Origin: Dehalococcoidia bacterium | Lineage (GTDB): Bacteria > Chloroflexota > Dehalococcoidia > SM23-28-2 > RBG-16-64-32 | Assembly: GCA_034408935.1 (NCBI GenBank) | Contig: DAOUMV010000025.1 | Coordinates: 99,593-163,592 of the forward strand | Direction of reading: 5' to 3' | DNA length: 64,000 bases | In this document: in pieces, positions 1 through 64,000 of the stretch | How the letters are laid out: each line of letters begins with the position of its first letter | How positions within the stretch are numbered: position 1 is the stretch's first letter | The notes under the pieces: model-generated | Seen by the model: only the letters and a program-made list of their open reading frames with translations | The model's database searches: none | What the model was told of the DNA's origin: nothing | Translations under genes and position numbers: made by a program

Positions 1-987
1 CCCCTGGATGGACGTCTCTCGGTAGGGCAGGTCCTCCCCTGCCGCCAACAGTATCTGGTCCGCTACCAGGTCTACCCCTGTGACCAGCTCTGTAACCGGG
101 TGCTCCACCTGGAGACGGGTGTTCATCTCCAGGAAGTTCACCTGGCCCTTCCGGTTCACCAGGAACTCCAGCGTGCCCACGCTGGTGTAGCCTGTCGCTT
201 GGGCTGCCCGCAGCGCCATCTCGTTGAGCTGCTGGCGCAGTCCTGGGTCTACGGCGGTGGACGGCGCCTCCTCAATCATCTTCTGATGCCGGCGCTGGAT
301 GGAGCACTCGCGCTCCCCCAGGGCGACGACGTTTCCTCGCATGTCGCCGATCACCTGGAGCTCGATGTGCCGCACTGGCTCTAAGAACTTCTCCAGGTAC
401 AGCGTCCCCTGCCCGAAGGCCGACGCCGCCTCCTGGCTCGCCGCCTCCAGCGCCGGCGGCAGTTCCTCTGGCCGGTACACTGCGCGCATGCCTCGCCCGC
501 CGCCGCCCCCCGCCGCCTTTATCATGATAGGGTAGCCGATGCCGGTGGCGGCGCTGGCCGCCGTCCCCTCGGACGTGACCTCCTCGCTGCCCGGCACTAC
601 CGGGATACCTGCCTCCTGCATGAGCTTGCGGGCCTGCACCTTGTCGCCAAGGATACGGATGGACCGTGGGGAGGGCCCCACCCAGGCCATATCGGCGTCC
701 AGGCAGGCCTCGGCGAAGTCCGCGTTCTCCGCCAGGAAGCCGTAGCCGGGGTGCACCGCGTCCGCGCCCGCCTTCCTGGCGGTCTCGATGATCCGTTCGC
801 CGTTGAGGTAGCTCTCCTGGGCCGCCGCCGGGCCGATGAGATACGCCTCATCGGCGTGGCGCACGTGGAGCGAGTTGCGGTCCGCCTCCGAGTAGACGGC
901 CACGGCCGTGATTCCCATCTCGCGGCAGGCCCTTACGATGCGCAGGGCGATCTCGCCGCGGTTGGCTATAAGAAGCTTCTCAAACAA
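1..987 (-). CDS. Biotin carboxylase (ATP-grasp; AccC-like or a carboxylase alpha subunit), 3' end outside the window
   Basis: The reverse complement of 900-987 reads LFEKLLIANRGEIALRIVRACREMGITAVAVYS, then continues GYGFLAEN and IMIKAAGGGGGRGMR. These are biotin carboxylase signatures. TTG start at 987. The gene runs off the window start. Confidence 0.8.
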   Translation of the reverse strand, partial: MFEKLLIANRGEIALRIVRACREMGITAVAVYSEADRNSLHVRHADEAYLIGPAAAQESYLNGERIIETARKAGADAVHPGYGFLAENADFAEACLDADMAWVGPSPRSIRILGDKVQARKLMQEAGIPVVPGSEEVTSEGTAASAATGIGYPIMIKAAGGGGGRGMRAVYRPEELPPALEAASQEAASAFGQGTLYLEKFLEPVRHIELQVIGDMRGNVVALGERECSIQRRHQKMIEEAPSTAVDPGLRQQLNEMALRAAQATGYTSVGTLEFLVNRKGQVNFLEMNTRLQVEHPVTELVTGVDLVADQILLAAGEDLPYRETSIQG

Positions 988-1104
988 GTGACGCTACTAT
1001 TGGCCGTTTCTATGGTGACTACAAAGGGCGCCTATTCATTCCCCTTGTATCATACCTGTCCAGAGCCTCGCAAGCGGCCGATTGTTAAGATTAGGAGATC
1101 AATG

Positions 1105-2847
1105 TCACGCTCTTTCCTCCACCTCCGCTCGCATCCGCGCGATGAGTCCCTCCAGCTTCATCGCGCCCAGGTCCTCGCCGCTGCGCAGGCGTACCGCCGC
1201 CGTCCCCGTCTCCCTCTCTCGGTCGCCCAGCACCAGCATGTACGGCACCTTCTGTAGCTGGGCATCGCGGATCTTCGCCTGCATCCGCTCCGCTCGCGGG
1301 TCCACCTCAGCTCGCACACCGGCTCGTCGTAGCGCATCCGCCACCGCGTTCGCGTGCTCGATGTGCCGATCCGCGATCGGTATCACCACCGCCTGCACTG
1401 GCGCCAGCCACAGCGGAAACGCGCCCCCGTAGTGCTCGATGAGCACCCCGAAGAAGCGCTCCATCGAACCCAGAAGCGCCCGGTGCACCATGTACGGCCG
1501 GTGCTCACGCCCGTCCTCGCCGATGTAGCTCATGTCGAACCGCTCCGGCAGGTTGAAGTCGAACTGGATCGTCGTGCACTGCCACTCCCGTCCCAGCGTG
1601 TCCAGCAGCTTGACGTCGATCTTCGGCCCGTAGAACACGGCCCCGCCCTCGTCCACGTCGTGGGGCAGTCCCCGGTCCTTGATCGCCTCCCGCAGCACAC
1701 CGGTGGCCATATCCCAGTCCTCCTGCGAGCCAGCGTACTTCCCCCCCGGTGATCGCGTGGAGAGGTACACGTGGAACCGCTCGAACCCGAAGGCGCGGAA
1801 GAAGAGCTGCATGAAATCCACGCAGCCCTCGATTTCCTCCTTGATCTGGTCCGGCCGACAGAAGATGTGCGCGTCGTCCTGGGTGAAGCCCCGTACCCGC
1901 ATCAGCCCGTGCAGCACTCCGGAGCGCTCGTAGCGGTAGACGGTGCCCATCTCCGCCAGGCGCATGGGCAGGTCGCGGTAGCTGCGCAGCCCGCTTCGGT
2001 ACATCTGAATGTGGAACGGACAGTTCATCGGCTTGACGTAGTAGTCTTGCCCGTCGATGTCCATCGGCGAGTACATGCTCTCCGTATAGAAGTCCAGATG
2101 GCCGCTCGTCTCCCACAGGGTGGAGCGGCCGATGTGAGGCGAGTATACGAGCTCGTAGCCGTGGTTGTAGTGCTCTTCCCGCCAGAAGTCCTCGATGATC
2201 GTGCGCACGCGGCCGCCCTTGGGGTGCCAGTAGACCAGCCCCGGCCCGTACTCCTCATGGAAGGAGAATAGGTCTAGCTCCCGCCCCAGGCGCCGATGGT
2301 CCCGCCGGAACGCCTCCTCGATCTGCTCCAGGTGGGACTGGAGCTCCTCCTCTGTGTCGAACAAGGCGCCGTAGATCCGCTGCAGCATCGGGTTCCGCTC
2401 CTGCCCTCGCCAGTAGGCGCCGGCCACGCTCATCAGCTTGAACGCCTGCACCTGCCCCGTGCGCTCCACGTGCGGCCCCGCGCAGAGGTCGACGAAGTCG
2501 CCGTGCCGGTAGATGCTCACCTTCTCGTCCTCTATGTCCTCGATGAGTTCCAGCTTGTACGGCTGCTCCGCGAACAGCTTCCGCGCCTCGTCCTTGGATA
2601 TCTCGTCGTGCTGGAAGGGCACGTCGGACTCCACGCGCTGGCGCATCTTCTCCTCGATGACCGGCAGGTCCTCATTGGTCAGGGCCCGCGGCAGGGTGAA
2701 GTCGTAGTAGAAGCCGGTATCGATGGGAGGCCCGATACCCAGCTTGGCGTCCGGGAATATCTCCACCACCGCCTCGGCCATGATATGGGAGGCGGAGTGC
2801 CGCAGCCGCTCCAGCCGCTCCTCTTTCGAAAGGTCATGGAGAGTCAT
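1105..2847 (-). CDS. thrS: Threonyl-tRNA synthetase, short form without the TGS domain
   Basis: Minus-strand ORF with the HxxxH editing motif (RHSASHIM), class II aaRS core motifs and a C-terminal anticodon-binding domain. I chose the internal ATG at 2847 (MTLHDLSKEERL) because a GAGGTG RBS sits 6 nt upstream. The longer 687-aa reading frame has no support. Confidence 0.9.
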   Translation of the reverse strand: MTLHDLSKEERLERLRHSASHIMAEAVVEIFPDAKLGIGPPIDTGFYYDFTLPRALTNEDLPVIEEKMRQRVESDVPFQHDEISKDEARKLFAEQPYKLELIEDIEDEKVSIYRHGDFVDLCAGPHVERTGQVQAFKLMSVAGAYWRGQERNPMLQRIYGALFDTEEELQSHLEQIEEAFRRDHRRLGRELDLFSFHEEYGPGLVYWHPKGGRVRTIIEDFWREEHYNHGYELVYSPHIGRSTLWETSGHLDFYTESMYSPMDIDGQDYYVKPMNCPFHIQMYRSGLRSYRDLPMRLAEMGTVYRYERSGVLHGLMRVRGFTQDDAHIFCRPDQIKEEIEGCVDFMQLFFRAFGFERFHVYLSTRSPGGKYAGSQEDWDMATGVLREAIKDRGLPHDVDEGGAVFYGPKIDVKLLDTLGREWQCTTIQFDFNLPERFDMSYIGEDGREHRPYMVHRALLGSMERFFGVLIEHYGGAFPLWLAPVQAVVIPIADRHIEHANAVADALRRAGVRAEVDPRAERMQAKIRDAQLQKVPYMLVLGDRERETGTAAVRLRSGEDLGAMKLEGLIARMRAEVEERA

Positions 2848-2852
2848 GTCAA

Positions 2853-3239
2853 TCACCTCTCGGCAGCATCTGTTTGTGTGCTGAACCTGTATACGGTTTG
2901 CAGCCTCACTATCAGGACTAGGAGATTCATCATGGCGGGGAACGGCAGGATTATAACTGCTATCCAATCCCCGCTCATGAGGGCGCGAGCCCACAGCCAG
3001 GCCATCACCGCCTGGAAAGCAAAGAACATGTAGTTGGCGACCGGATGCAAGAGCCGGTAGGAAAGCGGCCAAAGTGATCCGTCTCGCCGCATACGAAGCG
3101 AGGCTAGCCAACCTGACCACGGAACCAGGAAGTAGAGGAAGGTGAAGCGCCAGAAGCTCTTCCCCCACTCCAAACGTATGAATGCATCTACAGTCTTAAG
3201 CATGCTTAGCAGCCTCGCAGCCGTCGCAGCAGCCGCCAC
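2853..3239 (-). CDS. Hypothetical small membrane protein, W-rich, lower GC
   Basis: Hydrophobic 128-aa ORF. Its stop is 5 nt upstream of the thrS start, and the thrS RBS lies inside its 3' end, so the two look translationally coupled. GC is about 50%. No recognisable family. Confidence 0.45.
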   Translation of the reverse strand: MAAAATAARLLSMLKTVDAFIRLEWGKSFWRFTFLYFLVPWSGWLASLRMRRDGSLWPLSYRLLHPVANYMFFAFQAVMAWLWARALMSGDWIAVIILPFPAMMNLLVLIVRLQTVYRFSTQTDAAER

Positions 3240-3285
3240 TGCACCACAAAAAGCCCTTCGAAGCCTAGGTAGCGGTTCAATCGTT

Positions 3286-3867
3286 TCATGTCGGCGGAGG
3301 TTTCCTGATCATCTCCTTGAGAACCTTCCCCGGAAGCCGCCAGAATGTCTCAGTCCAATGCTCCCGGATACTCTCAATCTGCCTCTCATCGAGCAAGTAC
3401 CCGTACGTACGCGGGTCGCTAAAGAACAGGTATCTCCGCTCGATCGCCCCTATGGTCAGGCTGAAGCAGAATGCCATCATTCCCACGAGTAGCACAGTCC
3501 ATATCCAGTAGCCCTCAATCGCGGAAACTAGCACTAATCCTGTAATGCCGACCAGAGCCACTGTGCCCGACGACCACGAGAGAGATACCCAGAAGGCATT
3601 GCTCCCGATCAGCCGATGAATTCTCAGGATGCCGATGTTCGAGAGGAAGAATGCGGCGCCGGTGAGTACTTGCAGGACACTGAAAGCCTGGGAGCCATAC
3701 CCTCCCCCAAGCGCGATCGCGCCGCCTGTGACGAGTAAGAGTCCGAAGACAAGCCACAGTACGCTTGCACCCGAACTCCCTTGTGGGCGGGCCACGGGAA
3801 ACGCCTCCGGAAAGCGGTCGCGCCAGAGCCAGCCCTGGGCGAACAGCACCTGGAGCCAGAGCTTCAT
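3286..3867 (-). CDS. Hypothetical integral membrane protein, about 4 TM
   Basis: Internal start MKLWLQVLFAQGW. Several hydrophobic helices. The ATGA overlap with the upstream small gene suggests coupling. Confidence 0.5.
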   Translation of the reverse strand: MKLWLQVLFAQGWLWRDRFPEAFPVARPQGSSGASVLWLVFGLLLVTGGAIALGGGYGSQAFSVLQVLTGAAFFLSNIGILRIHRLIGSNAFWVSLSWSSGTVALVGITGLVLVSAIEGYWIWTVLLVGMMAFCFSLTIGAIERRYLFFSDPRTYGYLLDERQIESIREHWTETFWRLPGKVLKEMIRKPPPT

Positions 3868-4058
3868 CGTGCTGTCTCCCGCAGCCGCTTCAGCAGCCGC
3901 CACTGCACTACGAACAGCCCCAACGCTACCAGCGCCAGCACGACCATCGCTGCCAGCAGCCCCCACTCCTCCTCTCCCACCGCCAGCACGCCGAACAGTA
4001 CCGCCAGCGCCAGCATGCTCAGCGGCGCTGCCCACAGCCAGAGCCGCAGCAAACGCAT
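3864..4058 (-). CDS. Hypothetical small membrane protein (64 aa, 2 TM)
   Basis: MRLLRLWLWAAPLSMLALAVLFGVLAVGEEEWGLLAAMVVLALVALGLFVVQWRLLKRLRETAR. Its stop overlaps the start of the next gene. Confidence 0.4.
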   Translation of the reverse strand: MRLLRLWLWAAPLSMLALAVLFGVLAVGEEEWGLLAAMVVLALVALGLFVVQWRLLKRLRETAR

Positions 4059-4179
4059 CGACGGGCTGTCAGCCTGTGTCCCGTCTTTCACCTTCCTGCT
4101 TCCTTCTTTCGTCAAACGAAAGCCCCCCGACCGGTGGGACGGGGGGCGATCCGTGGTTCCACCCACTTTCCTCGCCCAG

Positions 4180-4212
4180 GCATCTACTGAGCCTGTCGAA
4201 GGGCGAGCTCCT
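4180..4212. repeat. Palindromic mini-element family C copy (reverse orientation) upstream of the membrane-gene/thrS operon
   Basis: The reverse complement reads GGAGCTCGCCCTTCGACAGGCTCAGTAGATGCC. Confidence 0.5.
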
Positions 4213-4497
4213 TGGGCCGCTAACGGGTGCCTCCGGGGCCGCCTACCGTCCCCGCCATCGGCGGGGCGTTCGACGGCCGGCTCGCGGGAGGTTTTCGCCG
4301 CGGCAGTGGGCTGGCACGCTCTCAGCCTGCGCTCGCCTCTCTGTCGCCTTGCCGCGACTACTCGTTCCGGTCTTCGCCTTTTGCGATGATCTGCACAGGC
4401 AATGGTAACAATGCCCCTTGGACACGTCAACAACGGCCCAGACCAAGCGCTTCCTGAAACCGGACGCAAGTCGTACAATAGGGGACGGCCTGGAGGT

Positions 4498-4574
4498 GGG
4501 CGATTAGCTCAGTTGGTTAGAGCGCAGCGTTGACATCGCTGAGGTCAGTGGTTCGAGTCCACTATCGCCCACCA
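4498..4574 (+). tRNA. tRNA-Val (anticodon GAC)
   Basis: Cloverleaf folded by hand: acceptor GGGCGAT/ATCGCCC, anticodon stem CAGCG/CGCTG, loop TTGACAT, T-loop TTCGAGT, encoded CCA. Confidence 0.9.
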
Positions 4575-4760
4575 CTTCGCTTACCCCTCTTAGGCTACTA
4601 GCCGCCCGCCGTCTTCAAGAACTTGCTCTTGATTCAGCACCCGGGTTGCGCCAGAATGGAAACGGCTGCCCCGGCGGCAGCTCATCGGCTGGGGTTATTG
4701 CCGCGTACGGCAAGCTCGTGATATACTTCGCAAACCTGGGCCCTGGCCAGCGACCGTCGC

Positions 4761-4836
<76 letters not shown>

Positions 4837-4861
4837 ATAGTGAGCAACCAAGATGGAGAAA

Positions 4862-4946
4862 GGGGAAGTGTCGGAACCGGTAGACGAGCGTGATTTAGGA
4901 TCACGTGCCGAAAGGCGTGGGGGTTCGAGTCCCCCCTTCCCCACCA
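4862..4946 (+). tRNA. tRNA-Leu (anticodon TAG), class II with a long variable arm
   Basis: GGGGAAG acceptor, anticodon stem CGTGA/TCACG, loop TTTAGGA, 13-nt variable arm, T-arm GGGGG TTCGAGT CCCCC, encoded CCA. Confidence 0.85.
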
Positions 4947-5021
4947 ATCGGACGCTGCCAGCCCTGCGACCACAGCGATTGGGCGGGCCTGTAGCCGCAG
5001 CCGCCGCTGAAGGAGGATCCG

Positions 5022-6032
5022 TTGGCCGAAGCGCTGTTGCGGGTTGATGACCTGAAAACCTACTTCTACACCGAGGAGGGCGTCGTCAAAGCCGTTGACG
5101 GTGTCACCTTCGATGTCGCGCCCGGCGAAATCCTGGGCCTCGTCGGCGAGAGCGGCTGCGGCAAGACCGTCTCCGCCCTCTCCGTCCTCCGTCTCATCCC
5201 CATCCCCCCCGGCAAGATCGTCTCCGGCTCCGTCCTCTTTGAAGGCAAGGACCTCGTGCGCATGGACGAGGACGGGATCCGCCACGTTCGCGGCAACGAC
5301 ATCGCCATGATCTTCCAGGAGCCCATGACCTCCCTCAATCCGGTCCTCACCATCGGCCGTCAGCTCACCGAGACCCTGGAGCTGCACCTGAAGATGGACC
5401 GCGGCAAGGCCACCCAGCGCGCCGTTGAACTCCTGGAGATGGTGGGCATCCCCGAGGGCCGTTCCCGCATCAACGACTACCCCCACCAGTTCTCCGGCGG
5501 CATGCGACAGCGCGTCATGATCGCCATGGCGCTGTCCTGCAACCCCAAGCTTCTCCTCGCCGATGAGCCCACCACCGCTCTCGACGTCACCATCCAGGCC
5601 CAGATCCTAGAGTTGCTCACCCGCCTTACCCGTGAGCTGGGGACCGCCGTGATCATCATCACCCATAACCTCGGCGTCGTCGCTCGCTACGCCGACCGGG
5701 TCAACGTGATGTACGCCGGCAAGATCGTGGAGGCCGCCAGCGCTGAAGCGCTCTACCATCGACCGCGACACGCCTACACCCTGGGCCTCCTCAGGTCCGT
5801 CCCCCGTCTGGACCAGGCCCGCAAGGAGAAGCTCGACCCCATCGAGGGCGTACCTCCGGATCTGGTGCGCGTGCCGCCCGGCTGCTCCTTCCGCCCACGC
5901 TGCCGCTTCGCAGTGGACCGCTGCGCAGAGGAGACCCCTCCTCTCCTCGCCATCGAAGACGGCCGCACCAGCGCCTGCTGGGAGTGGGAACGTGTGGCCC
6001 AGGCCACCAAATCCCGTGGTTCCGACCAGTAG
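5022..6032 (+). CDS. oppD: Oligopeptide/dipeptide ABC transporter ATP-binding protein (OppD/DppD type)
   Basis: Walker [18 protein letters not shown] signature, C-terminal oligopeptide-transporter extension with Cys residues. TTG start with an AGGAGG RBS 7 nt upstream. Confidence 0.85.
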
Positions 6033-6040
6033 GAGAGAAC

Positions 6041-7069
6041 ATGGCTGTAGAACAGGCATCCAAGACGCCCACCGCTGGCCCCGGCAACAACACCATCGTC
6101 AAGGTAAACGACATCCGCATGCACTTCCCGGTCACTTCCGGCATCATCTTCCAGCGCCAGGTGGGCGAGGTTAAGGCCGTCGATGGCGTGAGCTTCGAGA
6201 TCAAGCGCGGCGAGACGCTCGGCCTGGTGGGCGAAAGCGGTTGTGGCAAGACTACCCTTGGCCGCGCCATCCTCATGCTCTACCGCCCCACCTCCGGCGA
6301 GATCCAGTTCGAGGGGCACGAGCTCACTCGCATGAGGGCCGGCGATATCCGCCGCATGCGCCGCCGCATGCAGATGATCTTCCAGGACCCCTACGCCTCG
6401 CTCAACCCCCGCATGAGCGTCGGTGCCATCATCGGCGAGCCCATCGTCATCCACAGCCTGGCCAAGTCCCGCAACGAGCGCCGGGACCGCGTGCAGGAGC
6501 TCATGCGCATCGTGGGTCTTAACCCCTACTACGCCAACCGCTACCCCCACGAGTTCTCCGGCGGCCAGCGCCAGCGCATCGGCGTTGCCCGCGCCCTCGC
6601 TGTCCAGCCCTCCTTCATCGTCGCCGACGAGCCCGTCTCCGCCCTCGACGTCTCCATCCAGGCCCAGATCATCAACCTGCTCGAGGAGCTCCAGGACAGC
6701 TTCGAGCTCACCTACCTCTTCATCGCCCACGACCTCTCCGTCGTGCGCCACATCAGCGACCGCGTGGCGGTGATGTACCTGGGAAAGATCATGGAGGTCA
6801 CCGACCGTGTGGAGCTGTACGACAACCCGCTGCATCCTTACACTAAGGCCCTCCTGTCCGCCGTGCCCATCCCCGACCCCGCCGTCGAGGCCCAACGCGA
6901 GCGCATCATCCTCACCGGCGACGTCCCCAGCCCCCTGAAGCCGCCCCCCGGCTGCGTCTTCCACACCCGCTGCCCCATCGCCATCGACGAGTGCAGGGCG
7001 CGCATACCGGAGTGGCGAAACGTCGGCACCGGCGCTAACGAGCACTGGGTCGCCTGCCACCGCGTGTAG
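6041..7069 (+). CDS. oppF: Oligopeptide/dipeptide ABC transporter ATP-binding protein (OppF/DppF type)
   Basis: Second ABC ATPase ([18 protein letters not shown]). ATG at 6041 is 8 nt after the oppD stop and has a GGAGAG RBS. Confidence 0.85.
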
Positions 7070-7099
7070 GTCGGGCGCCCCGCGTCGCCGCAGCCAGGG

Positions 7100-7345
7100 A
7101 ACATTCGATCAAAGGGTTTTTCGTATCTGAAGTTTGATGGAATGGGGGCCACCAGATACGGGGTTTGATCGTTTGGGGCGAAAACACCCGTTGCGAGGCG
7201 CGCGGGGTATTTAGAGTTTGGGGTCTCGCGGTCGCTTTCTCTGATCGTGCGTCGTTCATGGATAGGGGGCTGAGCGTTCGATCAAGCATTTCGTATCTGC
7301 GGTAGGTGCGCGATGCGGGAGTGTCGTATCCGGCGGGCGCGGCTT
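7100..7345. repeat. MITE-like intergenic repeat, family A (TIR CGATCAAAG / CTTTGATCG), copy 1 with a partial second copy
   Basis: 7106-7190 aligns at roughly 70% with 31736-31822. Both begin with CGATCAAAG and contain GGTTTGATCGTT(T/C)GGGGCG. Partial extra copies lie at 7276-7302 and 7323-7342. The repeat sits between the convergent 3' ends of oppF and the RM gene. Confidence 0.6.
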
Positions 7346-7574
7346 CCGGCGGCGAAAAGGGGGATGACAGAAGGGGGTTGGAGATGTTCATTATCCACAG
7401 ATGAACACACATGAATACAGATGATTCACAGATAGGGCCTCCCCACCCCGGGGCTCAGCGGCAGAAGCGCACAGATGGATGGGGAAAGGGCGCAGGTTCA
7501 AGGGGCACCTCCGGTTGGAGGGTAGCGGTTGAGGGCTGGAGGTCAAAGGGGGAAGGGGCAGTGGGCAGTAGTGT

Positions 7575-10445
7575 CTATGCCGGTTCCCGCTGGAGGTTGA
7601 GGGCTAGGAGGCGGGATAGGATATCGGCGTCGTGGGTGTCAGGGGGCCAGCCGTAGGCGGCGAGAACGGCGGTATCGAGGGCGGCGTGGGCATTGGCGAG
7701 CCAGGTGGGGCGCTGGTTGTAGAGGTTGGTGAGGGTGCGCTTCTTCAACTCATTTTCCGGAAGCGGCAGGCCGCCGACTGGGGCCGGGTTAAGCCAGCCG
7801 TCACGGAGCTGGTTGAGTTCCCTGGCGGCTTCAGCGATGGCTTCCCTCTGCTGGTCAGTGGGCTGCGGAAAGGGGAATGTCTCAAAGCAGGTGGTCGGGG
7901 TGTAACGGACGCCGCTTTCGGATTCTCTGAGCTGAGTGCCGGTGCCCCGCGCCCACACCTCGTGGACGTGGGAGTGGAGGATGCCGAAGAAGTAGTCGTC
8001 CTCGCGGGCGAAGACGATCACAAGGTTCTCAGCAAGTGTTGCCACCGGCAGCCACGAGAACAGGCGGTGCTTCGACACCATCGAGGTTGCCAAGTAGCGC
8101 TTCAGCCCAGCAAGCGCTGATCTCATAGCTGGGCGCGGGCGGCCGTGAATCCACCAGGGGTAGTGTTCCGCGTCTACAGAGGTCGCCTTCCGCCGCATGG
8201 GTTTGACGTGCCGCTTGATGTACTCGAACGGTGCTTCGAAAAGCGCAGCTTCTTCTTCAGCCGTACCTGGCGGGAAGTCGATGATCCACGAGTCGCGTCT
8301 ACGCTGGTTCAAGTCCCTGCCGTGAACCCACGGTCGCACGACATCAGCGTTGGTGCGTTTGTGTGGGTTGGGGCTTCGTAGTAGCCGCCGCGCGACTTCG
8401 CCTGAGATATCGAAGGGTCCCACCTTGGTGATTCCCATGAAGGAGATACCCAGGTTCTCCTTCAGGCGGCGGGCCCTTGTGAGGTCTGTGCGGTGGGTGA
8501 GGTTGGGGTTGATCCCCTCGACGGGGCGGGCTCTCTCCAGGGCGCCGCGGGGATCGTCGTCAGGCGTTTCGTTCAAGAAGCGGCGGGTTTCGGAGCCGTC
8601 GTCGAAGCCGACCATGGAGACGCGGACGGCGACACCGTCCTGAATCCACTTGCGGTCCGCCTGGGCGTAGAAGATGTCGCCGGTCTGCTTGATGCGCTCA
8701 AGGACGCGGCGGTTGGCGCCGCCGCGAATGGCCTGGGTGGCTAGGAGACCGGCGCGCGCGGCGCGACCGTCCTCGATGGCGGCGCGGGCCTTCTCCAACC
8801 AGTAGCAGCAGAGGTCTGATTCGCGGGCGACGCGTCCATCCCACACGGCGAAGAGCCGCTCAACATAGTCATCGCCGAGTCCGCGCCGGAGCATCTTGCC
8901 ACCGAGGAAGGGGGGATTGCCGACGATGATGTCGACCTCGGGCCAGTCCGGCTCGCGGACCCGTTTGGGGTCGCTGTGGTCAACGATAGCGTCCATGAGG
9001 CGGACCTGATCGAGGGGTTCGAGGATGGGGTCCTCATCGCCCAACGCCATGGCGTTGCGGTGCTTCCACTGGAGGTAGCCGATCCAGATGACGACGGAGG
9101 CGAGCTCGACGGCGTAGGGGCTGATCTCGATGCCGTGGAGCTGGCGGGGATGGACGCGGGGGCGGATGTCTGTGATGTCGTGGAGGGCGGCGAAGGCTAT
9201 GACCTCCTTTTCCAGGGCCTTGAGGAGGGCGAGGGAGACGTAGAGGAAGTTGCCGGAGCCGCAGGTGGGGTCGAGCACACGGATGGAGGCGAGGTGGCTG
9301 TGGAAGCGGGCGAGAAGGCGGCGGACATGCCGCCGCTTGGTGCCTTCCGGCGTGCCCCTGACATCGGCGGAGTGGAGGTAGTCTTCGACGGCCTTCTTGA
9401 CGCCATCCCACTCGCGACGGAGGGGGGCCATGAGGACGGGCTCGACGATGAGCTCGATGTCGGCGCGGGAGGTGTAGTGGGCACCGAGCATCTTGCGCCA
9501 GGCGGGATCGACGATGCGCTCGAAGAGGGTGCCGAAGATGGAGGGCTCCACGTCGGCCCAGTTTAGGGAGTCCAACTCTCCCAGGATGAGGATCTCGTGC
9601 TTGGTGACCTCGTCCGGCACGTCATCGTCCTCGAAGAGGCGGCCGTTGAAGTGGGGTATCTGGCGCATGGAGAACTCTCCGCCGCCGTTCATGACGCCGA
9701 ACAGCTCGGAGAGATGCCTGCGGAAGCCCTTGTCGTCACCGCCGGTCCTGTGGAAGGCGACGATGTCCGAGAAGGTCTCACGAGGGAGAAGGCCGACATC
9801 AGTGGCGAACATGCAGAAGAGCACGCGGGTGATGAAACGCGCGATGCGCATGTCGTCAACTTTCCACTTGCGGAGCTCCTCGGTGATCTTTCCGAACTTC
9901 CTAGCCGCCTCTTCCGTGATCTGCTCAGTGGTCTTGCGGGGCTTGAGGTCGTCAGGGCGCTCAAAGAGGGATTTCAGCACCTGGAGGGCGGTTGGGGAGG
10001 GCGCGTCTTTAGCGGGCGCGGAGACGGTTGAGACGGAAACCGGATCGTCAGACAGGAGGTCGGCGTTTGAGAAACGATATATCCACTTTTCGGTGTTGGT
10101 CCAGTTAGTGTGGACCTCGAAGCGATCGATGTCGCAGACGACGAGAAGGGGCGGATTGCCGAGGGCCTCGCGGTAGTCGCAGACCTGCTTGTAGGCGGCG
10201 GCGAGGTCTTTGCGCTTTCCCTTGTATTCCCAGGCGAAGTGGTCCTTCAGCCAAACGTCGGCGAAGCCTTCACCATCCGGTTTGAGGGCGCCCTTCTCGA
10301 AGGCGTAGATGTCGCCGCTGGGGTCGGCTTCGTTAGGCGTCTTTTCGTTCAAGAGGCGGCAGAGGTCGATAAAGTGTTCCTGAGAGACGGAGCGCTCGCC
10401 TCCCTTGGAAGCGGCCCACTTTTGGACGAATTCGGCAGGGGTCAT
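7575..10445 (-). CDS. Type IIL/IIG restriction-modification fusion enzyme, MmeI family (endonuclease, N6-adenine methyltransferase and specificity domain in one protein)
   Basis: About 956 aa. The N-terminus matches the MmeI-like pattern (AEFVQKW...[16 protein letters not shown]) with a PD-ExK motif ([13 protein letters not shown]). MTase motif I is [13 protein letters not shown] and motif IV is IVGNPPF; a long C-terminal specificity domain follows. The start is either ATG 10445 or ATG 10499. A TATAAT lies 7 nt upstream of 10445. Confidence 0.8.
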
Positions 10446-10543
10446 CGTGCCCGAATTATAGACCGGATGCGGGCGTCGTGCAGAGGCGTAGCCCTGCAAG
10501 TATGTGTATCGTAGCTGGCCACTCCTGCTACCATAGCCCCAGC

Positions 10544-12367
10544 ATGGATCAAGCGTTGATTCGCAACTTCTGCACCATCGCCCACATAGACCACGGCAAG
10601 TCCACCCTCGCCGACCGGATGCTGGAGCTGACGGGGACGATCCCGAAGCGCCAGATGGCCGACCAGGTGCTCGACCAGATGGACCTGGAGCGGGAGCGCG
10701 GGATCACCATCAAGGCCGCCGCCGTCCGCATGACCTACAGCGCCGCCGACGGCCTCGCCTACAAGCTCAACCTCATCGATACCCCCGGCCACGTCGACTT
10801 CACCTACGAGGTGTCGCGGGCCCTGGCCGCCGCCGAGGGCGCCCTCCTCGTGGTCGACGCAGCCCAGGGCATCGAGGCGCAGACCCTCGCCAATGTCTAC
10901 ATGGCGCTGGAGGAGAACCTCACGATCATCCCCGTCGTCAACAAGATCGACCTGCCGTCGGCCGAGCCGGAGCGCGTCGCTCAGGAGCTGGTCGAGGTCA
11001 TCGGCTTCGCCCGCGACGACGTGCTGTTCGTGTCGGCCAAGGATGGCACGGGCGTGCCGGAGCTCCTGGAGGCGATCGTGCGACGGGTGCCGGAGCCGGC
11101 GGGCGATCCGTCCGCGTCCCTCCGCGCCCTCATCTTCGATTCCAAGTATGACCCCTACAAGGGCGTGATCGCCTACGTCCGCGTGGTGGACGGGGAGATC
11201 ACACCGAGACAGAAGCTCCGTCTCATGGCGACCAGGCGCCCCCTGGAGCCCCTGGAGGTGGGCGCGTTCCGGCCCTCGTTCTCCCCCACTGACGGCCTGA
11301 CGCCGGGCGAGGTGGGCTACGTGGCCAGCGGCCTCAAGACCGTACGCGACTGCCGCGTGGGGGACACGCTCACGTCCGATGAGGCTCCCGCCGCGTCACC
11401 CCTGCCCGGCTACCAGCCTGCCAAGCCCATGGTGTTCGCCGGCCTCTATCCCGCCAACTCGGAGGAGTACGATCTCCTGCGCGACGCCCTCGAGAAGCTC
11501 CAGCTAAACGACGCCGCCCTCAGCTACCAGCCGGAGTCCTCCCTCGCTCTCGGGCCCGGCTTCCGCGCCGGCTTCCTCGGCCTCCTCCACATGGACATCG
11601 TCCAAGAGCGGCTGGAGCGCGAGTACGAGGTGGACCTCCTGGCCACCTCGCCCAACGTGGAGTACGAGGCGCTCCTCACCGACGGCCAGGAGATCGAGGT
11701 CGACTGCCCCGCCGACCTGCCTGACCCCTCGCGCATCGACGAGATCCGCGAGCCCTGGATGAACGTCTCCGTCATCGCCCCCGACCGCCATATCGGCGCC
11801 GTCATGGACCTGGTCACCGGCCGCCGCGGAGAGTTCGTGCGCATGGACTACCTCGACCAGGCGCCGGGCGTTCGCCAGGGGGAACGGCGTGTCCTCCTGG
11901 AGTACCGCATGCCCCTGTCCGAGATGCTCGTCGACTTCTACGACCTCCTCAAGTCGAGCACCCAGGGGTACGCGAGCATGGACTACGGCTTCTCGCACTG
12001 GGAGCCCGAGCGGCTGGTGAAGGTGGACATCCTGGTGAACGGCGTGCCGGTGGACGCGCTCAGCATCCTCGTGCACAGCGATAAGGCGCAGAGGCAGGGG
12101 AGGGCGCTGGTCGAGAAGTTGCGCTCGCTGATCCCGCGACAGCTCTTCGAGGTGCCGATCCAGGCGGCGATAGGAGGCCGCATCGTGGCGCGGGAGACGG
12201 TGCGGGCCCTGCGCAAGAACGTCCTGGCCAAGTGCTACGGCGGCGACGTCACCCGCAAGCGGAAGCTGCTGGAGAAGCAGCGGGCGGGCAAGAAGCGCAT
12301 GAAGCGAGTGGGGAACGTGGACATCCCCCAGGAGGCGTTCATGTCGCTGCTGCGCATCGGGAAGTAG
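10544..12367 (+). CDS. lepA: Elongation factor 4 (LepA)
   Basis: [38 protein letters not shown] and the LepA-specific C-terminal domain. Confidence 0.95.
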
Positions 12368-12374
12368 GGGGGCT

Positions 12375-12465
12375 CAGCCACTCCACCCCGGGTTGTTCGT
12401 CCCACCCACCCGCCCCCGAAAGGATTCAGGCTTCGGCCCCACCCCCGGTGGGCTCAGGCCCACAC
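12375..12465. repeat. 3'-UTR repeat family B, copy 1 (GGTTGTTCRTCCCACCC ... TTCAGGCTTSGCC ... CACCCC)
   Basis: It shares two conserved blocks with 16725-16815. Both copies lie just after a stop codon: lepA here, the LysM/3D gene there. Confidence 0.5.
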
Positions 12466-12562
12466 CATCCGCCGGGACCGGGACCGCCGCCTCAGGTCTG
12501 CGAACGCCTCCCTGCAGACTTCTATATCGCGGGCCGCTTGACAGGCGTTATAATACCGGCAA

Positions 12563-12991
12563 ATGGCCGGGACCGAGCCCAAGATAGACCGCGAGCTCCT
12601 GGGGAGGGTGGCCTCGTTGACGCAGGGGCAGCAGCGCTGGCTGCGCACCGTGCTCCAGTCCGTCTTCACCATGGAGCCCGCCGCGAGGCGGCCTGCCGAG
12701 GAGGAACGTCCCCGTCGGGCCGGGCCGCGACGCGCCGAACCTGAGCCTACGCAGAAGCCGCGGCGCCCGGGCCTAGACGACATCCTCGCCGGCGAGGAGG
12801 TGTCCGAGGAGGACTACCCGGAGCTGGCGGACGAGCTCGAGGGCATCGGCGACATAGCCGACCTGCTGCGGGAGAGCGGCCGCGAGCGCCGCCGCTTTGG
12901 GGAGGAGATCATGCGGCTGTTCAGGGGCTCGGAAGGCTCCGACGAGGACGAAGACGAGGAAGAGGAAGACGGGGGCACAGCCCTCAACTGA
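12563..12991 (+). CDS. Hypothetical protein with a poly-acidic C-terminus
   Basis: 142-aa ORF ending SEGSDEDEDEEEEDGG. A TATAAT box 7 nt upstream and no RBS suggest a leaderless mRNA. No recognisable family. Confidence 0.35.
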   Translation: MAGTEPKIDRELLGRVASLTQGQQRWLRTVLQSVFTMEPAARRPAEEERPRRAGPRRAEPEPTQKPRRPGLDDILAGEEVSEEDYPELADELEGIGDIADLLRESGRERRRFGEEIMRLFRGSEGSDEDEDEEEEDGGTALN

Positions 12992-13009
12992 CGTACCGCG
13001 CTGCGGTAT

Positions 13010-13810
13010 CTAGACTGTCACTAGGTCTTCGCCACCATCCACATCGATTGCGTTGCCCGTTACCCAGGGGCTGTCGTCGGCGGCCAGGAGGGCTATCGTC
13101 CGCGCGACGTCGTCCGGCGTAGTGATGCGACCGCCGGGGTTGCGCGCCTGAGCGTAGGAGAGCATCTCCTCGTGGCCGGGGATCTTGCGCAGGGCGGGCG
13201 TGTCCGTGACGCCGGCCTGGAGGGCGTTGACGGCGATGCCCCGCGACGAGAGCTCGACCGCCAAGTGCTTCACGTGGTATTCCAGGGCAGCCTTAGCGCA
13301 GCCCACCGGCCCATAGTTGGGGAGCACGCGGTGGGACCCGGAGGAGGTCATGGCGAACACCTTGGAGCCGGGGCCCAGGAGGTCCCGGTAGAGGAGGCTC
13401 TGAACCCAGTACACGAGGCTGTGGGCCATGACGTCCAGCGTCATCTCCATCTGGGCCCGGCTAACCGCCTCCTTCTGCTCCGGCGGGACATAGGAGCGGA
13501 GCGTACCGAAGGCGAGTGAGTGCATCACCACTCTGATGTGCTCGCCCTGGGGAAGGCGCTCGCGAATGGTGTCGACCACCTTTGCCCTCTTGGCGTCGTC
13601 GGCGGCGTTGGTGTTGAAGAACACTGCCTGGCGGCCCAGCTCCTGAATGGTGTTCACCAGTTGCTGCGCCTGCGGAAGGGTAGCGCGCATGTCGAGGTGG
13701 ACGCCGAAGATATTCATGCCGAAGCTTGCTAGCTTCAGGGCCGTGCCAGCGCCGTGCCCGCTGGAGGCGCCCAGGATGAGTGCCCACCGGTCTTTCAAGT
13801 TCTCGATCAC
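13010..13810 (-). CDS. Enoyl-ACP reductase-like SDR (FabI/FabL family)
   Basis: 266 aa. N-terminal Rossmann segment LILGASSGHGAGTALKLA. The Y-x6-K catalytic spacing (YGPVGCAKAAL) is typical of FabI-type enoyl reductases. Confidence 0.7.
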   Translation of the reverse strand: MIENLKDRWALILGASSGHGAGTALKLASFGMNIFGVHLDMRATLPQAQQLVNTIQELGRQAVFFNTNAADDAKRAKVVDTIRERLPQGEHIRVVMHSLAFGTLRSYVPPEQKEAVSRAQMEMTLDVMAHSLVYWVQSLLYRDLLGPGSKVFAMTSSGSHRVLPNYGPVGCAKAALEYHVKHLAVELSSRGIAVNALQAGVTDTPALRKIPGHEEMLSYAQARNPGGRITTPDDVARTIALLAADDSPWVTGNAIDVDGGEDLVTV

Positions 13811-13848
13811 GAAGCCTCCTTACGGTTCCACTGCGGCGGCTGTCGCGG

Positions 13849-14718
13849 TCAATCCAGGGACAGCGATCGCAGGTACTGCTTGAACGCGGGCCCGCTGTCC
13901 TCTCGGCGCAGCGCCAGGGCGACCGATGCCTTCAGCAGTCCCAACGGGCGACCGGTGTCGAACCGCTCACCCTCGAACTCGCAGGCGAACAGAGGATGGC
14001 CAGCCTTCAGCAGCATCGCCAGGGTGTCCGTAAGCTGCATCTCGCCGCCGGCGCCGGGCGACGTTCGTGCGAGCAGCGGCCAGATGTCGGCCGTCAGCAC
14101 ATAGCGGCCCACAGTCGTTAGCTCCGAGGGCGCCTCCTCCACCGACGGCTTCTCCACGATGCCGCGCACGCGGTACACTCGGTCCTCCACCGGCTCCGGC
14201 GTTATGACGCCATAGTGCACCACCTCCTGCCGGGGCAGGCGCTGAACGGCGATGACGCTGCCCCCGTGCCGTTCGTGCACGTCCATGAGCTGGCGGATGG
14301 CGGGCACATCGGAGACGATGATGTCATCGGGGAAGAACAGGGCGAAGGGCTCCTCGCCCACCACGTGATGGGCCATGAGCACGGCGTGGGCTATCCCCCG
14401 GCGCTCCTTCTGCCTCACGAATGACATGTCCGCCAAGTCTGCCGCCCGCCGTATCTCCCGCAGATCCGCTTCCTTGCCCGAGCCCTCTAGGAGCTGCTCC
14501 AGCTCAGGGTTGCGGTCGAAGTGGTCTTCCACCGAGCGCTTGGAGCCGGCGGTGACGATGGTCACGTGGAGCAGGCCAGCCGCTACGGCCTCCTCCACGA
14601 CGTACTGGATGACCGGCTTGTCCACCAAAGGCAGCATCTCCTTGGGTACCGCCTTCGTGGCCGGCAGGAAACGTGTGCCATGGCCGGCGGCCAGGATCAC
14701 CGCCTTGGAGATGGTCAT
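13849..14718 (-). CDS. galU: UTP--glucose-1-phosphate uridylyltransferase
   Basis: MTISKAVILAAGHGTRFLPATKAVPKEMLPLVDKPVIQY is a GalU signature. Internal ATG chosen at 14718. Confidence 0.85.
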   Translation of the reverse strand: MTISKAVILAAGHGTRFLPATKAVPKEMLPLVDKPVIQYVVEEAVAAGLLHVTIVTAGSKRSVEDHFDRNPELEQLLEGSGKEADLREIRRAADLADMSFVRQKERRGIAHAVLMAHHVVGEEPFALFFPDDIIVSDVPAIRQLMDVHERHGGSVIAVQRLPRQEVVHYGVITPEPVEDRVYRVRGIVEKPSVEEAPSELTTVGRYVLTADIWPLLARTSPGAGGEMQLTDTLAMLLKAGHPLFACEFEGERFDTGRPLGLLKASVALALRREDSGPAFKQYLRSLSLD

Positions 14719-14951
14719 GGGGAGGGGTGCTCCTTTCCCATGCATGAGGGCAAGCAGGCGTATCTGCGGGTAGTCTACATCAGGGGTGGGTCGCTAGCAA
14801 GCGAAAGGCGTTGTCGGGGCCTGGGCGACATCCTCGGGCAGGCAGCGACATGTACGGTCAACCAGGAGCGTCATAGTTCTACCACATCCCACTTTTTCCA
14901 CCGTCGGATTCCGCTTGACAGTGCGGCGCGCCGCCGTGATAGGATAACTCG

Positions 14952-15222
14952 CGGTCGTGCTAGACGGGGAGCTAGCGGTGCCCTGTACCCGCAATCCGCT
15001 ATAGCGGGGTTGAACTCCCGCTCGAGGTCTGAGCTCCGCAGGGACTGCCTCTGACAAGCGGCGTTGAGGACCCGGCCCTGCGCGGCGAGGTGCCATGAAC
15101 CCCGTCAGGCCCGGAAGGGAGCAGCGGTAAGTGGTTAGCTTCGGGTGCCGTGGGCAAACCGAGTCGGAGTCGGTTGTCAGGGTAAGCCTGCGGTGCCGGA
15201 TCGACAGCGGGTGCACGACCAC
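14952..15222 (+). ncRNA. ffs: Signal recognition particle RNA, long Bacillus type with an Alu domain
   Basis: The 5' part GUGCUAGACGGGGAGCUAGCGGUGCCCUGUACCCGCAAUCCGCUAUAGCGGGG closely resembles the B. subtilis scRNA 5' domain as I remember it. The conserved helix-8 motif GUCAGGCCCGGAAGGGAGCAGC lies at 15104-15127. The 3' end GGAUCGACAGCGGGUGCACGACC matches the scRNA 3' end. A promoter TTGACA (14915-14920) plus an extended -10 lies upstream. The ends are approximate. Confidence 0.75.
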
Positions 15223-15252
15223 TCTATTGGAGGTCCGCGCGCGTAAAGCGAG

Positions 15253-16698
15253 GTGAGTTTGCCGAAACCCCGCAACGGGGCGAACCGTCTAGACACCAGA
15301 CGAACGAAGAAGAGCAACCAGCCGTCCCACGCAATAGCTCGCTCACACAGCGGCCGCCTTCATGTGGCCCTACTGGTGGCCTTGGCTGTCGTGGGCGTAG
15401 CACTTACAGCTTTCCCTCTCACCCGTCCCCGCGTCGACGCAGACGATCCCAGCGGTACGCCGGTCCTTGTCGCAGCTGACGGTCTCTCCGCCGCCCTTCA
15501 TTCCCAGGCGGAGACGATGGTCAGCGCCCTGACTCACGCTGCGCCGACGCCCACAGCCCAGGACCCAGCCTTGTCACAGAGCTTGGACGAGTTCCGCGGA
15601 ACCTCACTGGTGCCTCGTTCCCTGCTGGTGGCGGCTGCGCATATGCTGGTGCGGGGAGCTCTGGCTGGGCCGGAAGGTCAGCAGGGACCGGTGACGGAGA
15701 TGGGACCGCCCGTACGATTCGTCCTCCAAGAGGAAGGTTTCCCCTCTGAGGTCTTCACCACCCGGCCCACCGTGGGGAGCGCCCTGAACGCCCTCGGTAC
15801 CGACTACAACCGCAATGATCTCGTTTGGCCACCGCCGGAGACGCCCATGACGGCGGGCCTTCACGTCTTCGTGGAGCGCGGCCGCGCCAATACCCTCAGC
15901 CTGGGCGGCGATGAGCCGGGACGGAATGAGGAAGCGACGCCGGAAGCGGAGCCCACTGCCGAACCCCAGCCCGCCTTCACCGTCTACACTGTCCAGCCCG
16001 GGGACTCCATCGCTTCCATCGCGAACGCTTTCGGCATCGACGCCAAGTACATCCTTTGGAGCAACCCCGATCCTGACGGGGACCCGGATCTCCTCCTGGC
16101 GAACCAAGAGCTCCAGATCCCGAGTGTCAACGGCCTCATCTACAGGGTTGAGCCGGGTGATACCCTCTCCGGCATCGCTTCCTTGTTCCAGATAGACATC
16201 CAGAGCATCCTCGCCTTAGCGCCCAACGGCATCACATCGGCCGATACCCTCATTGAAGGGATGGTGCTCGTCCTACCCGATGCCGTGCCGCCCCCTCCCG
16301 CCGCCGCGCCACCGTCACCGCCACCTGCGGTGGCCGTGGTGGCGCCCAGTCCTGCCGCCGATACTACCATCGATACCCCGGCCGCCGCGCCAGTCGCCAC
16401 GCCCGACGGCGAACTGCAGTGTGCCCGCACGATGAATGTCTGGGCGACGTGGTACACAGCAGACAGCGCCAGCGGCGGCGGCACTACCGCCACCGGCACC
16501 ACTGTGCGCAAGGGCACAGTGGCCGTGGACCCCAGCGTCATCCCCCTAGGCACGCGCATGTACATCCCCGGCTACGGCTACGGCGTGGCTGAGGACACAG
16601 GCGGCGCCGTCATCGGTAACATCATCGACCTGGGCTACGGGCTCGACGATGTCAAGGATTGGCGTACCGGCTGGGTGGACATCTGCATCCTTCCCTGA
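15253..16698 (+). CDS. Secreted or anchored cell-wall protein with two LysM domains, a Pro-rich linker and a C-terminal 3D (MltA-like) domain
   Basis: LysM: YTVQPGDSIASIANAFGIDAKYILWSNP and YRVEPGDTLSGIASLFQIDIQSI. PPPPAAAPPSPPPA linker. 3D domain: WATWYTAD...GTVAVDPSVIPLGTRMYIPGYGYGVAEDTGGAVIGNIIDL. N-terminal signal anchor. The start is uncertain; it could be GTG 15253 or a later codon. Confidence 0.75.
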   Translation: MSLPKPRNGANRLDTRRTKKSNQPSHAIARSHSGRLHVALLVALAVVGVALTAFPLTRPRVDADDPSGTPVLVAADGLSAALHSQAETMVSALTHAAPTPTAQDPALSQSLDEFRGTSLVPRSLLVAAAHMLVRGALAGPEGQQGPVTEMGPPVRFVLQEEGFPSEVFTTRPTVGSALNALGTDYNRNDLVWPPPETPMTAGLHVFVERGRANTLSLGGDEPGRNEEATPEAEPTAEPQPAFTVYTVQPGDSIASIANAFGIDAKYILWSNPDPDGDPDLLLANQELQIPSVNGLIYRVEPGDTLSGIASLFQIDIQSILALAPNGITSADTLIEGMVLVLPDAVPPPPAAAPPSPPPAVAVVAPSPAADTTIDTPAAAPVATPDGELQCARTMNVWATWYTADSASGGGTTATGTTVRKGTVAVDPSVIPLGTRMYIPGYGYGVAEDTGGAVIGNIIDLGYGLDDVKDWRTGWVDICILP

Positions 16699-16724
16699 CT
16701 CGCCGCGGCGCTTCCTGGAAGAGC

Positions 16725-16815
16725 GTTGCGCCCCCATCCCAAGGTTGTTCATCCCACCCGGCCCGCCTCCGCCTGAGGCGGACGGGCTGTGAACTGCGTT
16801 CAGGCTTGGCCTCAC
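16725..16815. repeat. 3'-UTR repeat family B, copy 2
   Basis: GGTTGTTCATCCCACCC and TTCAGGCTTGGCC blocks are shared with 12375-12465. It contains local hairpins (CCGCCTGAGGCGG). Confidence 0.5.
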
Positions 16816-16865
16816 CCCGAAGGCCAGCCCTGCCCTCGCCGGGTCACCTAGCGTATGATGGCGGC

Positions 16866-17690
16866 GTGAGCGAAACGCGTGGGCGCCGGCGCAGGGCGTT
16901 GGGCCAGCACTGGCTGGTCGACCGTCGCATCCTCGCCCGTATCGCCAGGGCGGCCGATTTCAGCCCCGCTGACACGGTGGTGGAGGTAGGCGCCGGCACT
17001 GGCCTACTCACCTCGCTCCTGGCCCGGTGTGCCTCCCGGCTCATCGCTGTCGAGGTCGATCCGGGCTTGGCGGCCGCCCTGCGGGAGCGGTTCCATGGCC
17101 GCGACAACGTGTCGCTGTTGGAGGCGGACATCCTCACGCTGGACCCGGAAGAGATCCTGTCGCGCGGCGGCGGGGTGCCCTACGTGGTCGTCGGCAACCT
17201 GCCGTACTCCATCGGCTCAGCCATCGTCCGGCATTTCCTAACCGCCCACACCCAGCCCCGCTGGCTCCTGACCACCCTGCAATCGGAGGTGGCCCGCAAC
17301 ATGGCTGCCGGGCCCGGCCGTATGTCCTTCCTCAGCGTGGAGGCCCAGTACTACGCCAAGCCGCGGGTCCTGTTTGATATCCCGCCAGGGGCCTTCCACC
17401 CGCCGCCCAAGGTGACGTCCGCTGTCCTCCGCCTGGACGTCCTGGATGACGCCGCCGTCGAGGTGGACGACCGAGAGGCGTTCTTCCGGCTGGTGCAGGC
17501 CGGCTTCGCGGCGCCCCGCAAGCAACTCCGCAACGCCCTGGCCATCGGTCTGAAGTGCCGCCCAGCGGACGCGGAGGCGATGCTCGCCGAGGCGAACGTG
17601 GATCCGATCCGGCGTGCCCAGACCCTCAGCATGGATGAGTGGGCTGCTCTCTACCGAGCCTATCGGCGCGCGACCGCTGCCGTCCCGTAG
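16866..17690 (+). CDS. rsmA: 16S rRNA (adenine1518/1519-N6)-dimethyltransferase
   Basis: GQHWLVD N-terminal motif, SAM motif VVEVGAGTGLLT, catalytic GNLPY. GTG 16866 gives the usual length of about 274 aa. Confidence 0.85.
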   Translation: MSETRGRRRRALGQHWLVDRRILARIARAADFSPADTVVEVGAGTGLLTSLLARCASRLIAVEVDPGLAAALRERFHGRDNVSLLEADILTLDPEEILSRGGGVPYVVVGNLPYSIGSAIVRHFLTAHTQPRWLLTTLQSEVARNMAAGPGRMSFLSVEAQYYAKPRVLFDIPPGAFHPPPKVTSAVLRLDVLDDAAVEVDDREAFFRLVQAGFAAPRKQLRNALAIGLKCRPADAEAMLAEANVDPIRRAQTLSMDEWAALYRAYRRATAAVP

Positions 17691-17698
17691 TAGCCGAC

Positions 17699-18562
17699 AT
17701 GCGCCTCCGCGCCGCCGCCAAGATCAACTGGACGCTCGAGGTGATGGGCCGCCGCGACGATGGTTACCACGAGGTGCGCAGTGTCATGCAGACCGTGGAG
17801 CCGTGCGACATCCTGGAACTCACCCCCGCCGATCGGCTCGAGCTGGAGGTGGAAGGGGCGCACCAGCCCTCCCAGGACGACCTCGTCCTGCGAGCGGCCG
17901 CTCTCCTCGAGGGGGGTGCCAGTGGAGCCTACATCCGCCTCAGCAAGCGCGTCCCGGTGGCAGCAGGGCTGGGCGGAGGCAGCTCCGATGCGGCGGCGGC
18001 CCTGCGCGGCCTCAACCACATGTGGCGACTAGGATACGACGACGCCCATCTGGCAGAGATGGGCGCCGGGATCGGCTCGGACGTGGCGTTCTTCGTCCAC
18101 GGTGGCACCGCCCTAGCCGAGGGGCGCGGCGAGCGGGTCACGCCGCTGACGGACGTTCCCGCCACATGGCTGGTGCTGCTGGTGCCCACACCCTTGCGCC
18201 TGCCCGAAAAGACGAGGCGCATGTACGCCGCGCTCACGCCGGCCGACTTCAGCGATGGCTCGCGAACGGAGGCGCTTCGGCGCCGCCTCCGGGATGGCCA
18301 GCCGGTAGACGATGGCAGTCTGTACAACGCCTTCGAGCGTGCCGCGTACGAGGTTTTCGAGGGGCTGGACGCGTACCGCGATGCCCTCCTGGCTGCCGGC
18401 GCCCGTACGGTGCACCTGGCCGGCTCCGGGCCCGCCCTGTTCGCCCTGGGCCCGGACGAGGGCGCCGCGCGGGCCATGCACGACCGGCTTCGCCCGCCCG
18501 GCGGACAGTCGCTGGTGGTCCACACCCTGACCACGGCGGAAGCGCGGGTCAAGGAGGGGTAG
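17699..18562 (+). CDS. ispE: 4-diphosphocytidyl-2-C-methyl-D-erythritol kinase
   Basis: MRLRAAAKINWTLEV and the GHMP kinase motif PVAAGLGGGSSDAAAAL. Confidence 0.9.
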   Translation: MRLRAAAKINWTLEVMGRRDDGYHEVRSVMQTVEPCDILELTPADRLELEVEGAHQPSQDDLVLRAAALLEGGASGAYIRLSKRVPVAAGLGGGSSDAAAALRGLNHMWRLGYDDAHLAEMGAGIGSDVAFFVHGGTALAEGRGERVTPLTDVPATWLVLLVPTPLRLPEKTRRMYAALTPADFSDGSRTEALRRRLRDGQPVDDGSLYNAFERAAYEVFEGLDAYRDALLAAGARTVHLAGSGPALFALGPDEGAARAMHDRLRPPGGQSLVVHTLTTAEARVKEG

Positions 18563-18565
18563 CCG

Positions 18566-18988
18566 GTGGCCGAGGTCTTCTCCGGCTTCGTGGTGGGCTA
18601 CGCCTTCTCCCTGTTGTTCACCGCCGTGGCCGCCGTCATGGTCATCGAGGCCCGCAGTCAGGTGCCGTATCTGGCCAGGGCTATCGCGCCGAACATCGGC
18701 GCCGTACAGCTCGCGGTCCCCATCTCCCTTCTGGCCTTCCTGGCGTGGACGCTGGTGGGCCTGCTTCTGGGCCTCACGTATCGGGCCGCGCGGCTGAACC
18801 TGGCAGGCGGCGGCCTGGGCAGCCCCAACTGGCCCTTCACCCTGGGCATCCTGATGGCCACCCTTGCCTTCCTGGCCGTCGTGTACTACGCCTGGCGGCG
18901 CTTGCCCTGGCGGGTGCTCCTGATGGCCCTGGCCTTCGCCGGGATGTTCGCCTGGGGGATGCCGCACATGGCGGAGCTGGGACTGTGA
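18566..18988 (+). CDS. Hypothetical integral membrane protein (4 TM)
   Basis: Starts 4 nt after the ispE stop with a GTG. Four hydrophobic helices. No family recognised. Confidence 0.5.
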   Translation: MAEVFSGFVVGYAFSLLFTAVAAVMVIEARSQVPYLARAIAPNIGAVQLAVPISLLAFLAWTLVGLLLGLTYRAARLNLAGGGLGSPNWPFTLGILMATLAFLAVVYYAWRRLPWRVLLMALAFAGMFAWGMPHMAELGL

Positions 18989-19045
18989 TCGGTTGAGACA
19001 GAGCCGCCCGCAGGTTAGCATGAGGAGAGACTTCACGTTAACGGA

Positions 19046-19085
19046 AGGGTTTCTCGAACCCTTCGACAGGCTCAGGACAAGCTCT
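19046..19085. repeat. Palindromic mini-element family C (core CCCTTCGACAGGCTCAGGAC), copy in the 5' leader of the PHP gene
   Basis: GGGTTTCTCGAACCCTTCGACAGGCTCAGGACAAGCTC. The core is identical to the copies at 31987, 35357 and 51590. Confidence 0.6.
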
Positions 19086-19790
19086 ATGCCCGGCACCATC
19101 GTCGACATGCACGTGCACACGGTGCGCGGCGCCTCCGACTCCTCTCTGACCCCTGAGCAGCTCATGGAGGTGGCGCGACGCGTCGGCCTCACCGGCGTCA
19201 ACATCTGCGAGCACGACCGCGTGTGGGACGTGCGCCAGATCGAGGAGTTCCGCCAGCGGAGTAGCCTGTTTGTGTCGCAGGGTATGGAGGTCTCTACCGA
19301 CATGGGCCACATTATCGTCATCGGCCTGGACTCCTACCTGCCGGGGATCCGCAAGGCGACGGAGCTGCGGCGGGCCGTGGACGAAGCAGGGGGCTTCATG
19401 ATCGTGGCCCACCCGTTCCGCCATTTCTTCGATCCGATCCACTTCCGCCGCGACGGCCGCCCGCCATTCGACATGACCCCCGATGAGGCCGCCGAGCGGA
19501 TGCCCGTGTTGCGGCTGGTGGACGAGCTGGAGGTGGCCAACGGCGGCTGTACGCCCCGCGAAAACCAGTTCGCCCTGCGGGTGGCGCATCTTCTGGGCAA
19601 GCGCGGCATCGGCGCCAGCGACTGCCACTCCACCCAGGGCGTGGGCTGCTTCGTGACGGTGTTCGAGGAGGAGCTCCGCGACCAAGCTCACATGCTGGAG
19701 CTGCTCCGCGCCGGCCGCTACCGGGCCCATGAGAGGCTGAACACGGGGGAGCTACGCCCCTACGCCGAGCAGTCCCTGCCGACCAAGTAG
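19086..19790 (+). CDS. PHP-domain metal-dependent phosphoesterase
   Basis: VDMHVHTVRGASDSSLT, then EHDRVW ... IVAHPFRH. These fit PHP family His motifs. Internal ATG chosen because the upstream part of the long ORF is a copy of the mini-element. Confidence 0.7.
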   Translation: MPGTIVDMHVHTVRGASDSSLTPEQLMEVARRVGLTGVNICEHDRVWDVRQIEEFRQRSSLFVSQGMEVSTDMGHIIVIGLDSYLPGIRKATELRRAVDEAGGFMIVAHPFRHFFDPIHFRRDGRPPFDMTPDEAAERMPVLRLVDELEVANGGCTPRENQFALRVAHLLGKRGIGASDCHSTQGVGCFVTVFEEELRDQAHMLELLRAGRYRAHERLNTGELRPYAEQSLPTK

Positions 19791-19800
19791 GGCGGCTCGT

Positions 19801-19863
19801 GGTCGAGGCTGAGGCCTCGACCTACGGAGGGTCTGCCCCGCAGGGCAGGGCTGAAGCCCTGCA
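19801..19863. terminator. Tandem hairpins: REP-like element GGTCGAGGC-TGAG-GCCTCGACC, then GCAGGGC...GCCCTGC
   Basis: Perfect 9-bp stem at 19801-19822. A second stem-loop lies at 19840-19862. A near-identical first hairpin recurs at 48413-48436. Confidence 0.5.
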
Positions 19864-19959
19864 GCTACGACCTTTGGCGCCACTTCTAGCCAAGTAGGCT
19901 GCTGGTCCCGACCATCCGTTCTAGCCCGCTGCCGCCGCCGGTGCTACAATGACGGCGTC

Positions 19960-22749
19960 TTGGCCCGCACCTACGTTTCCCTGGATCTGGAGACGACCGG
20001 TCTCGACCCCCAGTCCGACGCGATTATCGAGATCGGTGCCGTCAGGTTCACCCGCGACAACGCGCTGGACCGCTTCTCCACCTTCGTGAACCCCCGCCGG
20101 CCGATACCGGAGCGCATCCAGGCCCTCACCGGCATCCGCCCGACAGACGTCCAAGACGCTCCTCCGCTGGAGACCGTGGCCCCGGACGTGGAGGCGTTCA
20201 TCGAGGGCTGTGTGCTCGTCGGCAGCAACTTCGTCGGCTTCGACGCGCCCATGCTGGACGCCAAGGGCATACGCCGCGGCCAGGAGATATACGATACTCG
20301 TGACCTCGCGAACCTGCTCCTGCCCGGCCTGCCCGACTACGGCCTGGCCGCGCTTGCGCGCCACTTCGAGATCGAGATGCCGACGCACCACCGGGCCCTT
20401 CCCGACGCCGAGACGACCCGCGAGGTGCTGCTGGCGCTGTTCGGCCACGCCGCCACCCTCCCGGCCGATCTCGTCTCCCAGGTCGCCGCATGGCTCGCCC
20501 CCACCACCCTGCCCTGGCGCAACTTCTTCCGCGAAGTGTCGGAGGACGTCGCGGCAGGCGCCGGGGCGGGTCGCAGCTTTGCCTTGCCTCGCTCCTCACC
20601 CCTGGAGCCGCTCCGTCCGGCCGAGCGCCGCCGGCCCGTCGACCCGCGGGATGCCCTGGCCGTCCTCGCCTCCGCCCGCGACCGTCCCGATGTGCTCCCC
20701 CAGTTCGAGGAGCGGCCCCAGCAGCAGGCCGCCCTGCGGGCCGTCCTTCAAGCCCTGAACGAGGGCCATCGCCTGCTGCTGGAGGCTGGCACCGGCATCG
20801 GCAAGTCACTCGCCTATCTGGTGCCCGCCGCACTCCAGGCCCGCGCCAACGGCAGCCGGGTGGTCGTCTCCACGGCGACCATCAACCTCCAGGAGCAGCT
20901 CACGGGCAAGGACATCCCGGCCCTGGAGGCGCTCCTGCCCCCGGACGGCGAGTTCATGGCCTGCCAGCTCAAGGGCCGCCGCAACTACCTCTGCCTGCGT
21001 CGTTTCCAGGCGCTGCGCGCCAGCCTCAACCTCACCGATGACGAAGCCCGAATCGCCTCCCGCATCCTCATCTGGCTCACCGAGACCGAAACCGGTGACC
21101 GCTCCCAACTGCGCCTCTCGCCGGGGGAAGATGCGCTCTGGCGCCGCCTCTGCGCCGAAGGCGCCGACTGCAACGCCGACAACAGCCCCTTCGTGGCGGA
21201 GGGGACGTGCTTCCTCCAGCGGGCCCGCCAGCGGGCCGAGGCAGCCCACCTGGTGGTGGTGAACCACGCTCTTCTCCTCTCGGACATCGCCCACGGGGGA
21301 CGCGTCCTGCCCCCTTACGACCATTTGATCATCGACGAGGCGCACCACCTGGAGGAGGAGGCCACCCGCCAGTTCGGCTTCTCGGCCGGGGAGCGGGAGC
21401 TAGCCGACCTTCTGGACCGCGGCGAGGCGCTGCGACGGGACGTGGCGGCAGCCCTGCGCGGCAGCACCGCCGCTCTCGGCCCGGGCGCCCGCCTGACCAG
21501 CGTCGCCGAGGCGGTCGCTCGTGCGGCCGCCGCCGCCCGCCCGCGGGTCACAGAGATGTCCTCGCAGTTGGGCGCCTTCCTCCAGGAGCACGCCTCCACC
21601 GACGCCAGCGGCGGGCAGCAGCCCCTCCTCCTCAACCGCGCAATGCGCGTGCAGCCGGACTGGCCGCGGGTGGAGATCGCCTGGGAGAACCTGCGCCTCG
21701 TCTTGCGCGACCTCACGTCGCTGCTGGAGGAGCTGGAGGACGCTCTGGCCGACAGCGCCGATCTAGGGCCCGTCAGCCTGGAACTGCTCCTGGCCGAGGT
21801 GGGAGCCCTAGCCCAGGAGACGATGGAGATGTGCGACGGCCTGGCCGCAGCCATCGAGCTGGATGACCCGCAGCGGATAGTCTGGCTGGAGCTGGACCGC
21901 CGCGAGGGATCGCCGCTGGTGGCGTCCGCCCCCCTGCGCGTGGACGAGACGCTGCGCCAGCGACTATACGAGGGACGACACTCCGTCGTCCTGACCGGGG
22001 CCACCCTGGCTGTGCAGAGCAGCTTCGACTACATGCGGGAGCGGCTGGGCCTGGAAGACGCCCACGAGCTGCTCTTGGACTCCCCCTTCGACTACGGGCG
22101 CGCGGCGCTGCTGCTGGTGCCCAGCGATATGCCGGAGCCCGACCGGCCTGACTACACCGATGCCCTCTCCCGCGCCCTGATCGACCTGGCGCGAGCCTCC
22201 GGCGGCCGCGCGCTGGTCCTGTTCACCTCCCACGCGGCTCTGCGCACCGTCTACGCCCTCGTCTCTAGGCCGCTCCAGGATGACGGCATCCGTGTTCTCG
22301 CTCAGGGGATCGATGGCTCGCCGCGACAGCTCGTACAGGCGCTGAGAGCCGACCCCGCCACCGTTATCCTGGGGACGGCCAGCTTCTGGGAGGGCGTGGA
22401 CATCGCCGGCGAGGCGCTGTCGCTTCTCGTCATCGCTCGCCTGCCCTTCAGCGTACCCACGGAGCCCGTGTTCGCCGCTCGCGCCAGCCAGTACGACGAC
22501 CCCTTCGGCCAGTACGCCGTTCCTCAGGCCGCGCTGCGCTTCAAGCAGGGGTTCGGGCGCCTCATCCGCAGCAGGAACGACCGCGGCGTGGCGGCGGTTC
22601 TCGATCGGCGGATCATGAGCAAGGCCTACGGCTCCACGTTCCTGGACTCCCTGCCGCCGTGCGACGTGCGCGAGGCAGCCCTGCGGGAGATGCCGGCCCT
22701 GACCGCAGCCTGGCTCAAGAGAACGTCCGATGAAGCCTCACTGTCGTAG
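19960..22749 (+). CDS. dinG: Fusion of a DnaQ-like 3'-5' exonuclease with an ATP-dependent helicase DinG
   Basis: N-terminal exonuclease motif I YVSLDLETTGLDPQSDAIIEIGAV. Helicase motif I LLEAGTGIGKSLAYL, a DEAH box (IIDEAHHL) and C-terminal helicase motifs. TTG start at 19960. Confidence 0.85.
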   Translation: MARTYVSLDLETTGLDPQSDAIIEIGAVRFTRDNALDRFSTFVNPRRPIPERIQALTGIRPTDVQDAPPLETVAPDVEAFIEGCVLVGSNFVGFDAPMLDAKGIRRGQEIYDTRDLANLLLPGLPDYGLAALARHFEIEMPTHHRALPDAETTREVLLALFGHAATLPADLVSQVAAWLAPTTLPWRNFFREVSEDVAAGAGAGRSFALPRSSPLEPLRPAERRRPVDPRDALAVLASARDRPDVLPQFEERPQQQAALRAVLQALNEGHRLLLEAGTGIGKSLAYLVPAALQARANGSRVVVSTATINLQEQLTGKDIPALEALLPPDGEFMACQLKGRRNYLCLRRFQALRASLNLTDDEARIASRILIWLTETETGDRSQLRLSPGEDALWRRLCAEGADCNADNSPFVAEGTCFLQRARQRAEAAHLVVVNHALLLSDIAHGGRVLPPYDHLIIDEAHHLEEEATRQFGFSAGERELADLLDRGEALRRDVAAALRGSTAALGPGARLTSVAEAVARAAAAARPRVTEMSSQLGAFLQEHASTDASGGQQPLLLNRAMRVQPDWPRVEIAWENLRLVLRDLTSLLEELEDALADSADLGPVSLELLLAEVGALAQETMEMCDGLAAAIELDDPQRIVWLELDRREGSPLVASAPLRVDETLRQRLYEGRHSVVLTGATLAVQSSFDYMRERLGLEDAHELLLDSPFDYGRAALLLVPSDMPEPDRPDYTDALSRALIDLARASGGRALVLFTSHAALRTVYALVSRPLQDDGIRVLAQGIDGSPRQLVQALRADPATVILGTASFWEGVDIAGEALSLLVIARLPFSVPTEPVFAARASQYDDPFGQYAVPQAALRFKQGFGRLIRSRNDRGVAAVLDRRIMSKAYGSTFLDSLPPCDVREAALREMPALTAAWLKRTSDEASLS

Positions 22750-22756
22750 ACCGCGC

Positions 22757-23188
22757 GTGTCTTTGCGTCGCCTCAGTGATGACGATGTCCGGGCGGTGTC
22801 ATGGCTGCACGAAGCGTTGCTCGACCCTGACGGCGACGCGCTGGTCATCACTCGCGGTGGGGAACTGGTTGGGGCGCTGCAACACCGGGTGGGCGAGCCG
22901 CAGCGCGGCTGGCTGGCCTTTCGCTCAGTGGCCGTACAGCCACAGCTCCGAGGACTGGGGGTGGACTCGGAGGCCGTGCGGCTGGTGGAAGACGATGCGC
23001 TTGAGCGGGGACTGGCGCACCGCTTCTGGGCCGCCGTTCGCCACGACGACGGGTTGGCGTTCTACTTCTGGCTCAGGCTGGGCTACCGGCCGGCCAAGCC
23101 AGGCGAGGATTTCTGGCCAAGAGGCTCCGGCCACGGTATCATCTGCATGCTGCGAGTTGGCGGAGACCAGACCGCAAGGGGGCGATGA
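22757..23188 (+). CDS. GNAT-family N-acetyltransferase
   Basis: Acetyl-CoA binding motif VQPQLRGLGVDSEAV. GTG start just after the dinG stop. Confidence 0.5.
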   Translation: MSLRRLSDDDVRAVSWLHEALLDPDGDALVITRGGELVGALQHRVGEPQRGWLAFRSVAVQPQLRGLGVDSEAVRLVEDDALERGLAHRFWAAVRHDDGLAFYFWLRLGYRPAKPGEDFWPRGSGHGIICMLRVGGDQTARGR

Positions 23189-23189
23189 T

Positions 23190-24194
23190 GTGCCGGTAGA
23201 CGTGACAGCCCTGGCGAAAGGCGCCGCCTTTCGCGTCGTGTTGGTCCTGTCGTTCTTGTGGCCGCTCAGCATAGGAGTGCTGGACATCGCCGAAGGCAGC
23301 GATGTCTGGCTAACGGTACTCGGGCTCGTTGCCCCGTGGGCGTGCGTGCTCATTGCGGCTCTGGTCGTACGTTTGGACAGCGGTGTAGGCTTGGTGGCGG
23401 CCGTTCTGGGGGGTCTGGGGTGGGGCATTGCGGGCGCAGTGGCTTTCTTCTTCGGGGCGCTCGCCTACGCAATTGGATCGGGGGCTCGGGTGGGAGGCGG
23501 GGACGCAGGGGGTTGGATGGCGATCTGGGGGCTGATCATATGCGGAGGAGCCGGCGGTGCAGTGGGAGCGGCGTGCGGAGCAGTTGCCTGGGCTCTGAAG
23601 CTAGGCCTCGCCGCAAGGATCAGGGTGGTGCGTTTAGCGTTCATGTGCGCCACGGCTGTTGTCGGCGTTGGTGGAACATCGGCGGGAGTGGCGTTGGCCA
23701 TCCTGGACGATGACGAAGGGGATGATACGGAAGGTTGGACGGTTGAGGATGCCCGAGAGTTTGAAGACTTCTCCCTGTACTGGGTCGGAGAGAGCTATGA
23801 AGGGTTGCCTCTCAACAGAATCATTCCCTACGGCTATGACACGGAACCACCCAACCCGCCGGAGGAGGCGGAATACTCGATCAGTTTCATATATGAGGAC
23901 CGCGGCCCAGGACCTGAGGAGGGCTGTCCTGTTTCGCTTACCGTTAGGGTGGAACCTTGTCGCATGAATCGGCCGGGGCGGTTTGCGCCCAGCGTGAGAG
24001 GCGGGCCCTTCGAGATCCGCGAGGCGCGGGCAGAGTACGTGTCCGGCGACCTTCGTATCTGGACTGGGAATGTCTACATATCCATCTTCGCTGTTTGCGT
24101 GTCGGACATGGAGGTTGCAGATCAGTTGAGACTTGTGAGCGAAGGCCCTGAGGGAGCCCTGAAGCCGCTGGGGCCGCCAGACCCTGGTTGCTGA
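23190..24194 (+). CDS. Hypothetical membrane protein: Gly-rich multi-TM N-terminal half plus an acidic soluble C-terminal domain
   Basis: GTG start with a GGGGG RBS. It overlaps the GNAT stop (ATGATGTG). About 5 TM helices (GLGWGIAGAVAFFFGALAYAIG...). The C-terminal domain has no recognisable motifs. Confidence 0.5.
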   Translation: MPVDVTALAKGAAFRVVLVLSFLWPLSIGVLDIAEGSDVWLTVLGLVAPWACVLIAALVVRLDSGVGLVAAVLGGLGWGIAGAVAFFFGALAYAIGSGARVGGGDAGGWMAIWGLIICGGAGGAVGAACGAVAWALKLGLAARIRVVRLAFMCATAVVGVGGTSAGVALAILDDDEGDDTEGWTVEDAREFEDFSLYWVGESYEGLPLNRIIPYGYDTEPPNPPEEAEYSISFIYEDRGPGPEEGCPVSLTVRVEPCRMNRPGRFAPSVRGGPFEIREARAEYVSGDLRIWTGNVYISIFAVCVSDMEVADQLRLVSEGPEGALKPLGPPDPGC

Positions 24195-24212
24195 CAGACC
24201 GCAAGGAGCGCC

Positions 24213-25565
24213 ATGGACGACATCTTCCACCACATCGACGACCACCTGGACGAGTCCATCGCGCTGCTCACGGAGCTGTGCAAGCTGCCCAGCGTAAGCG
24301 CCCAGAACAGGGCGATCTCTGAGACGGCGGAGCATGTGGCCGGCCTGCTGCGCGACTTGGGGTTGCAGGCGCGGATCATGCCGAAACCTGCTGGCGGCCA
24401 CCCCGTCGTCTACGCGGAGCAAGCCGGCAGTTCGCCGCGCACGCTGCTCTTCTACGACCACTACGACGTGCAGCCGCCGGAGCCGCTGGAGCTGTGGTCG
24501 TCGCCGCCCTTCGAGCTCACCCTGCGCGACGGCAAGCTGTACGGCCGCGGCGTGTGCGACAACAAGGGCAACATCGCCGCCCGCCTGGCCGCCCTGCGGG
24601 CCTGGAAGGAGGTCCGCGGGGAGCTGCCCTGCGCCGTCAAGTTCTGCATCGAGGGCGACGAGGAGATCGGCAGTCCTCATATGGAGGAGTTCGTGGAGGA
24701 GCGCTCAGAGCTCCTGGCTGCCGACGCCTGTGTCTGGGAGGGCGGCGGCGTCACGTGGGAAGGCATCCCTCAGCTCGTTCTCGGCGTGAAGGGGCTGCTC
24801 TACGTGGAGCTGGAGGCGAACACCGTGGGCCGCGACGCCCACTCCTCCTACGGCACGGTTCTGCCCAACGCGGCCTGGCGCCTCGCCTGGGCCCTGGCCT
24901 CGATCAAGGGGCCGGACGAACGAGTGCTCATCGACGGCTTCTACGACAGCGTGCGGCCGGCCACACCGGAGGAGCGAGCCGCGGTGGAGGTGATGCCCTC
25001 GGAGGAGGGGGAAACCCTGAGGTCGTACGGGGTCGAGGAGGCGCTGACGGGGGTGCGCGGCGTGGACTACCGCCTGCGCCACCTGTTCGAGCCCACGGCC
25101 ACTATCGACGGCCTCACGTCGGGCTACGAGGGTGAGGGTGCGAAGACGGTCCTGCCAGCGCGGGCGATGGCCAAGATGGACTTCCGCCTGGTTCCCGACC
25201 AGCACCCGGACGACATCTTGGCCACGCTTCGGCGGCATCTGAACTCCCGCGGCTTCGGCGACATAACGGTGCGGCGCCTCAGCGCCGAGCGGCCCGCACG
25301 CACGCCGGTCACCGACCCGTTTGTCGAGGTGGTACGCCAGGCGGTGCGGGACATCTACGGCCGGGAGGCGATCATCGTGCCATCGATGGCGGGAACGGGC
25401 CCGCTATACCCATTCGTGGCCACGCTGGGCCTGCCGTCGGCCGACATCGGCATTGGCTATCCGGAGGCCCGTATCCACGCTCCGGACGAGAACATCCGCA
25501 TCGAGGACTTCCGGCGAGGCACGAAGGCGATAGCGGCGCTGCTGGGGCGGTTTGGGGAGGGGTAA
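24213..25565 (+). CDS. M20-family metallopeptidase (dipeptidase / ArgE-DapE-like)
   Basis: LLFYDHYDVQP, GRGVCDNKGNIAARL and CIEGDEEIGS are metal-ligand motifs of M20 enzymes. Confidence 0.85.
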   Translation: MDDIFHHIDDHLDESIALLTELCKLPSVSAQNRAISETAEHVAGLLRDLGLQARIMPKPAGGHPVVYAEQAGSSPRTLLFYDHYDVQPPEPLELWSSPPFELTLRDGKLYGRGVCDNKGNIAARLAALRAWKEVRGELPCAVKFCIEGDEEIGSPHMEEFVEERSELLAADACVWEGGGVTWEGIPQLVLGVKGLLYVELEANTVGRDAHSSYGTVLPNAAWRLAWALASIKGPDERVLIDGFYDSVRPATPEERAAVEVMPSEEGETLRSYGVEEALTGVRGVDYRLRHLFEPTATIDGLTSGYEGEGAKTVLPARAMAKMDFRLVPDQHPDDILATLRRHLNSRGFGDITVRRLSAERPARTPVTDPFVEVVRQAVRDIYGREAIIVPSMAGTGPLYPFVATLGLPSADIGIGYPEARIHAPDENIRIEDFRRGTKAIAALLGRFGEG

Positions 25566-25721
25566 GCGTACGCGGGAAGTGGAGCGGGAGCCGACTGCAC
25601 AGCGAGCGGCTAGCTTCGGATGGCGACGATAACGGTGGCTCGCCCCGCCCCAGATTCCTTCGCGGCAGACGCTGGATCCGCGGGCGGGCGTAGTCGGCGC
25701 TCAGAATGACGGAGGGGGCGG

Positions 25722-25970
25722 CTAATGGCCTTCGCCCACGGGCGGCTCTCCCTCGCCGCCGGGCGTGGCCTCTCGGCCGAGGCAGTTGAAGCAGGCGAAG
25801 CGCAGGGATAGGTCCTGCTCGTCGATCCAGACGTCGCCGCAATCCTTCCCGTCCACATCGTTGCGCAGGTTCAGGTGGAACGGTTGGTCGCAGACGATGC
25901 AGACGGCAGAGCCGGACTCCTGGGCGGTTTCCCCACAGACCGTGCAGGTTGCCTCTACAGTTCCCGTCAT
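25722..25970 (-). CDS. Small zinc-ribbon protein (82 aa)
   Basis: CTVCGE...CIVCD pairs of CxxC plus additional Cys. GGGGA RBS. Its start overlaps the stop of the upstream cca gene (ATGA). Confidence 0.45.
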   Translation of the reverse strand: MTGTVEATCTVCGETAQESGSAVCIVCDQPFHLNLRNDVDGKDCGDVWIDEQDLSLRFACFNCLGREATPGGEGEPPVGEGH

Positions 25971-27220
25971 CCGCGTTTCCCCAGCCGTAGCAGGGCACGG
26001 GCCATCCTCTCTTCGTCCCGACGGGAGCGCACTTCGCCGTCCAGCCTGGCGGTCTTCAGGCGTCGCAGTGCCTGGCCCAGCCGGGGCCCCTCGCGGGCGC
26101 CCATGGCCAGCAGGGCGCCGCCATCCAGCGACGGCTTCAGGTAGCGCCACCGGCGCAGGTAGCGCAGCGCCTGTTGCCGGGCCCGGCCTTGGGCCGACGC
26201 TGCCAGCGCCCACACCGAGGCCGGCGGAAGGGGTGACAGGAGCTCCACGGCTCGGCTGGGCTTCACCTGCCGCGATAGCGCTCGCTTGAGGGCCATCGCC
26301 TCGGGAGCGGCGCGCACGGCCTCCGTGTCTCGTTTGGCAAGGGCCAGACGGGTGGCGAGGGCCGCGGCCTGCGGCGGTGAGAGGCCCCACGCCAGCAGGG
26401 CGAGGTACGCCGTGGCCGGGGGCTCGTCCCGTACCTCCCGCAGCCAGGCGAACGCCCTCGCGCGACGGCTGTCGAAGGAGAGGGCGGGATGGATGGCGGC
26501 CAGCGCGCCCAGCCGCTGCAGGCGCAGGAGGATGCTCTCCGGCTGAGGCTCGCGCAGGGCGCGGGCCAACTCCTCGCGGATCCTGGGCCCGCTGATGGTG
26601 TCCAGGTAGCCGACGTCTCGCTTAAGCCAGCGCAGGGTACAACGCTCCAGGCGGAAGGCCAGTCGCGATTCGTAGCGGGCGCCCCGCAGGATGCGGGTGG
26701 CGTCGTCTTGGAAGCTGGCCTCGTACAGGACGCGGAGGAGCCCGGCCTTCAGGTCGGCCCTGCCCCTGAAGGGATCGACAACGTCGCCGGCTTGGCTGCC
26801 GGTCAGCGCCAGGGCCATAGCGTTCACCGTGAAGTCGCGGCGGGACAGGTCATCACGGAGGGAGCCCGGGCGGACGGAAGGCAAGGCCCCCGGCCGCCGA
26901 TAGGTCTCCCCGCGGGCTGTGGCCACATCCAGGCGGAAGCTGCTGCCCTTGAGCGTCGCCGTCCGGAAGGCGCTGTGGATCAGGCATCGTACACCCGGCA
27001 GGCCCGAAGCCACCCGCTGGGCTAGGGTGGGAGCGTCCCCCTCCAGCGTCAGGTCCACGTCGAGGGTGGGACGGCTCAGCAGAAGGTCTCGAACGCTCCC
27101 GCCGACGAGATAGAGAGCGATTCCGTCAGCTTTCGCAGAGTTGGTGATGGCCGTCATGGCTGTGCGCGCCTCGGCTGGCACCGCGCGTGTGAGATTAACG
27201 ATAAGGTTTGCCTCGGCCAT
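25967..27220 (-). CDS. cca: tRNA nucleotidyltransferase (CCA-adding enzyme) / poly(A) polymerase family
   Basis: Head-domain motif LYLVGGSVRDLLL, then DLSRRDFTVNAMA. HD-less bacterial type. Confidence 0.8.
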   Translation of the reverse strand: MAEANLIVNLTRAVPAEARTAMTAITNSAKADGIALYLVGGSVRDLLLSRPTLDVDLTLEGDAPTLAQRVASGLPGVRCLIHSAFRTATLKGSSFRLDVATARGETYRRPGALPSVRPGSLRDDLSRRDFTVNAMALALTGSQAGDVVDPFRGRADLKAGLLRVLYEASFQDDATRILRGARYESRLAFRLERCTLRWLKRDVGYLDTISGPRIREELARALREPQPESILLRLQRLGALAAIHPALSFDSRRARAFAWLREVRDEPPATAYLALLAWGLSPPQAAALATRLALAKRDTEAVRAAPEAMALKRALSRQVKPSRAVELLSPLPPASVWALAASAQGRARQQALRYLRRWRYLKPSLDGGALLAMGAREGPRLGQALRRLKTARLDGEVRSRRDEERMARALLRLGKRG

Positions 27221-27373
27221 ATTGGGCACCGCCGCCTATTATAAGCCGTCGCCTTGACACTCTGTTCAGGCGACCCCTAACATGGTGTGAAAGTCAGGCG
27301 CGCCCCTCGCATGTGCCTCCCTCTATAGGGACATGTAGGTCGCCCTGTTTCTACCGTTTAGGTTAGCCATCAC

Positions 27374-28087
27374 ATGACCACCGTCACGAAGCGCAAGGGG
27401 CCCACCAGTCTTCTAAAATCAGTAGGCATCGACTTTCGACATCGCGCTCTGCTGGAGCAGGCGCTCGTACACCGGTCCTACCTCAACGAGGCACCCGAGC
27501 TGGAGCTGGAATCCAACGAGCGGATGGAGTTCCTTGGCGACGCCGTACTGGGGCTAGTCATTTCGGAGCGGCTGTACCGGGACTATCCGGGCCTCAGCGA
27601 AGGCCAGCTCAGCCAGATACGGGCGCTGCTCGTGCGCTGGGATACTCTGGCCCAGGCCGCCGAGCGCATCTCCCTCGGGGATCACCTGATGCTCGGCCGC
27701 GGCGAGGAGATGTCCGGCGGCCGCACTCGTCCCTCCAACCTGGCCGGCGCGCTGGAGGCACTTATCGGCGCCGCATTTCTGGATAGCGGCGTGACCAAGG
27801 CCCGGCGGCTAGTGTTGCATCTGCTCGAGCCGGAGCTAGAGCAGGTCGCTGCGGGCGCCATCGCCGTGGACAGCAAGTCGCGCCTCCAGCAGGTGGTGCA
27901 GGCCCGCTGGCATGAAATACCCAAGTACCGTCTCGTATCGTCTGTAGGCCCGGACCACGCGAAGACCTTCACGGTGGAGGTGCTCGTACACAGCGAGGTG
28001 CTGGGCTGTGGAAAGGGTCACAACAAGAAGCAGGCGGAATTAGCGGCCGCCCGGCAGGCCCTGGAGGCCTTGGCCTCTTCGGATTGA
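27374..28087 (+). CDS. rnc: Ribonuclease III
   Basis: RNase III signature ERMEFLGDAVLGLVISERLY plus a C-terminal dsRBD. Confidence 0.9.
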   Translation: MTTVTKRKGPTSLLKSVGIDFRHRALLEQALVHRSYLNEAPELELESNERMEFLGDAVLGLVISERLYRDYPGLSEGQLSQIRALLVRWDTLAQAAERISLGDHLMLGRGEEMSGGRTRPSNLAGALEALIGAAFLDSGVTKARRLVLHLLEPELEQVAAGAIAVDSKSRLQQVVQARWHEIPKYRLVSSVGPDHAKTFTVEVLVHSEVLGCGKGHNKKQAELAAARQALEALASSD

Positions 28088-28094
28088 CGTCCTT

Positions 28095-31000
28095 ATGTAC
28101 CTGAAGCGACTCGAGGTTCAGGGCTTCAAGAGCTTCGCTACTCGCACCGTCTTCGATTTCGGCCAGGGCATCACCGCCATCGTCGGCCCCAACGGCTCCG
28201 GCAAGTCCAACATCGCTGATGCCCTTCGCTGGGTGCTTGGCGAGCAGTCCGGCCGCCTGCTGCGCGCACGCAAGATGGAGGACGCCATCTTTGCCGGCTC
28301 CTCCAAGCGCCAGCGGGCCGACAAGGCGGAGGTCACCCTCACCCTGGACAACAGCGACGGCTGGCTGCCCCTGGAGTTCAGCGAAGTCGCCATCACCCGC
28401 CGCGGCTACCGCAACGGCGAGAGCCAGTACCGCATCAACCGCAAGCGGGTCCGCCTGCGCGACCTCCAGGAGCTGCTCGCCAAGTCCAGCATGGCCCAGG
28501 GCTCGTACGCCATCATCGGCCAGGGGTTGGTGGAGACCGTCCTCAACCTGCGCCCCGATGAGCGCCGCCAGCTCATCGAGGAGGCGGCCGACATCCAGCG
28601 CTACCGCTTCCGTATCGACGAGGCGCGGGCCAAGCTGACCGCCACCCACGAGAACGTGGAGCGTGTCAACCTCCTGGTCAAGGAGATCGCTCCCCGTCTC
28701 GGCCACCTCGAGCGCCAGGCCAAGCGGGCCGCTGACTACGCGCGCATCTCCCGCCAACTGTCGCAGGCGCTGCGTGCTCACTACGGGCATCAGTGGCACC
28801 ACTCTCACGAGTCGCTGGCCGTCTCCCGGGCTGCCCACGACCAGGCCCAGGCGGAGTTCACCCAGGCCAAGGTCGCCGCGGAGACCTGCCAGCAGGAGCT
28901 AGCGGAGGTGAGCAAGGGGGTGGAAGAGCGCCGCCGCCGCGCCTCCGCCTCCGCCGCCGACCGCCAGCAGCTAGCCGACCGCATCCGCGAGCTGGAGCAA
29001 AGCCTGGCCGTCTCCGCCCAGCGAGGCACCATCCTTGAGACGCGCCAGCAGGAGCTCCGCGACGAGGTCGCTGCCCTGGAGGAAGAGCGGGCCCGCGCCG
29101 CGGAGGTCGTCTCTGGCCTGGATGCCCGCGGCGAAGAGCTGAAGGAGGCCCTGGCCACCGCCCGGGCGGAGCTGGACCATCGACGCGAAGAACTGGTGGC
29201 CCTCGAGGATGATCTCACCGGAGCGCAGGGGCGGGCCGCCGAAGACGAGGCGAAGAGCCAGCGCCTGCGAGCCGCCGCCGCGGACATCGCAGCCCGAACA
29301 AAGCGTCTCAGCCTCAGTCGCCGCGACCTGGAGAGGGAGGTCGCCCGTCTGGACACCCGCCGTCGCTCCATTATCAGCCAGATGGCGGAGCTCATCCGCG
29401 TCCTCCGCGGCTATCGCGCCGACGATGCCGGGCTGGCCGAGGAGTTGGCCGGGGTGAGCGAGCGGCGCCAGTCCCTGGAGTCGGGGATCACCGAGCTGCG
29501 GGAGTCTTTGGCCAAGGTGGAGGCGAACCAGAACGCTCGCCGCGGCAAGATGGAGGCGCTGGAGGCCCGCCTCAACGTTCTCAGCGAGGCCCAGCGTCAG
29601 CTTCAGTCCGCCCCGCCGGACGAGTCGCCCGTCACGGTTGAGGGTGCCGTGGGCGCCATCTATGAGATCATCCGCGTGCCCCGCGGCCTCGAGCAGGCCA
29701 TCGAGGCCGCCCTCAGCGACATGGTGGAAGCGTTCATCGTCCAGCATCGGGTGGAGGCCGTTGACGCCATTCGAGCCCTCATCGCTCAGGACGCGCCGCG
29801 CACCACCATCCTCCCCCTGGACGCCATCAAGCAGGTGTACCCCCTTAACCTCATGCGGGAGAAGGGGATCATGGGTGTGGCCGCCCAGCTAGTCAAGTGC
29901 CAGCCCCCTTACCAGAAGCTCATCGATGCCCTGCTGGGCCGCACCATAGTTGTCCAGGACGTGGAAACCGCCTCCCGGGTCATCCGCCGCGGCCTGGGCA
30001 CGGTGGTCACCCTTGACGGTGTCGTCTTCCACCCCATGGGGGCCATGACCGCCGGCTTCCCCCGCGCTACCCGCCCCTACATTCTCGGCCATGAGCGCGA
30101 CCTGGAGTCGCTTCCCAAGGAGATCGATCGCCTGCGCCGGGCCCTGGCCGTCACCGAGAGCGAGGCCCACTCCCTGCGCGACCGCCTCCGCCAGGACGAG
30201 ACGGCTCACGCCGCCCTCGCCGCTGAGGTCGACCGGGGCCTGGGCCGCCGGATGCGGGTCCAGAACGCCATCGCCGACCGCCAGCGGCGGCTGGGCCAGC
30301 TCCGCGGCGAGCTGCGAGGCCTCATCTCCTCCAAGGACAACCTGCGCGACCAGGGCGAGAGCCTGGGCCGTGAATGCGATCGCCTGGCAGAGGAGAGGGA
30401 ACAATCCCTGACCGAGGCGGAGCAGTTGAAGGAGTCCGCCAGTTACCTGCAGAAGGCCGGCAATCTGGTGGAGGAACGGCGCGGCCAGCTCCAGCGGGCC
30501 GTGGCCGAGGCGACCTCCCTGCCAGCAGGCCTCGAAGGTCACCTTCAATCGCTGGATGTGCAGAGGGAGAACGGCAAGGCCACCCTGGCCCGCCTGGATG
30601 CCCAGCTCTCCGCCAAGGGCATCCAGCTCCGCGGCCTGGAGATGGAGCGCTCTACACTCGAAAGTAGCGCCCGCTCCGACAACGAGGAGCTGGCCCGGGT
30701 GCGGGAGGAACTGCGGCCCCTGGTGGAGACCTCGGCCCCGGACCAGGGCGAGACCGTCCAGCTTGAGCTGCGCGAGCGAGAGCTACACCAGCAGCTCCTG
30801 GCCGCCCAGGGTCGCATGTTCAAGGCCGAGCGGCACCTCCTGGAAACGGAGACCGAGGTGCGACGCTGGGAGACGGAGGCGGATGCCCTCCGTCAGCGCA
30901 TCCGGGACGAGGGGCTGAGCATCACCGGCGAGGGCGAAGTCGTATCGCCGGAGATCGCCCAGCCGCTTGTGCCCCACTGGCTCGCCGCGGATGGCGAGGA

Positions 31001-31706
31001 GGGCCCCGGCGGCCTGCGCCCCATCTCCGGCGGCGCCGACGTCGACCCCGAGGTACTGGAGCGCGACATCGAAAGGATGCGGGGCCAGCTCCGTCGCCTG
31101 GGCCCCGTGAACGTGGAGGCCGAGGAGGACTACACGGAGCTGCGAGAGCGACACGATTTCCTGACCTCCCAGCTCGACGACCTGAGCGGCGCCGAGAAGG
31201 CGCTCCACCGCGCCATCGACGAGCTACACGGGGTCATGCGCAAGCGCTTCCAGTCGACCTTCGAGACGGTGGCCAGCGGGTTCGAGGAGTACTTCCAGGC
31301 GTTCTTCGGCGGCGGCCGCGCCCGTCTGGCCCTCAGCGAGCCAAGTGACCTCCAGAACACGGGGGTGGAGATCGAGGCGCAGCCGCCGGGGAAGCGGGTC
31401 CAGAGCATGGCGCAGCTCTCCGGCGGGGAGAAGGCGCTGACGGCGGTGTCGCTGCTGTTCGCGCTGCTGCAGGCGAACCCGTCGCCTTTCTGCGTCCTGG
31501 ACGAGGTGGACGCCATGCTGGACGAGGCCAACGTGGGCCGGTTCGTGTCCGCGCTCCAGGAGCTGGCGAAGAAGACGCAGTTCGCTGTCATCACGCACAA
31601 CCGGCGGACGATCGAGGTGTCGGACAGCATCTACGGGGTGTCGATGGGGCCGGACACCGTGTCACGGGTGCTGTCCCTGCGCCTGGCAGACGTGAAGGCG
31701 GACTAG
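28095..31706 (+). CDS. smc: Chromosome segregation protein SMC
   Basis: N-terminal Walker A GPNGSGKSNI, long coiled coils, hinge, C-terminal LSGGEKALTAVSLLFAL signature and Walker B. Confidence 0.95.
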   Translation: MYLKRLEVQGFKSFATRTVFDFGQGITAIVGPNGSGKSNIADALRWVLGEQSGRLLRARKMEDAIFAGSSKRQRADKAEVTLTLDNSDGWLPLEFSEVAITRRGYRNGESQYRINRKRVRLRDLQELLAKSSMAQGSYAIIGQGLVETVLNLRPDERRQLIEEAADIQRYRFRIDEARAKLTATHENVERVNLLVKEIAPRLGHLERQAKRAADYARISRQLSQALRAHYGHQWHHSHESLAVSRAAHDQAQAEFTQAKVAAETCQQELAEVSKGVEERRRRASASAADRQQLADRIRELEQSLAVSAQRGTILETRQQELRDEVAALEEERARAAEVVSGLDARGEELKEALATARAELDHRREELVALEDDLTGAQGRAAEDEAKSQRLRAAAADIAARTKRLSLSRRDLEREVARLDTRRRSIISQMAELIRVLRGYRADDAGLAEELAGVSERRQSLESGITELRESLAKVEANQNARRGKMEALEARLNVLSEAQRQLQSAPPDESPVTVEGAVGAIYEIIRVPRGLEQAIEAALSDMVEAFIVQHRVEAVDAIRALIAQDAPRTTILPLDAIKQVYPLNLMREKGIMGVAAQLVKCQPPYQKLIDALLGRTIVVQDVETASRVIRRGLGTVVTLDGVVFHPMGAMTAGFPRATRPYILGHERDLESLPKEIDRLRRALAVTESEAHSLRDRLRQDETAHAALAAEVDRGLGRRMRVQNAIADRQRRLGQLRGELRGLISSKDNLRDQGESLGRECDRLAEEREQSLTEAEQLKESASYLQKAGNLVEERRGQLQRAVAEATSLPAGLEGHLQSLDVQRENGKATLARLDAQLSAKGIQLRGLEMERSTLESSARSDNEELARVREELRPLVETSAPDQGETVQLELRERELHQQLLAAQGRMFKAERHLLETETEVRRWETEADALRQRIRDEGLSITGEGEVVSPEIAQPLVPHWLAADGEEGPGGLRPISGGADVDPEVLERDIERMRGQLRRLGPVNVEAEEDYTELRERHDFLTSQLDDLSGAEKALHRAIDELHGVMRKRFQSTFETVASGFEEYFQAFFGGGRARLALSEPSDLQNTGVEIEAQPPGKRVQSMAQLSGGEKALTAVSLLFALLQANPSPFCVLDEVDAMLDEANVGRFVSALQELAKKTQFAVITHNRRTIEVSDSIYGVSMGPDTVSRVLSLRLADVKAD

Positions 31707-31730
31707 CAGGCAGGCGTGACCGCGGACTAG

Positions 31731-31930
31731 CGGTCGATCAAAGCGTTTTCCCTATCTGGATTTCGATGGAGAGGGCTGTTTCAGGTTGCCGGTTTGATCG
31801 TTCGGGGCGTGATCTGTTTTTCCAGGGGCCGCCCCGTATCCGGCGAGGCCCGTCCGGGGGCCGATTCGGTTGATGGAACGACGTTCCGCAATAGGGGGCC
31901 GGACGGATGATCAAAGACGCTAACGGGGTG
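31731..31930. repeat. MITE-like intergenic repeat, family A, copy 2
   Basis: CGATCAAAGCGTTTTCCCTATCTGGATTTCGATGG...GGTTTGATCGTTCGGGGCG aligns with 7106-7190. Partial extra copies lie at 31834-31854 and 31907-31928. Confidence 0.6.
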
Positions 31931-31986
31931 CTGAGGAGGGCCTGGGCCGCTCGTGGTTCGACTGGCTCACCACGAGCGGAGTGTAT

Positions 31987-32023
31987 AGCCGCGGGCCCTT
32001 CGACAGGCTCAGGGCGAACGGCT
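31987..32023. repeat. Palindromic mini-element family C, intergenic copy
   Basis: AGCCGCGGGCCCTTCGACAGGCTCAGGGCGAACGGCT with imperfect terminal inverted repeats. Confidence 0.6.
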
Positions 32024-32081
32024 AAGTTGCGCATGACGAGTTGAGCTTACCGCAAGGGGCACGAGAGGTATAAGGTAGGGG

Positions 32082-33611
32082 TTGCAGGGGGTGGGGGACT
32101 GTCGACGTGAAAGCTGGGTGCCGTCTACAACAGTGAAGAACTTCAGACATTCTGTAGCCGACCTCTTGAAACGGCGTACTTCGAAACAAAAAGCCGCTGC
32201 CTCACAGATCGAAGATGCCCTGAAGTATCATCACGACGAGGGTGATCCAGATGAGAACCGACGAACCTGCCCTCCCGACGATGAGCGAATTGATATCCAC
32301 TGCGTATGGGTTGTGGAACTTTACCCGCCGTCACAGGTGGATCAGCTGGTATCACATATTCGCGGTCTAGGTTGGGCGGAAGCGGACGCCACGATGGACC
32401 GAGAAGGTCTCGAATCATGGATACGAGAGTCCACATTGAGTGTGGGAAAGGCGGGTTGGAAGAATCTCAATAATATTGTCCGTCCAGGCGATACGCGCTT
32501 CTTCTTTGGATCACCGCGGAGCGCCTCCCTTCCAGATGTGGCCGACTACGCCATGGGTGGGATTCATCAAATCTTTCCGGGTCTTGTCGGGGTCGTCCTG
32601 CAGTTTGTTCTCAGGGACGATGCTGCAAGGCGCATTGATTTGGAGCTGCGGCGTGGGCGTAAGACCTTTGCTGTGCCCGGTGCCCGCGGTGTCGCGCTCA
32701 TGACACCCCATCATCAGAAGATGGAGTCTTGTTCGCAAGTGCGTGAGGAGATCAGGCAGAGCTGTGCATCCTGGTTCCGCACTCATTTGCCTGGCTTCTT
32801 TTCGTCAATGGGAGAGAGAGCACAATTTCCTACCGGGGAGTTCATCACATTCCGAAAGGCCAAGCCGTATGAACAACTTCCCAGCGACGAGTGGCCGCAC
32901 TACCTTTGGGTTCTTCATATGGATAACGACTTTGATGTGTGGCAAGCGAGGGAACTGCCTGGTGTTCGATTGGAGTGCGGCTCGTCAAGGGAAGGGACCA
33001 CCTTCGCTTTGACATTTGCTGCTCAAGAGTGTCAATACTTCGCCGCCGAGACAGACGATGAATGGAAGTCCCATGGCGGACGGAATCGCCACGGGTATGC
33101 CAACAGACTGAGGCACGTCGAATTTGCGCTCATGAGATGGGCGCTCTACGCGCTTCTAACGAATGTTGAAGGGCAGTTCGCGTCCCTACGAAACCGGGTC
33201 GCCAGCATAGATCTGGGCAATGCGGGCCGCGCCGCTCGGATGCTGCAAGCCGTCCAAGCGGACCTGCTGACCTTGTCAAGAGATGTCGTGCCCGTGGCTT
33301 CCGAACTGAAAGAGTTCTCGGAACGGCCGGGGTGGTTTCACTCCCAAGTCTATGAGTTTCGTCCCATGGGCAATATGCGCTCCAACGAGCCGCATTTGTT
33401 CGAGGGGTTGCGGCAGGGGCTCGCCAGGCGCGCGGTGCGTCTTCAAGGATTCGAGCGGGAGGTCAAAGACGCAGCGACAAGCCAGGGAGCATTGGTGGCA
33501 ACGATTTCTCAGAGCCGGGCCAGTGACAACATAGTCAAACTGACCATCGCGATCGTTGTTCTGACGGCTGTCGTCGCCGGTCTGACCGGCTGGCTAGCGT
33601 TCTTCGACTAG
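32082..33611 (+). CDS. Hypothetical tail-anchored protein (509 aa, single C-terminal TM helix) on a lower-GC island
   Basis: GC is about 50-55% against about 68% in the flanks. TTG start with an AAGGTAGGGG RBS. C-terminal TM helix IVKLTIAIVVLTAVVAGLTGWLAFF. No recognisable domain. Confidence 0.5.
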   Translation: MQGVGDCRRESWVPSTTVKNFRHSVADLLKRRTSKQKAAASQIEDALKYHHDEGDPDENRRTCPPDDERIDIHCVWVVELYPPSQVDQLVSHIRGLGWAEADATMDREGLESWIRESTLSVGKAGWKNLNNIVRPGDTRFFFGSPRSASLPDVADYAMGGIHQIFPGLVGVVLQFVLRDDAARRIDLELRRGRKTFAVPGARGVALMTPHHQKMESCSQVREEIRQSCASWFRTHLPGFFSSMGERAQFPTGEFITFRKAKPYEQLPSDEWPHYLWVLHMDNDFDVWQARELPGVRLECGSSREGTTFALTFAAQECQYFAAETDDEWKSHGGRNRHGYANRLRHVEFALMRWALYALLTNVEGQFASLRNRVASIDLGNAGRAARMLQAVQADLLTLSRDVVPVASELKEFSERPGWFHSQVYEFRPMGNMRSNEPHLFEGLRQGLARRAVRLQGFEREVKDAATSQGALVATISQSRASDNIVKLTIAIVVLTAVVAGLTGWLAFFD

Positions 33612-33663
33612 GCACTTCCGCCTTCCGCTTGCCGCACCCTTCCCCTGCCCCTATCATCGGGGC

Positions 33664-34854
33664 GTGGTGAAGGAGCCGGTTTCCGAGCACCCGCGTGTCG
33701 CCGCGTGGCTGGGGCACGTGCGCGCCCTGGCGGAGGGAATCGGCGCGCGCGGCGCGACGCGGGAGGGGGAGCGCAAGGGCTCGGAATACGCCAAGGCTCA
33801 GTTCGAAGGGATGGGGCTGACCCCGGTCTGGGAGTCGTTCCGTGGGGCGCGTTCGATCTTCCACCCACACTTGCTCGGCAGCGTGCTGATGCTGCTTGCC
33901 TTCGCCGTCTACCCGCTCGGTGGGCGGGTCACGGCCGCTGTGGCAGCGGCGCTGAGCGTGCTGGTGGTGGTGTCGGAGGTGCAAGAGCTCAGTTTTCGGG
34001 ACAACCTCCTGCGTCGCCTGGTGCCCAAGGGTGAGAGCCAGAACGTCTACAGCGTCATCGCACCCAAAGCTGAACACAGTGGCGATCTGGTGCTTGTGGG
34101 TCACGTCGACACGCAGCGGACTCCGCTGATCTTCCGCAGCCGCCGCTGGGTCAAGGCTTACGACCGCTTCACGATGATCGTCTTCGTGACCTTCGTCGCC
34201 CAAGTGTTGTTGTACGCCCTGGGTGCCATCTTGTCCTGGGGCTGGGTCTGGTACGCCACTATCCCTACGGCGGTCTGCGCGGTGCTGCTCGCGGCCGTGT
34301 GCCTAGAGGCGGATTCGACGCCGTTCACGGCCGGGGCCAACGACAACGCCACCGGGGCAGGCATCGTGCTGACCCTGGCCGAGGCGCTGGCCAGAAACTC
34401 GCTGAAGCACAGGCGGGTGTTCGCAGTGGTGACCGGATGCGAGGAGGTCCAGCACTACGGGATGATCGACTGGTACAGGCGCCACCGCACTGAACTCAAG
34501 AATCCGAAAGCGATAGTGTTCGAGATGCTGGGCTGCGCCGGGCCTGCCTGGGGGACGCGCGAGGGGATCATCGTGCCCTTCAGGAGCGACCCCGAACTCG
34601 CGGGCATGGCTGAACGGCTGGCGGCCGCCCATCCCGAGTGGGAAGCGTATGGCTGCAAGATAAGCGGGGGCAACTCGGAGCTCGCTGATGCTGTGCGCTT
34701 CAAGGTGCCGGGCATTACGATTTGGGGCATCGGGCGAGACGGCGAAGCACCTCACTGGCACCAGCGCGGCGATACGTTCGACAAGATGAACCCGGATGTG
34801 ATGGAGCACGCCTGGGACCTAACCTGGGCGCTGGTGCAGGAACTCGACCGGTAG
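33664..34854 (+). CDS. M28-family Zn peptidase with membrane-spanning segments
   Basis: VLVGHVDT, NDNATGAGIVL and CEEVQHYG are M28 metal-binding motifs. It has internal TM helices. Confidence 0.7.
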   Translation: MVKEPVSEHPRVAAWLGHVRALAEGIGARGATREGERKGSEYAKAQFEGMGLTPVWESFRGARSIFHPHLLGSVLMLLAFAVYPLGGRVTAAVAAALSVLVVVSEVQELSFRDNLLRRLVPKGESQNVYSVIAPKAEHSGDLVLVGHVDTQRTPLIFRSRRWVKAYDRFTMIVFVTFVAQVLLYALGAILSWGWVWYATIPTAVCAVLLAAVCLEADSTPFTAGANDNATGAGIVLTLAEALARNSLKHRRVFAVVTGCEEVQHYGMIDWYRRHRTELKNPKAIVFEMLGCAGPAWGTREGIIVPFRSDPELAGMAERLAAAHPEWEAYGCKISGGNSELADAVRFKVPGITIWGIGRDGEAPHWHQRGDTFDKMNPDVMEHAWDLTWALVQELDR

Positions 34855-34930
34855 CCCCACCGCGATCCCTCTTAGGTTGGGCAGGACCTTCGCTTGCCCC
34901 TCTCCCCACCGCCCCCTATTATCGAGCCGT

Positions 34931-36019
34931 ATGGTGCGCTTCTTCCGTCGCAAGCAAGAGGGCCCCGCCACGCCAGCAGAGCCTGTCGAGCCCGCTGAAG
35001 GCGCCGAGGCGCCGGAGCAGCCCGTCGGCGCCGAGCCGTCTGAGGCCGTCGAGGCGCCCCACGATGTCGAGCAGGCGGTCGAGAAGACGCGGCGCACGTG
35101 GTTCTCCCGCATCGGGGGGCTGTTCCGCCGCGGCCTGGACGACGAGCTGTGGGACGAACTGGAGGAGACGCTGATCGCCGCCGACACCGGCGTGGAGACC
35201 ACCGTCAAGGTGCTGGAGAACCTGAAGGAGCGGGTGAAGGCGGAGGGGATCAGCGACCCGGAGCGGGCGGAGGGGGCGCTGAAGGAAGAGCTGCTGTCGA
35301 TCCTTGAGGTGGACGCGCGGCCGGGGAGGTTGTGGGGGCTTGCGGGGGGAGATGAGACCGCTCACCCTTCGACAGGGCTCAGGGTGAGCGGAGATGAGGC
35401 GCCGCCGAAGCCGGCGGTGGTGCTCGTCATCGGGGTGAACGGCACGGGGAAGACCACGAGCATCGCCAAACTCGCCCACGCCTACAGGGAGGGGGGCCAG
35501 AAGGTAATCATGGCCGCCGGCGACACGTTTCGCGCCGCCGCCATCGATCAGGTGAAGCAATGGGGCCAGCGGGTGGGCGTGGACGTGATCGCCCACAAGG
35601 AGGGGGCCGACCCCGGGGCGGTCGTGTTCGACGCCCTCTCGGCCGCCCAGAGTCGCGACGCCGACGTCGTCATCATCGACACCGCCGGGCGGTTGCACAC
35701 GAAGGTCAACCTGATGCAGGAGCTGCGCAAGGTCAACCGGGTCATCCAGCGCAAGTTCCCGGACGCGCCCCACGAGGTGCTGCTGGTGCTAGACGCTACG
35801 AGCGGGCAGAATGCCCTGCCCCAGGCGAAGTACTTCACCGAGGCGGTGGGCGTGACCGGCGTCCTCCTGGCCAAGCTGGACGGGACCGCTAAGGGCGGCG
35901 TCATCTTCGCCGTGTGCGACCAACTGCGCATCCCCGTACGCTTCGTCGGCACCGGCGAGAGAGCGGACGACCTGGCGCATTTCGAGCCCAGGCGGTTCGT
36001 GGACGCGCTTTTCGCCTAG
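34931..36019 (+). CDS. ftsY: Signal recognition particle receptor FtsY
   Basis: MVRFFRRKQ N-terminus, acidic A-domain, NG domain with GVNGTGKTT, DTAGR and the C-terminal GTGE motif. It carries an in-frame mini-element insertion at 35357-35389. Confidence 0.9.
   Translation: MVRFFRRKQEGPATPAEPVEPAEGAEAPEQPVGAEPSEAVEAPHDVEQAVEKTRRTWFSRIGGLFRRGLDDELWDELEETLIAADTGVETTVKVLENLKERVKAEGISDPERAEGALKEELLSILEVDARPGRLWGLAGGDETAHPSTGLRVSGDEAPPKPAVVLVIGVNGTGKTTSIAKLAHAYREGGQKVIMAAGDTFRAAAIDQVKQWGQRVGVDVIAHKEGADPGAVVFDALSAAQSRDADVVIIDTAGRLHTKVNLMQELRKVNRVIQRKFPDAPHEVLLVLDATSGQNALPQAKYFTEAVGVTGVLLAKLDGTAKGGVIFAVCDQLRIPVRFVGTGERADDLAHFEPRRFVDALFA
35357..35389. mobile_element. Palindromic mini-element family C copy inserted in-frame in ftsY, flanked by a 9-bp direct repeat GGAGATGAG
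   Basis: ACCGCTCACCCTTCGACAGGGCTCAGGGTGAGC has 10-bp perfect terminal inverted repeats (CGCTCACCCT / AGGGTGAGCG). Direct repeats lie at 35348-35356 and 35390-35398. Element plus duplication is 42 nt, i.e. 14 codons, encoding AHPSTGLRVSG in the FtsY A-domain. Confidence 0.65.
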
Positions 36020-36031
36020 ACGGGGAATCAG

Positions 36032-37771
36032 TTGGCCGACCCGCCGCCGGTCGACGCAGCCCCTGGCGAACAGATCGCTGCTCCCCTCGCTCACTCCGAA
36101 GGCCTGACGGTGAGGGTCGATATCCTGCTGTGGCTGGCGCTGATCGCGGCCGCGGCCGCCCTGCGGCTGGCCCGCCTGGACGCCCTCCCCCTTACGTTCG
36201 ACGAGTCGGCGCGGGCCTTCGACGCCCTCCGCGCCTCCGAGGACGCCGTCCCCGAGGGCTGGAGCGGGGACCTGGCGACCGCCCTCACCTCGTACCTGTT
36301 CCGCGTCTTCGGCGACAGCGACTTCACGGCCCGCCTGGTGCCCGCCGTGGCCGGCTCGGCGATGGTGGCGGCCCTGTCGCTGGGCGGGCGCGTCCTGGGT
36401 CGGGGCGGCGCCCTGACGGCGGGGGCTCTGCTCGCCTTCTCGCCCCTGGCGCTGCTCGCGTCGCGCTCGGCCCTGCCCTTCAGCGCCGGCGGCCTGCTGG
36501 CCGTGGGCATGACCGTCGCCCTCCTCTCCTACCTGCGGCAGCCACGGGCGCTGGCGGCCTTCCTGTTCGCCGTCAGCTTCGGGCTCGCCCCCTCTACCGA
36601 CGCTGTGGGCACCACCGCCGCCATTGCCGTCCTAGCCTTCCTCGTGCTGGAGCCCGTCCTCTCGCGGGAGAGCGAGGTTGCCCGGGCCTGGGGCGTTTTT
36701 CGGCGCAGCCCGTCGCACTGGCTGAGCGTGGGACTGGTTCTGATTGGCGCCCTCGAGCTGGGGATCACCCATTTCGGCACCTTCGTCGGCGACTTGGAGC
36801 TGGCAGGTGTGGCCCAGTGGCGCGACATGTTCGCCACGCCCCGCGACGGCCGCCCGACGGAGTATCAGCTCGCTCTCCTCCTGGCTTACGACTGGCCCCT
36901 TGTGCTGTTCGGTGGCACCGCCGTGGGGTTCTTCGTCTGGCGACTGCGCCGCCGTGCCCGCGCCCTGACATCGCCCCAGCGGTTCCTCCTGCTGTGGACG
37001 GCGCTCGCTGCGGTCGTCGTGGCACTCACGAACCAGCGCGAGGCGGGCCAGCTCCTGATCCTCCTTCTTCCCCTGGCGATGCTGGCCGGCCTACTGGCGG
37101 AGCAGCTTGCGTCTGCCCTGGACTGGGCGATCCTTCGACGGTGGTGGCCCGTTGCCGCCGCCGCCCTGGCCCTGCTCGCCTATGCTGCCCTCCGCACCAA
37201 CGAGTGGTCACACCCCGACATAACGATACCCGGGAGCGAACGCTTCTACCTGGTGCTGGCTGTGGGGGGCGCGGCGGCCCTTCTGGCCACAGGCTTCTTC
37301 ATCCTGGGACGCCACGCCGCCACCGTCAGCGTGACCTTTGCCGCGGTGGTGGCCCTCGCCTTCCTCATCCACACAGACCTGGCTCTCACCTCCGACGATG
37401 AGGGTGTCGAATTCGCCATGGACATCCGCGCGACGAGCCGGGTGGAGCAGTTCCGCGAGACGCTAGACGAGCTCGCGGCGAGCCGGGCCGGGCCTATCCT
37501 GGTCGATCCATCCCTGCAGGAGCCCCTCGCCTGGGAGCTGCGGGACCTCGCCGTCACCTTCGCCGAGGCAACGGGAGACGCAGGTGCATTGGTCGTGCCC
37601 GGGGGACAGGAGGTGGAGGGGTTCACTCCCCTGGCCGAACCCTGGCGTCTGGGCGAGAGCTGGTATCCCCCCGACCTCGATCCTCTACGCCTCTGGCGCT
37701 GGTTGGTCTACCGCGAGCCCTACGGTAACCTGGAAGGTGTGGACGCTCAGATACTCGTGCCGGCGCCATGA
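36032..37771 (+). CDS. Polytopic membrane protein, TIGR03663/GT39-like (ArnT/PMT-like fold), paralog 1
   Basis: About 12 TM. The FDESARAFD motif follows TM1. The layout parallels the N-terminal half of the next gene. Confidence 0.55.
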   Translation: MADPPPVDAAPGEQIAAPLAHSEGLTVRVDILLWLALIAAAAALRLARLDALPLTFDESARAFDALRASEDAVPEGWSGDLATALTSYLFRVFGDSDFTARLVPAVAGSAMVAALSLGGRVLGRGGALTAGALLAFSPLALLASRSALPFSAGGLLAVGMTVALLSYLRQPRALAAFLFAVSFGLAPSTDAVGTTAAIAVLAFLVLEPVLSRESEVARAWGVFRRSPSHWLSVGLVLIGALELGITHFGTFVGDLELAGVAQWRDMFATPRDGRPTEYQLALLLAYDWPLVLFGGTAVGFFVWRLRRRARALTSPQRFLLLWTALAAVVVALTNQREAGQLLILLLPLAMLAGLLAEQLASALDWAILRRWWPVAAAALALLAYAALRTNEWSHPDITIPGSERFYLVLAVGGAAALLATGFFILGRHAATVSVTFAAVVALAFLIHTDLALTSDDEGVEFAMDIRATSRVEQFRETLDELAASRAGPILVDPSLQEPLAWELRDLAVTFAEATGDAGALVVPGGQEVEGFTPLAEPWRLGESWYPPDLDPLRLWRWLVYREPYGNLEGVDAQILVPAP

Positions 37772-40700
37772 GCGGACTCGCTGAGCGCCTGCTCGCGCAG
37801 CCCGCTGTCCGCCGTCCCCTCAGCCTGGAGCTGCGCCTCACCTGGGAGGCGGTGGCCTACGCCTCCCTCGTCGTCATCGGCGCTGGCATCCGCTTCTGGG
37901 ATCTGGGTGCCCGCGCCCTACACCACGACGAGAGTCTGCACGGCTTCTACGCCTATGATCTGTTCCGGGGCAACGGCTACGAGCACGATCCCCTTCTGCA
38001 CGGCCCCTTCCAGTTCTTCGGCACGGCGTTAACATACTTCCTCAGCGGCGGCGCCAGCGACTACACAGTGCGCATCCTCCCCGCCCTGTTCGGCCTGGCC
38101 CTCATCATCCTGCCCTTCTTCTTCCGCCACCGCTTGGGCCGGCTGGGGGCGCTGATAGCCTCAGGTCTCATCGCCTTCTCTCCCACCCTGCTGTACTTCA
38201 GCCGCTTCGCCCGCAACGATATCTATGTGGCCGTGTTCACCCTGGGTATCGTCATCTCCGTATGGCGCTACATCGACGAACGAAGGCCCCTGTTCCTCTA
38301 TCTCGCCGCCGGCCTACTGGGCCTGAGCTTCGCAACCAAAGAAAACACCTTCATCAACGTCGCTCTGTTGCTGGTCTTCCTCAACCTGTGGCTGGCCGCA
38401 GACCTGGCCCGGCAGAGCCGCGAGCACGCGCAGGAGCGGCCGAGCACGTTTCCCTTCTATTTCGTGGCTTACCTCCCCTGGGCCTGGGCCATCGCCGCCC
38501 TCTGGCCCCTCATCGGGGGGATGCGCCACCTTCTCGGCCTCAAGGAGCGCCCGGCCGCCAGCGACGTGCTCATCGTCCTGGGGACGCTCTCCCTGCCGCA
38601 GTTCGCGGCGACGGCGCGGCTCCCGCTGGAGTCCCTGGGCTTCGAGCTGGATACGCTGAGCCGGGAACAGTCGCTGGGCGTCCCCATAGTGCTGGTGCTG
38701 CTGGGCGCGACTGTGGCTGTCGGCTTGGGCTGGAACTGGCGTGTGTGGCTAATCGCGGCCGCCGCCTTCTACGTTCCCTACGCCCTCCTATTCACATCCT
38801 TCGGCACGGACAGCAGCGGCTTCGCCAGCGGCATCTGGGACTCCCTGGACTACTGGCTGGCGCAGCACGACGTCCGCCGCGGTGACCAGCCGGAGTTCTA
38901 CTACGTCATGCTCCTGCCCGCGTACGAGTTCCTTGCCCTGGCGTTCGCCGGGCCCGCACTACTCTACTTCACCCTGCGCGGCGGGCCGCGTTCGTGGCTC
39001 CTGACCGCCGTCGCCACAGCCAGCCTGCTCGCCTTCTTCGGCGCCGACAGTTTCTCAACTACCGTCGGCGACATTCGGTTCGTCGGGGAAATCATTGATG
39101 ACCTCCCGCTGATCGGGGCCGGCATCGCAGGGATCAGGATTGAGGACGTGATGACGTTGGCCCTTCCGGTCGCCGCCGTGGCGCTCTACTTCGCGGTCCG
39201 CGGCCCTCCCTTCGAACGTTTCCTGGTGTTCTGGACCGCCGCGGCCATCGTGGGCTACTCCTGGGTGGGCGAGAAGATGCCCTGGCTCAGCGTGCACACC
39301 ACGCTGCCGGTGGTGATCCTGGCCGCCTACTCCTTGGGCAAGCTCCTCTCCAGCCCCAGCGACGTGCGGGCGCGGGTTGCGCCCTACTTGAGGTTCCTCG
39401 CCGCTGCCGCCTTCGCTGCCCTCGCCGTGGGCCTGGGCGTCTTCGCTCCCGAAGACGGAACCGCCGGCGTCCTGCGCCTGGCTGGCATCGCCCTGGCTCT
39501 GGCGGGCATCGTCGGCCTGCTCATGCCGCCAGGGCGGCGGCGCCTAGCCAGCGTCGCCGCCGTCGCCGTCTTTGGCGCCCTGGCCCTGTTCAGCGTGCGG
39601 ACCGCCCTCCTCGCGTCCTTCGGCCACGGGGACTTCCCCAATGAACACGGCGACGTCCCAAGGGAGATGCTGGTCTACACGCAGACCTCCCCCGAGGTGC
39701 CGGACGTCATGGACCGCATCGACGTGATCGCCCGCACCAGCGGCCGCGGCCGCGACCTGCCCGTCATAGTCGATAACTACAACGGCTACACCTGGCCCTG
39801 GGCCTGGTATCTGCGTGATTACACTGACGTCACATTCCAAAACATCGGCGAGGACTTCAGCCCTCCGCAGGACGCTGTCCTGCTCATCGCTCGCGAGAAC
39901 GAGGGCAAGGTGGAGTCCATGCTGAATCGCTATCAGGAGCCGATGCCTTACCGCCTGCGCTGGTGGTTTCCCGAAGCCTACCGGGGCATCAGCCGAGATA
40001 AGGACAACCTGTGGGTGGCGATGCGCGACTTCGGCGAGAGCCTGGCTCGCAGCTATACCTGGGAGAACTGGTGGCGCTTCTTCCGCGACCGAGAGCATCC
40101 ACAGGGGCTGGACTCCGTGTACTCCGCCGCCGTCTGGTCGACAGCGTACTTCCCGCGGATCTACGACCCGGCTGCCGCCCCCGATGTCGAAGGCCGTCTC
40201 ATCATCGGTTGGGGCGGCGATGCGCCGGGCACCTTCAGCGACCCCTCCGGCCTCGCAGTCGACGGCGAGGGCAACCTCTACGTGCTGGACTCCGGCAACG
40301 ACCGCATCCAGAAGTTCTCCCCGGAGGGCGTGTACCTGAAGGCGACCGGGACCAAGGGCGGCGGCGAGGGCGAGTTCAACCAGGCCGCCGACCTGACCCT
40401 GGACGCCCAGGGCAACCTGTACGTCGTCGATACTTGGAACCACCGCGTACAGAAATTCGATGCCGACCTCAACTTTGTCGCTGCGTGGGGCAGGCCGACC
40501 ACAGACCTCCTCACTCCCGGCGGAGATGAGATGTGGGGGCCCCGCTCCATCACCACGGACGACCAAGGCAACGTGTGGGTGGCCGATACCGGCACTCAAC
40601 GCGTCCGCAAGTTCTCCCCAGAGGGCAAGCCCCTGGGGACGCTAGGCGGCTGGGGCACGGGCCCCGGGCAGTTCCGCGAGCCCGTGGGCATAACCTTTGA

Positions 40701-41064
40701 TCCCGCCCTGGGCCATATCCTGGTGGCCGACGCCGGCAACGCCCGCATCCAGCGCATCAGCACCGACCTGCAACCTATCGTCGCCTACCCCATCCGGGAG
40801 TGGGAGGACTTAGACCCCCTCAACAAGCCTGACTTGGCGGCCCTGCCCGACGGCCGCATCCTGGCCAGTGACCCCGCGCATGACCGTATCCTCCTCCTGG
40901 ACAACGCAGGACAGGTGATGGTCGCCCTGAGCTCGGTGGCCGGGACGTCCCTAGCCTTCCCGCATGGCATCGCCTACGACCCCGCACGGCACTTCGTGTT
41001 CGTCTCCGAGGGCACAGAGAACCACGTGCGCCGCTTCCCCCTCAGCGACTTCGCCTTCCGGTAG
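37768..41064 (+). CDS. Polytopic membrane protein (TIGR03663/GT39-like) fused to a C-terminal NHL-repeat beta-propeller
   Basis: N-terminal half LHHDESLHGFYAYDLF..., about 14 TM. The C-terminal third has NHL repeats (GNLYVLDSGNDRIQKF, GNLYVVDTWNHRVQKF, GNVWVADTGTQRVRKF, GHILVADAGNARIQRI). Its start overlaps the stop of paralog 1. Confidence 0.7.
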   Translation: MSGLAERLLAQPAVRRPLSLELRLTWEAVAYASLVVIGAGIRFWDLGARALHHDESLHGFYAYDLFRGNGYEHDPLLHGPFQFFGTALTYFLSGGASDYTVRILPALFGLALIILPFFFRHRLGRLGALIASGLIAFSPTLLYFSRFARNDIYVAVFTLGIVISVWRYIDERRPLFLYLAAGLLGLSFATKENTFINVALLLVFLNLWLAADLARQSREHAQERPSTFPFYFVAYLPWAWAIAALWPLIGGMRHLLGLKERPAASDVLIVLGTLSLPQFAATARLPLESLGFELDTLSREQSLGVPIVLVLLGATVAVGLGWNWRVWLIAAAAFYVPYALLFTSFGTDSSGFASGIWDSLDYWLAQHDVRRGDQPEFYYVMLLPAYEFLALAFAGPALLYFTLRGGPRSWLLTAVATASLLAFFGADSFSTTVGDIRFVGEIIDDLPLIGAGIAGIRIEDVMTLALPVAAVALYFAVRGPPFERFLVFWTAAAIVGYSWVGEKMPWLSVHTTLPVVILAAYSLGKLLSSPSDVRARVAPYLRFLAAAAFAALAVGLGVFAPEDGTAGVLRLAGIALALAGIVGLLMPPGRRRLASVAAVAVFGALALFSVRTALLASFGHGDFPNEHGDVPREMLVYTQTSPEVPDVMDRIDVIARTSGRGRDLPVIVDNYNGYTWPWAWYLRDYTDVTFQNIGEDFSPPQDAVLLIARENEGKVESMLNRYQEPMPYRLRWWFPEAYRGISRDKDNLWVAMRDFGESLARSYTWENWWRFFRDREHPQGLDSVYSAAVWSTAYFPRIYDPAAAPDVEGRLIIGWGGDAPGTFSDPSGLAVDGEGNLYVLDSGNDRIQKFSPEGVYLKATGTKGGGEGEFNQAADLTLDAQGNLYVVDTWNHRVQKFDADLNFVAAWGRPTTDLLTPGGDEMWGPRSITTDDQGNVWVADTGTQRVRKFSPEGKPLGTLGGWGTGPGQFREPVGITFDPALGHILVADAGNARIQRISTDLQPIVAYPIREWEDLDPLNKPDLAALPDGRILASDPAHDRILLLDNAGQVMVALSSVAGTSLAFPHGIAYDPARHFVFVSEGTENHVRRFPLSDFAFR

Positions 41065-41199
41065 GCGGGCTGCGGGACTGAGCGTCAGGGTCGTCGTCAA
41101 TCTTGCCCCTGCTGGAGCGCCCCGTGTATCATGTGTGAAGCCTGACACAAACTCCATTCGCAATCCCAGGCTGGAGTCACTAGGAACCGCATTCGGGAT

Positions 41200-41769
41200 A
41201 TGACCAAGATCACCGCCGGGCCGGCGCACTCGTCCCGCTACACTGTTGTCGAACCTCTCGCCGACCTGGCGGCCAAGGTACTGGATCTGGTCGACGACCT
41301 CTCGGCCGACAGTGCCGATTTCTTGACTGCCTGCCACCGTATCCAGCATGAGTACGGCTATGTTCCGGCTGAAGCGATCCCCGTCCTCGCCGCCAAGTTC
41401 CGCACGACTCCGGCGATGCTCTACGGAGCTCTCGACTTCTATTCGGAGATACGTACCATCCCGCCCGCCCGGACCACGGTGGAGTGGTGCAGCGGGCCGG
41501 CCTGCCTGCTCAAAGGCGCCGTGAACATCCGCCGCGCCCTGGAAGCCGTCTTCGGTTGCCGCATGAACGAGAACACAGAGGACGGCGCCCTTGGCCTCCG
41601 CCTCGTCCAGTGCGACGGCACCTGCTACCTGGCACCTCTGGTGCGACTCGACGGCCGCTACGTCGGCCCCCTGTCCGTTAGCGACGCGATAAAGCTGGCC
41701 CGCGAGATCAAAGGCGAGGCTCCGTCGGAGGCCGAGCCTGTGAGCGAGCCGAAGGAAGGGGAGTCGTAG
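41200..41769 (+). CDS. NuoE/HoxE-like [2Fe-2S] thioredoxin-fold subunit
   Basis: Cys ligands CSGPAC ... CDGTC in the NuoE arrangement. Confidence 0.8.
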   Translation: MTKITAGPAHSSRYTVVEPLADLAAKVLDLVDDLSADSADFLTACHRIQHEYGYVPAEAIPVLAAKFRTTPAMLYGALDFYSEIRTIPPARTTVEWCSGPACLLKGAVNIRRALEAVFGCRMNENTEDGALGLRLVQCDGTCYLAPLVRLDGRYVGPLSVSDAIKLAREIKGEAPSEAEPVSEPKEGES

Positions 41770-41801
41770 CCAGCGGCAGCCGCCGACTGGCTATCGATCA
41801 C

Positions 41802-43658
41802 ATGCCCACCTACGAGGAACTCAGGTCGCAGGTCGAGGAGTCCTGGCGGCGCCTTGTCGAGCCGCAGCGCCCCCTCATCAAGGTGGGCCTAACCACGTGC
41901 TCCCGCGCGGCCGGCGCCGAGCAGACGCTGGATACCATCCGCAAGGAGGTGGCCGACCGCAACCTGGAGGCGGATGTCATGGTCACCGGCTGCTGGGGCC
42001 TCTGCTATGCAGAGCCCATCGTAGAGGTGGCGCGTCCAGGGAAGCCCGCCGTCCTCTACGGCAGGGTCACCGCGGACAAGGTGCCACAGCTCATCGAGCA
42101 AGCCGTGGCCGCCGACGGCATCGCTTCCGAACTCGCCCTCGCCGTCCTGGCGGAGGAACCGTTGGACGGCGTGCAGCCGCTGGGCTCCCTGGAGTTCTTC
42201 GGACTTCAGGTGCGCCGACTGATGGACAACTGCGGCATCATCGATCCGGAGGAGATCGATCACTATATCGCTCGCGGCGGCTACGAGGGGCTGGCGAAGG
42301 CCCTGGGCATGACCGATGAGCAGGTCATCAGCGAGGTGTCGGAGTCGGGCCTGTGGGGGCGCGGCGGCGCCGGTTTCCCCACCGGGCGCAAGTGGGACTT
42401 CCTGCGCACCGCCCAGAACACGCCCAAGTACATGATCTGCAACGCCGATGAGGGCGACCCCGGCTCCTTCGTCAACCGCAACCTCATGGAGAGCAACCCC
42501 CATCTCATCATCGAGGGGATAATCATCGGCGGCCACGCCACCGGCGCCTCCCGCGGATTCATCTACATTCGGGAGGAGTATCCGCTACCGGCGGAGCGCA
42601 TGGAGACGGCGATCGAGCAGGCGCGCGAGCGGGGGCTCCTGGGCGACAACGTCCTCGGCTCCGGGTTCGCCTTCGACATGGAGGTCGTGCGCGGGGCCGG
42701 CAGCTACGTCTGCGGTGAGGAGACCGGCCTTATCTCCTCAGTGGAGGGCTCACGCGGCATGCCCAAGCTCCGGCCGCCCTTCCCCGCCCAGGCCGGTGTC
42801 TTCGGCAAGCCCTCCAACGTCAACAATGTTGAGTCCTATGCCAGCGTCCCCTTGATCCTGCGCCACGGCGCCGAGTGGTACGCCTCCGTGGGCACGGAGA
42901 AGAACAAGGGGACGAAGATGTTCTCGCCGTCCGGCCAGGTGCAGCGGGTGGGCATCCTGGAGGTGCCGTTCGGCACCCCCATGAGCGACGTGGTGATGGG
43001 CGCCGCGGGCGGGCCGCCGGAGGGCCGCACCCTCAAGGCCGTGCAGCCCGGCGGGCCCCTCTCCGGCATCGTCCCTGCCAGCGACGTCGGCATCGGGCTG
43101 GAGCCCGACCCCTTCCGCGAGCGCGGGATGCTCATGGGCTCCGGCGGCCTGGTGACGCTGGACGACTCCAACTGCATAGTCGACCTGGCCATCTACTTCG
43201 AGTGGTTCGCCGAGGACGAGTCCTGCGGCCGCTGCACCACCTGCTTTGCCGGCACCCGCCGCCTGCTGGAGATCCTGCGGCGCATCGCCGCCGGCCGCGG
43301 CCGCAGCTCCGACCCCGAGATCATGCGCCTCCTGGGCGACACGATGCGCTACGCCAACTGCGCTCACGGTCAGGCCGCCCCCACCGCCGTCATGTCGATG
43401 CTCCGCTTCTTCGAGGACGAGCTCAACGAGCACCTGCACAACAGGCGCTGCCCCGCCAAGGTCTGTCGCGACCTCGTGCGCTACGAAGTGATCCACCACT
43501 CAGACGAGCTGCCGCTGGCGGAGGGAGTGTGCCCCACCCAGGCCGTGGTGCGCGATAACGGGAGATACCGCATCGACCAGGGGAAGTGCGTGAAGTGCGA
43601 CGCCTGCCGGGAGCAGGCCCCTTACGCCATCGCCATGGTGGACGCCTTCGGGCCGTAG
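41802..43658 (+). CDS. NuoF/HoxF-like NAD(H)-binding FMN subunit with an extra N-terminal 2Fe-2S domain and C-terminal 4Fe-4S clusters
   Basis: GRGGAGFPTGRKW (FMN/NADH site), CNADEGDPGSF, CGRCTTC and CVKCDAC cluster motifs. At 618 aa it is typical of the diaphorase subunit of bidirectional hydrogenases or formate dehydrogenases. Confidence 0.8.
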   Translation: MPTYEELRSQVEESWRRLVEPQRPLIKVGLTTCSRAAGAEQTLDTIRKEVADRNLEADVMVTGCWGLCYAEPIVEVARPGKPAVLYGRVTADKVPQLIEQAVAADGIASELALAVLAEEPLDGVQPLGSLEFFGLQVRRLMDNCGIIDPEEIDHYIARGGYEGLAKALGMTDEQVISEVSESGLWGRGGAGFPTGRKWDFLRTAQNTPKYMICNADEGDPGSFVNRNLMESNPHLIIEGIIIGGHATGASRGFIYIREEYPLPAERMETAIEQARERGLLGDNVLGSGFAFDMEVVRGAGSYVCGEETGLISSVEGSRGMPKLRPPFPAQAGVFGKPSNVNNVESYASVPLILRHGAEWYASVGTEKNKGTKMFSPSGQVQRVGILEVPFGTPMSDVVMGAAGGPPEGRTLKAVQPGGPLSGIVPASDVGIGLEPDPFRERGMLMGSGGLVTLDDSNCIVDLAIYFEWFAEDESCGRCTTCFAGTRRLLEILRRIAAGRGRSSDPEIMRLLGDTMRYANCAHGQAAPTAVMSMLRFFEDELNEHLHNRRCPAKVCRDLVRYEVIHHSDELPLAEGVCPTQAVVRDNGRYRIDQGKCVKCDACREQAPYAIAMVDAFGP

Positions 43659-43699
43659 GGCGTCAGCACAAGTAGCAGAAATTGCGTAGTCGAAGTCCC

Positions 43700-43727
43700 T
43701 TGACAAGTTTCTCAATTTAACTATAAT
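43700..43727 (+). promoter_or_regulatory. Near-consensus sigma-70 promoter (TTGACA, 16 nt, TATAAT) driving a leader of about 280 nt
   Basis: TTGACA 43700-43705 and TATAAT 43722-43727. Downstream in the leader there is a perfect inverted repeat AGGCCTCGGTG/CACCGAGGCCT (about 43868-43900). An AAAGGAG RBS precedes the ATG at 44011. Confidence 0.6.
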
Positions 43728-44010
43728 ACAGACACCGCGAGAGGGGTGTGACGCTTTGCGGCAAATTCCCTTTCCCCTTCGCTTTCGAACGCTGGGCCTA
43801 TCGTGTGCAGGTAGGGCTCGGCGTTGTTGCGTTCTAAAGGAGGTGATAGGCGCTACATACGGAACATAAAGAGAGGCCTCGGTGTTGTGCGCACCGAGGC
43901 CTGGAGCTAAGGAATGCGGGCGCACACCCTAGCCTTTTGCATTCTAGCGGGGCGGGCGTCCGGATGACAACGGGTCAACGGTTAGGAAGTAGTTAGAAAG
44001 GAGTGCGGCG

Positions 44011-45981
44011 ATGCAGTACTTGCCACGTGCGATTACTTCTCTGGTGGCCCAGGGTGCCGTAGGGGGAGTAACCACACGAATTCTTCGAGGAATGAGGGCG
44101 TTAGTTGCGTTGGGAATACTCGTGGGCGTGAGCTTGCTTGCTGCGTATTCAGCGAGTGCGGACACGACTACCAATATCGGGGCGCGCACCTTTACCGAGG
44201 GCAGCAACATATGGGGAAATACCAACATGGTACCCTCCAAAGGTTTCGCCCAATCGTTCACGCTAACGTCATCAGGCGTCTTCACGGGCTTCGATCTCGT
44301 CATGCAGTATGGGAGTGGCGACGTAAGCATCGTGCACACATTTGAATGGGAGGTGCGCGACCTCACTGGCTCAGGATTGCCCGGTACAGTGCTTCGATCT
44401 GGGGACTTCACCCTCACGATGTGGCAGGCGAACGGACCTACCCCCATCCACGTCGATCTCATCACCCCGATCTCTCCTGTCACGAGTGGCGAGAAGTACG
44501 CGATCGCGCTCAAGAGGGTCCTTCCTAATCCTACCCCGGATACGTTCTTCTGGACCTTTGGCGAGGACCCCCCAACCCAAAATGGATTGCGGCCTAATCC
44601 CTACGATGACGGCGAAGCCTTCGAGGAAAACTCGCCTGATATCTGGACAGCCATGGATCCGCCGCAGGACTTCCGCATGACGGTCCACGTTAAACAATGC
44701 GTCCAGGCGCCGCCCAACATAGACCACTGGTGGCCCTTCGATGAGACCGCAGGCCTATCGGCGGCTGATATTATCGGTTTGCGCAACGGCAACACCAAAC
44801 CTGGGGCGATTGGCCTCCCTGGAAATCCCGCTTCGGTGCCCGGGAAGGTAGGCAATGCGTTCCAGTTTGATGGCAGCTCAGCTTTTGTGGAAGTCCCTGA
44901 CGGGCCTGGTATCCTTAGCTACGGAAACCCTGGGCAGGAATTTTCGATAGACGCCTGGATCAAAGTCAAGCCCGAAGATAAATCAGGTATTCTCCCTATT
45001 GTTGACAAACGAAACGAAATAGGAGGTAAAGTAGCGGGATACGAACTCTTCCTCTATGAGGGCAACCTGGGCTTCCAGTTGGCAGACGCATCAGTCAGCA
45101 ATCACGATTGCGACGGTAATCCCACTTCCGCTCCTTCCCCTACCACTTCTTGCACAAACTACGTATCTAATGCCAATGTTGCCGATGGGCTGTGGCATCA
45201 TGTAGCGGTGACAGTCGAAAGGACGGGGACATCACCTAGGGTCAGGCTCTACGTGGACGGTGCTCTCAAATTGACTGGACCGACTAGAATCCACGCGAAC
45301 AACAGCGCGGCTCTACTGATGGGGAAGAACAACCCGGCTGTCTACGCTAGTGGGCAAATCTTCAAGGGTTTGATTGACGAGTTGGAGATCTTCGGCCGCG
45401 CTCTCCCTCAGTCGGATCTCCTGTCAATCGTCAACGCCGACATCGCTGGTAAATGCAAGCCCGTGGTAAAGGACATTCACAAATATTGCATATCGGGTAC
45501 GTCTACAGGGGTCGGTTGGACATGGACAGTGATAATTGGATCAAGTGTATACAGCGGGGTTGTGCTGAACGGAGCTGTCCCCCCCGGAGGCACTGCCGTC
45601 GACCTTGCCTTTAGGTGGGTAGACAGTATGATCGTCGGGGGGGTGAATGACGTGGGGGTACCACCCAGTCAATTTTCAGAACCCCAGGCGAACTGCTTCC
45701 AAATCCCGGGGTTGCACACCCTCACAGTGGATAGCTGCACCGTCACCCATAATCCAAGCGGGTGCAGCTTCAATCCTACGGTGCATGACGTTACAAATGT
45801 CGGCGGCACGACGGAACTGCTTGTTGGCCGCTCGGACACGCCTGACACGCCTGGCAGCGCCGCGGACTCGTCCGGCGGTTCGTCGTTCCACTACGCCGCG
45901 CTTGCTGGCTCGGCGGCAGCGGCTGCGGCCGCGATGGGCGCGTGGTACGTGAGGCGGCGGTTCCGCCAGAGGCGGATCTGA
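44011..45981 (+). CDS. Secreted surface protein with a LamG/concanavalin-A-like lectin domain and a hydrophobic-basic C-terminal anchor-like tail; lower GC
   Basis: N-terminal signal peptide. The LamG-like region (DGSSAFVEVPDGPG ... LWHHVAVTVERTG ... LYVDGAL ... GLIDELEIFGRAL) follows the pattern of laminin G / pentraxin-like jellyrolls. The C-terminus is ALAGSAAAAAAAMGAWYVRRRFRQRRI. GC is about 52%. Confidence 0.65.
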   Translation: MQYLPRAITSLVAQGAVGGVTTRILRGMRALVALGILVGVSLLAAYSASADTTTNIGARTFTEGSNIWGNTNMVPSKGFAQSFTLTSSGVFTGFDLVMQYGSGDVSIVHTFEWEVRDLTGSGLPGTVLRSGDFTLTMWQANGPTPIHVDLITPISPVTSGEKYAIALKRVLPNPTPDTFFWTFGEDPPTQNGLRPNPYDDGEAFEENSPDIWTAMDPPQDFRMTVHVKQCVQAPPNIDHWWPFDETAGLSAADIIGLRNGNTKPGAIGLPGNPASVPGKVGNAFQFDGSSAFVEVPDGPGILSYGNPGQEFSIDAWIKVKPEDKSGILPIVDKRNEIGGKVAGYELFLYEGNLGFQLADASVSNHDCDGNPTSAPSPTTSCTNYVSNANVADGLWHHVAVTVERTGTSPRVRLYVDGALKLTGPTRIHANNSAALLMGKNNPAVYASGQIFKGLIDELEIFGRALPQSDLLSIVNADIAGKCKPVVKDIHKYCISGTSTGVGWTWTVIIGSSVYSGVVLNGAVPPGGTAVDLAFRWVDSMIVGGVNDVGVPPSQFSEPQANCFQIPGLHTLTVDSCTVTHNPSGCSFNPTVHDVTNVGGTTELLVGRSDTPDTPGSAADSSGGSSFHYAALAGSAAAAAAAMGAWYVRRRFRQRRI

Positions 45982-46067
45982 TGAGGCTGCGGTAGCGCCT
46001 GTCAACCGGCCATAGCGTTCGTTTGTGCGGCCGCCGGTGGAACTCCACTGGCGGTCGCATTTTCGTT

Positions 46068-46096
46068 GACGGTCAGATAGGCGCGTGCTACAATCG
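46068..46096 (+). promoter_or_regulatory. Promoter (TTGACG, 17 nt, TACAAT) with a structured leader of about 95 nt
   Basis: The leader contains the stem GAGGGCCG (46123-46130) / CGGCCCTC (46163-46170) enclosing GCCCAGCGGUGAGAGGGCAG. It precedes the small ORF and the two half-size MetE genes. Confidence 0.5.
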
Positions 46097-46192
46097 CCGG
46101 TGCTCAAGCAGCAGGCGAGACAGTTGACGAGGGCCGTTGTAGCCCAGCGGTGAGAGGGCAGCGGCCCTCGCGCCGCGATAGAGGTGGTGCAC

Positions 46193-46387
46193 ATGCGCGG
46201 TAGCTGGTTCCGTTTCGGGTTCGCGCCTCCCTTCGGCTTCTGGTTCCGCAGCGCCTGGCGCTTCCCTCGCCGCCAGGAGTACCTGCGAATGCTGGAGGAG
46301 TACCGCGATGAGCTGCAAGAGGAGCTGAACGAAGTGAAGGCGGAGATCGAGCGGCTGAAGAAGGCTGGCGAAGAAGAGAAGGACTAG
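46193..46387 (+). CDS. Small DUF5320-like protein (aromatic/Gly N-terminus plus coiled coil)
   Basis: MRGSWFRFGFAPPFGFWFRSAWRF followed by EEYRDELQEELNEVKAEIERLKKAGEEEKD. AGGTGG RBS 5 nt upstream. Confidence 0.45.
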   Translation: MRGSWFRFGFAPPFGFWFRSAWRFPRRQEYLRMLEEYRDELQEELNEVKAEIERLKKAGEEEKD

Positions 46388-46401
46388 AGGATAGACTGAG
46401 G

Positions 46402-47379
46402 ATGCGCACTACCGCCGTGGGCCACTATCCGAAGATACCCAACCGGCCGCGACCTGCCCGCCTTCGTCGGGCGATCGCCCGGCTCGATCGCGGGGAGATC
46501 ACCGTCGAGGAGCTAGCGCAGGTACAGGACGAGGTGACGATCGAGGTCATCGCCGAGCAGGTGGAGGCGGGCCTCGACATCATCACCGACGGCCAGATCC
46601 GCTGGGACGACGACCAAACGTACATCGCGCGGCGGCTGGAAGGGTTCGACATCGGAGGACTCATCCGCTACTTCGATACGAACACGTACTACCGCCAGCC
46701 CAACGTCGTTGGGCCTGTGCGCTGGCGGGAACCGATCCTGGTCCGCGACTACGAGTTCGCCGCCCGCCACAGCGAGAAGCCGGTCAAGGCGCTTATCACC
46801 GGCCCCTACACCCTGGCTGTTCTCTCCTCCGATTCTCACTACGGCGATCGCCGTCGGCTGGTGCTGGACCTGGCGGAGGCGCTCCGCCAGGAGGCACTGG
46901 CCCTGGCCGCCGCCAGCGCGACGGTGATCCAGATCAACGAGCCGGCCATCCTCCGGCACAAGGAGGATGCCCCCCTGCTCCAGGAAGCGGTCGCCACGAT
47001 TCTCGAGGGCGTTGATGTGGAGACGGCGCTCTACACCTGGTTCGGCGACGCCAACGGCATGCTGCCGCAGTTCATGGAGCTGCCCGTGGACGTCATCGGC
47101 CTCGACTTCGCTTGGGGGCCGCGCAACTGGGAGGCGCTGAAGCGCACCGTGTTCACCAAGACGCTAGGGTTCGGCATCGTGGACGCTCGCAACACCAAGA
47201 TGGAGTCCGTGGAAGACCTCGTACAACAGATACGGCGGGTCGGCGAGTTCATTCCCGCCGAGCGCCTGTACGTAAACCCCTCCTGCGGCCTGGAGTACCT
47301 GCCGCGGGAGGCGGCGTTCGACAAGCTGAAGCGCCTGGTCGAGGGCGTGCGGGCAGCCGGGATAGGCGCCGAAGTCTAG
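46402..47379 (+). CDS. Half-size cobalamin-independent methionine synthase (MetE-like, N-terminal-half type)
   Basis: 325-aa MetE/UROD-fold protein (HYPKIP ... DGQIRWDD ... NPSCGL). It lacks the His-x-Cys zinc motif present in the next gene. Confidence 0.7.
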   Translation: MRTTAVGHYPKIPNRPRPARLRRAIARLDRGEITVEELAQVQDEVTIEVIAEQVEAGLDIITDGQIRWDDDQTYIARRLEGFDIGGLIRYFDTNTYYRQPNVVGPVRWREPILVRDYEFAARHSEKPVKALITGPYTLAVLSSDSHYGDRRRLVLDLAEALRQEALALAAASATVIQINEPAILRHKEDAPLLQEAVATILEGVDVETALYTWFGDANGMLPQFMELPVDVIGLDFAWGPRNWEALKRTVFTKTLGFGIVDARNTKMESVEDLVQQIRRVGEFIPAERLYVNPSCGLEYLPREAAFDKLKRLVEGVRAAGIGAEV

Positions 47380-47387
47380 GGAGAGGG

Positions 47388-48374
47388 ATGTCGATGGGCG
47401 GCCTGCTGACCACAACCGTGGGGAGCTTCCCCAAGCCGGAATACCTGAAGCGGGCGCGCGCCGCCTTCGTCGCTGGCCGCATCGACGGGGCCAAGCTGGA
47501 CAAGCTCACTCGCCAGGCCACGGTCGAGTGCATCCGCTTGCAGGAGGATGTGGGGCTGGACATCCTCGTGCACGGCGAGATGGAGCGCGGCGACATGGTG
47601 GCCTACTTTGCCGAGCTCCTGACCGAGAGCATGGCCATCAGCGGCCTGGTCCGGTCGTACGGCAACCGCTACTACCGCAAGCCGATCATCACCGGCGAGT
47701 TGCGCTGGCAGGGCCCAATGACGGTCGAGATGTGGCGCTACGCTCAGGGCCTTACCGAGAAGCCCGTGAAAGGGATGGTAACCGGTCCCTATACGATGGT
47801 CGACTGGTCGTTCGACGAGCACTACGGCTCGCGGCGAGAGGCGGTGCTGGCCATGGCGGGGGTGGTGCATCGTGAGGCCGAGGAGCTGGTGAAGGCAGGG
47901 GCGAGGTTCGTGCAGGTGGATGAGCCAGCCGCCTCAACACGGCCGGAGGAGATGGAGCTGGTGTCGGAGGCGCTGGGGGTCGTCACTCATGGCCTCGACG
48001 TCAGGACGATCACCCATATCTGCTACGGGGATTTCGCGGCGGTATTCCATCACATCGCTAATCTGCCGGTCGACCAGCTCGACCTGGAGATGGCGAACAG
48101 CGACTACGACCTCCTGGACCTGATCCGCGAGCACAAGGACGGGTTCGACAAGGAAGTCGCCATGGGGGTCGTGGACGTCCACTCTCACGTGGTCGAGACG
48201 CTAGACGACGTGAAGGCCGGGATCAGGAAGGGTCTGGAGGTGCTCCCGCCCGAGCGCTTGTACATCGACCCCGACTGCGGGCTGAAGACCCGGACCTGGG
48301 ACGAGGCGGAGGCGAAGCTGAGGGTGATCACCCAGGCCGTGGGCGAGGTGAAGCGGGAGCTGGAGATAGCGTAG
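47388..48374 (+). CDS. Half-size cobalamin-independent methionine synthase (MetE C-terminal catalytic-half type; core MetE)
   Basis: 328 aa with GSFPKPEY, the zinc ligands H-I-C (THICYGDF), Glu, and DPDCGL. GGGAGAGGG RBS. It starts 9 nt after the previous stop. Confidence 0.75.
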   Translation: MSMGGLLTTTVGSFPKPEYLKRARAAFVAGRIDGAKLDKLTRQATVECIRLQEDVGLDILVHGEMERGDMVAYFAELLTESMAISGLVRSYGNRYYRKPIITGELRWQGPMTVEMWRYAQGLTEKPVKGMVTGPYTMVDWSFDEHYGSRREAVLAMAGVVHREAEELVKAGARFVQVDEPAASTRPEEMELVSEALGVVTHGLDVRTITHICYGDFAAVFHHIANLPVDQLDLEMANSDYDLLDLIREHKDGFDKEVAMGVVDVHSHVVETLDDVKAGIRKGLEVLPPERLYIDPDCGLKTRTWDEAEAKLRVITQAVGEVKRELEIA

Positions 48375-48412
48375 GGCAGGGCCCCAGCCCCGCGCCGGTG
48401 CCACCCGTGCCC

Positions 48413-48436
48413 AAGGTCGAGGCTGGGGCCTCGACC
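48413..48436. terminator. Bidirectional hairpin AGGTCGAGGC-TGGG-GCCTCGACCT between convergent genes (REP-like family D, copy 2)
   Basis: Perfect 10-bp stem. The core GGTCGAGGC...GCCTCGACC is the same as at 19801-19822. Confidence 0.6.
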
Positions 48437-48485
48437 TACATGTGTTGATCCGCCTACCCCAGACAGCGCCTGCGCGTACCAGGCA

Positions 48486-51350
48486 CTACGGTGTGCATAC
48501 GGACCCGAAGTACGGCGGCAACACCTTGAACACGTCCCCCAGGTTGATGAAGCCGTCCGGGAGCAGGTCTCTCCGAGGACTCCAGTCAGGGATGGTGTCA
48601 CCGTTCGTGTCGGGCACGTCTGGACTAGAGCCGAAGTACGGTGGGAGCACCTTGAACACGTCCGCCAGGTTGATCACCATGCTGTCGTCGAAGTCCGGGG
48701 GCCAGCACGCCGGGCCGCAGGCGTCAGCAGGATCTGTCCCTATGAGTGTTTCGTCATAGTCGTTGAAGCCATCGGCATCGCAGTCAGAGTCACCAGGGCA
48801 AGGGTCGCAGGCGTCACCAAGGCCCTCGCCATCGTCATCTTCCTGCCCCGCGTTAGGAGTGGACGGGCAGTTGTCGCCTATATCGGACACCGCATCGCCG
48901 TCGGAGTCACACACCGGATCCGCCCCGTCCGGTCGTCCGTCACCATCGTTGTCCACGGTGTCGACGCAATCGTCTGCACCGTTTAGTCCACTAGTGTTTG
49001 GGGACGGGCCTTCCGTATCGCAGGTGTCGCCGGTCTCGTCCTCGTCGACATCTTCCTGACCCGGATTTTCCGTGGCCCGACAATTGTCGACAGCATCGAT
49101 CACACCGTCGCCGTCGGAATCGTCGCAGTGGTCGCCCACGCCATCGCCATCCCAGTCCTCCTGACCAGCGTTGGCTATGTCCGGGCAGTTGTCATCGATG
49201 TCCGCCACCAAGTCGACGTCGGGGTCGTCACAATGGTCGCCGGTGGTGTTCGGGTGGACATCGTCCTCCTGGCCTGGGTTAGCGACATCGGGGCAATTGT
49301 CGACAGTGTTGGGCAAGCCGTCGCGGTCGGAGTCCGCCGGGCAGGTCGTACCCACAGCCACCCCTCCACCCTTGACACCCACGACCGGGATTGGATCACC
49401 GGCTATCGAGTTAGGGCCGTCCCCGTCGTAGATCGCCAGATCTGGAACACCATCAGGGCCGCCCGCGGGGCCGGGGATGATGAGAGGGCTAACGCCTGTC
49501 CCAACAGCCTCTACGGTAATCCTTGCCAGTACGCCATCGCCGTCCTCATGGTTAGCGGGTGGTGGGGGGTTGTTCGTCCCATCTGTCGCCGCGACCGTGA
49601 AGGAACCGTTGGTGTCGGGCACTCCTTCGCTCGCGCTCAGGAAGCCCGCGCCCCCGCCGCTAGCGATGCGCGAGATGATCGTAACGTCGTCGGGCGGGCT
49701 CGAGCCCGCCGCGTCAACGTCGGTAACGCCGGTGACCTTGATGATCGCAGGGTCATAGTCCATATCGACTTGGTAGCCAGCGATCATATCCACGGGGTCT
49801 ACCCGTTCTGCGACTAGATCGAAGGTGTGGGTGTCTCCAACCTCCGCAACCTCCGCACAGCCCTGGACGCTCCCGACATAGTCATCATCGTTTCCCATAG
49901 GATTGGCGTCGATCGCCACTAGGCCCACCTCTCCTGGCACGGGCGTGGGGAGAGTGCACGACGAGCCGAACACCGGCGGCAGCACCTTGATGAGATCAAG
50001 GATGTTGATCACACCGTCTGGAACGAGGTCTCGCCGTTGAGTATGGTCGGGATCACAGGTGGTGGAGCTGAAGCCGGGTGGACACAATACCTGGAGCACG
50101 TCCCCGAAGTTGATCACCTGGTTGTCGTCGAGATCCGGCGGCCAGGCGTTGGCGCCGCAGTCTAGGTCGGGGTCGGTGCCGATGAAGGCTTCGTCGCAAT
50201 CCGTGTACGTGTCGCCATCGTAATCGGCGCAGGGCGTGGGTGTTGGTGTTGGGCTAGGTGTTGGAGTGGGAGAAGGCGTCGGGGCGACGCACGGCTCGCC
50301 CACGGAGATGGCGGCGACTCCCAGGCTCTCCACCGGGATCGGGTCGCCAGGTAGATCGTTGGCGCCGCTGCCGTCGACGATAATGAGATCGGGTATGCCA
50401 TCCGCACCGCCGGCCGCGCCGGGAATGGTGAGAGGACTGGTGCCGTTGGCGACGCCGGTGACGGTGAACCTGGCCAGGACGCCGTCGCCCGACTCGTGGT
50501 GGGCGGGAGGAGGAGACGGGGCGGCGGTGCCGTCGACGCCCACAAACGTGACGGAGTTGGGCTTGGCCGTAAGGTCGGTGTCGGCGACGATGAAGCCTGC
50601 GCCGCCGCCGCTGCCGATGCGGGAGAGGATGCTGACGTCGTTGGGGTTGTTGCTGCCGGCGGGGTCGACAACGATGAGGTCGCACAGCTCCTCGTCGATG
50701 CGCGGGCCGGCACCGCAGTCGGGATCAGCGCGGTCAATCCCGGTGTCGCCGTCGTTGTCGACGCCGTCCGAGCACTGGTTGTCGCCTGGGGAGCCGACGG
50801 AGCCGTCCTCGTGCTGGTCGCCGTCGTTGTCGGTGAAGTCTTGCCAATAGCCAGCCTGCGCGCCGGTGATGTCGTTGTAGCAGTCCTCGTCAAAGCGGCC
50901 GTCGCTGTCGTCGTCGATGCCTATGCCGATCACGGCGGGGTCGTAGTCGATATCGACCTGGTAGCCGGAGATCCTGTCAGCCGGGTCCACCCCCTGCACC
51001 CACAGGTCGACGACAACGGTCTGGCCGACGTCAAGCTCAACACAGGAGTCGGGAGCCGAGACGGTGGTGTCGTCATTGTCAAGGTAGAGCCCTCTCTGAC
51101 AGTCCGGGTCGGCACCGTCGGTCAGGCCGTCCGCGTCGTTGTCGACGTTGTCGTAGCACTGGTTAGTGGCGGGAGCCTTTTGGGTGCCGTCCTCGCCCTG
51201 GTCACCGTTGTCGTCGACGTTGGTGTCGATGGCGACCTCGGTGACAACCTGAGGAACGGCCTGGGCAGGGAGACCCCAGTGGCGAAGGCCAATCACAACC
51301 AGGGCCACAACCATCCCCACCACGAGCGAACCGACCGCAAAGTGTCTCAT
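48486..51350 (-). CDS. Giant secreted/surface repeat protein: thrombospondin type-3-like Ca-binding repeats, dockerin-like repeats, and two internal cohesin-like repeats of about 130 aa
   Basis: Signal anchor. Repeats DNCPxxxNxxQxDxDxDGxGDxCD (TSP3-like), QCxDxVDNDxDGxxDxxDPDC, dockerin-like DGxINxxDxxKVLPPxFGS. Two paralogous blocks (SRIGSGGGAGF... and SRIASGGGAGF...). PT-rich linkers. Promoter TTGACA (rc of 51413-51418) and RBS AAGGGAGG. Confidence 0.8.
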   Translation of the reverse strand: MRHFAVGSLVVGMVVALVVIGLRHWGLPAQAVPQVVTEVAIDTNVDDNGDQGEDGTQKAPATNQCYDNVDNDADGLTDGADPDCQRGLYLDNDDTTVSAPDSCVELDVGQTVVVDLWVQGVDPADRISGYQVDIDYDPAVIGIGIDDDSDGRFDEDCYNDITGAQAGYWQDFTDNDGDQHEDGSVGSPGDNQCSDGVDNDGDTGIDRADPDCGAGPRIDEELCDLIVVDPAGSNNPNDVSILSRIGSGGGAGFIVADTDLTAKPNSVTFVGVDGTAAPSPPPAHHESGDGVLARFTVTGVANGTSPLTIPGAAGGADGIPDLIIVDGSGANDLPGDPIPVESLGVAAISVGEPCVAPTPSPTPTPSPTPTPTPCADYDGDTYTDCDEAFIGTDPDLDCGANAWPPDLDDNQVINFGDVLQVLCPPGFSSTTCDPDHTQRRDLVPDGVINILDLIKVLPPVFGSSCTLPTPVPGEVGLVAIDANPMGNDDDYVGSVQGCAEVAEVGDTHTFDLVAERVDPVDMIAGYQVDMDYDPAIIKVTGVTDVDAAGSSPPDDVTIISRIASGGGAGFLSASEGVPDTNGSFTVAATDGTNNPPPPANHEDGDGVLARITVEAVGTGVSPLIIPGPAGGPDGVPDLAIYDGDGPNSIAGDPIPVVGVKGGGVAVGTTCPADSDRDGLPNTVDNCPDVANPGQEDDVHPNTTGDHCDDPDVDLVADIDDNCPDIANAGQEDWDGDGVGDHCDDSDGDGVIDAVDNCRATENPGQEDVDEDETGDTCDTEGPSPNTSGLNGADDCVDTVDNDGDGRPDGADPVCDSDGDAVSDIGDNCPSTPNAGQEDDDGEGLGDACDPCPGDSDCDADGFNDYDETLIGTDPADACGPACWPPDFDDSMVINLADVFKVLPPYFGSSPDVPDTNGDTIPDWSPRRDLLPDGFINLGDVFKVLPPYFGSVCTP

Positions 51351-51454
51351 TCCTTAACACCTCCCTTGCGGGCCAAGCCCGGCGTGCCACATTTAGCACT
51401 TTTGACCTAACCTGTCAAGCTTGTGCCTGGGGGAGCACCTGGAATCTCGTGGCG

Positions 51455-51484
51455 TTGACCGGCCGTGGCCGCGCCTGCTACAAT
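51455..51484 (+). promoter_or_regulatory. Promoter TTGACC, 18 nt, TACAAT
   Basis: It is followed by hairpins (51517-51537, 51541-51563) and a mini-element copy (51590-51626) just before the GTG start of the next gene. Confidence 0.5.
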
Positions 51485-51589
51485 CGGGGCGAAGTTAACG
51501 CGCACGTTAGAGTGACGCCTGCCTGCCGGTAGGCAGGGGCGAGGGCCAAAGGATCGGCCCTCGTCGTTTGTAAGCCGAACTCCGCTCGC

Positions 51590-51626
51590 CCTTCGACAGG
51601 CTCAGGACGAACGGAGAGAAGTGGAG
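51590..51626. repeat. Palindromic mini-element family C copy, plus a rearranged double copy at 51694-51750
   Basis: CTCCGCTCGCCCTTCGACAGGCTCAGGACGAACGGAG with 13-bp imperfect terminal inverted repeats. A second, composite copy is CCCCTTCGACAGGCCCTGCGACGGACTCTTCGACGCTGCTCAGGACAGGCTCAGGAC. Confidence 0.6.
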
Positions 51627-53192
51627 CAGGCTCTGGTCAAACAGCGGATGCCGAGCCCGGCAGGGGAAGTCCCAACTGAGGGTGGCCCGTTGGCCCCTTC
51701 GACAGGCCCTGCGACGGACTCTTCGACGCTGCTCAGGACAGGCTCAGGACATGGCCTGGACTACCTCTTCCACCCCCGCTCGGTGGCCATAGCTGGCGTA
51801 TCGCCGCCCCAGATCGGCTTCGGCGGCGTCGGTGCCGGATTCGTCATGGCCCTCCAAGACATGGAGTTCCCGGCCATATACCCCGTCAACCCCAAGCACC
51901 AGGAGATCGAGGGGCTGAAATGCTACCCCAGCCTCTTCGACATCGAGGGGCCCGTCGACCACGTCATCTCCAGCGTCCCCGCGCGCATCGTCCCGTCGCT
52001 GGTCGACGACTGCATCGCCAAGGGGGTGAAGTGCATCCACTTCTTCACCGCCGGCTTCAGCGAGACGGGTGAAGAGGAGAAGGCGGAGCTGGAGGCGCAG
52101 GTCGTGCAGCGAGCGGTCGAGGCCGGGATCCGCGTCATAGGCCCCAACTGCATGGGATTCTACGTGCCCGCCAGCAGGCTTGCCTTCATGCCGGGGTTCC
52201 CCAGGGAGCCGGGGCCGGTGGCTTTCATCTCCCAGAGCGGCGGCAACGCCACGGAGATGGTGTACACCTCGGTGCCGCGGGGAATCCGATACTCCAAGGT
52301 CGTGAGCTACGGCAACGCCGCCGATATCGATGAGGGCGAGCTGCTGGACTACCTGACGGAAGACCCGGAAAGCGAGGTCATCTGCGCCTACATCGAAGGC
52401 GTCAAGGACGGGCGCCACTTTTTCGAGGCGATGCGGAGGGCCGCTGCGGTCAAGCCCGTCATCGTCCTCAAGGGGGGACGAACGGAGGCGGGCACGAGGG
52501 CCGTGCACTCGCACACGGGGTCGCTAGCCGGCTCCATGGACGTGTTCGATGCCCTGCTGCGGCAGGTGGGCGCGGTGCGGGCCGACAGCGTGGAGGAGAT
52601 GGCGGACCTGGCGATGGCTTTCGTCTCCGTGGGCCTGGCGGACAGCGGGTTCGGCGCCCTTACCGGCCCCGGCGTCGTAGTCGTGGGCGGCGGCGGCGGC
52701 TTCAGCGTGTTCGCCGCCGACGAACTGGACGAGGCCGGCCTGCGCTGTCCCGTCCTGCCGGAGACGACCCAGCAGGCCCTACGGGAGTTTACGCCCGTGG
52801 CCGGCACCAGCGTGCGCAACCCGGTAGATTCCATCATGGTCTTCGATCCGTCCAAGCTGAAGAGTACCATCGAGGTGGTAGGCTCGGCGGAGAACATCGA
52901 CGCCGTGATGTTCCACACCAACTTCAACTTCGGGGGATGGCGACGCTCGGCCGCCTGGTTCGACCCCGAGATCTATCGGCAGAAGGCGGCTGAGGCGCTC
53001 GTAGAGGCCCGCCAGGCCTGCGGCAAGCCGCTCGTTCTGGTGATGAGACCGGCCCTGGACGTGCAGGCGATGGAGCAGACGCTGGCGTTCCTGGAGCTGT
53101 GCTGGGAGGCCCACATCCCCGTATTCCCGACAATCCCCCGGGCGGCCAACGCCCTGGCGAAAGTACTGCACTGGCGCCAGAACCGGCGCTAG
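51621..53192 (+). CDS. Acetyl-CoA synthetase (ADP-forming) / CoA-binding succinyl-CoA-synthetase-like protein
   Basis: LDYLFHPRSVAIAGVS CoA-binding start, IGPNCMGF, the phosphohistidine segment HTGSLAG and an ATP-grasp C-terminal domain. The annotated N-terminal 45 aa are encoded by mini-element copies, so the true start is uncertain. Confidence 0.7.
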   Translation: MEQALVKQRMPSPAGEVPTEGGPLAPSTGPATDSSTLLRTGSGHGLDYLFHPRSVAIAGVSPPQIGFGGVGAGFVMALQDMEFPAIYPVNPKHQEIEGLKCYPSLFDIEGPVDHVISSVPARIVPSLVDDCIAKGVKCIHFFTAGFSETGEEEKAELEAQVVQRAVEAGIRVIGPNCMGFYVPASRLAFMPGFPREPGPVAFISQSGGNATEMVYTSVPRGIRYSKVVSYGNAADIDEGELLDYLTEDPESEVICAYIEGVKDGRHFFEAMRRAAAVKPVIVLKGGRTEAGTRAVHSHTGSLAGSMDVFDALLRQVGAVRADSVEEMADLAMAFVSVGLADSGFGALTGPGVVVVGGGGGFSVFAADELDEAGLRCPVLPETTQQALREFTPVAGTSVRNPVDSIMVFDPSKLKSTIEVVGSAENIDAVMFHTNFNFGGWRRSAAWFDPEIYRQKAAEALVEARQACGKPLVLVMRPALDVQAMEQTLAFLELCWEAHIPVFPTIPRAANALAKVLHWRQNRR

Positions 53193-53209
53193 CTCGCCAC
53201 CGTACTATC

Positions 53210-54313
53210 ATGATGGGGCTCACCGAGATTCGTCGTCGCAAGTTTCAGTTCGCTTTGATCACCCTCCTGGTGACTCTCATCGCGTACCTCATCCTCATGA
53301 TCAACGGCCTCGGCATTGGCCTGAACGAGCAGGCGGGGAGCGCCCTGAGAGCGCTGGACGCGGATGCGCTGGCCTACGCCAGGAACAGCGACCTCAGCGT
53401 TATCCGCTCGGAGCTAGGCTCCAAGACGGTAGAGCAGCTCGGCGGCATGGAAGGCGTGACAGAGTGGGCCCCCCTAGGCTACGTGGGGGCGAACGTGCGA
53501 GACGGGGAGGGAGACACCACCGGGGCCGCCCTCCTCGGCTACGAGCCCGGTTCCATCGCTGAGCCGGACGTCGCGGCTGGTGAAGCCCTCGGCCTGCAAG
53601 ATCGGCGCGGCGTGCTCGCTGACTCCGCCTTCCTGAAAGCCTCCGGCCTCTCTATCGGCGACCGAATCGTGGTTCCTTCGCGGCTCAGGGAGTTCGAATT
53701 CACCATCGTGGGTGAGGTCGACGAAGGGTACTTCTTCTTCCAGCCGGTGGTCTACATGCTTCTCGACAGTTGGAGGGAGGTCAAGTACGGGCCTGACGAC
53801 CCTGACGCGCCGCTGGCGAGCATCGTTCTCCTGCAGGGTGACGGCCTGGCCGGCCGCACGACTGACGCCTACGAGGTCGTCTCCAAGGAGACCGCATTCG
53901 CCAACATCGAGGGCGTACAGGGGCAGCAGATGACGGTGAACGCGCTACGGGTCTTCGGCTTCGCCATCGGCGCCCTGGTCATCGGCATCTTCTTCTACGT
54001 TCTCACCATGCAGAAGACAGCGCAGGTAGGTCTCCTCAAGGCCATCGGAGCCAGCAACGGCTATGTCTTCCGCCAACTGCTGCTGCAGGTGGTAACGGTG
54101 ACGGCACTGGGGGCGGTCATCGCCGTGCCCCTGGCCTACGCCACGGACAGCGCACTGAACGAACTCCCAGAGACGGTGCCCGTCGCCTTTACGGGGTTCA
54201 CCTTCGTCCTCACCTCCGTGCTGGTGGTGACGACGGGTATCGTCGGTGCCCTGTTCTCGGTGCGCCAACTCGCCCGCGTCGATCCCATCATCGCGCTCGG
54301 TCACCAGGAGTAA
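53210..54313 (+). CDS. ABC transporter permease, FtsX/MacB-like
   Basis: N-terminal TM, large periplasmic domain, then 3 C-terminal TM with a KAIGASNG FtsX-family motif. Confidence 0.8.
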   Translation: MMGLTEIRRRKFQFALITLLVTLIAYLILMINGLGIGLNEQAGSALRALDADALAYARNSDLSVIRSELGSKTVEQLGGMEGVTEWAPLGYVGANVRDGEGDTTGAALLGYEPGSIAEPDVAAGEALGLQDRRGVLADSAFLKASGLSIGDRIVVPSRLREFEFTIVGEVDEGYFFFQPVVYMLLDSWREVKYGPDDPDAPLASIVLLQGDGLAGRTTDAYEVVSKETAFANIEGVQGQQMTVNALRVFGFAIGALVIGIFFYVLTMQKTAQVGLLKAIGASNGYVFRQLLLQVVTVTALGAVIAVPLAYATDSALNELPETVPVAFTGFTFVLTSVLVVTTGIVGALFSVRQLARVDPIIALGHQE

Positions 54314-54314
54314 C

Positions 54315-55025
54315 ATGAGCGCCACGCTAGCGGTAACCGATCTGAACAAGACCTACGGCAGCGGGGCGCTGGCGGTGCACGCCGTGCGGGACGTGAACTT
54401 CAGCACGGAACCGGGGGACTTCGTGGCCATCGTGGGGCCGTCAGGGTCGGGTAAGACGACGCTCCTGGCGATGATCGGGGGGCTGCTCAGGCCGACGAGC
54501 GGCAGCATCCATGTGAGCGGCCAGGAGATCGGACGCCTGTCGGATGGGGAGCGGGCGAGGTACCGCCGTGACAGGGTCGGCTACGTGTTCCAGGCGAACA
54601 ACCTGATCCTCTTCCTGACAGCGCGGGAGAACCTGACGCTCATGTATGAGATCGGGCCGGGAGGCCGTCGCGAGGCCATCAGCCGGGCGGACGGGCTGCT
54701 GGAGGAGCTGGGCCTCACCTCCCGCGCACACGCCCTTGCCAGTCAGCTTTCGGCGGGCGAACGCCAGCGGGTGGCCATCGCCCGCGCCCTGATGCGGGAC
54801 CCCTGGCTGATCCTCGTCGATGAGCCCACCGCGAACCTGGACTCGGAGCTGGGCGAGCAGGTGGTACGATCGCTCATCGATGAAGTGAAAGGCCGGGGGA
54901 AGCTGGGCATCATGGTCACGCACGACCCGCGCATGGCCGCTCTGGCCGACGTCGTCCTGGAGATGCGGGACGGCCATCTGATACGGCGGGAGCGACAAGC
55001 GGGCGAGGAGACGAGGCGCGCCTAG
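54315..55025 (+). CDS. ABC transporter ATP-binding protein
   Basis: GPSGSGKTTLL Walker A, LSAGERQRVAIARAL, Walker B ILVDEPTANLD. CAGGAG RBS. ATG is 1 nt after the permease stop. Confidence 0.85.
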   Translation: MSATLAVTDLNKTYGSGALAVHAVRDVNFSTEPGDFVAIVGPSGSGKTTLLAMIGGLLRPTSGSIHVSGQEIGRLSDGERARYRRDRVGYVFQANNLILFLTARENLTLMYEIGPGGRREAISRADGLLEELGLTSRAHALASQLSAGERQRVAIARALMRDPWLILVDEPTANLDSELGEQVVRSLIDEVKGRGKLGIMVTHDPRMAALADVVLEMRDGHLIRRERQAGEETRRA

Positions 55026-55774
55026 CGGCGATTCGTTCGCATCGGCAGCAATTCCGCGATAGAGCGGATGATCCGATCCGGGCGGACGGTCGCCCCCGCA
55101 GGTAGCCCCGCTCCCGGCGGGTCGACCCAGATGGCGTAGAGACCGAGGCGCTGGGGCGCGGCAACGTCCCACTCCAGGTTGTCGCCCACGCTCCAGGTCT
55201 GCTCAGGCTCAGACCCGAGCGCCCGCATGGCGGCCCGATACACGCGTTCGTCCGGCTTGCCGCAACCGAACTCGCCCTCGATGAGGATATGGTTGAAGTG
55301 ACGCGCCAGATCGAAGCGCTCGACCTTGGCACGCTGTCCCTCTGCACTGCCGTTGGTGATGAGACCGAGGCGGACACCCATCGCGCGCAGACCCTCCAGC
55401 GCCTCGATGGCTCCGGGGAACAGGCGGACACCGGCCTCGCGGAGGTCACGGTACCGGTGGGCGGTGTTCCGCGCCAGAGTAGGAAGATCGAGGCCCAGAG
55501 ACCGAAGCGCCTCCTCCACGATTCCGCTGGTCGCTTTCCTGAGGTCCAGCCTGCCTTCCCGGTGACGGTCCGGGTCCGACCAGAATCGACGGCGGGCTGG
55601 GGCGAGGGCGGCGAGGAGGGCATCGGCCTCGAGGCCCTGGACCTGCGCGGCCGCCTCCTTACAAACGGTGCGCCAGGCGGGCTCGACGCTGCTGCTGTCG
55701 TCGATGATGGTGTCGTCCAGGTCGAATATGATCGCCTGCGGGGCGATGCGCCCTCTCTGCCCACTCGCAGTCAC
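55022..55774 (-). CDS. HAD-superfamily hydrolase (subfamily IA)
   Basis: Motif I IIFDLDDTI, motif II LITNG, motif III/IV K ... VGDN. Located 4 nt downstream of the mutL stop. Confidence 0.8.
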   Translation of the reverse strand: MTASGQRGRIAPQAIIFDLDDTIIDDSSSVEPAWRTVCKEAAAQVQGLEADALLAALAPARRRFWSDPDRHREGRLDLRKATSGIVEEALRSLGLDLPTLARNTAHRYRDLREAGVRLFPGAIEALEGLRAMGVRLGLITNGSAEGQRAKVERFDLARHFNHILIEGEFGCGKPDERVYRAAMRALGSEPEQTWSVGDNLEWDVAAPQRLGLYAIWVDPPGAGLPAGATVRPDRIIRSIAELLPMRTNRR

Positions 55775-55778
55775 GGAG

Positions 55779-57518
55779 CTAGCGTCGGCCGAACTCCCGG
55801 GCCAGCGTCTCGGCGCTCATGTGGATCATGGTCGGGCGTCCGTGCGGGCAGGTGCTGGGCGCCTCTGAGTTCTCCATCTGGATGACGAGCTCTCGCATCT
55901 CCTCCTGGCTCAGCGTCTTGCCGGCGCGGATGGCGCTGTGGCAGGCCAGGGACATCGCTACGCTGTCACGGCGATCGCCTTCGCCCTCCTCCAGCATGAG
56001 GTCCAGGAACGACACGATCGCCTGGCGAGGGTCGGAGCCAGCGAGGGCCGTGGGCACGGCGCGCACGAGGTAGGACGCCTGGCCGAAGGGCTCGACGGCG
56101 AAGCCGTGGTCGCCCAACAGCTCCTCGTGTTCGGTGATCAGCGCCCGATGCGGGGGCGAGAGGTCCAGCGTCAGCGGCTCGAGCAGCGCCTGCACGTCCG
56201 GAGCGCTCTCCACGCGCTGGCGGCAGAAGCGCTCGTAGAGGACGCGCTCGTGGGCAGCGTGCTGATCGATGAGGTACATACCGTCGGGGCCTTCGGCGAT
56301 GATGTAGGTGCTGCCAAGCTGGCCGATGACACGCAGGGCGGGCAGGGCGGCGGCGGGCGTCGACGGGCCGGCCGCGGGGGATGGCTGCGTTGCCTCCGCT
56401 TCCGCCTGCCTGCGCTCCAACGCGCGGGCGTGCTCCCACAAGGGTGGCGACGAGGGCTGAACGGAGAGATCGAGCGTCGCTGAGGGGGCAACCGTGGCCG
56501 CGGGCACTGGCGCGGACTCCAGCAGGGCTGCCCTCACCGCGCGCTGGACTGCCCCGAACACGGCCGACTCGTCCCGGAAGCGGACCTCTCGCTTCGTCGG
56601 ATGGACATTGACGTCCACCTCCTCGTGGGGCATCCGCAGGTGGAGGACGGCGATGGGATAGCGCCCGACCATCAGCATCCCCCGATACGCCTCCTCCACT
56701 GCGTAGGCGAGGCGCCGACTCTGGATCCAGCGCCCGTTGACGAACAGGCTCACGTAGCCCCGGCTGGCGCGGCTCACGTGGGGCGAGGAGGACAGCCCTT
56801 CGACGGAGCTCAGGACAGGCCCTTCCACGGTCACAGCGCCTTCGCCTGGCCGGACGGGGAGCATCGCCGCGGCCACATCCGCGCCATAGACGGCGGCGAT
56901 GGCGTCCCGCAGTTCGCCGCTGCCGCTGGTCAGCAGTACCTGCCGACCGTCGAGGGTTAGGGAGAAGCGCACGGCCGGGTAAGCCAGGGCGTAGTGGCTG
57001 ACCACGGAGGCGATCTGGTTGGCCTCGGTGGAGGGAGAGCGCAGGAACTTGCGGCGCGCTGGCTGGCGGGCGAAGAGGTTGCGCACGGCGACGCTGGTGC
57101 CCACAGGGGCGCCCCGGCTCCCTCGCTCCACCGCGGCGCCGCCGTCGAGTCGGATGAACGCGGCGGACTGAGCGTCGGGCGGCCGCGACACCATCTCCAC
57201 CTCGGCCACGGCGGCGATGGCGGGGAGGGCCTCGCCGCGGAAGCCGAGGCTGGTGATGCGCAGCAGGTCGTCATCCGTCAGCTTGCTGGTGGCGTGACGG
57301 GCGAAGGCGATCTCCAGTTCCTCGGGGGCCAAGCCGCATCCATCGTCCACCACGCGGATGGTGTCCGTACCACCACCGGCGATCTCCACCGAGATGACGC
57401 CGGCGCCGGCGTCGAGGGCGTTCTCCACCAGCTCCTTGACCACGGAGGCGGGCCGCTCCACCACCTCGCCAGCGGCGATCCTGGCGGCGACATCAGGGGA
57501 GAGAACGCGGATGGTCAA
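55779..57518 (-). CDS. mutL: DNA mismatch repair protein MutL
   Basis: GHKL ATPase motifs ELVENALDAG, DDGCG. TTG start with an AGGAGC RBS and a TACAAT -10. Its linker contains a degenerate mini-element copy (56794-56822, encoding GPVLSSVEGLSS). Confidence 0.9.
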   Translation of the reverse strand: MTIRVLSPDVAARIAAGEVVERPASVVKELVENALDAGAGVISVEIAGGGTDTIRVVDDGCGLAPEELEIAFARHATSKLTDDDLLRITSLGFRGEALPAIAAVAEVEMVSRPPDAQSAAFIRLDGGAAVERGSRGAPVGTSVAVRNLFARQPARRKFLRSPSTEANQIASVVSHYALAYPAVRFSLTLDGRQVLLTSGSGELRDAIAAVYGADVAAAMLPVRPGEGAVTVEGPVLSSVEGLSSSPHVSRASRGYVSLFVNGRWIQSRRLAYAVEEAYRGMLMVGRYPIAVLHLRMPHEEVDVNVHPTKREVRFRDESAVFGAVQRAVRAALLESAPVPAATVAPSATLDLSVQPSSPPLWEHARALERRQAEAEATQPSPAAGPSTPAAALPALRVIGQLGSTYIIAEGPDGMYLIDQHAAHERVLYERFCRQRVESAPDVQALLEPLTLDLSPPHRALITEHEELLGDHGFAVEPFGQASYLVRAVPTALAGSDPRQAIVSFLDLMLEEGEGDRRDSVAMSLACHSAIRAGKTLSQEEMRELVIQMENSEAPSTCPHGRPTMIHMSAETLAREFGRR

Positions 57519-57566
57519 CGGGGGCTCCTGGGCGCGATTGTAGCGCAGACGTTCAGGGAGGGGAAC
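57452..57566. repeat. Direct repeat copy A: the mutL 5' coding end plus its RBS and -10 region
   Basis: Near-identical (a few mismatches) to 58790-58904. The two copies bracket the plus-strand lipoprotein gene. Confidence 0.7.
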
Positions 57567-57695
57567 CTTGCGGTGACGACAATGGTGGAAGCCGAGACTT
57601 CTTCCGGGCCTCGCAGGCCCCTCAGGAGATTGACAGTCCGATCCTTTGGATGTGAAGCTTGGGGGTGATATCCGCCGCGTCGAGAGGGGAACCCT

Positions 57696-58700
57696 ATGAG
57701 TAGTAGACTATTTGCGCTTGCCATCTCCGTCGTCATCATTGTGGTTGTCCCAGTCGCCTGTACGGGTGAAACCGAGAGTCCAACTCCCGCCGCAACACCC
57801 GTCGCGACGCTGACGCCAGCGCCACCCGCCGATGGTGGCGCCACACCCACTCCAACCGCCGTCCCAGACCCCCTTGCTCGCACGGGTTCTTTCGTCGTAG
57901 ATCCGGGTGTGAGAGCCCAGGGCGTTGTGCCCCTGGCCTGGCCCCTGCCGGATGGGAGCGTGCGACTCTACTACTGCGGCGGGGGAGGCCCCCCCGGCAT
58001 CGTCAGCGCCCTAAGCCAGGATGGTCTGAGCTTCACCCCGGAGGAAGGCAGTCGGGTAGCGCCGGTCGACCAGATGGTATGTGATCCCTCCATCGTTGAG
58101 GCCGGAGACGGGCTGAGGATGTATTTCAAGGAGCAGGTGCCGCGGGACCCCGAGGAGCCACCGATCCAAAGAGTCTGGAGCGCCACCTCCAGCGACGGCT
58201 TGAACTGGCAGGTGGAGGGACAGCGGCTGGCCCTGGAAGAGGAGTGCTCGGACTTTGTGGGCGTACCCAGCGCAGTGGCACTACCCGACGGCCGGGTGCG
58301 TCTCTACTTTGTCTGCAACGCGATCAACAGTGCTATGGCCAGCGCTATCTCCGACGATGGCCTCAACTTTGAATTTGAGGGCATCCTTCTGAAGAAGGCC
58401 GTAGACCCGGACGTGCACCTGCTTCCAGACGGCACCTATCGGCTGTTCTACATCCTCTGGGAGGAAAGCGGCACCGAGCCCGTGCATCCCACCACCATTG
58501 GCACCGCGACTTCCAAAGACGGGCTGAACTGGGATGTTGAGGGCGTGGTAGCTGATGCGGATGACTTCGGCTTCGAGGGGCTGGTAGACCCCAGCGCTCT
58601 GCCACTAGGGGACGGCAGCTACCGCATTTACGCATGGGATGGGTCGGACGGGGATAATCAAAGAATTGGTTCCGCTGTCTGGCATCCGCCATCTAGATGA
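57696..58700 (+). CDS. Lipoprotein with a beta-propeller glycoside-hydrolase/BNR-like repeat domain; moderately lower GC
   Basis: Signal peptide with a lipobox (VVPVAC), a T/P-rich linker, then repeated DG(S/T)(V/Y)RLY(F/Y) blade motifs (DGSVRLYY, DGLRMYF, DGRVRLYF, DGTYRLFY, DGSYRIY). A hairpin GAGGCTT...AAGCCTC follows immediately after the stop. Confidence 0.65.
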   Translation: MSSRLFALAISVVIIVVVPVACTGETESPTPAATPVATLTPAPPADGGATPTPTAVPDPLARTGSFVVDPGVRAQGVVPLAWPLPDGSVRLYYCGGGGPPGIVSALSQDGLSFTPEEGSRVAPVDQMVCDPSIVEAGDGLRMYFKEQVPRDPEEPPIQRVWSATSSDGLNWQVEGQRLALEEECSDFVGVPSAVALPDGRVRLYFVCNAINSAMASAISDDGLNFEFEGILLKKAVDPDVHLLPDGTYRLFYILWEESGTEPVHPTTIGTATSKDGLNWDVEGVVADADDFGFEGLVDPSALPLGDGSYRIYAWDGSDGDNQRIGSAVWHPPSR

Positions 58701-58789
58701 GGCTTGGGTCCCGGACAAGAAGCCTCGCCGCGCCAGGATAGCAGGGACTGCTGAATTATCCCGTCGCGTCTATGGCTGGCTCTCCCGCG

Positions 58790-58904
58790 CCCGCTCCGCC
58801 AGCTCGCCAGCGGCGATCCTGGCGGCGACATCTGGGGGGAGAACGCGGATGGTCAAAGGGGGCTCCTGGGCGCGATTGTAGCGCACCCGTTGCGGCCGGG
58901 GAAC
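58790..58904. repeat. Direct repeat copy B of the mutL 5' end and promoter; it contains a 28-codon mutL-start pseudo-ORF (58798-58884, minus strand)
   Basis: The reverse complement reads TTGACC ATG ACC ATC CGC GTT CTC CCC CCA GAT GTC GCC GCC AGG ATC GCC GCT GGC GAG ..., that is MTIRVLPPDVAARIAAGE, then diverges to a stop. Confidence 0.7.
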
Positions 58905-58997
58905 AACGCCCAACGCCGTGGTGTTAGGCTTGCCGCCACCTCATCTCGTACAACCGCACCGGCTCGTCGAAACCCATCAGCGCCGTCTCCCCTCCAC

Positions 58998-59837
58998 CTA
59001 GTCCCAGAAATCAAGCATCGTGCGAATCGTCTTCTCGAACTCCTCGTCCGACGCCTTCTTATGCAGCCCAACGATCAACTCAGCGTCCTGACCGACAAGG
59101 TACCGGCGCTTCGGGTGCCCAGCCTTCGCTGCGTCGGCTATTGTGTTGGCAACTATCTGTGCATCGGCTCGCTGCCCACCACCAGGAAGCTTCTCGTAGG
59201 CCACGGAGAAGCGACGATCCAGTTCAAGGTAGGCGGACTCCTCCGTGAAGCGCCGCGCTGGCCGCACGTTGGCTTCAGTCCCCGTTTCGAACCTGCCCGG
59301 CTCAACGAGCACGACACGGATACCGAATGGATGTAGCTCGTAGTACAGCGCGTCGCTCAGGGCCTCGACCGCATGCTTGCTGGCGGCGTAGATACCGGAG
59401 AAGGGTGCTGTTACCTTGCCAGCCACCGAGCCGACATTGACGATCGTGCCGCTGCCCTGCGATCGCATATGTGACAGCACAGCCCGCGTCACGCGGATGA
59501 CGCCGAAGACATTAGTCTCGAAGATCGCTAAGACCTCATCGTCGTCGAAATCCTCGACAGGGCCAGGGTTGCCAATACCGGCATTGTTCACGAGGATGTC
59601 GATACGCCCTTCCCGCTTGATAACCTCCTCAATCGCAGCGTCGACTGACTTCCTGTCATCCACGTCAAGCTGGAGCACCTCGATTGACACGCCCGCTCCC
59701 GCCGCTTCTGTCCTCAGTCGGTCGGCCTTGCCAGTGTTGCGCATGGTGGCGTAGACGGTGTCGCCGCGGCGGGCGAACTCCACCGCGCTGAGCATCCCGA
59801 ACCCGGAACTGCAGCCGGTGATCACTACGACGGCCAT
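58998..59837 (-). CDS. Short-chain dehydrogenase/reductase (classical SDR)
   Basis: VVITGCSSGFG, NNAG, the catalytic triad spacing S ... YAASKHAVEAL. GC is about 57%. Confidence 0.85.
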   Translation of the reverse strand: MAVVVITGCSSGFGMLSAVEFARRGDTVYATMRNTGKADRLRTEAAGAGVSIEVLQLDVDDRKSVDAAIEEVIKREGRIDILVNNAGIGNPGPVEDFDDDEVLAIFETNVFGVIRVTRAVLSHMRSQGSGTIVNVGSVAGKVTAPFSGIYAASKHAVEALSDALYYELHPFGIRVVLVEPGRFETGTEANVRPARRFTEESAYLELDRRFSVAYEKLPGGGQRADAQIVANTIADAAKAGHPKRRYLVGQDAELIVGLHKKASDEEFEKTIRTMLDFWD

Positions 59838-59845
59838 GTCATCCT

Positions 59846-59998
59846 CCTACTCACTCCAGATCACCTCGTACACTTCAACCGCCTCGTCCAGCCCCTTCAA
59901 TGCTGTCCTGCCCCTGCTGGAGAACCTGAACTGCTTGCCTGCGACAAGCTGCCGTACGACATCGGAGGCAAGTATCTCTCCACCGCGGGCCTGGGCGG
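59846..59998 (-). pseudogene. 50-codon ORF that is a remnant of an SDR paralog 3' end. A second, shorter remnant lies downstream of the intact SDR at 58934-58990.
   Basis: It ends ...ALKGLDEAVEVYEVIWSE. The fragment at 58934-58990 ends ...ALMGFDEPVRLYEMRWRQA. The intact SDR ends ...ASDEEFEKTIRTMLDFWD. The nucleotide similarity between 59855-59905 and 58937-58990 is about 70%. Confidence 0.4.
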
Positions 59999-60039
59999 CC
60001 ATATTCTACGCTATCGGCAGTGTTTGTGGGAAAAGAAGG

Positions 60040-62616
60040 CTACACGCTGCTCGCTCGCGCGCGCTCGACCAGTTCGTAGAGCCGGGTGATCGCCTGGAGG
60101 GGCGTCAGCGAATCGACGTCGATCTCCGCCAGCTCGCGGAGGAGGGCGCTGTTGGCGGCGAACAGGGACAGTTGGGGCGACTCCTCGCGGCGAGGACGGG
60201 CCGACCGAGATGGCTCCGTTCGAGATGCCTCCAATTCCTCCAGCAGCTCCTGAGCTCGCAGGGTCACGGGCTTAGGAAGGCCGGCAAGTTGAGCGACGTG
60301 TACGCCGTAGGAGCGGTCGGCACCGCCGGGGAGGATGCGATGAAGAAAGATGACTTCGCCGCCCTGCTCCGACACGGCCACGTTGTAGTTGCGGACGCGG
60401 GGGAGGACGGACGCCAGCTCCACCAGCTCGTGGTAGTGGGTGGCGAACAGCGTCTTCGCCGCCAGCTCGGGCCGGTTGTGGAGGAACTCCACCACGGCGC
60501 GGGCGATGGCCATGCCGTCGTAGGTGCTGGTACCGCGGCCGATCTCGTCGAACAGGATGAGGGAGCGAGGACTGGCGCTGTGCAGGATGGCGGCCGTCTC
60601 CAGCATCTCCACCATGAACGTCGAGTGTCCGGCGGCGATCTCGTCCGTGGCGCCCACGCGGCTGAAGATGCGGTCGACGATGCCGATGCTGGCCCCGGCG
60701 GCAGGTACGAAGGAGCCGATCTGAGCCAGGAGGACGATCAAGGCGACCTGGCGCAGGTAGGTCGATTTGCCAGCCATGTTGGGGCCGGTGAGGACGATGA
60801 CCTGGGCATCGCTGCTGGCCATGTCGGTGTCGTTGGGGACGAAGGCCTCCACGGAAAGGGTGCGCTCAACCACCGGGTGCCGGCCGTCGCGGATGTCGAT
60901 GCCGTCGCTGTCGTCCACTGTGGGGCGGACGTAGCGACCGCGGATGGCGGCCTCGGCCAGCCCGCAGAGAACGTCCACCAGGGCCACGGCCGCGGCAGTG
61001 TCACGGATGCGTTCGCCGCCAGCGGCGACCTGAGCGCAGACCTGGCGAAACAGCGTCTCCTCTAGCTCCTCCTGCCGCTCCTTTGCGTGGAGGATGCGGA
61101 ACTCGTAGTCCTGGAGCTCGGCGGTGGTGAACCGCTCGCCGCCGACCAGGGTCTGCCGCCGCTGGTAGTCGGCTGGGATGGCCTTGAGGTTCGCCTTCGA
61201 CACCTCTATGTAGTAGCCGAAGACCTTGTTGTAGCCCACCTTCAGCGTCTTGATGCCGGTGCGCTCCCGCTCCCGCCGCTCCAGGTCGACCAGGAACTGG
61301 CGGGCGTCGCGGGCGGTGGACCGGAGCGCGTCCAGCTCCTCGGAGAAGCCGGGCCGGATGATGACGTCGGTGGCCGGCTCGTCGGCGATGGCGCGGGCGA
61401 TGATTTCGGCCGAGTCGCGGCAGGGTTGGAGACCGGCGATCAGCTCCTCGTGGGCGCGGCGTTTCCCCTCTGCCGATACGAGATCGTCGTCCAGAGCCTT
61501 CCGGAGATCCGGGACGAGCTCCAGGCCACGGCGCAGGGCCACGAGATCACGGGGCGTCGCCGAGCCCGCCCCCACGCGGCTGACGATACGCTCCAGGTCC
61601 GGCATCTTGGACAGGATGGAGGACACGCGGCCGCGACGGATGGCGGAGTCGAAGAAGAGCTGGACGCCGTCCTGACGGCGGCCGATCTCCCCCACGTTTA
61701 GGAGCGGCTGACCCAACCAGCGTCGTAGCAGGCGGGCGCCCATGGCGGTGCGGGTGTGGTCGATGACGGCGAGAAGCGAGGAGTCGGGCGCGTCGGGCCG
61801 CAGGGAGGCGAACAGCTCCAGGTTGCGGCGGGTGATGGCATCCAGGCCCATGAACCCATCGCTGCGGTAGTAGGAGATGCGGCCGATCTGGGAGAGGAGG
61901 GCCCGTTGGTTCTCCTGGAGATAAGCGATGACGGCGCCCGCCGCCACCGCAGCAGGGGTCAGGCCAGCCAGGCCCAGCCCCTCTAGAGACGGCGCCTTGA
62001 AGTGCTCCAGCAGGCGCTCGGTGGCAGTGGCCTCGTCGAAGGCTGGGCCAGGCAGGGGCGTGAGCGTAGCCTTGAGTGCGGCCGGAGGCGAAGTTCCCTG
62101 GGGCAGCAGCAGCTCGGCGGGGCCCAGTCGATCCAGCTCGGCGGCCGTGGCCTCGGCAGCTAGCTGCGTGCAGGCGAACTCCCCCGTCGATACGTCCACG
62201 TAGGCGAGCCCCATCTGCCCGTCCCCGACGGCGAGTGCGGCCAGGTAGTTGTTCGTCCCCCGCTGTAGCAGGTTATCCTCCACCAGCGTGCCGGGGGTGA
62301 CGACGCGCACCACCTGTCGCTCCACGAGTTGCTTCCCCTTACCCGGCTCCTCCATCTGCTCGCAAACGGCGACCTTGTACCCCTTAGCGATAAGTTTAGC
62401 CAGGTACGAATCGAGAGCGTGATGGGGAATGCCTGCCAGGGGCACCCGCTGGTCCTTCCCCACGGGGCGCGAGGTGAGGACGATGTCCAGCTCGCGGGCG
62501 ATGATCTCAGCGTCCTGGTCGAACGTCTCATAGAAGTCGCCTAGGCGGAAGAAGAGGATAGCGTGCGGGTAGCGACGCTTGACGTCGAGGTACTGCCGCC
62601 TGAGGGGCGTTGTCAC
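60040..62616 (-). CDS. mutS: DNA mismatch repair protein MutS
   Basis: N-terminal mismatch-binding TPLRRQYLDVKRRYPHAILFFRLGDFYETF, Walker A GPNMAGKST, and a C-terminal HTH. GTG start at 62616 with a GGGAGGAAG RBS. The 5' extension to 62742 contains a hairpin and lacks an RBS. Confidence 0.9.
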   Translation of the reverse strand: MTTPLRRQYLDVKRRYPHAILFFRLGDFYETFDQDAEIIARELDIVLTSRPVGKDQRVPLAGIPHHALDSYLAKLIAKGYKVAVCEQMEEPGKGKQLVERQVVRVVTPGTLVEDNLLQRGTNNYLAALAVGDGQMGLAYVDVSTGEFACTQLAAEATAAELDRLGPAELLLPQGTSPPAALKATLTPLPGPAFDEATATERLLEHFKAPSLEGLGLAGLTPAAVAAGAVIAYLQENQRALLSQIGRISYYRSDGFMGLDAITRRNLELFASLRPDAPDSSLLAVIDHTRTAMGARLLRRWLGQPLLNVGEIGRRQDGVQLFFDSAIRRGRVSSILSKMPDLERIVSRVGAGSATPRDLVALRRGLELVPDLRKALDDDLVSAEGKRRAHEELIAGLQPCRDSAEIIARAIADEPATDVIIRPGFSEELDALRSTARDARQFLVDLERRERERTGIKTLKVGYNKVFGYYIEVSKANLKAIPADYQRRQTLVGGERFTTAELQDYEFRILHAKERQEELEETLFRQVCAQVAAGGERIRDTAAAVALVDVLCGLAEAAIRGRYVRPTVDDSDGIDIRDGRHPVVERTLSVEAFVPNDTDMASSDAQVIVLTGPNMAGKSTYLRQVALIVLLAQIGSFVPAAGASIGIVDRIFSRVGATDEIAAGHSTFMVEMLETAAILHSASPRSLILFDEIGRGTSTYDGMAIARAVVEFLHNRPELAAKTLFATHYHELVELASVLPRVRNYNVAVSEQGGEVIFLHRILPGGADRSYGVHVAQLAGLPKPVTLRAQELLEELEASRTEPSRSARPRREESPQLSLFAANSALLRELAEIDVDSLTPLQAITRLYELVERARASSV

Positions 62617-63040
62617 CGGCGGGGGCTTCCTCCCAAGGCCTGTCTGGTGCCTGCCTCTGGCGGGGCAGGCACAGCTTCGGCGCGGGCTGTCGAGGGGTAT
62701 TATAGCGCGGCGGGGGATGAACAACGACCCTGCCTCAACCACAGGGCGGGCCGGCAGGTGTCAGCATCGGCTGTGAACGGGATAACGATGGCAGCGGGCC
62801 AAGATAAGAGCGAGCCGGTTTCCCGACCTGGCAACCGGCTCGCTCTCTATGCGGGGCGGGAGGGGGTGTAAACCGCTCCGCTGAATTTCACCCTCAGGGT
62901 AACCACAGCGGATAGTGGGTGGGTTAAAGGACGGTTGACCGACGGTAGAAACTTGGTGAGAACGCGCTGCCCTTGCAAACGGGGCAATCTTCCATTATGC
63001 TTGTGCACGCCAACAGAACCGATGGGAGAGGGGACCCACC

Positions 63041-63631
63041 ATGGCCCAAACAGACATCGTCAAGCGAACGTATCCTAGGCAGACTACGGTTCACGGGTTG
63101 GAGCTGACGCTGCGCCTGATGGAGCCCTCCGACCGGGACGAGATCCTTGCCTTCGCCCGATCCCTGCCGGATCACGATCTCCTGTTCCTGCGCATCGACA
63201 TCACCGATCCCAAGGAGGTCGATAAGTGGGTGGAGAACATGAAGAAGGGTCGCACCGTCACCATCCTCGCTGAGAGCGAAGGTAAGCTGGTCGGCTGGGC
63301 CAACCTCCACCGCGATGAGGTCTCGTGGCAACGCCACGTGGGAGAGATCCGCGTCCTGTTGAAGCCCGAGCTTCGGGGCTTCGGGCTAGGGAAGATCATG
63401 GCCGACGAGGTGTTCAGCATCGCCAAGGACCTGGGCCTCCAGAAGATGATGGTGCGGATGACCACGGACCAGCGCGGCGCCAGGGGGATGGTGGAGGCCC
63501 TTGGGTTCCGGCCGGAGGCTCTACTGGCAGACTTCGTGATGGACCGTCAGGGCCAGACTCACGATCTGCTGATCATGTCCTACGACGTCACGGGCTTCAG
63601 CGACACGGCCGAGACGCGCCCCCGCCGCTAG
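63041..63631 (+). CDS. GNAT-family N-acetyltransferase
   Basis: Motif A VLLKPELRGFGLGKIM. Confidence 0.8.
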   Translation: MAQTDIVKRTYPRQTTVHGLELTLRLMEPSDRDEILAFARSLPDHDLLFLRIDITDPKEVDKWVENMKKGRTVTILAESEGKLVGWANLHRDEVSWQRHVGEIRVLLKPELRGFGLGKIMADEVFSIAKDLGLQKMMVRMTTDQRGARGMVEALGFRPEALLADFVMDRQGQTHDLLIMSYDVTGFSDTAETRPRR

Positions 63632-64000
63632 CCAGCGTCAGCCGCCAGGGGCTGACCCGTACCCGCGGCCGCTCGCCTCAGCGGTCGTTCTTCCGGTTCC
63701 GCCGCGATCACAGGGAGCTCGCTGGGTGCCACCCCAGCCGCCGTCCTCAACTCCACGTAAGCTTCGGTGAGGAAATCCCCAAGGCGGTCAACGTCTGGGG
63801 CCGCCTGGGCATCGGCCACCAGGGCGAAGTAGAGCTTCTGGTTGTAGCTGGTCACGGCGCAGCCCACACCCATCTCCCAGGCGATGGGCACCAGCGGATA
63901 GTGGGCCTCCAGACGGTGGCCCACTGAGTAGAGAGGAATCATCGGGCCGGGAACGTTGGTACACACCATGTTGGCCACGGTGTTGGGCGGCTTGGGCAGC
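63628..64000 (-). CDS. Wax ester synthase/diacylglycerol acyltransferase (WS/DGAT) family protein, C-terminal part; the 5' end is outside the window
   Basis: TNVPGPMIPLYSVGHRLEAHYPLVPIAWEMGVGCAVTSYNQKLYFALVADAQAAPD matches the WS/DGAT C-terminal domain (DUF1298) pattern NVPGP ... LY ... G ... L ... YP. The reading frame continues past position 64000. Confidence 0.65.
   Translation of the reverse strand, partial: LPKPPNTVANMVCTNVPGPMIPLYSVGHRLEAHYPLVPIAWEMGVGCAVTSYNQKLYFALVADAQAAPDVDRLGDFLTEAYVELRTAAGVAPSELPVIAAEPEERPLRRAAAGTGQPLAADAG

Follow-up and report, generated by a model that had tools for sequence, protein, structure and literature searches.

Between the core genes smc and ftsY, the window (the whole 64-kb stretch of Chloroflexota DNA analysed here) carries an additional gene, almost certainly a foreign accessory one, that codes for a 509-aa protein with a single membrane helix at its C-terminus. 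This protein very probably has the fold of the CorA/Mrs2/ZntB channels (PF01544, MIT superfamily), and belongs to a large family often found beside defence genes. Judged from genomic context and fold, there is about an even chance that it works on its own as a CorA-derived membrane effector in abortive infection.

The features of the locus, from left to right, are:

28095..31706, + strand: smc, the left-border core gene (Pfam SMC_N, 1e-70, and SMC_hinge)
31685..31731, + strand: tandem 23-nt duplication of the smc 3' end, including the stop codon (repeat search, sequence)
31731..31920, + strand: copy of a dispersed repeat of ~190 nt, "family A" (blastn, alignment)
31947..31979, + strand: perfect 11-bp hairpin, CCGCTCGTGGT / ACCACGAGCGG (repeat search)
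31989..32021, + strand: mini repeat element with the core TTCGACAGGCTCAGG (repeat search)
32082..33611, + strand: gene of the predicted CorA-like protein (ORF of 509 aa, TTG start, single membrane helix)
33625..33660, + strand: promoter-like motif CTTGCC ... CCCCTATCATCG, 15 nt past the gene stop (scan, TTGCCG-17-TATCAT)
33664..34854, + strand: M28 peptidase gene of normal GC (Pfam Peptidase_M28; GC3 0.84)
34931..36019, + strand: ftsY, the right-border core gene (Pfam SRP54 and SRP54_N; source gene call)

The ORF is intact, exactly at the coordinates given in the initial annotation (32082-33611, +). It escaped automated gene calling in the source assembly, in which a 159-aa C-terminal piece was called and the full frame missed. 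Since the first ~40 residues vary among homologs, the start is uncertain, with several TTG/GTG codons in 32082-32133 eligible.

The composition of the gene is atypical. Its GC content is 56.4%, against a window mean of 66.0%, with minima of 53-55% in 300-nt windows over the gene, and lies 2.9 sd under the mean of all 1530-nt windows. Its GC3 is 0.61, compared to 0.79-0.90 in rnc, smc, the M28 gene, ftsY, and the PMT_2 gene. The GC drop described initially is hence real, although its size had been overstated (about 52%). A second low-GC gene occurs in the window at 44011-45981. In the relative L095, whose smc, ftsY, and PMT_2 are 83%, 83%, and 81% identical to the window genes, the smc stop is located 57 nt from the ftsY start with no such gene between them, and the gene of the window therefore lies within a lineage-specific insertion. 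This empty site was found via relatives of ftsY; the M28 gene was unsuitable as an anchor because it is located elsewhere in relatives (by synteny, it is absent between smc and ftsY in L095 and present in L097). Other relatives harbor different small low-GC genes at the smc-ftsY junction. Composition and empty site together bear out the earlier view of a foreign island, which would have arisen by horizontal acquisition into a variable spot of this Chloroflexota (Anaerolineales-like) genome. A repeat search around the island returned no convincing direct repeats or att-like sites.

Several short elements surround the gene. The units of the smc 3'-end duplication (31685-31707 and 31709-31731) are 87% identical and may be a junction scar. 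The ~190-nt repeat has one further copy in the window (7101-7290); the two are 60-74% identical, the best stretch covering 76 nt at 74% identity (blastn, E 7e-8), their alignment displays conserved blocks, and a 19-nt core is seen twice vs 0.05 expected. This element had been described as a MITE-like copy: the repeat is real, if modest, but clear MITE hallmarks are not apparent, the two copies in 64 kb showing short internal inverted repeats only and no clear terminal repeats or target-site duplication. Its predicted RNA fold is no better than that of shuffled sequence (z-score -0.58), and Rfam yields no match on 31000-34500. The mini-element reported upstream of the gene is genuine, with four copies of its TTCGACAGGCTCAGG core in the window vs 0.22 expected. 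A second copy of the CTTGCC ... CCCCTATCATCG motif precedes ftsY (34893-34925), both in the window and in L095.

Single-sequence and word-index searches retrieved two homologs only, a limit of the index and not a sign of rarity. By exhaustive profile search, full-length homologs are found in 1,272 clusters (E<=1e-3), including 452 at E<=1e-30, spanning at least 12 phyla. Members include Thermomonas fusca WP_447936298.1 and copies in Comamonas aquatica NBRC 14918, Burkholderia ubonensis LMG 20358, Achromobacter piechaudii NBRC 102461, and the Paracoccus marcusii plasmid pCP157_13. Most are about 450-570 aa long, with a minority of shorter fragments. A narrow-alignment search of GTDB genomes for related loci found none, while a custom degenerate DNA pattern, recovering ~66% of known members, gave 74 matches in 185,579 GTDB species genomes, all 74 of them true members. 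The window protein has no match at E<=1 in Pfam, PADLOC (PADLOC-DB v2), or NCBIfam, nor at E<=0.01 in PHROGs, in which eight homologs yielded one weak match only (P0010, E 0.0023). The initial statement that the protein carries no recognisable motif thus stands, and "unknown family" holds with respect to curated libraries; the large size of the family and its CorA-like fold could not have been noticed from the sequence alone. The family has no match in 50,697 GenBank phage genomes. It is present on eight plasmids, including an 8.5-kb MobV plasmid that also bears a RelE/RelB pair. Low GC is a general trait: family genes fall below their flanks at 95% of 80 loci, by a mean difference of 8.6 points.

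Among ORFs of at least 90 aa at ~81 loci, the family gene stands alone, without a conserved partner; the largest cluster of neighbours is found at 5 of the ~81 loci, in varying positions, and the upstream same-strand gap has a median of 134 nt. Individual homologs lie beside a type IIG restriction-modification (RM) gene, an OLD-TOPRIM ATPase (OLD/Gabija-like) together with a KAP NTPase, a HEPN_AbiU2 gene, or a type ISP RM gene, SLFN_AlbA_2, and a VWA/PP2C/kinase trio (TerY-P-like). One travels in Tn7-like cargo that also includes type II Thoeris and an MmeI-like RM system. In a P2-like prophage, the order is tail genes, Dam methylase, ThsB, ThsA_Macro, the family gene, and a CAP12/Pycsar TIR protein, and a second viral contig harbors an ABC-3C system. 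Of the Pfam families in 137 flanking genes, DNA methylases, AIPR, integrases, resolvases, ParE, HEPN, HNH, and SLFN recur most often; transposases also occur in the flanks, and PADLOC identifies methyltransferases, AbiU, mad2, and MzaE. The flanks of ftsY, used as a control in the same pipeline, contain housekeeping families only. RM, Thoeris, OLD, AbiU, TerY-P-like, or ABC-3C genes are found within ~2 genes in 7 of the 10 Pfam-annotated contexts; known defence genes are lacking nearby in two of the ten (L008 and L009) and in the window itself.

Homologs are therefore located beside defence genes in variable neighbourhoods, and not in a conserved core-genome context. Such placement amid anti-phage genes makes the family a good candidate for a new defence system against phages that consists of a single gene. 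The defence or abortive-infection (Abi) role suggested at first from architecture is thus supported by association with neighbour genes, prophage, Tn7-like cargo, and plasmids, and this semi-quantified guilt by association makes an anti-phage or anti-mobile-element role rather likely.

The same surroundings might suggest that the protein serves the mobile element itself, be it by addiction (as a toxin), by superinfection or entry exclusion, or in competition between bacteria. Its occurrence on plasmids (the tiny MobV replicon with its RelE/RelB pair being one), in the Tn7-like cargo and in the P2-like prophage, and the integrases, resolvases, and transposases around it are in line with such a role. 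Mobile context does not separate the two readings, however, because host defence genes typically ride such elements too. No conserved small antitoxin-like partner is found among ORFs of at least 90 aa, and the 50,697 GenBank phage genomes yield no match to the family. Moreover, when a prophage shuts out other phages, this too counts as defence. A service to the mobile element is accordingly unlikely.

The structural argument depends on a deep alignment. With a three-sequence alignment, AlphaFold returned a pLDDT of 53; the 129-sequence alignment was needed to obtain a model with a pLDDT of 94.4 and a pTM of 0.88. The domains of this model are:

32130..32267, + strand: long N-terminal helix, residues 17-62, with near-invariant D55 and N59 (model, conservation)
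32289..33086, + strand: predicted cytoplasmic alpha/beta domain, residues 70-335, a putative sensor (model, conservation)
33087..33323, + strand: helical segment, residues 336-414, with near-invariant R370 (model, conservation)
33396..33605, + strand: 70-residue helix, residues 439-508, the apparent equivalent of the CorA stalk plus first membrane helix (model, profiles)
33540-33605, + strand: hydrophobic membrane part, ~residues 487-508 (hydropathy)

The single C-terminal transmembrane helix noticed in the initial annotation is confirmed: the sole 19-residue stretch with a Kyte-Doolittle value above 1.6 spans residues 480-509, while in the AlphaFold model residues 439-508 form an unbroken helix. 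The architecture is that of a tail-anchored protein, with hydrophobic residues at ~487-508 of 509 and the remainder presumably on the cytoplasmic side. One C-terminal hydrophobic segment is also the norm across the family. The alpha/beta domain displays conserved residues W76, E79, P83, P151, F175, K213, R221, W231, P237-G238-x-F240, P250, E253, and W287; in an alignment of 129 sequences, G238 and P250 never vary, and each of the others is kept in 89% or more.

In a Foldseek search of the PDB with this model, all 50 matches listed are CorA, Mrs2, or ZntB (E from 2e-4, probability up to 1.0), a channel family with an immune-effector branch already known, rather than a housekeeping enzyme family. 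The alignments cover 162-346 columns, and about 270-340 for full-length CorA chains, in which the alpha/beta domain is matched to the CorA cytoplasmic domain. TM-scores are low (0.17-0.22 on the query, 0.24-0.38 on the target) with a high rmsd; the CorA organisation, an alpha/beta domain and a stalk helix running into the membrane, is recognised at TM-scores of ~0.2-0.4. Residues 336-414 lie in the position of the two pre-stalk helices of CorA. The best match in the viral structure library is no better than E 0.12.

Support for CorA homology at the level of sequence appears marginal. PF01544 is the commonest sub-threshold Pfam match among members (7 of 90, best E 0.0055), the window protein itself falling short of the gathering threshold with no CorA match at E<=1. 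A profile search of PDB sequences aligns profile positions 434-488 with residues 247-301 of M. jannaschii CorA (E 0.004), and hhalign against a 10-sequence CorA alignment gives a probability of 46% and an E of 2e-4 over 62 columns only, pairing profile positions 437-498 with CorA columns 230-291 (E. coli CorA 219-280). Both searches agree on the register, that of the stalk and first membrane helix. In the hhalign register, the family residues Q, M, LT, A, T, S are paired with N, M, LT, A, M, T of CorA, and the conserved L-T pair and small or polar residues fall on the pore-lining face. The family would descend from, or converge on, the CorA/Mrs2/ZntB channel architecture.

A canonical CorA transporter, by contrast, is ruled out. 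The protein ends 1-2 residues after its one hydrophobic segment and therefore possesses neither a second membrane helix nor the GMN (YGMNF) selectivity motif, which in CorA marks the outer end of the first membrane helix; GMN is found in the last 120 residues of none of 137 full-length representatives, while all 10 reference CorAs have it. The same features weigh on the reading in which the family is an accessory CorA-superfamily ion channel or transporter that maintains metal or ion balance, travels on mobile elements as many resistance genes do, and has no part in immunity. The uniform set of fold matches to metal channels, the conserved pore-lining register, and the frequency of CorA genes on plasmids (299 records) favour it. 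Besides the single helix, the lack of GMN, and the Pfam score, it is countered by the neighbours, which are RM, Abi, and Thoeris genes and integrases rather than metal-resistance genes, and by the sporadic distribution of the family (74 hits in 185,579 species genomes, at a pattern recovery of ~66%). Such a homeostatic channel is improbable.

A further possibility is a membrane effector acting in trans with a signalling system next door or elsewhere in the genome, gated by a nucleotide-derived messenger such as the product of the Thoeris TIR protein, and having no phage sensing of its own. Type II Thoeris (ThsB and ThsA_Macro) directly adjoins the family gene in two loci, between which the family proteins are 36% identical vs 62% for the ThsA proteins. 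SAM-AMP-gated CorA provides a precedent, and the conserved charged cluster in the cytoplasmic domain might bind a ligand. Against this stand the lack of a conserved neighbour in ~81 loci, at most of which the gene is alone, the absence of Thoeris from the recurrent flanking families, and the fact that type II Thoeris already has ThsA as its membrane effector. Dependence on such a messenger is equally improbable.

The copy in the window aligns end to end with its homologs (55% identity over 94% vs P0001) and matches the family profile with an E of 1e-157, scores unreachable by chance, which rules out a spurious ORF. It retains most near-invariant residues, but departs from the family consensus with T for Q488, N for G130, and T for R118. 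These deviations are common to its closest relatives and therefore mark a subfamily; as they affect conserved positions, the activity of this particular copy is uncertain. That the ORF is now without function in this genome, be it a degenerating or silent relic or a frame open by chance in a low-GC spacer, is highly improbable: the truncated gene call, a promoter scan without a convincing sigma-70 promoter upstream of the gene, the three consensus departures, and 7 of 74 GTDB copies that look split or truncated would fit it, but the 509 codons form an open frame with full-length homology, and the departures are a subfamily trait.

For the preferred reading, a CorA-derived effector of abortive infection, the following mechanism can be proposed. 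The protein would assemble into a CorA-like, probably pentameric, funnel, with a central pore formed by the single membrane helices, whose conserved positions 488/491/495/498/502/505 (Q, M, T, A, T, S in the family consensus) would make up its lining. The cytoplasmic domain, which contains most of the near-invariant residues, would keep the pore closed and detect either phage infection itself or a change in a small molecule or ion linked to infection. Upon activation, a poorly selective pore would open, leading to depolarisation and to growth arrest or death of the cell before phage release. The gene would act alone, without a conserved partner. An oligomeric pore of this kind is conceivable, though short of probable. 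The broader proposal, a new and widespread one-gene anti-phage system in which a CorA-derived channel is reduced to its first membrane helix, carries its own sensor, and opens a non-selective pore, is likewise tentative.

If correct, this would be the first stand-alone CorA-type immune effector, extending the use of CorA-type channels as suicide effectors beyond type III CRISPR, and a housekeeping magnesium channel would have been recruited to immunity at least twice, in type III CRISPR CorA and in this CorA-like family. The literature covered, which is incomplete and leaves room for a prior description, contains CRISPR-associated CorA only and no stand-alone CorA-like defence protein. More than 1,000 clusters in at least a dozen phyla, labelled "hypothetical protein" and missing from Pfam, NCBIfam, PADLOC, and PHROGs, would represent an unrecognised defence system and a simple one-protein model of a cytoplasmic sensor gating a membrane pore. 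In practice, the family may help to mark out defence islands in Chloroflexota and other little-studied groups.

With CorA, Mrs2, and ZntB, the family shares the cytoplasmic alpha/beta domain, the helical arms, and the very long stalk helix entering the membrane. It differs from them by an extra 45-residue N-terminal helix, a length greater by about 150-200 residues, a single membrane helix, and the absence of GMN and of any above-threshold Pfam match. Furthermore, CorA is a housekeeping gene, whereas the family gene has a patchy distribution, a low GC content, and defence or mobile surroundings.

Type III CRISPR systems provide a known case of CorA-family proteins at work in immunity, as membrane effectors that SAM-AMP activates (Chi et al. 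2023, PMC10600005). Their soluble N-terminal domain is thought to gate the C-terminal pore, killing or arresting the cell (PMC10600005). The present family resembles them as a CorA-related membrane protein proposed to be an immune effector. CRISPR CorAs, however, are bound to cas10 loci and accompanied by enzymes that degrade SAM-AMP (NrN, lyase), while the family has no conserved partner, and the 25 Pfam families seen most often at flanking positions +-1 to +-3 include no cas, DHH, or lyase family. CRISPR CorA has been modelled with a CorA-like pentameric transmembrane domain, and the family has a single membrane helix.

Other Abi and membrane effectors, such as type II Thoeris ThsA (Macro-TM), the TM effectors of CBASS and Pycsar, Csx23, RexB, and AbiZ, differ from the family in that its members match no PADLOC model, have a CorA-like cytoplasmic fold, and appear independent of a signal-making partner. 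They share with it, however, a cytoplasmic sensor or ligand domain joined to membrane helices, a location in defence islands and prophage hotspots, and membrane permeabilisation as the presumed outcome.

The gene of interest is a foreign accessory gene. ORF listing confirms its extent, 509 codons from a TTG start (32082-33611, + strand). Its GC content is 56.4%, against a window average of 66.0%, and its GC3 is 0.61, against 0.79-0.90 for the genes on either side (rnc, smc, M28 peptidase, ftsY, PMT_2 glycosyltransferase); this GC content lies 2.9 sd under the mean of all windows of the gene's length. The dip follows the gene borders, as the initial annotation had described, but its value of "about 52%" was too low. 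The stored gene calls of GCA_964417775.1, an assembly of which part is identical to the window, miss the 509-aa ORF, probably owing to its atypical codon usage. What they contain there is limited to its C-terminal 159 aa (33132-33611) and an antisense ORF of 67 aa (32511-32714). A second low-GC island (44011-45981, + strand, about 57% GC) encodes a protein of 656 aa in which a Laminin_G_3 / concanavalin-like lectin domain is found, and may be another horizontal acquisition.

Within this Chloroflexota lineage, the content of the smc-ftsY junction varies. The window order is rnc, smc, gene of interest, M28 peptidase, ftsY, and the homologs of the peptidase are named Chloroflexota or Anaerolineales. 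In L095, one of the metagenomic ftsY relatives (83% identity in smc, 83% in ftsY, and 81% in PMT_2), 57 nt separate the smc stop from the ftsY start and contain only a promoter-like motif (junction L095:2376-2434); smc adjoins ftsY in three other relatives (L103-L105) as well. At the same junction, L097 carries M28 then ftsY, L106 (475-1206) a small gene for an HTH_3 plus DUF6998 protein, and L107 (268-1059) two unknown ORFs, the last two inserts having a GC below the rest of their own loci. This variation among relatives marks the low-GC gene as an insertion specific to its lineage, at a local hotspot with a core gene on each side. No direct repeats were found flanking the insertion. Both the window and relatives have the promoter-like motif ahead of ftsY.

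Repeats and promoter-like motifs around the insertion (window positions unless a locus is named)
31685-31731: final 23 nt of smc, including the stop codon, tandemly duplicated just downstream (87% identity)
31731-31920 and 7101-7290: ~190-nt repeat, two copies
4186-4200, 19062-19076, 31999-32013, 51592-51606: mini-element core TTCGACAGGCTCAGG
33625-33660: promoter-like motif CTTGCC ... CCCC(C)TATCATCG, in front of M28 and 15 nt past the stop codon of the low-GC gene
34893-34925: promoter-like motif ahead of ftsY, with TATTATCG in place of TATCATCG
L095:2395-2430: promoter-like motif ahead of ftsY

The upstream repeat that the initial annotation called "family A" and MITE-like is present, with GATCAAAG-like ends, but shows no clear MITE hallmarks. 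The mini-element is likewise real (four window copies of its core versus 0.22 expected) and likewise shows no clear hallmarks of this kind. Both dispersed families sit in or near intergenic DNA, Rfam gives zero matches for either, and the predicted fold of the ~190-nt element does not surpass that of shuffled sequence. The duplicated smc end may be a scar left when the insertion took place. Elsewhere in the window, the 48500-51200 segment displays several imperfect direct-repeat families of 47-65 nt, spaced by 105-384 nt inside clusters and 1.3-1.8 kb between clusters, which suggests a gene for a repeat-domain protein.

The protein is predicted to fold like CorA and to carry a single membrane helix. 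Its sole strongly hydrophobic stretch, residues ~487-508 of 509, lies at the extreme C-terminus, in agreement with the single C-terminal segment first proposed, and such a segment is the family norm. The AlphaFold model obtained with 3 sequences was unusable (pLDDT 53); an alignment of 129 sequences was used instead and yielded a pLDDT of 94.4 and a pTM of 0.88.

Segments of the AlphaFold model (residues)
17-62: long N-terminal helix
70-335: alpha/beta domain
346-374 and 381-414: two helices
439-508: one 70-residue helix ending as the membrane segment

With Foldseek, all 50 PDB matches listed are CorA, Mrs2, or ZntB channels (best E 2e-4, probability up to 1.0, about 270-340 columns aligned for full-length CorA chains). 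The TM-scores of these matches, only about 0.2-0.4, may reflect a different setting of the long helices in the monomer model. The fold match is in line with three weak signals at the sequence level: among Pfam matches below threshold PF01544 is the most frequent (7/90 members), the family profile matches M. jannaschii CorA (E 0.004) at the stalk and first membrane helix, and hhalign against ten CorA sequences finds the same segment (E 2e-4, probability 46%). In the hhalign register, Q488, M491, L494-T495, A498, T502, and S505 each face CorA positions, which we take to be N288, M291, L294, T295, A298, M302, and T305 of T. maritima CorA, presumably the pore-lining face of its first membrane helix. 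The conserved family residues fall on one helix face, given their spacing of 3-4. The GMN motif, which CorA possesses where the family proteins end, is found in none of 137 representatives; with one membrane helix and no GMN, the family is therefore CorA-like in build but short of two defining features of CorA channels. A protein of this build could instead be a metal or ion channel that plays no part in immunity.

The family is large and uncharacterised. The protein, initially assigned to no known family, has no Pfam, PADLOC, or NCBIfam match at E<=1 and none in PHROGs at E<=0.01. An indexed protein search returns only 2 homologs, but when 1.84 billion cluster representatives are searched exhaustively with a profile, 1,272 clusters score E<=1e-3 or better and 452 of them E<=1e-30 or better. 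Lengths are mostly about 450-570 aa, shorter fragments being a minority, and sources that name a member label it "hypothetical protein". A degenerate DNA pattern from conserved residues, recovering ~66% of known members, detects 74 loci among 185,579 GTDB species genomes, all 74 of them true members. By record titles, about 19 are from Chloroflexota and 31 from Pseudomonadota, the others from Actinomycetota, Acidobacteriota, Desulfobacterota-type, Cloacimonadota, Planctomycetota, Cyanobacteriota, Gemmatimonadota, Thermotogota, Atribacterota, and others. Residues conserved in at least 89% of 129 sequences are D55, N59, W76, E79, P83, P151, F175, K213, R221, W231, P237, G238, F240, P250, E253, W287, R370, F426, Q488, and T495, among which G238 and P250 are invariant.

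The gene stands alone, and its surroundings, which vary, abound in genes of defence systems and mobile elements. No conserved partner emerges from 522 neighbouring ORFs at ~81 loci, the largest cluster covering 5 loci at differing positions; the gene is mostly apart from same-strand neighbours (median upstream gap 134 nt), and in 95% of the 80 loci compared its GC is below that of the flanking DNA.

Genes beside the family gene in individual homolog loci
L001: Type IIG RM enzyme
L003/L004: OLD-TOPRIM ATPase and KAP NTPase
L005 (Thermomonas fusca): Tn7-like element cargo with type II Thoeris and MmeI-like RM
L006/L007: HEPN_AbiU2
L008, L009: no clear defence gene
L010/L011: Type ISP RM, Schlafen AlbA_2 protein, and a VWA/PP2C/kinase trio (presumably TerY-P-like)
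L180: ABC-3C system
L181:533-12223 (IMG/VR UViG_3300047320_000365): P2-like prophage end (tape measure, gpU, gpD), then a compact defence cluster in the order Dam methylase, ThsB, ThsA_Macro, CorA-like family gene, DUF4145 protein, CAP12/Pycsar TIR protein

Among 137 immediate neighbours (fetched loci, mostly the GTDB set), the commonest Pfam families are N6_N4_Mtase, AIPR, N6_Mtase, phage integrase, resolvase, rve, ParE, SLFN_AlbA_2, HNH, and HEPN, and PADLOC detects methyltransferases, AbiU, mad2, and MzaE. Positions +-2/+-3 add minimal nucleotidyltransferases, DUF4420, Eco57I, WD40 proteins, and integrases, together with ordinary genes such as LysR regulators. In the control, the same pipeline at ftsY (35 loci), recurrent families are all housekeeping (DUF6048, DUF6452, ribosomal L28, HAD, SMC). 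These contexts favour, by association, the defence role on which the initial annotation speculated; the effector role itself we infer.

Type II Thoeris (ThsB and ThsA_Macro) directly adjoins the family gene in two loci, L005:7232-11527 and L181:6506-9898, whose family proteins are only 36% identical versus 62% for their ThsA proteins. This adjacency could be a coincidence inside defence islands or a functional link, and it lends support to the alternative of an effector answering a signal made elsewhere. The gene might instead perform a function serving a mobile element: eight plasmids carry family members, including the 8.5-kb MobV plasmid pCP157_13. The family was found in no GenBank phage genome. 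A further alternative is a silent remnant; 7 of the 74 GTDB copies look split or truncated.

The explanation proposed here is abortive infection via a CorA-like pore. The protein would form a CorA-like oligomer with single helices lining the pore, its conserved cytoplasmic domain would sense infection, and the open pore would collapse the membrane potential. We regard this full explanation as evenly balanced, because it is computational and because some conserved positions are off-consensus in the window's own copy. A literature search found no description of a stand-alone, single-helix CorA-like defence protein, and no curated model covers the family. A precedent exists in the CorA effector of CRISPR type III systems, which binds SAM-AMP and is thought to act through membrane-pore opening (PMC10600005). 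In contrast to it, the present family is not linked to any enzyme that makes or degrades a signal; it is best classed nearest to the CorA-type and other membrane-pore immune effectors.

Follow-up and report, generated by a model that had tools for sequence, protein, structure and literature searches.

A REP-like hairpin repeat lies in frame in the hypervariable linker of FtsY in a Dehalococcoidia bacterium

The essential ftsY gene of a Dehalococcoidia bacterium, which encodes the SRP receptor and is located within a stretch of 64,000 nucleotides (hereafter the window), contains a palindromic hairpin bracketed by an exact 9-nt direct repeat. We consider it likely that a REP-like dispersed hairpin became lodged in frame in the FtsY linker, that the spot has been unstable thereafter, and that the 9-nt repeat is a local by-product. 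Rather than native FtsY sequence, the hairpin represents one copy of a dispersed repeat, as the first-pass annotation had recognized when it described a mobile element, and further copies are present in the window.

The gene was identified from the ORF list and from the Pfam and PDB matches (Table 1). The protein has the domain order of FtsY, with an SRP54_N bundle (PF02881, 55 bits, residues 59-121) followed, after a linker, by an SRP54-type GTPase domain (PF00448, 257 bits, residues 161-361) in which the P-loop GxxGxGKT is present as GVNGTGKT. Solved FtsY structures in the PDB matched the window protein with E-values down to 2.9e-92. A longer ORF, with a TTG start at 34877, is also possible.

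In the structure predicted by AlphaFold from 40 orthologs, the last helix of the N-domain covers residues 110-125 and the first strand of the G-domain residues 162-168. Residues 129-156 are modeled as coil with no secondary structure and a pLDDT below 50, and an acid- and proline-rich, A-like tail is seen at the N-terminus (residues 1-42). The alignment to the solved structure of the Thermotoga FtsY leaves residues 129-157 of the query as a gap. Thus, the domain limits in Pfam, the modeled coil and the gap in the Thermotoga alignment together place the insert in the N-G linker directly before the P-loop, and not in the acidic A-domain to which it had first been assigned. The expectation that it had landed in a permissive, disordered part of the protein fared better, since the model supports a disordered and length-tolerant loop at the insertion site.

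The letters at the site are as first described. The 33-mer ACCGCTCACCCTTCGACAGGGCTCAGGGTGAGC (35357-35389) is located between two exact copies of GGAGATGAG, spaced 42 nt apart according to the repeat finder, and the reading frame is intact through the insert (GGA GAT GAG ACC ... AGC GGA GAT GAG, G140-E156). The hairpin plus one repeat amounts to 42 nt, which preserves the frame and adds 14 residues, TAHPSTGLRVSGDE. A perfect terminal inverted repeat is also present, but it is 11 nt long rather than the 10 nt originally claimed. It begins 1 nt inside the 33-mer and finishes 2 nt into the second repeat, and the true ends of the element therefore differ from those drawn in the first-pass annotation. 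With its limits set by the family consensus, the element reads CC-GCTCACCC-TTCGACAGGGCTCA-GGGTGAGC-GG, and the repeat outside it is reduced to AGATGAG. The RNA fold of the hairpin has a predicted energy of -21.7 kcal/mol (z = -3.0), and that of the opposite strand -22.4 kcal/mol (z = -3.8).

The 64-kb window contains four perfect inverted repeats whose arms are 11 nt or longer and whose loop measures 3-20 nt, as compared to 0.7 expected, and two of the four are members of the hairpin family described below. Pairs of identical 9-mers in direct orientation, no more than 60 nt apart, were observed 52 times versus 22 expected. For such a hairpin enclosed by a direct repeat of this kind, chance predicts 0.005 occurrences per window.

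Table 1. Coordinates of ftsY, its insert and the members of the hairpin family in the window.
Feature	Position	Strand	Remarks
ftsY CDS	34931..36019	+	ATG start, 362 aa, begins MVRFFRRK
N-G linker, residues 126-161	35306..35413	+	low pLDDT, between two Pfam domains, ortholog alignments; hypervariable
Direct repeat copy 1, GGAGATGAG	35348..35356	+	G140 D141 E142; matches the single GGG GGT GAG of empty-site alleles
Hairpin by family consensus, 34 nt	35358..35391	+	CC...GG limits
Left arm CCGCTCACCCT	35358..35368	+	perfect 11-nt inverted repeat
Loop TCGACAGGGCTC, 12 nt	35369..35380	+	one G more than the usual family loop
Right arm AGGGTGAGCGG	35381..35391	+	2-nt overlap with the second GGAGATGAG
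Direct repeat copy 2, GGAGATGAG	35390..35398	+	G154 D155 E156
Full family copy, intergenic, CCGCTCGTGGTTCGACTGGCTCACCACGAGCGG	31947..31979	+	covaries with the ftsY copy in the inner stem
Partial family copy, GCCCTTCGACAGGCTCAGGGCGAACGG	31994..32021	+	adjoins the 31947 copy
Full family copy, intergenic, CCGCTCGCCCTTCGACAGGCTCAGGACGAACGG	51582..51614	+	without flanking repeat
Partial family core, CCTTCGACAGGCTCAGG	19060..19076	+	directly upstream of a gene start
Partial family core, CCTTCGACAGGCTCAGT	4186..4202	-	pattern search
Family core inside mutL	56797..56814	+	in frame, read as PVLSSVEG
mutL	55779..57518	-	holds the family core at 56797..56814

The element is not unique. A search of the window with the 33-mer, allowing up to three mismatches, finds only the query itself. 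A looser pattern, with a loop 1 nt shorter and free stem interiors, revealed a family of hairpins of about 33 nt with the consensus (CC)GCTC-NNNN-TTCGAC-N(1-2)-GGCTCA-NNNN-GAGC(GG). The window holds three full copies, the one in ftsY included, and about four partial copies. The ftsY copy and the copy at 31947 have CCGCTC....TTCGAC.GGCTCA....GAGCGG in common and differ in their inner stems, which are ACCC/GGGT and GTGG/CCAC, respectively. Two units are located 15 nt apart at 31947-32021.

We scanned a collection with one genome per species for the pattern GCTC-N4-TTCGAC-N1-2-GGCTCA-N4-GARC and found at least 120 matching stretches. Hosts among the matches listed, whose abundances are not comparable between host groups, belong to Dehalococcoidia, other Chloroflexota, Binatia, Acidobacteriota, Geomonas, Chlorobiota, Fibrobacteres, Elusimicrobia, Nitrospirae, Methylomirabilota and several Proteobacteria. 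Also among the matches listed are Methylococcales, with the isolate Methylotuvimicrobium buryatense 5G, and Anaeromyxobacter, with the isolate PSR-1. A scan of viral contigs yielded three matches, which suggests that phages are no obvious carrier.

The stems of the hairpins covary. All four free inner stem pairs are Watson-Crick pairs in 69 of the 151 unique copies, as compared to 15 +/- 3.5 after a reshuffling of the right halves among copies, and the inner stem is complementary in 90 of the 151 copies if G-T pairs are counted. More than ten compensated stem variants were found in this set. The loop TTCGACAGGCTCA is present in 113 of the 151 copies, and the loop variant of the window ftsY hairpin in one. 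Beyond the core, the flank logo displayed a conserved CC on the left (63-68%), a conserved GG on the right (85-97%) and nothing else, from which we conclude that the family unit is 33-34 nt long. The motifs GTAG, CTAC, CGTC or GACG were located no farther than 8 nt from a foot in only 0-8 of the 151 copies. Paired hairpins, often inverted, are seen in several genomes (for example at loci L144, L128 and L190), with stem interiors that usually differ within a pair.

Searches for a known counterpart of the family were negative within their scope. Rfam 15 gave nothing at the gathering score for the hairpin sites in the window and nothing at E <= 10 in 31800-35500, and Pfam holds no family for the repeat-encoded peptides. 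A transposase was sought between the two inverted copies of locus L112, where AsnC, DUF1801, DUF4917 and PheRS were found instead. No published description of the family was found by peptide, DNA core or host taxa in a literature search of incomplete coverage.

Copies read in frame within genes are a general habit of the hairpin family. In the window, mutL reads GTG GAA GGG CCT GTC CTG AGC TCC GTC GAA GGG CTG across the family core, and the PVLSSVEG segment is an 8-residue insertion in comparison with solved MutL N-terminal domains. To find intragenic copies in the fetched loci, hairpins within long stop-free stretches were collected and these stretches were run against Pfam. Hairpins were located within or between the domains of alanyl-tRNA synthetase (L109, L167), the Lhr helicase (L157, L169), UvrA (L181), ribonucleotide reductase (L161), a MacB-type ABC transporter (L134) and an AMP-binding enzyme (L154).

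Comparison of FtsY orthologs showed that the linker differs from the rest of the protein. The best 120 relatives are of the Chloroflexota/Dehalococcoidia type, and in the 40 closest, which are about 75-88% identical, all but the linker aligns. The linkers of these 40 contain the motifs HPSTGLRVSG, SSFDRLRT, LRQAQGER, GDLKVAPT and AQQAAPL, the first three of which represent, at the DNA level, one hairpin in one orientation read in three frames. Among the best 120 relatives, the linker motifs are of the forward type in 42 cases and of the reverse type in one. Repeat-derived sequence persists at the linker down to lineages of about 65% identity, and the FtsY proteins of other phyla have short linkers without these motifs. 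Most relatives are represented by short metagenomic contigs, one of which (L016) appears internally duplicated and may be chimeric, and the neighbor-joining tree was used in a qualitative manner alone because it has no support values.

Alleles close to the empty site predicted by the first-pass annotation were found in three loci, which hold the FtsY genes closest to that of the window. L003 and L004 read ...AAG GCG GGG GGT GAG|GCG CCG CC... and L209 reads GGT GAA|GGC GCG, each with a single site copy (GGGGGTGAR; one GGGGGTGAG/GGGGGTGAA) and no hairpin at this position. A decayed half-hairpin (SSFDSPLKAG) is located upstream of the empty site in all three. The window allele, GCG GGG GGA GAT GAG [ACC-hairpin-GGA GAT GAG] GCG CCG CCG, is without the upstream half-unit. 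The allele of L202 has the upstream half-unit and in addition a hairpin between two GGTGAGG repeats (7 nt), followed by a spare right arm. A one-site model, in which the window hairpin is homologous to the upstream half-unit of L003, was ruled out by the tandem presence of both in L202.

Four other loci (L078, L079, L080 and L210) have the CAC CCT TCG ACG GGG CTC AGG GTG AGC GGn GAT GAr of the window. To the left of their hairpin, another palindrome, GGGCGACCTAAAGGTYGCCCC (GDLKVAPT), replaces the first copy of the repeat; this palindrome was sought outside ftsY in the loci fetched, and no true copies were found. The counterparts of the second repeat copy to the right of the hairpin read GGC GAT GAG, GGG GAT GAA or GGT GAG (L078, L080, L202, L005). 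Since the hairpin and the G-D/G-E codons on its right are common to the four loci and the window, the insert does not represent a private recent event.

Other alleles retain parts of the hairpin or none of it. In L005 and L059, the right half is retained and the left half is gone, L016 and L203 carry tandem units in shifted frames, and in L081 GCG GGG is joined straight to GCG CCG, followed by an AAPL-type module. A more distant subclade has the short baseline IWHSNGHRETLPKP beside IWHSNGHPSTGSGQTDMPKP and IWHSNGHTLRQAQGERDIPKP, and the linker of the baseline alleles is 10 residues long. The G-domain DNA of L202, L078, L081 and L209 is 95-97% identical over 600 nt, and the four genes have unrelated linkers. 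This rules out a single ancient insertion followed by vertical decay as the full story. The content of the linker turns over much faster than the rest of ftsY, and the site behaves as a cassette-like hotspot.

The interpretation first put forward was that of a MITE, 33 bp long with terminal inverted repeats, moved in cut-and-paste fashion by a transposase whose cut is staggered by 9 bp and which thereby duplicates GGAGATGAG. MITEs carry terminal inverted repeats derived from an IS, and each copy is flanked by a target-site duplication of fixed length. The exact 9-nt repeat around the hairpin, the very low expectation for such an arrangement (0.005 per window), the single site without a hairpin in L003, L004 and L209, and the hairpin of L202 within its 7-nt GGTGAGG repeat all agree with this interpretation. 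Nevertheless, we regard it as unlikely. For 148 unique copies with full flanks among the matches listed, the best direct repeat was determined with offsets of up to 6 nt allowed at both flanks, and the resulting distribution was that of randomly re-paired left and right flanks. The longest flanking repeats in this set are 9 nt, in the window copy alone, and 7 nt, in one other copy. Re-paired flanks reach at least 8 nt in about 0.2-0.3% of cases, which corresponds to about 0.3-0.4 expected per ~150 copies. The single case of at least 8 nt seen among the ~150 copies is the window copy, the one that had been chosen by eye.

The 9-bp repeat, which had been read as a hallmark of transposition, is thus not a feature of the family, and with no enrichment of flanking repeats a target duplication of the MITE type is unsupported as the family mechanism. 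The duplications anticipated at further copies were likewise missing, both at the intergenic copies of the window and at all six in-frame copies, of eight in other genes, whose flanks were examined. The repeat length is inconsistent, with 9 nt in the window and 7 nt in L202, and the extension of the inverted repeat into the direct repeat indicates that the ends assumed for a MITE are misplaced. The element is also smaller than usual for MITEs, with conservation that stops at CC...GG, and short-range 9-nt repeats are common in this DNA (52 in 64 kb). The second copy of the repeat matches native G-D/G-E codons, which relatives likewise have on the right side of the hairpin. Furthermore, GGTGAG resembles the right arm of the hairpin itself, and spare arms are seen beside the hairpins of L202 and L016, which suggests that partial-unit duplication or template switching can yield such repeats. 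We conclude that the repeat in the window is no evidence for a transposase of the MITE type. It is real, and its probable origin is the event by which the hairpin came to be placed, or re-placed, at this site. Two observations stand against the reading of the repeat as a local by-product: it is exact, 9 nt long and rare among re-paired flanks, and the single-copy empty allele together with the 7-nt repeat of L202 resembles a true insertion duplication.

A functional hairpin, acting as an mRNA or DNA structure (a translational pause between the N- and G-domains or a binding site of a conserved factor) or as a protein loop, with linker diversity resulting from selection, is considerably less probable. 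The stability of the hairpin on both strands (z = -3 to -3.8), the loop conserved across phyla above a covarying stem, and the persistence of repeat-derived sequence in FtsY lineages down to about 65% identity are consistent with a function. So is the near-constant orientation in the ftsY linkers, although a single seeding followed by local turnover predicts this equally well. Positions 31800-35500 gave no Rfam match at E <= 10, and the baseline alleles have only the 10-residue linker. Close relatives in which the hairpin is missing, halved or re-framed indicate that the peptide and the intact hairpin are both dispensable, and function is thereby weakened to a minority alternative. A mis-assembled or chimeric join that created the repeat-hairpin-repeat arrangement is hardly credible, despite the MAG-type source and the apparent internal duplication of the related contig L016, given that the same 362-aa protein (P0001, 100% identical) is present in two independent public assemblies (an NCBI contig of 222,805 bp and Logan SRR14802572), that the ftsY reading frame is intact, and that the hairpin together with its right flank recurs in orthologs from unrelated samples.

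For the preferred reading, a dispersed REP-like hairpin with a local repeat, we propose the following course of events. The repeat unit, of about 33 nt, consists of a conserved outer stem (GCTC/GAGC), a freely covarying inner stem and a conserved loop of 13-14 nt, TTCGAC-N-GGCTCA. Such hairpins may spread without regular duplication, either by a single-strand mobilization of the HUH type, by analogy with REPs, or by template-switch copying. One copy would have settled in frame in the surface loop between the final helix of the N-domain and the initial strand of the GTPase domain. The sense hairpin is free of stop codons in all three frames, and for this reason the gene would still work and the sense orientation would survive in genes. 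Once seeded, the palindromes could destabilize the spot through slippage, template switching and recombination involving further copies, and this instability would add, halve, duplicate, re-frame and delete units, giving rise to the fast turnover of the linker. The 9-nt repeat would have arisen when one such insertion or duplication took place at the native G-(D/G)-E codons, and would not reflect cuts of constant stagger made by a transposase. The insert is presumably tolerated rather than useful.

Among the closest known systems are REPs located in ORFs, as described for the superfamilies tagged with GTAG or CGTC (Di Nocera et al. 2013, PMC3733652). Like these, the hairpins of the present family are GC-rich, in the range of 20-40 nt, mostly intergenic and sometimes arranged in pairs or arrays, with a minority read through inside genes. 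The ftsY hairpin has the expected stem-loop, with 34 nt, a perfect 11-bp stem and covariation in 151 copies. The hosts are also similar, with tagged REPs reported in genes for UvrA-D, RecBCD, polymerases, tRNA synthetases and helicases (PMC3733652) and the present family in those for MutL, UvrA, AlaRS, Lhr and FtsY; FtsY is not mentioned in that study of tagged REPs. However, the GTAG/CGTC tag at the foot is absent from the family. In addition, REPs are sorted into many families that differ between species (PMC3733652), whereas the hairpins analyzed here have the same loop and outer stem across phyla. REPINs are REP doublets mobilized by RAYTs (PMC3116915), and the side-by-side hairpins in several genomes and at 31947-32021 in the window are reminiscent of them, but the copy in ftsY is a singlet, and paired units usually differ in the stem interior.

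The similarity to Rickettsia palindromic elements, noted in the first-pass annotation, holds as an analogy. RPEs are palindromic selfish repeats that interrupt various unrelated housekeeping genes without a frameshift, at sites where protein fold and function allow it (PMC10969869, PMC3733652), and the present hairpins are likewise located in frame at permissive sites of housekeeping genes (ftsY, mutL, and those for AlaRS, Lhr, UvrA, RNR and MacB). RPEs are about 150 bp long and belong to Rickettsia (PMC10969869), whereas the hairpins are ~33 nt long, encode 11 residues, occur in free-living phyla and show rapid turnover at the site. Bacterial MITEs with in-frame fusions are known from QMITE1 of Coxiella and from intragenic ERIC sequences (PMC10969869, PMC5896051). 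They share with the hairpin family a non-autonomous nature and in-frame fusions, and in the window copy the ends are likewise inverted and a direct repeat is present on both sides. Yet MITEs are 70-300 bp long with terminal repeats of 15-30 bp (PMC3733652), and the hairpins fall short of this size (33-34 nt) and are without a fixed duplication in the 148 copies analyzed. Thus, the ftsY hairpin is a REP-like element inserted in frame, and neither an RPE nor a MITE.

A palindromic repeat in frame is, as such, a known kind of event, as exemplified by REPs in ORFs and the RPEs of Rickettsia. What might be unexpected to specialists is the constancy of the loop and outer stem across phyla, and the turnover of cassettes in an essential gene. 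The retention of the 13-nt loop and the outer stem from Chloroflexota to Proteobacteria, Acidobacteriota and Chlorobiota would, if true, imply a conserved partner. We tentatively suggest, as a possibility short of probable, that the hairpins form an undescribed cross-phylum family with such a partner (a mobilizing enzyme or a host factor), and that the FtsY linker is a strain-level hypervariable cassette in one clade of Dehalococcoidia. The presence of the same tag-free hairpin in many phyla points either to a widely shared mobilizing activity or to an unnamed function. The filled, half-filled and empty ftsY alleles provide a natural series for a stepwise reconstruction of repeat insertion and decay. 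Finally, peptides derived from the hairpin (PSTGLR, FDRLR, LRQAQGER and others) recur in metagenomes and can cause errors there in gene calling, alignment and homology searches.

The DNA encoding the G domain of ftsY is 95-97% identical among four of the relatives fetched from other genomes (L202, L078, L081 and L209), and the linkers between the N and G domains in these genes are of four unrelated kinds. The hairpin of the REP-like family is absent, accompanied by another palindrome, accompanied by a half-unit (a partial hairpin upstream in the linker), or absent with the half-unit alone present. In these sequences, the FtsY linker behaves as a hypervariable cassette. Two more modules recur at the same linker in relatives, namely a palindrome, GGGCGACCTGAAGGTCGCCCC, which is translated as GDLKVAPT, and a segment translated as (W)AQQAAPL(R/H). 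Neither of these modules was seen outside ftsY in the fetched loci. In locus L016, the segment LWGPSMGAGDLKVAPTHPSTGL recurs upstream of a second, different linker, which points either to a duplication within the contig or to chimeric assembly.

Hairpins of the ftsY type were also found in frame within genes of other genomes (L109, L167, L157, L169, L181, L161, L134 and L154). The host genes encode alanyl-tRNA synthetase (two cases), Lhr helicase (two cases), UvrA, ribonucleotide reductase, a MacB-type transporter and an AMP-binding enzyme. A flanking direct repeat was absent from all in-frame copies at these eight loci for which the flanks were read. Within the window, mutL contains a 24-nt in-frame segment from the same family, translated as VEG-PVLSSVEG-L, which adds 8 residues relative to the solved MutL structures. 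The segment is bordered by a 7-nt repeat, GAAGGGC, which belongs to the core of the element itself.

Some family copies are underlain by long, locus-specific lower stems (L138, L083, L102, L175 and L196), with a perfect stem of 19 bp in L138. Stem extensions of at least 5 nt were observed in approximately 9% of the family copies, as compared to 0.7% in a control in which left and right flanks of different copies were matched at random. The copies on long lower stems give the impression that the hairpin had inserted into a palindrome loop that was already there, or that it had copied the flanking sequence in inverted form.

Family copies also occur in groups. In an Anaeromyxobacter contig (L172, DATIDF010000345-type), four copies of the hairpin are arranged in tandem with a period of 57 nt, separated by identical spacers. 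In the window, two units in the same orientation, 15 nt apart and with different stem interiors, occupy the spacer between a gene ending at 31706 and a gene starting at 32082. The window also contains tRNA genes and, 20 kb upstream of ftsY, an SRP RNA gene.

Coordinates of the features in the window and in the fetched loci
Feature	Location	Position	Remark
Three tRNA genes	window	4498-4946	
Large-type bacterial SRP RNA gene	window	14955-15218	Rfam RF01854, 205 bits
Pair of family units	window	31947-32021	
mutL	window	55779..57518	- strand
Hairpin-derived segment in mutL	window	56780-56830	
Recurrent ftsY linker modules	L078	805-827	also in others
	L079	574-596	
	L013	718-740	
Repeated segment	L016	70-310	
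Extended lower stem	L138	4930-5010	
Tandem hairpin array	L172	about 350-550

Follow-up and report, generated by a model that had tools for sequence, protein, structure and literature searches.

The locus raises the question of whether two adjacent half-size genes, A and B, which resemble the two barrels of cobalamin-independent methionine synthase (MetE), jointly encode such an enzyme, or whether B, the catalytic half, works by itself and takes its methyl group from elsewhere. The features concerned are listed below in coordinates of the whole 64-kb stretch of DNA that was analysed (the window).

46066 to 46094, forward strand: sigma-70-type promoter, TTGACG-17-TACAAT with a TG extension
46101 to 46192, forward strand: 5' leader of about 92 nt, with GAGGTGG at 46181-46187, the Shine-Dalgarno sequence of S, at its 3' end
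46128 to 46170, forward strand: conserved leader hairpin, its stem present in both the MFE and the centroid structure
46193 to 46387, forward strand: S, a small protein of 64 aa (ORF open from 46184)
46402 to 47379, forward strand: A, a MetE-like protein of 325 aa (Pfam and NCBIfam)
47388 to 48374, forward strand: B, a catalytic zinc/homocysteine barrel of 328 aa

All features that a first-pass annotation had described here are present where it had placed them. Of the two options it had offered for the pair, a heterodimeric MetE appears the better one and matches the split MetE proposed by others (PMC7857596). We give a probability of roughly 70% to the reading that S-A-B is one operon for a split MetE.

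Transcription is predicted to start at about 46101, from one of the two promoter-like sites in 45900-51700, and the LamG gene upstream of this promoter has a terminator-like hairpin that ends at 46060. Of 86 loci, 51 keep the promoter pattern (TTGAC-N15-17-TGCTAnAnT) ahead of S or A. The ORFs of A and B differ in reading frame and have a stop codon between them, and the gap of 8 nt that separates them holds the Shine-Dalgarno sequence of B (GGAGAGGG), 3' of the stop of A.

Protein B carries the hallmarks of the catalytic MetE barrel. Besides a Meth_synt_2 match of 285.4 bits, it has all four zinc ligands (His210, Cys212, Glu234, Cys297), all three homocysteine-binding residues (Ser13, Glu64, Asp178) and most of the folate determinants (Trp140, the DMV motif D69-M70-V71, Arg94, Arg97), counterparts of T. 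maritima Trp539, Arg493 and Arg496 included. It aligns with residues 437-763 of T. maritima MetE at 237 bits and with the split-MetE catalytic subunit of Halobellus limi at 241 bits (39% identity), while 3RPD yields only 111 bits. On TIGR01371 it reaches 293.5 bits (cut-off 929.95). Catalytic subunits of split MetE take their name from family PRK04326, of which B falls just short with 399.6 bits against a cut-off of 406; the Halobellus limi subunit reaches 505 there.

What B lacks is the beta4-alpha4 insertion, which bears the pterin-binding Glu583 in T. maritima MetE. In this, and in its half size, it resembles the single-domain archaeal enzymes, and so it might be a core methionine synthase (MesA/MesB-like) that acts alone on a methyl group from a corrinoid protein, in which case A would be an inactive paralogue with some other role, be it regulatory, chaperone-like or in binding another donor. 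The half-size, zinc-bearing barrel is indeed shared with MesA of methanogens and with the core MetE/MesB of Dehalococcoides mccartyi (PMC7005905, PMC7857596), the latter a member of the same bacterial class as our source that uses methylcobalamin (PMC7005905), and by overall score A stands nearer to the catalytic than to the N barrels. We nevertheless consider this scenario, the other option of the first-pass annotation, unlikely. The core enzymes (core MetE/MesB/MesA) use methylcobalamin or corrinoid proteins and have no N-like partner, whereas B is paired with A in strict adjacency and with translational coupling. At the position of E. coli Glu484, where MesA and MesC have Gln (PMC7857596), B has Glu64 (within HGEME), and its 178 bits on PRK00957 stay under the cut-off of 258, which together with the presence of A sets it apart from MesA/MesC. 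Further arguments against a stand-alone B come from the Trp539, DMV, Arg493 and Arg496 equivalents that it retains, the far better match to PRK04326 than to PRK00957, the N-barrel folate contacts kept in A and the methylenetetrahydrofolate reductase (MTHFR) fusion genes that neighbour the pair in five loci (see below). MesB, which is less than 30% identical to other families, is linked to acsCD (PMC7857596); acsC/acsD and other corrinoid or Wood-Ljungdahl genes are absent from the 64-kb window and from the commonest neighbours of the pair. The MesD/MesX system has an adjacent DUF1852 (MesX) gene; neither the window nor the 25 Pfam families seen most often in the flanking genes include one.

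Turning to A, the claim of the first-pass annotation that it is without zinc ligands holds for three of the four, replaced by Tyr211, Trp213 and Asp235 at the His, Cys and Glu positions, and fails for the last Cys, which is retained (Cys295). This is the pattern of a disabled MetE N barrel, in which His becomes a non-ligand, Cys an aromatic residue followed by Phe or Tyr, Glu becomes Asp and Asp becomes Asn in xNEPA, while the last Cys is often kept; A shows Tyr211, Trp213-Phe214, Asp235, Asn179 (IQINEPA) and Cys295, and the same disabling changes are found in the N barrel of T. maritima MetE (Pejchal & Ludwig 2005, PMC539065). Features of A that recur in the N-terminal halves of fused MetE proteins and in the N-like subunit of the haloarchaeon are a one-residue insertion (FDTN versus YG-N), the aromatic residue and Phe at the Cys position, Asp at the Glu position, the last Cys, and motifs of the form [AG]RN and L-x-Y-[LV]-P; the versions in A read RYFDTNTYY, TWFGD, DARNT and LEYLP. 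Conserved basic residues (R20, R22, R89) occupy the three N-barrel folate-contact positions of T. maritima Arg15, Lys18 and Lys104. Across the A family, 116 of 122 full-size representatives are without the ligands and have the FD[TN]N motif. Hence A probably corresponds, as a protein of its own, to the N-terminal barrel of the fused enzyme, with zinc and homocysteine binding lost, and the proposal that one operon encodes the two MetE barrels, N and C, on separate chains gains support from the N-barrel signatures of A (PMC539065) and the zinc/homocysteine site of B. An origin of A as an independent recent duplicate of B was also considered and is judged unlikely on account of the indel and motifs it shares with fused N barrels (two fused MetE sequences were compared) and with the haloarchaeal N-like subunit.

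Profile scores describe A less clearly than residues do. It matches Meth_synt_2 at 149.7 bits, Meth_synt_1 at 87.9 bits (cut-off 27) and TIGR01371 at 123.6 bits (cut-off 929.95), and two of its homologues go by the NCBI name 'methylcobamide--CoM methyltransferase'. Together with a weak URO-D match of A (23.7 bits), this name could be taken to place A and B outside methionine synthesis, among thiol methyltransferases or others, for instance of the MtaA/UROD type found in corrinoid pathways. The URO-D score is, however, below its cut-off of 23.9 bits, and the AF2 model of A (pLDDT 92) has MetE as its best Foldseek match with a TM of 0.85, as opposed to 0.55-0.62 for UROD/MtaA-type folds. Since B, too, keeps all three homocysteine-binding residues and a homocysteine S-methyltransferase/MTHFR fusion occurs in the neighbourhood, we regard it as extremely unlikely that the two are ordinary URO-D/MetE-like corrinoid methyltransferases, the outcome that the first-pass annotation had named as fatal to its proposal.

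The pair itself is well conserved. Matching stretches number 309 in a collection with one genome per species, and the chromosomes on which the pair lies include four from closed MAGs (CP070630.1, OY969584.1, OY762959.1, OZ252225.1). B comes directly after A in 79 of 80 species loci, and the stop of A overlaps the start of B as ATGA in 37 of 67 pairs. Identity between A and B is about 35-36% at 46402-48374 and 28-40% (median 34%) across pairs, whereas in two fused MetE proteins the N half is only 16-19% identical to the C half. In five loci a fused S-methyl_trans+MTHFR gene (homocysteine-methyltransferase/MTHFR) adjoins the pair on the same strand, four times upstream and once downstream. In the 64-kb window, neither metF nor any folate or corrinoid gene was found. 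Taken together, split MetE is found by these sequence comparisons to be widespread in bacteria of the Chloroflexota.

How does this form compare with the one already proposed? Split MetE was put forward for archaea, viz. P. furiosus (PF1268/PF1269), Halobacteria and Thermoprotei (Price, Deutschbauer & Arkin 2021, PMC7857596); the P. furiosus PF1268 and PF1269 proteins form a complex, and the 2021 survey reported split MetE in only one bacterium and in none of the Chloroflexi (PMC7857596). According to these authors, the catalytic component has at most 400 aa, matches Meth_synt_2 and conserves the zinc- and homocysteine-binding residues, and the second component, again of at most 400 aa, is encoded beside it and matches Meth_synt_1 above the Pfam cut-off. 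B (328 aa, 285.4 bits, site residues present) and A (325 aa, 87.9 bits, adjacent gene) agree with this description. For the phmmer threshold (at least 200 bits), which Price et al. base on P. furiosus PF1269, the Halobellus limi subunit and PRK04326 served as stand-ins in the case of B. A does fall outside their operational filter, as its Meth_synt_1 score is lower than its Meth_synt_2 score (87.9 versus 149.7 bits), yet the residue signatures place A with N barrels and the filter, as the authors note, gives false negatives, e.g. AMET1_0515 (PMC7857596). The zinc-less MesB-like proteins of Chloroflexales (PMC7857596) are a lineage distinct from A.

As in the archaeal systems, two half-size genes occur here, the N-like gene preceding the catalytic one, and the full zinc/homocysteine site is in the catalytic subunit and not in its partner. 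The Halobellus limi pair (plasmid NZ_CP031312, DV707_RS14755/14760) has the same order with a 4-nt overlap, as do the overlapping pairs counted above, and its N-like partner shares with A the FD[TN]N, TY[WF]G and [AG][RQ]NT motifs. Unlike the archaeal form, ours resides in bacteria (Chloroflexota/Dehalococcoidia MAGs), has an A that is much nearer to its catalytic partner (see the identities above) and whose Meth_synt_2 score exceeds its Meth_synt_1 score, and is accompanied by S, a small additional gene, and by a conserved hairpin in the leader; moreover, the haloarchaeal locus lies amid methanopterin-type genes, whereas MTHFR accompanies five loci here. With canonical fused MetE (T. maritima 1T7L/1XPG, E. 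coli; TIGR01371), A-B has in common the two-barrel logic and the His/Cys/Glu/Cys zinc ligands, the Trp539, DMV, Arg493 and Arg496 of the C barrel (in B) and the Arg15, Lys18 and Lys104 equivalents plus the same disabling substitutions of the N barrel (in A). Fused MetE is, in contrast, a single chain of about 750 aa, while A and B are two polypeptides without the 35-residue linker, and just as the beta4-alpha4 insertion (Glu583) is absent from B, A is without the 16 residues by which fused N barrels are extended at beta8-alpha8.

Based on these comparisons, a mechanism may be envisaged in which B, a predicted (beta-alpha)8 barrel, binds zinc via His210/Cys212/Glu234/Cys297 and activates homocysteine, while A docks face to face onto B and closes a cleft for a methyl-pterin, most likely 5-methyl-tetrahydrofolate polyglutamate. 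The basic residues of A would contact the glutamate tail and the pterin O4, the methyl group would pass directly to homocysteine within the A-B heterodimer, and translational coupling would keep A and B at 1:1. As B is without the beta4-alpha4 insertion and A without the beta8-alpha8 extension, interface and pterin site must differ in detail from fused MetE, and a different pterin or donor for A-B is possible.

The small gene S adds a further component to the locus. Its start is most likely the ATG at 46193, given that orthologues begin with MRGRWF and GAGGTGG precedes it at 46181-46187. A first stretch of 26 residues rich in Arg and aromatics is followed by one long helix (27-63), which AF2 models as such while giving the N-terminus low confidence. 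Homologues of S form 99 clusters, all of them short; in every context inspected S sits directly upstream of A, and it is found only there, with differing neighbours upstream of S itself. With dN/dS values of 0.02-0.2, S is by the measure of selection a real gene, but many relatives have lost it or carry a decayed copy. The label 'DUF5320-like', given to it at first, is fitting as to similarity and not as to family membership, because S scores 17.9 bits (E=0.007) on DUF5320 (PF17253) against a gathering cut-off of 27 bits; weak DUF5320 matches are seen in 25 of 38 relatives (best E-value 0.0037, none above cut-off), alongside generic coiled-coil families. S may thus be viewed as a clade-specific, dispensable accessory protein.

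Between promoter and S lies the leader hairpin, in which GAGGGCCG (46129-46136) pairs with CGGCCCTC (46162-46169), closed by C46128-G46170. The long-range stem noted in the first-pass annotation is thus real in both predicted folds. Its folding energy is no guide to significance: the transcribed part (46101-46200) has a z of -1.26, with 27 of 200 shuffles equally stable, and an earlier z of -2.8 came from a folded stretch that took in promoter DNA, so that it is conservation in relatives that lifts the hairpin above chance. The stem follows the promoter in at least 27 loci by regex and in about 35 by covariance model. It is nearly sequence-invariant, with 95% of cells paired and almost no covariation, and this very invariance leaves the covariation test little power, so that RNA-level function is neither proved nor disproved by it. 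A U-G wobble on the forward strand and covariance-model scores much higher on that strand than on the reverse favour an RNA over a DNA palindrome.

Could the leader (46101-46192) sense methionine or SAM as a riboswitch or an attenuator, as suggested at first? The operon contains a methionine gene, and in most of the approximately 35 related loci the hairpin is terminator-like with a U-rich tract after the stem, which is the layout of an expression platform. The hairpin at 46128-46170, however, has a long loop and is without the U tract, and the stretch between transcription start and hairpin differs among loci both in sequence and in length (6-45 nt, with the 6 nt in L040), which leaves the stem itself, with its near-absent covariation, as the conserved portion. 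In Rfam 15, 45900-46500 gave no relevant match even at E<=10 (SAM-I to VI, SAM/SAH, cobalamin, THF, T-box and others) and hence no unrelated family either; at gathering score no leader family was found in the 64-kb window and no riboswitch in 16 related loci, the matches overall (leader, window and the 16 loci) being SRP RNA, tRNAs and tmRNA only. The same hairpin, with a promoter of its own, is present 5' of a neighbouring, unrelated acetate-CoA-ligase-like gene. A pattern scan of metagenomes brought up only 10 matches, most of them ordinary terminators located behind stop codons; it revealed no regulon and showed the hairpin to be similar to generic terminators. So a riboswitch seems very unlikely to us, and ligand sensing by the hairpin is not supported by any of these data.

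Two other ideas about the leader were rejected. A pseudoknot between loop and Shine-Dalgarno sequence has the required complementarity in some loci only, and S cannot pass for an attenuation leader peptide, as it lies 3' of the hairpin, has one internal Met codon and is under purifying selection at the protein level. What may be envisaged is that transcription from the strong, conserved promoter passes a conserved terminator-like hairpin, which may act in transcription attenuation or in mRNA stabilisation.

Does the Chloroflexota form go beyond an archaeal split MetE in a new host? Three ways in which it might do so can be put forward, jointly a fairly unlikely prospect. S could be a dedicated third component whose disordered Arg/aromatic N-terminus and helix tether or assemble A and B, which are without the interface extensions of fused MetE. 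The terminator-like hairpin, invariant in sequence and common to metE and acetate-CoA-ligase-like operons, could be a site on which an as yet undescribed regulator of antitermination or attenuation acts. Or the A-B pair, at about 35% identity, could be a living intermediate that predates the fusion in the origin of MetE.

To our knowledge, split MetE has been proposed mainly from archaeal genomes and its biochemical characterisation has never been done. On our reading of the sequences, S-A-B is a bacterial instance of this already proposed enzyme and extends its taxonomic range. The current picture of methionine synthesis stays unchanged, with two small unexplained accessories (S, leader hairpin) added to it. 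The finding corrects misannotations of A ('methylcobamide--CoM methyltransferase' or generic MetE) and may be useful to pathway reconstruction tools such as GapMind, and the less diverged A-B pair offers a model for the origin of the MetE double barrel by duplication. For a large and mostly uncultured bacterial lineage it describes a conserved methionine-synthase locus, one that bears on B12 dependence in environmental Chloroflexota since a split MetE would make their methionine synthesis independent of B12.

The first-pass annotation had seen a cobalamin-independent methionine synthase (MetE) split over two half-size genes, and this is confirmed by the open reading frames, their order in the operon and the pattern of zinc ligands. 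Three consecutive genes, for a small protein (S), a MetE-like half poor in zinc ligands (A) and a catalytic MetE-like half (B), form a single transcription unit bounded by the terminator-like hairpin of a LamG-domain gene and a convergent cohesin/TSP3 gene; the operon promoter is one of only two sigma-70-like sites within 45900-51700.

44011-45981, plus strand: large secreted-type gene, LamG/ConA-like, upstream flank
46025-46060: terminator-like hairpin of the LamG-domain gene, upstream of the operon
46066-46094, plus strand: promoter TTGACG-17-TACAAT with TG extension
46101-46192: leader of about 92 nt between promoter and S
46193-46387, plus strand: S, 64 aa
46402-47379, plus strand: A, 325 aa, beginning 14 nt past S
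47388-48374, plus strand: B, 328 aa, beginning 8 nt past A, with GGAGAGGG in front
48486-51350, minus strand: large secreted-type gene with cohesin and thrombospondin-type-3 repeats, downstream flank
51455-51584: region upstream of an acetate-CoA-ligase-alpha-like gene (ORF 51621-53192), with promoter 51455-51484 and hairpin 51541-51562 (GAGGGCC...GGCCCTC)

The remaining 64-kb window holds housekeeping genes (ThrRS, LepA, KsgA, SMC, FtsY, RNase III, NuoE/F-like, MutL, MutS), and no further methionine, folate or corrinoid genes were found elsewhere in it. Amid the housekeeping genes lies an MmeI-family type IIL restriction-modification enzyme (7575-10499, minus strand; MmeI_N, helicase spacer, methyltransferase and TRD domains), and Rfam reports ordinary features, three tRNA genes and a bacterial large SRP RNA (205 bits), at 4498-4943 and 14955-15218. 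The closest public relatives of the locus are Dehalococcoidia/Chloroflexota MAGs. Both secreted-type genes are missing from syntenic relatives, in which S directly follows NuoF (locus L084) or the CoA-ligase gene directly follows B (L001, L085); judged from this synteny, they look like insertions on both flanks of the operon.

B carries the hallmarks of the catalytic barrel. It matches Meth_synt_2 with 285.4 bits and Meth_synt_1 with 48.6 bits (Pfam), and its full length aligns with the C-terminal MetE barrel of T. maritima (237 bits). Zinc ligands (His210, Cys212, Glu234, Cys297) and homocysteine-binding residues (Ser13, Glu64, Asp178; roles after PMC7857596) are kept. The C barrel in T. maritima has five folate determinants, of which B keeps four (Trp539 as Trp140, Asp-Met-Val467 as D69-M70-V71, Arg493 as Arg94, Arg496 as Arg97). 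The fifth, Glu583, sits in a beta4-alpha4 insertion that B, like single-domain archaeal enzymes, does not have. NCBIfam PRK04326 'methionine synthase' is the best model for both proteins, with 399.6 bits for B and 293 for A against a cut-off of 406; a genuine split-MetE catalytic subunit from a haloarchaeon reaches 505.

Protein A could be an N barrel or a dead copy of B. It matches both Pfam models (Meth_synt_2 149.7 bits, Meth_synt_1 87.9 bits) and retains one of the four zinc ligands, Cys295, the others being replaced by Tyr211, Trp213 and Asp235. In the N barrel of fused MetE, His618 is replaced by Phe, Cys620 by Tyr232, which stacks on the next aromatic, and Glu642 by Asp253, while the Asp of LVNEPA has become Asn and Cys309 is kept (Pejchal & Ludwig, PMC539065). 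A matches this disabling pattern with Tyr211, Trp213-Phe214, Asp235, Asn179 in IQINEPA and Cys295. When both proteins are aligned with the N and C halves from two fused MetE sequences, five characters place A with the N halves: an additional residue (RYFDTNTYY rather than RSYG-NRYY), T[YW]F[GD]D, Asp in place of the Glu ligand, G-x-x-D-[AG]-R-N rather than D-V-H, and C/S-x-L-x-Y-[LV]-P rather than C-G-L-K-T-R. Motifs were also read in the split subunits of Halobellus limi, whose N-like subunit has the counterparts RYYDNNNFY, HTYWG, DGQNT and ELFYLP but differs from A at the ligand positions, where the first is still His and the last is Thr. The three folate-touching residues of the T. maritima N barrel (Arg15, Lys18, Lys104) map on or beside R20, R22 and R89 of A by local alignments that are each weak yet consistent with the multiple alignment; across 62 relatives, R22 and R89 never vary and R20 reaches at least 90% conservation. 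The confident AF2 model of A (pLDDT 92, pTM 0.90) retrieves MetE chains best (TM 0.85), UROD/MtaA-type barrels reaching merely 0.55-0.62. A has 3721 relatives among 1.84 billion cluster representatives; in the best 150 of these, the ligand set is missing from 116 of 122 full-size proteins, and nearly all carry an FD[TN]N-type motif. These proteins come from several bacterial phyla and from archaea. The suggestion that A and B mirror the two MetE barrels as separate proteins was right.

The pairing is conserved. Among 80 loci from a collection with one genome per species, B directly follows A in 79, the lone exception stopping at a contig edge. Of 67 complete pairs, 37 have overlapping A stop and B start codons (ATGA), an arrangement that usually signals translational coupling. 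Identity between A and B is 36% in the window and 28-40% (median 34%) within genomes, as against only 16-19% for the N and C halves of the two fused proteins; the split pair thus preserves, in far less diverged form, the duplication from which MetE arose. Five loci, among the most divergent, carry a YitJ-like fused homocysteine S-methyltransferase/MTHFR gene beside the pair and in the same orientation, upstream in four cases and downstream in the fifth (L036 257-2131; L067 2063-3868; L070 1999-3819; L072 1930-3867; L046 6002-7834), a neighbour that links A and B with methionine metabolism and with the enzyme that makes 5-methyl-THF. Binning places some of the five in archaea, Gemmatimonadota or unclassified bacteria.

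This kind of system has already been proposed. Split MetE was defined as two half-size, usually adjacent genes, chiefly from Halobacteria and Thermoprotei with one bacterium and no Chloroflexi in the table; complex formation is known for the P. furiosus proteins, and methyl-THF or another methyl-pterin is the predicted donor (Price et al. 2021, PMC7857596). By the authors' own account their filter misses partners matching both Pfam models (PMC7857596), and A is such a partner. A text search of ours under 'split MetE' brought up no subsequent work on bacterial ones. The pair on the Halobellus limi plasmid (NZ_CP031312) has the same gene order, with a 4-nt overlap, sits amid methanopterin-type one-carbon genes, and its catalytic subunit matches B with 241 bits. 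In this region (L101, 1-3921) three genes lie directly upstream of the pair: a 5,10-methylenetetrahydromethanopterin reductase-like gene, DUF447 and a beta-ribofuranosylaminobenzene 5'-phosphate synthase-family gene, a setting consistent with a methyl-pterin as donor in this haloarchaeon. We accordingly class the window's locus as a bacterial member of split MetE, for which we infer both the heterodimer and the methyl donor.

The leader hairpin noticed at first reading is real (46128-46170), though its fold in the transcript alone is not better than shuffles. The operon promoter is conserved across relatives, and downstream of it a nearly invariant stem, (C)GAGGGYCG/CGRCCCUC(G), recurs in about 35 loci, down to 55% identity in A and with S or A as first gene alike. 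The hairpin is followed by a U-rich tract in most loci (GUUCUGUGU and similar), whereas the window's clade has a longer loop and GCGCCGCGAUAGAGG in its place. Scores differ strongly between strands, and U-G wobbles occur in many stems, both of which favour RNA over a DNA operator; covariation is minimal, and a metagenome scan finds the same sequence pattern in ordinary terminators after stop codons. The next operon, that of the acetate-CoA-ligase-alpha-like gene (TIGR02717 353 bits, under cut-off), is headed by the same promoter-plus-hairpin design, again in L001, L004, L005, L007, L008, L010, L026, L034 and L085, and this gene directly follows B in 19 censused loci. The proposal of a methionine or SAM riboswitch is not supported: no Rfam family matches the leader, the segment preceding the hairpin is variable both in sequence and in length (6-45 nt), and the terminator-like hairpin is shared with the CoA-ligase operon. 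It is best described as a conserved terminator-like hairpin of the 5' UTR, a putative attenuator or mRNA stabiliser. Some leaders also contain an inserted 20-nt palindrome, CCTGCCTGCCGGNAGGCAGG, for which no chance occurrence is expected in the window and which is perhaps a small palindromic element, mobile or repeated: in the acd leader of the window (51518-51537), L004 (6135-6154) and L010 (7705-7724), in the metE leader of L017 (3255-3274), and in L047 (1172-1191).

As to S, its likeness to DUF5320, part of the initial annotation, stays under the Pfam cut-off throughout, and generic coiled-coil families match too. Homologues fall into 99 clusters, all of about 55-90 aa, and in all contexts inspected lie immediately before A or separated from it by one gene, while the genes upstream of them vary (NuoF, sigma-70/DnaG, iron repressor, acetyltransferase). 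In four relatives a same-strand gene of the F420H2-dependent quinone reductase family (PF04075, ~160 aa) lies between S and A (L004 3504-3998; L010 3515-3997; L017 3533-4000; L028 3409-3912). S is under purifying selection (dN/dS 0.02-0.2), and AF2 gives a single long helix (27-63) behind a low-confidence Arg/aromatic-rich N-terminus. It is dispensable, being present in only about 12 of 80 loci, decayed by stops or frameshifts in L008, L018, L020 and L022, and reduced to a C-terminal remnant in L005-L007. Just upstream of A in these three (L005 1866-2078), a deletion joins the promoter to the final ~20 S codons (…EVKTEIERL…) with loss of the hairpin, a natural variant of the operon without S and hairpin in close relatives (A 78-79% identical). 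A role of S in assembly or tethering is speculation.

What our analysis adds to split MetE, useful rather than surprising overall, is its breadth across Chloroflexota, the unusually low divergence of its two subunits, the S gene and a leader hairpin shared by two operons.
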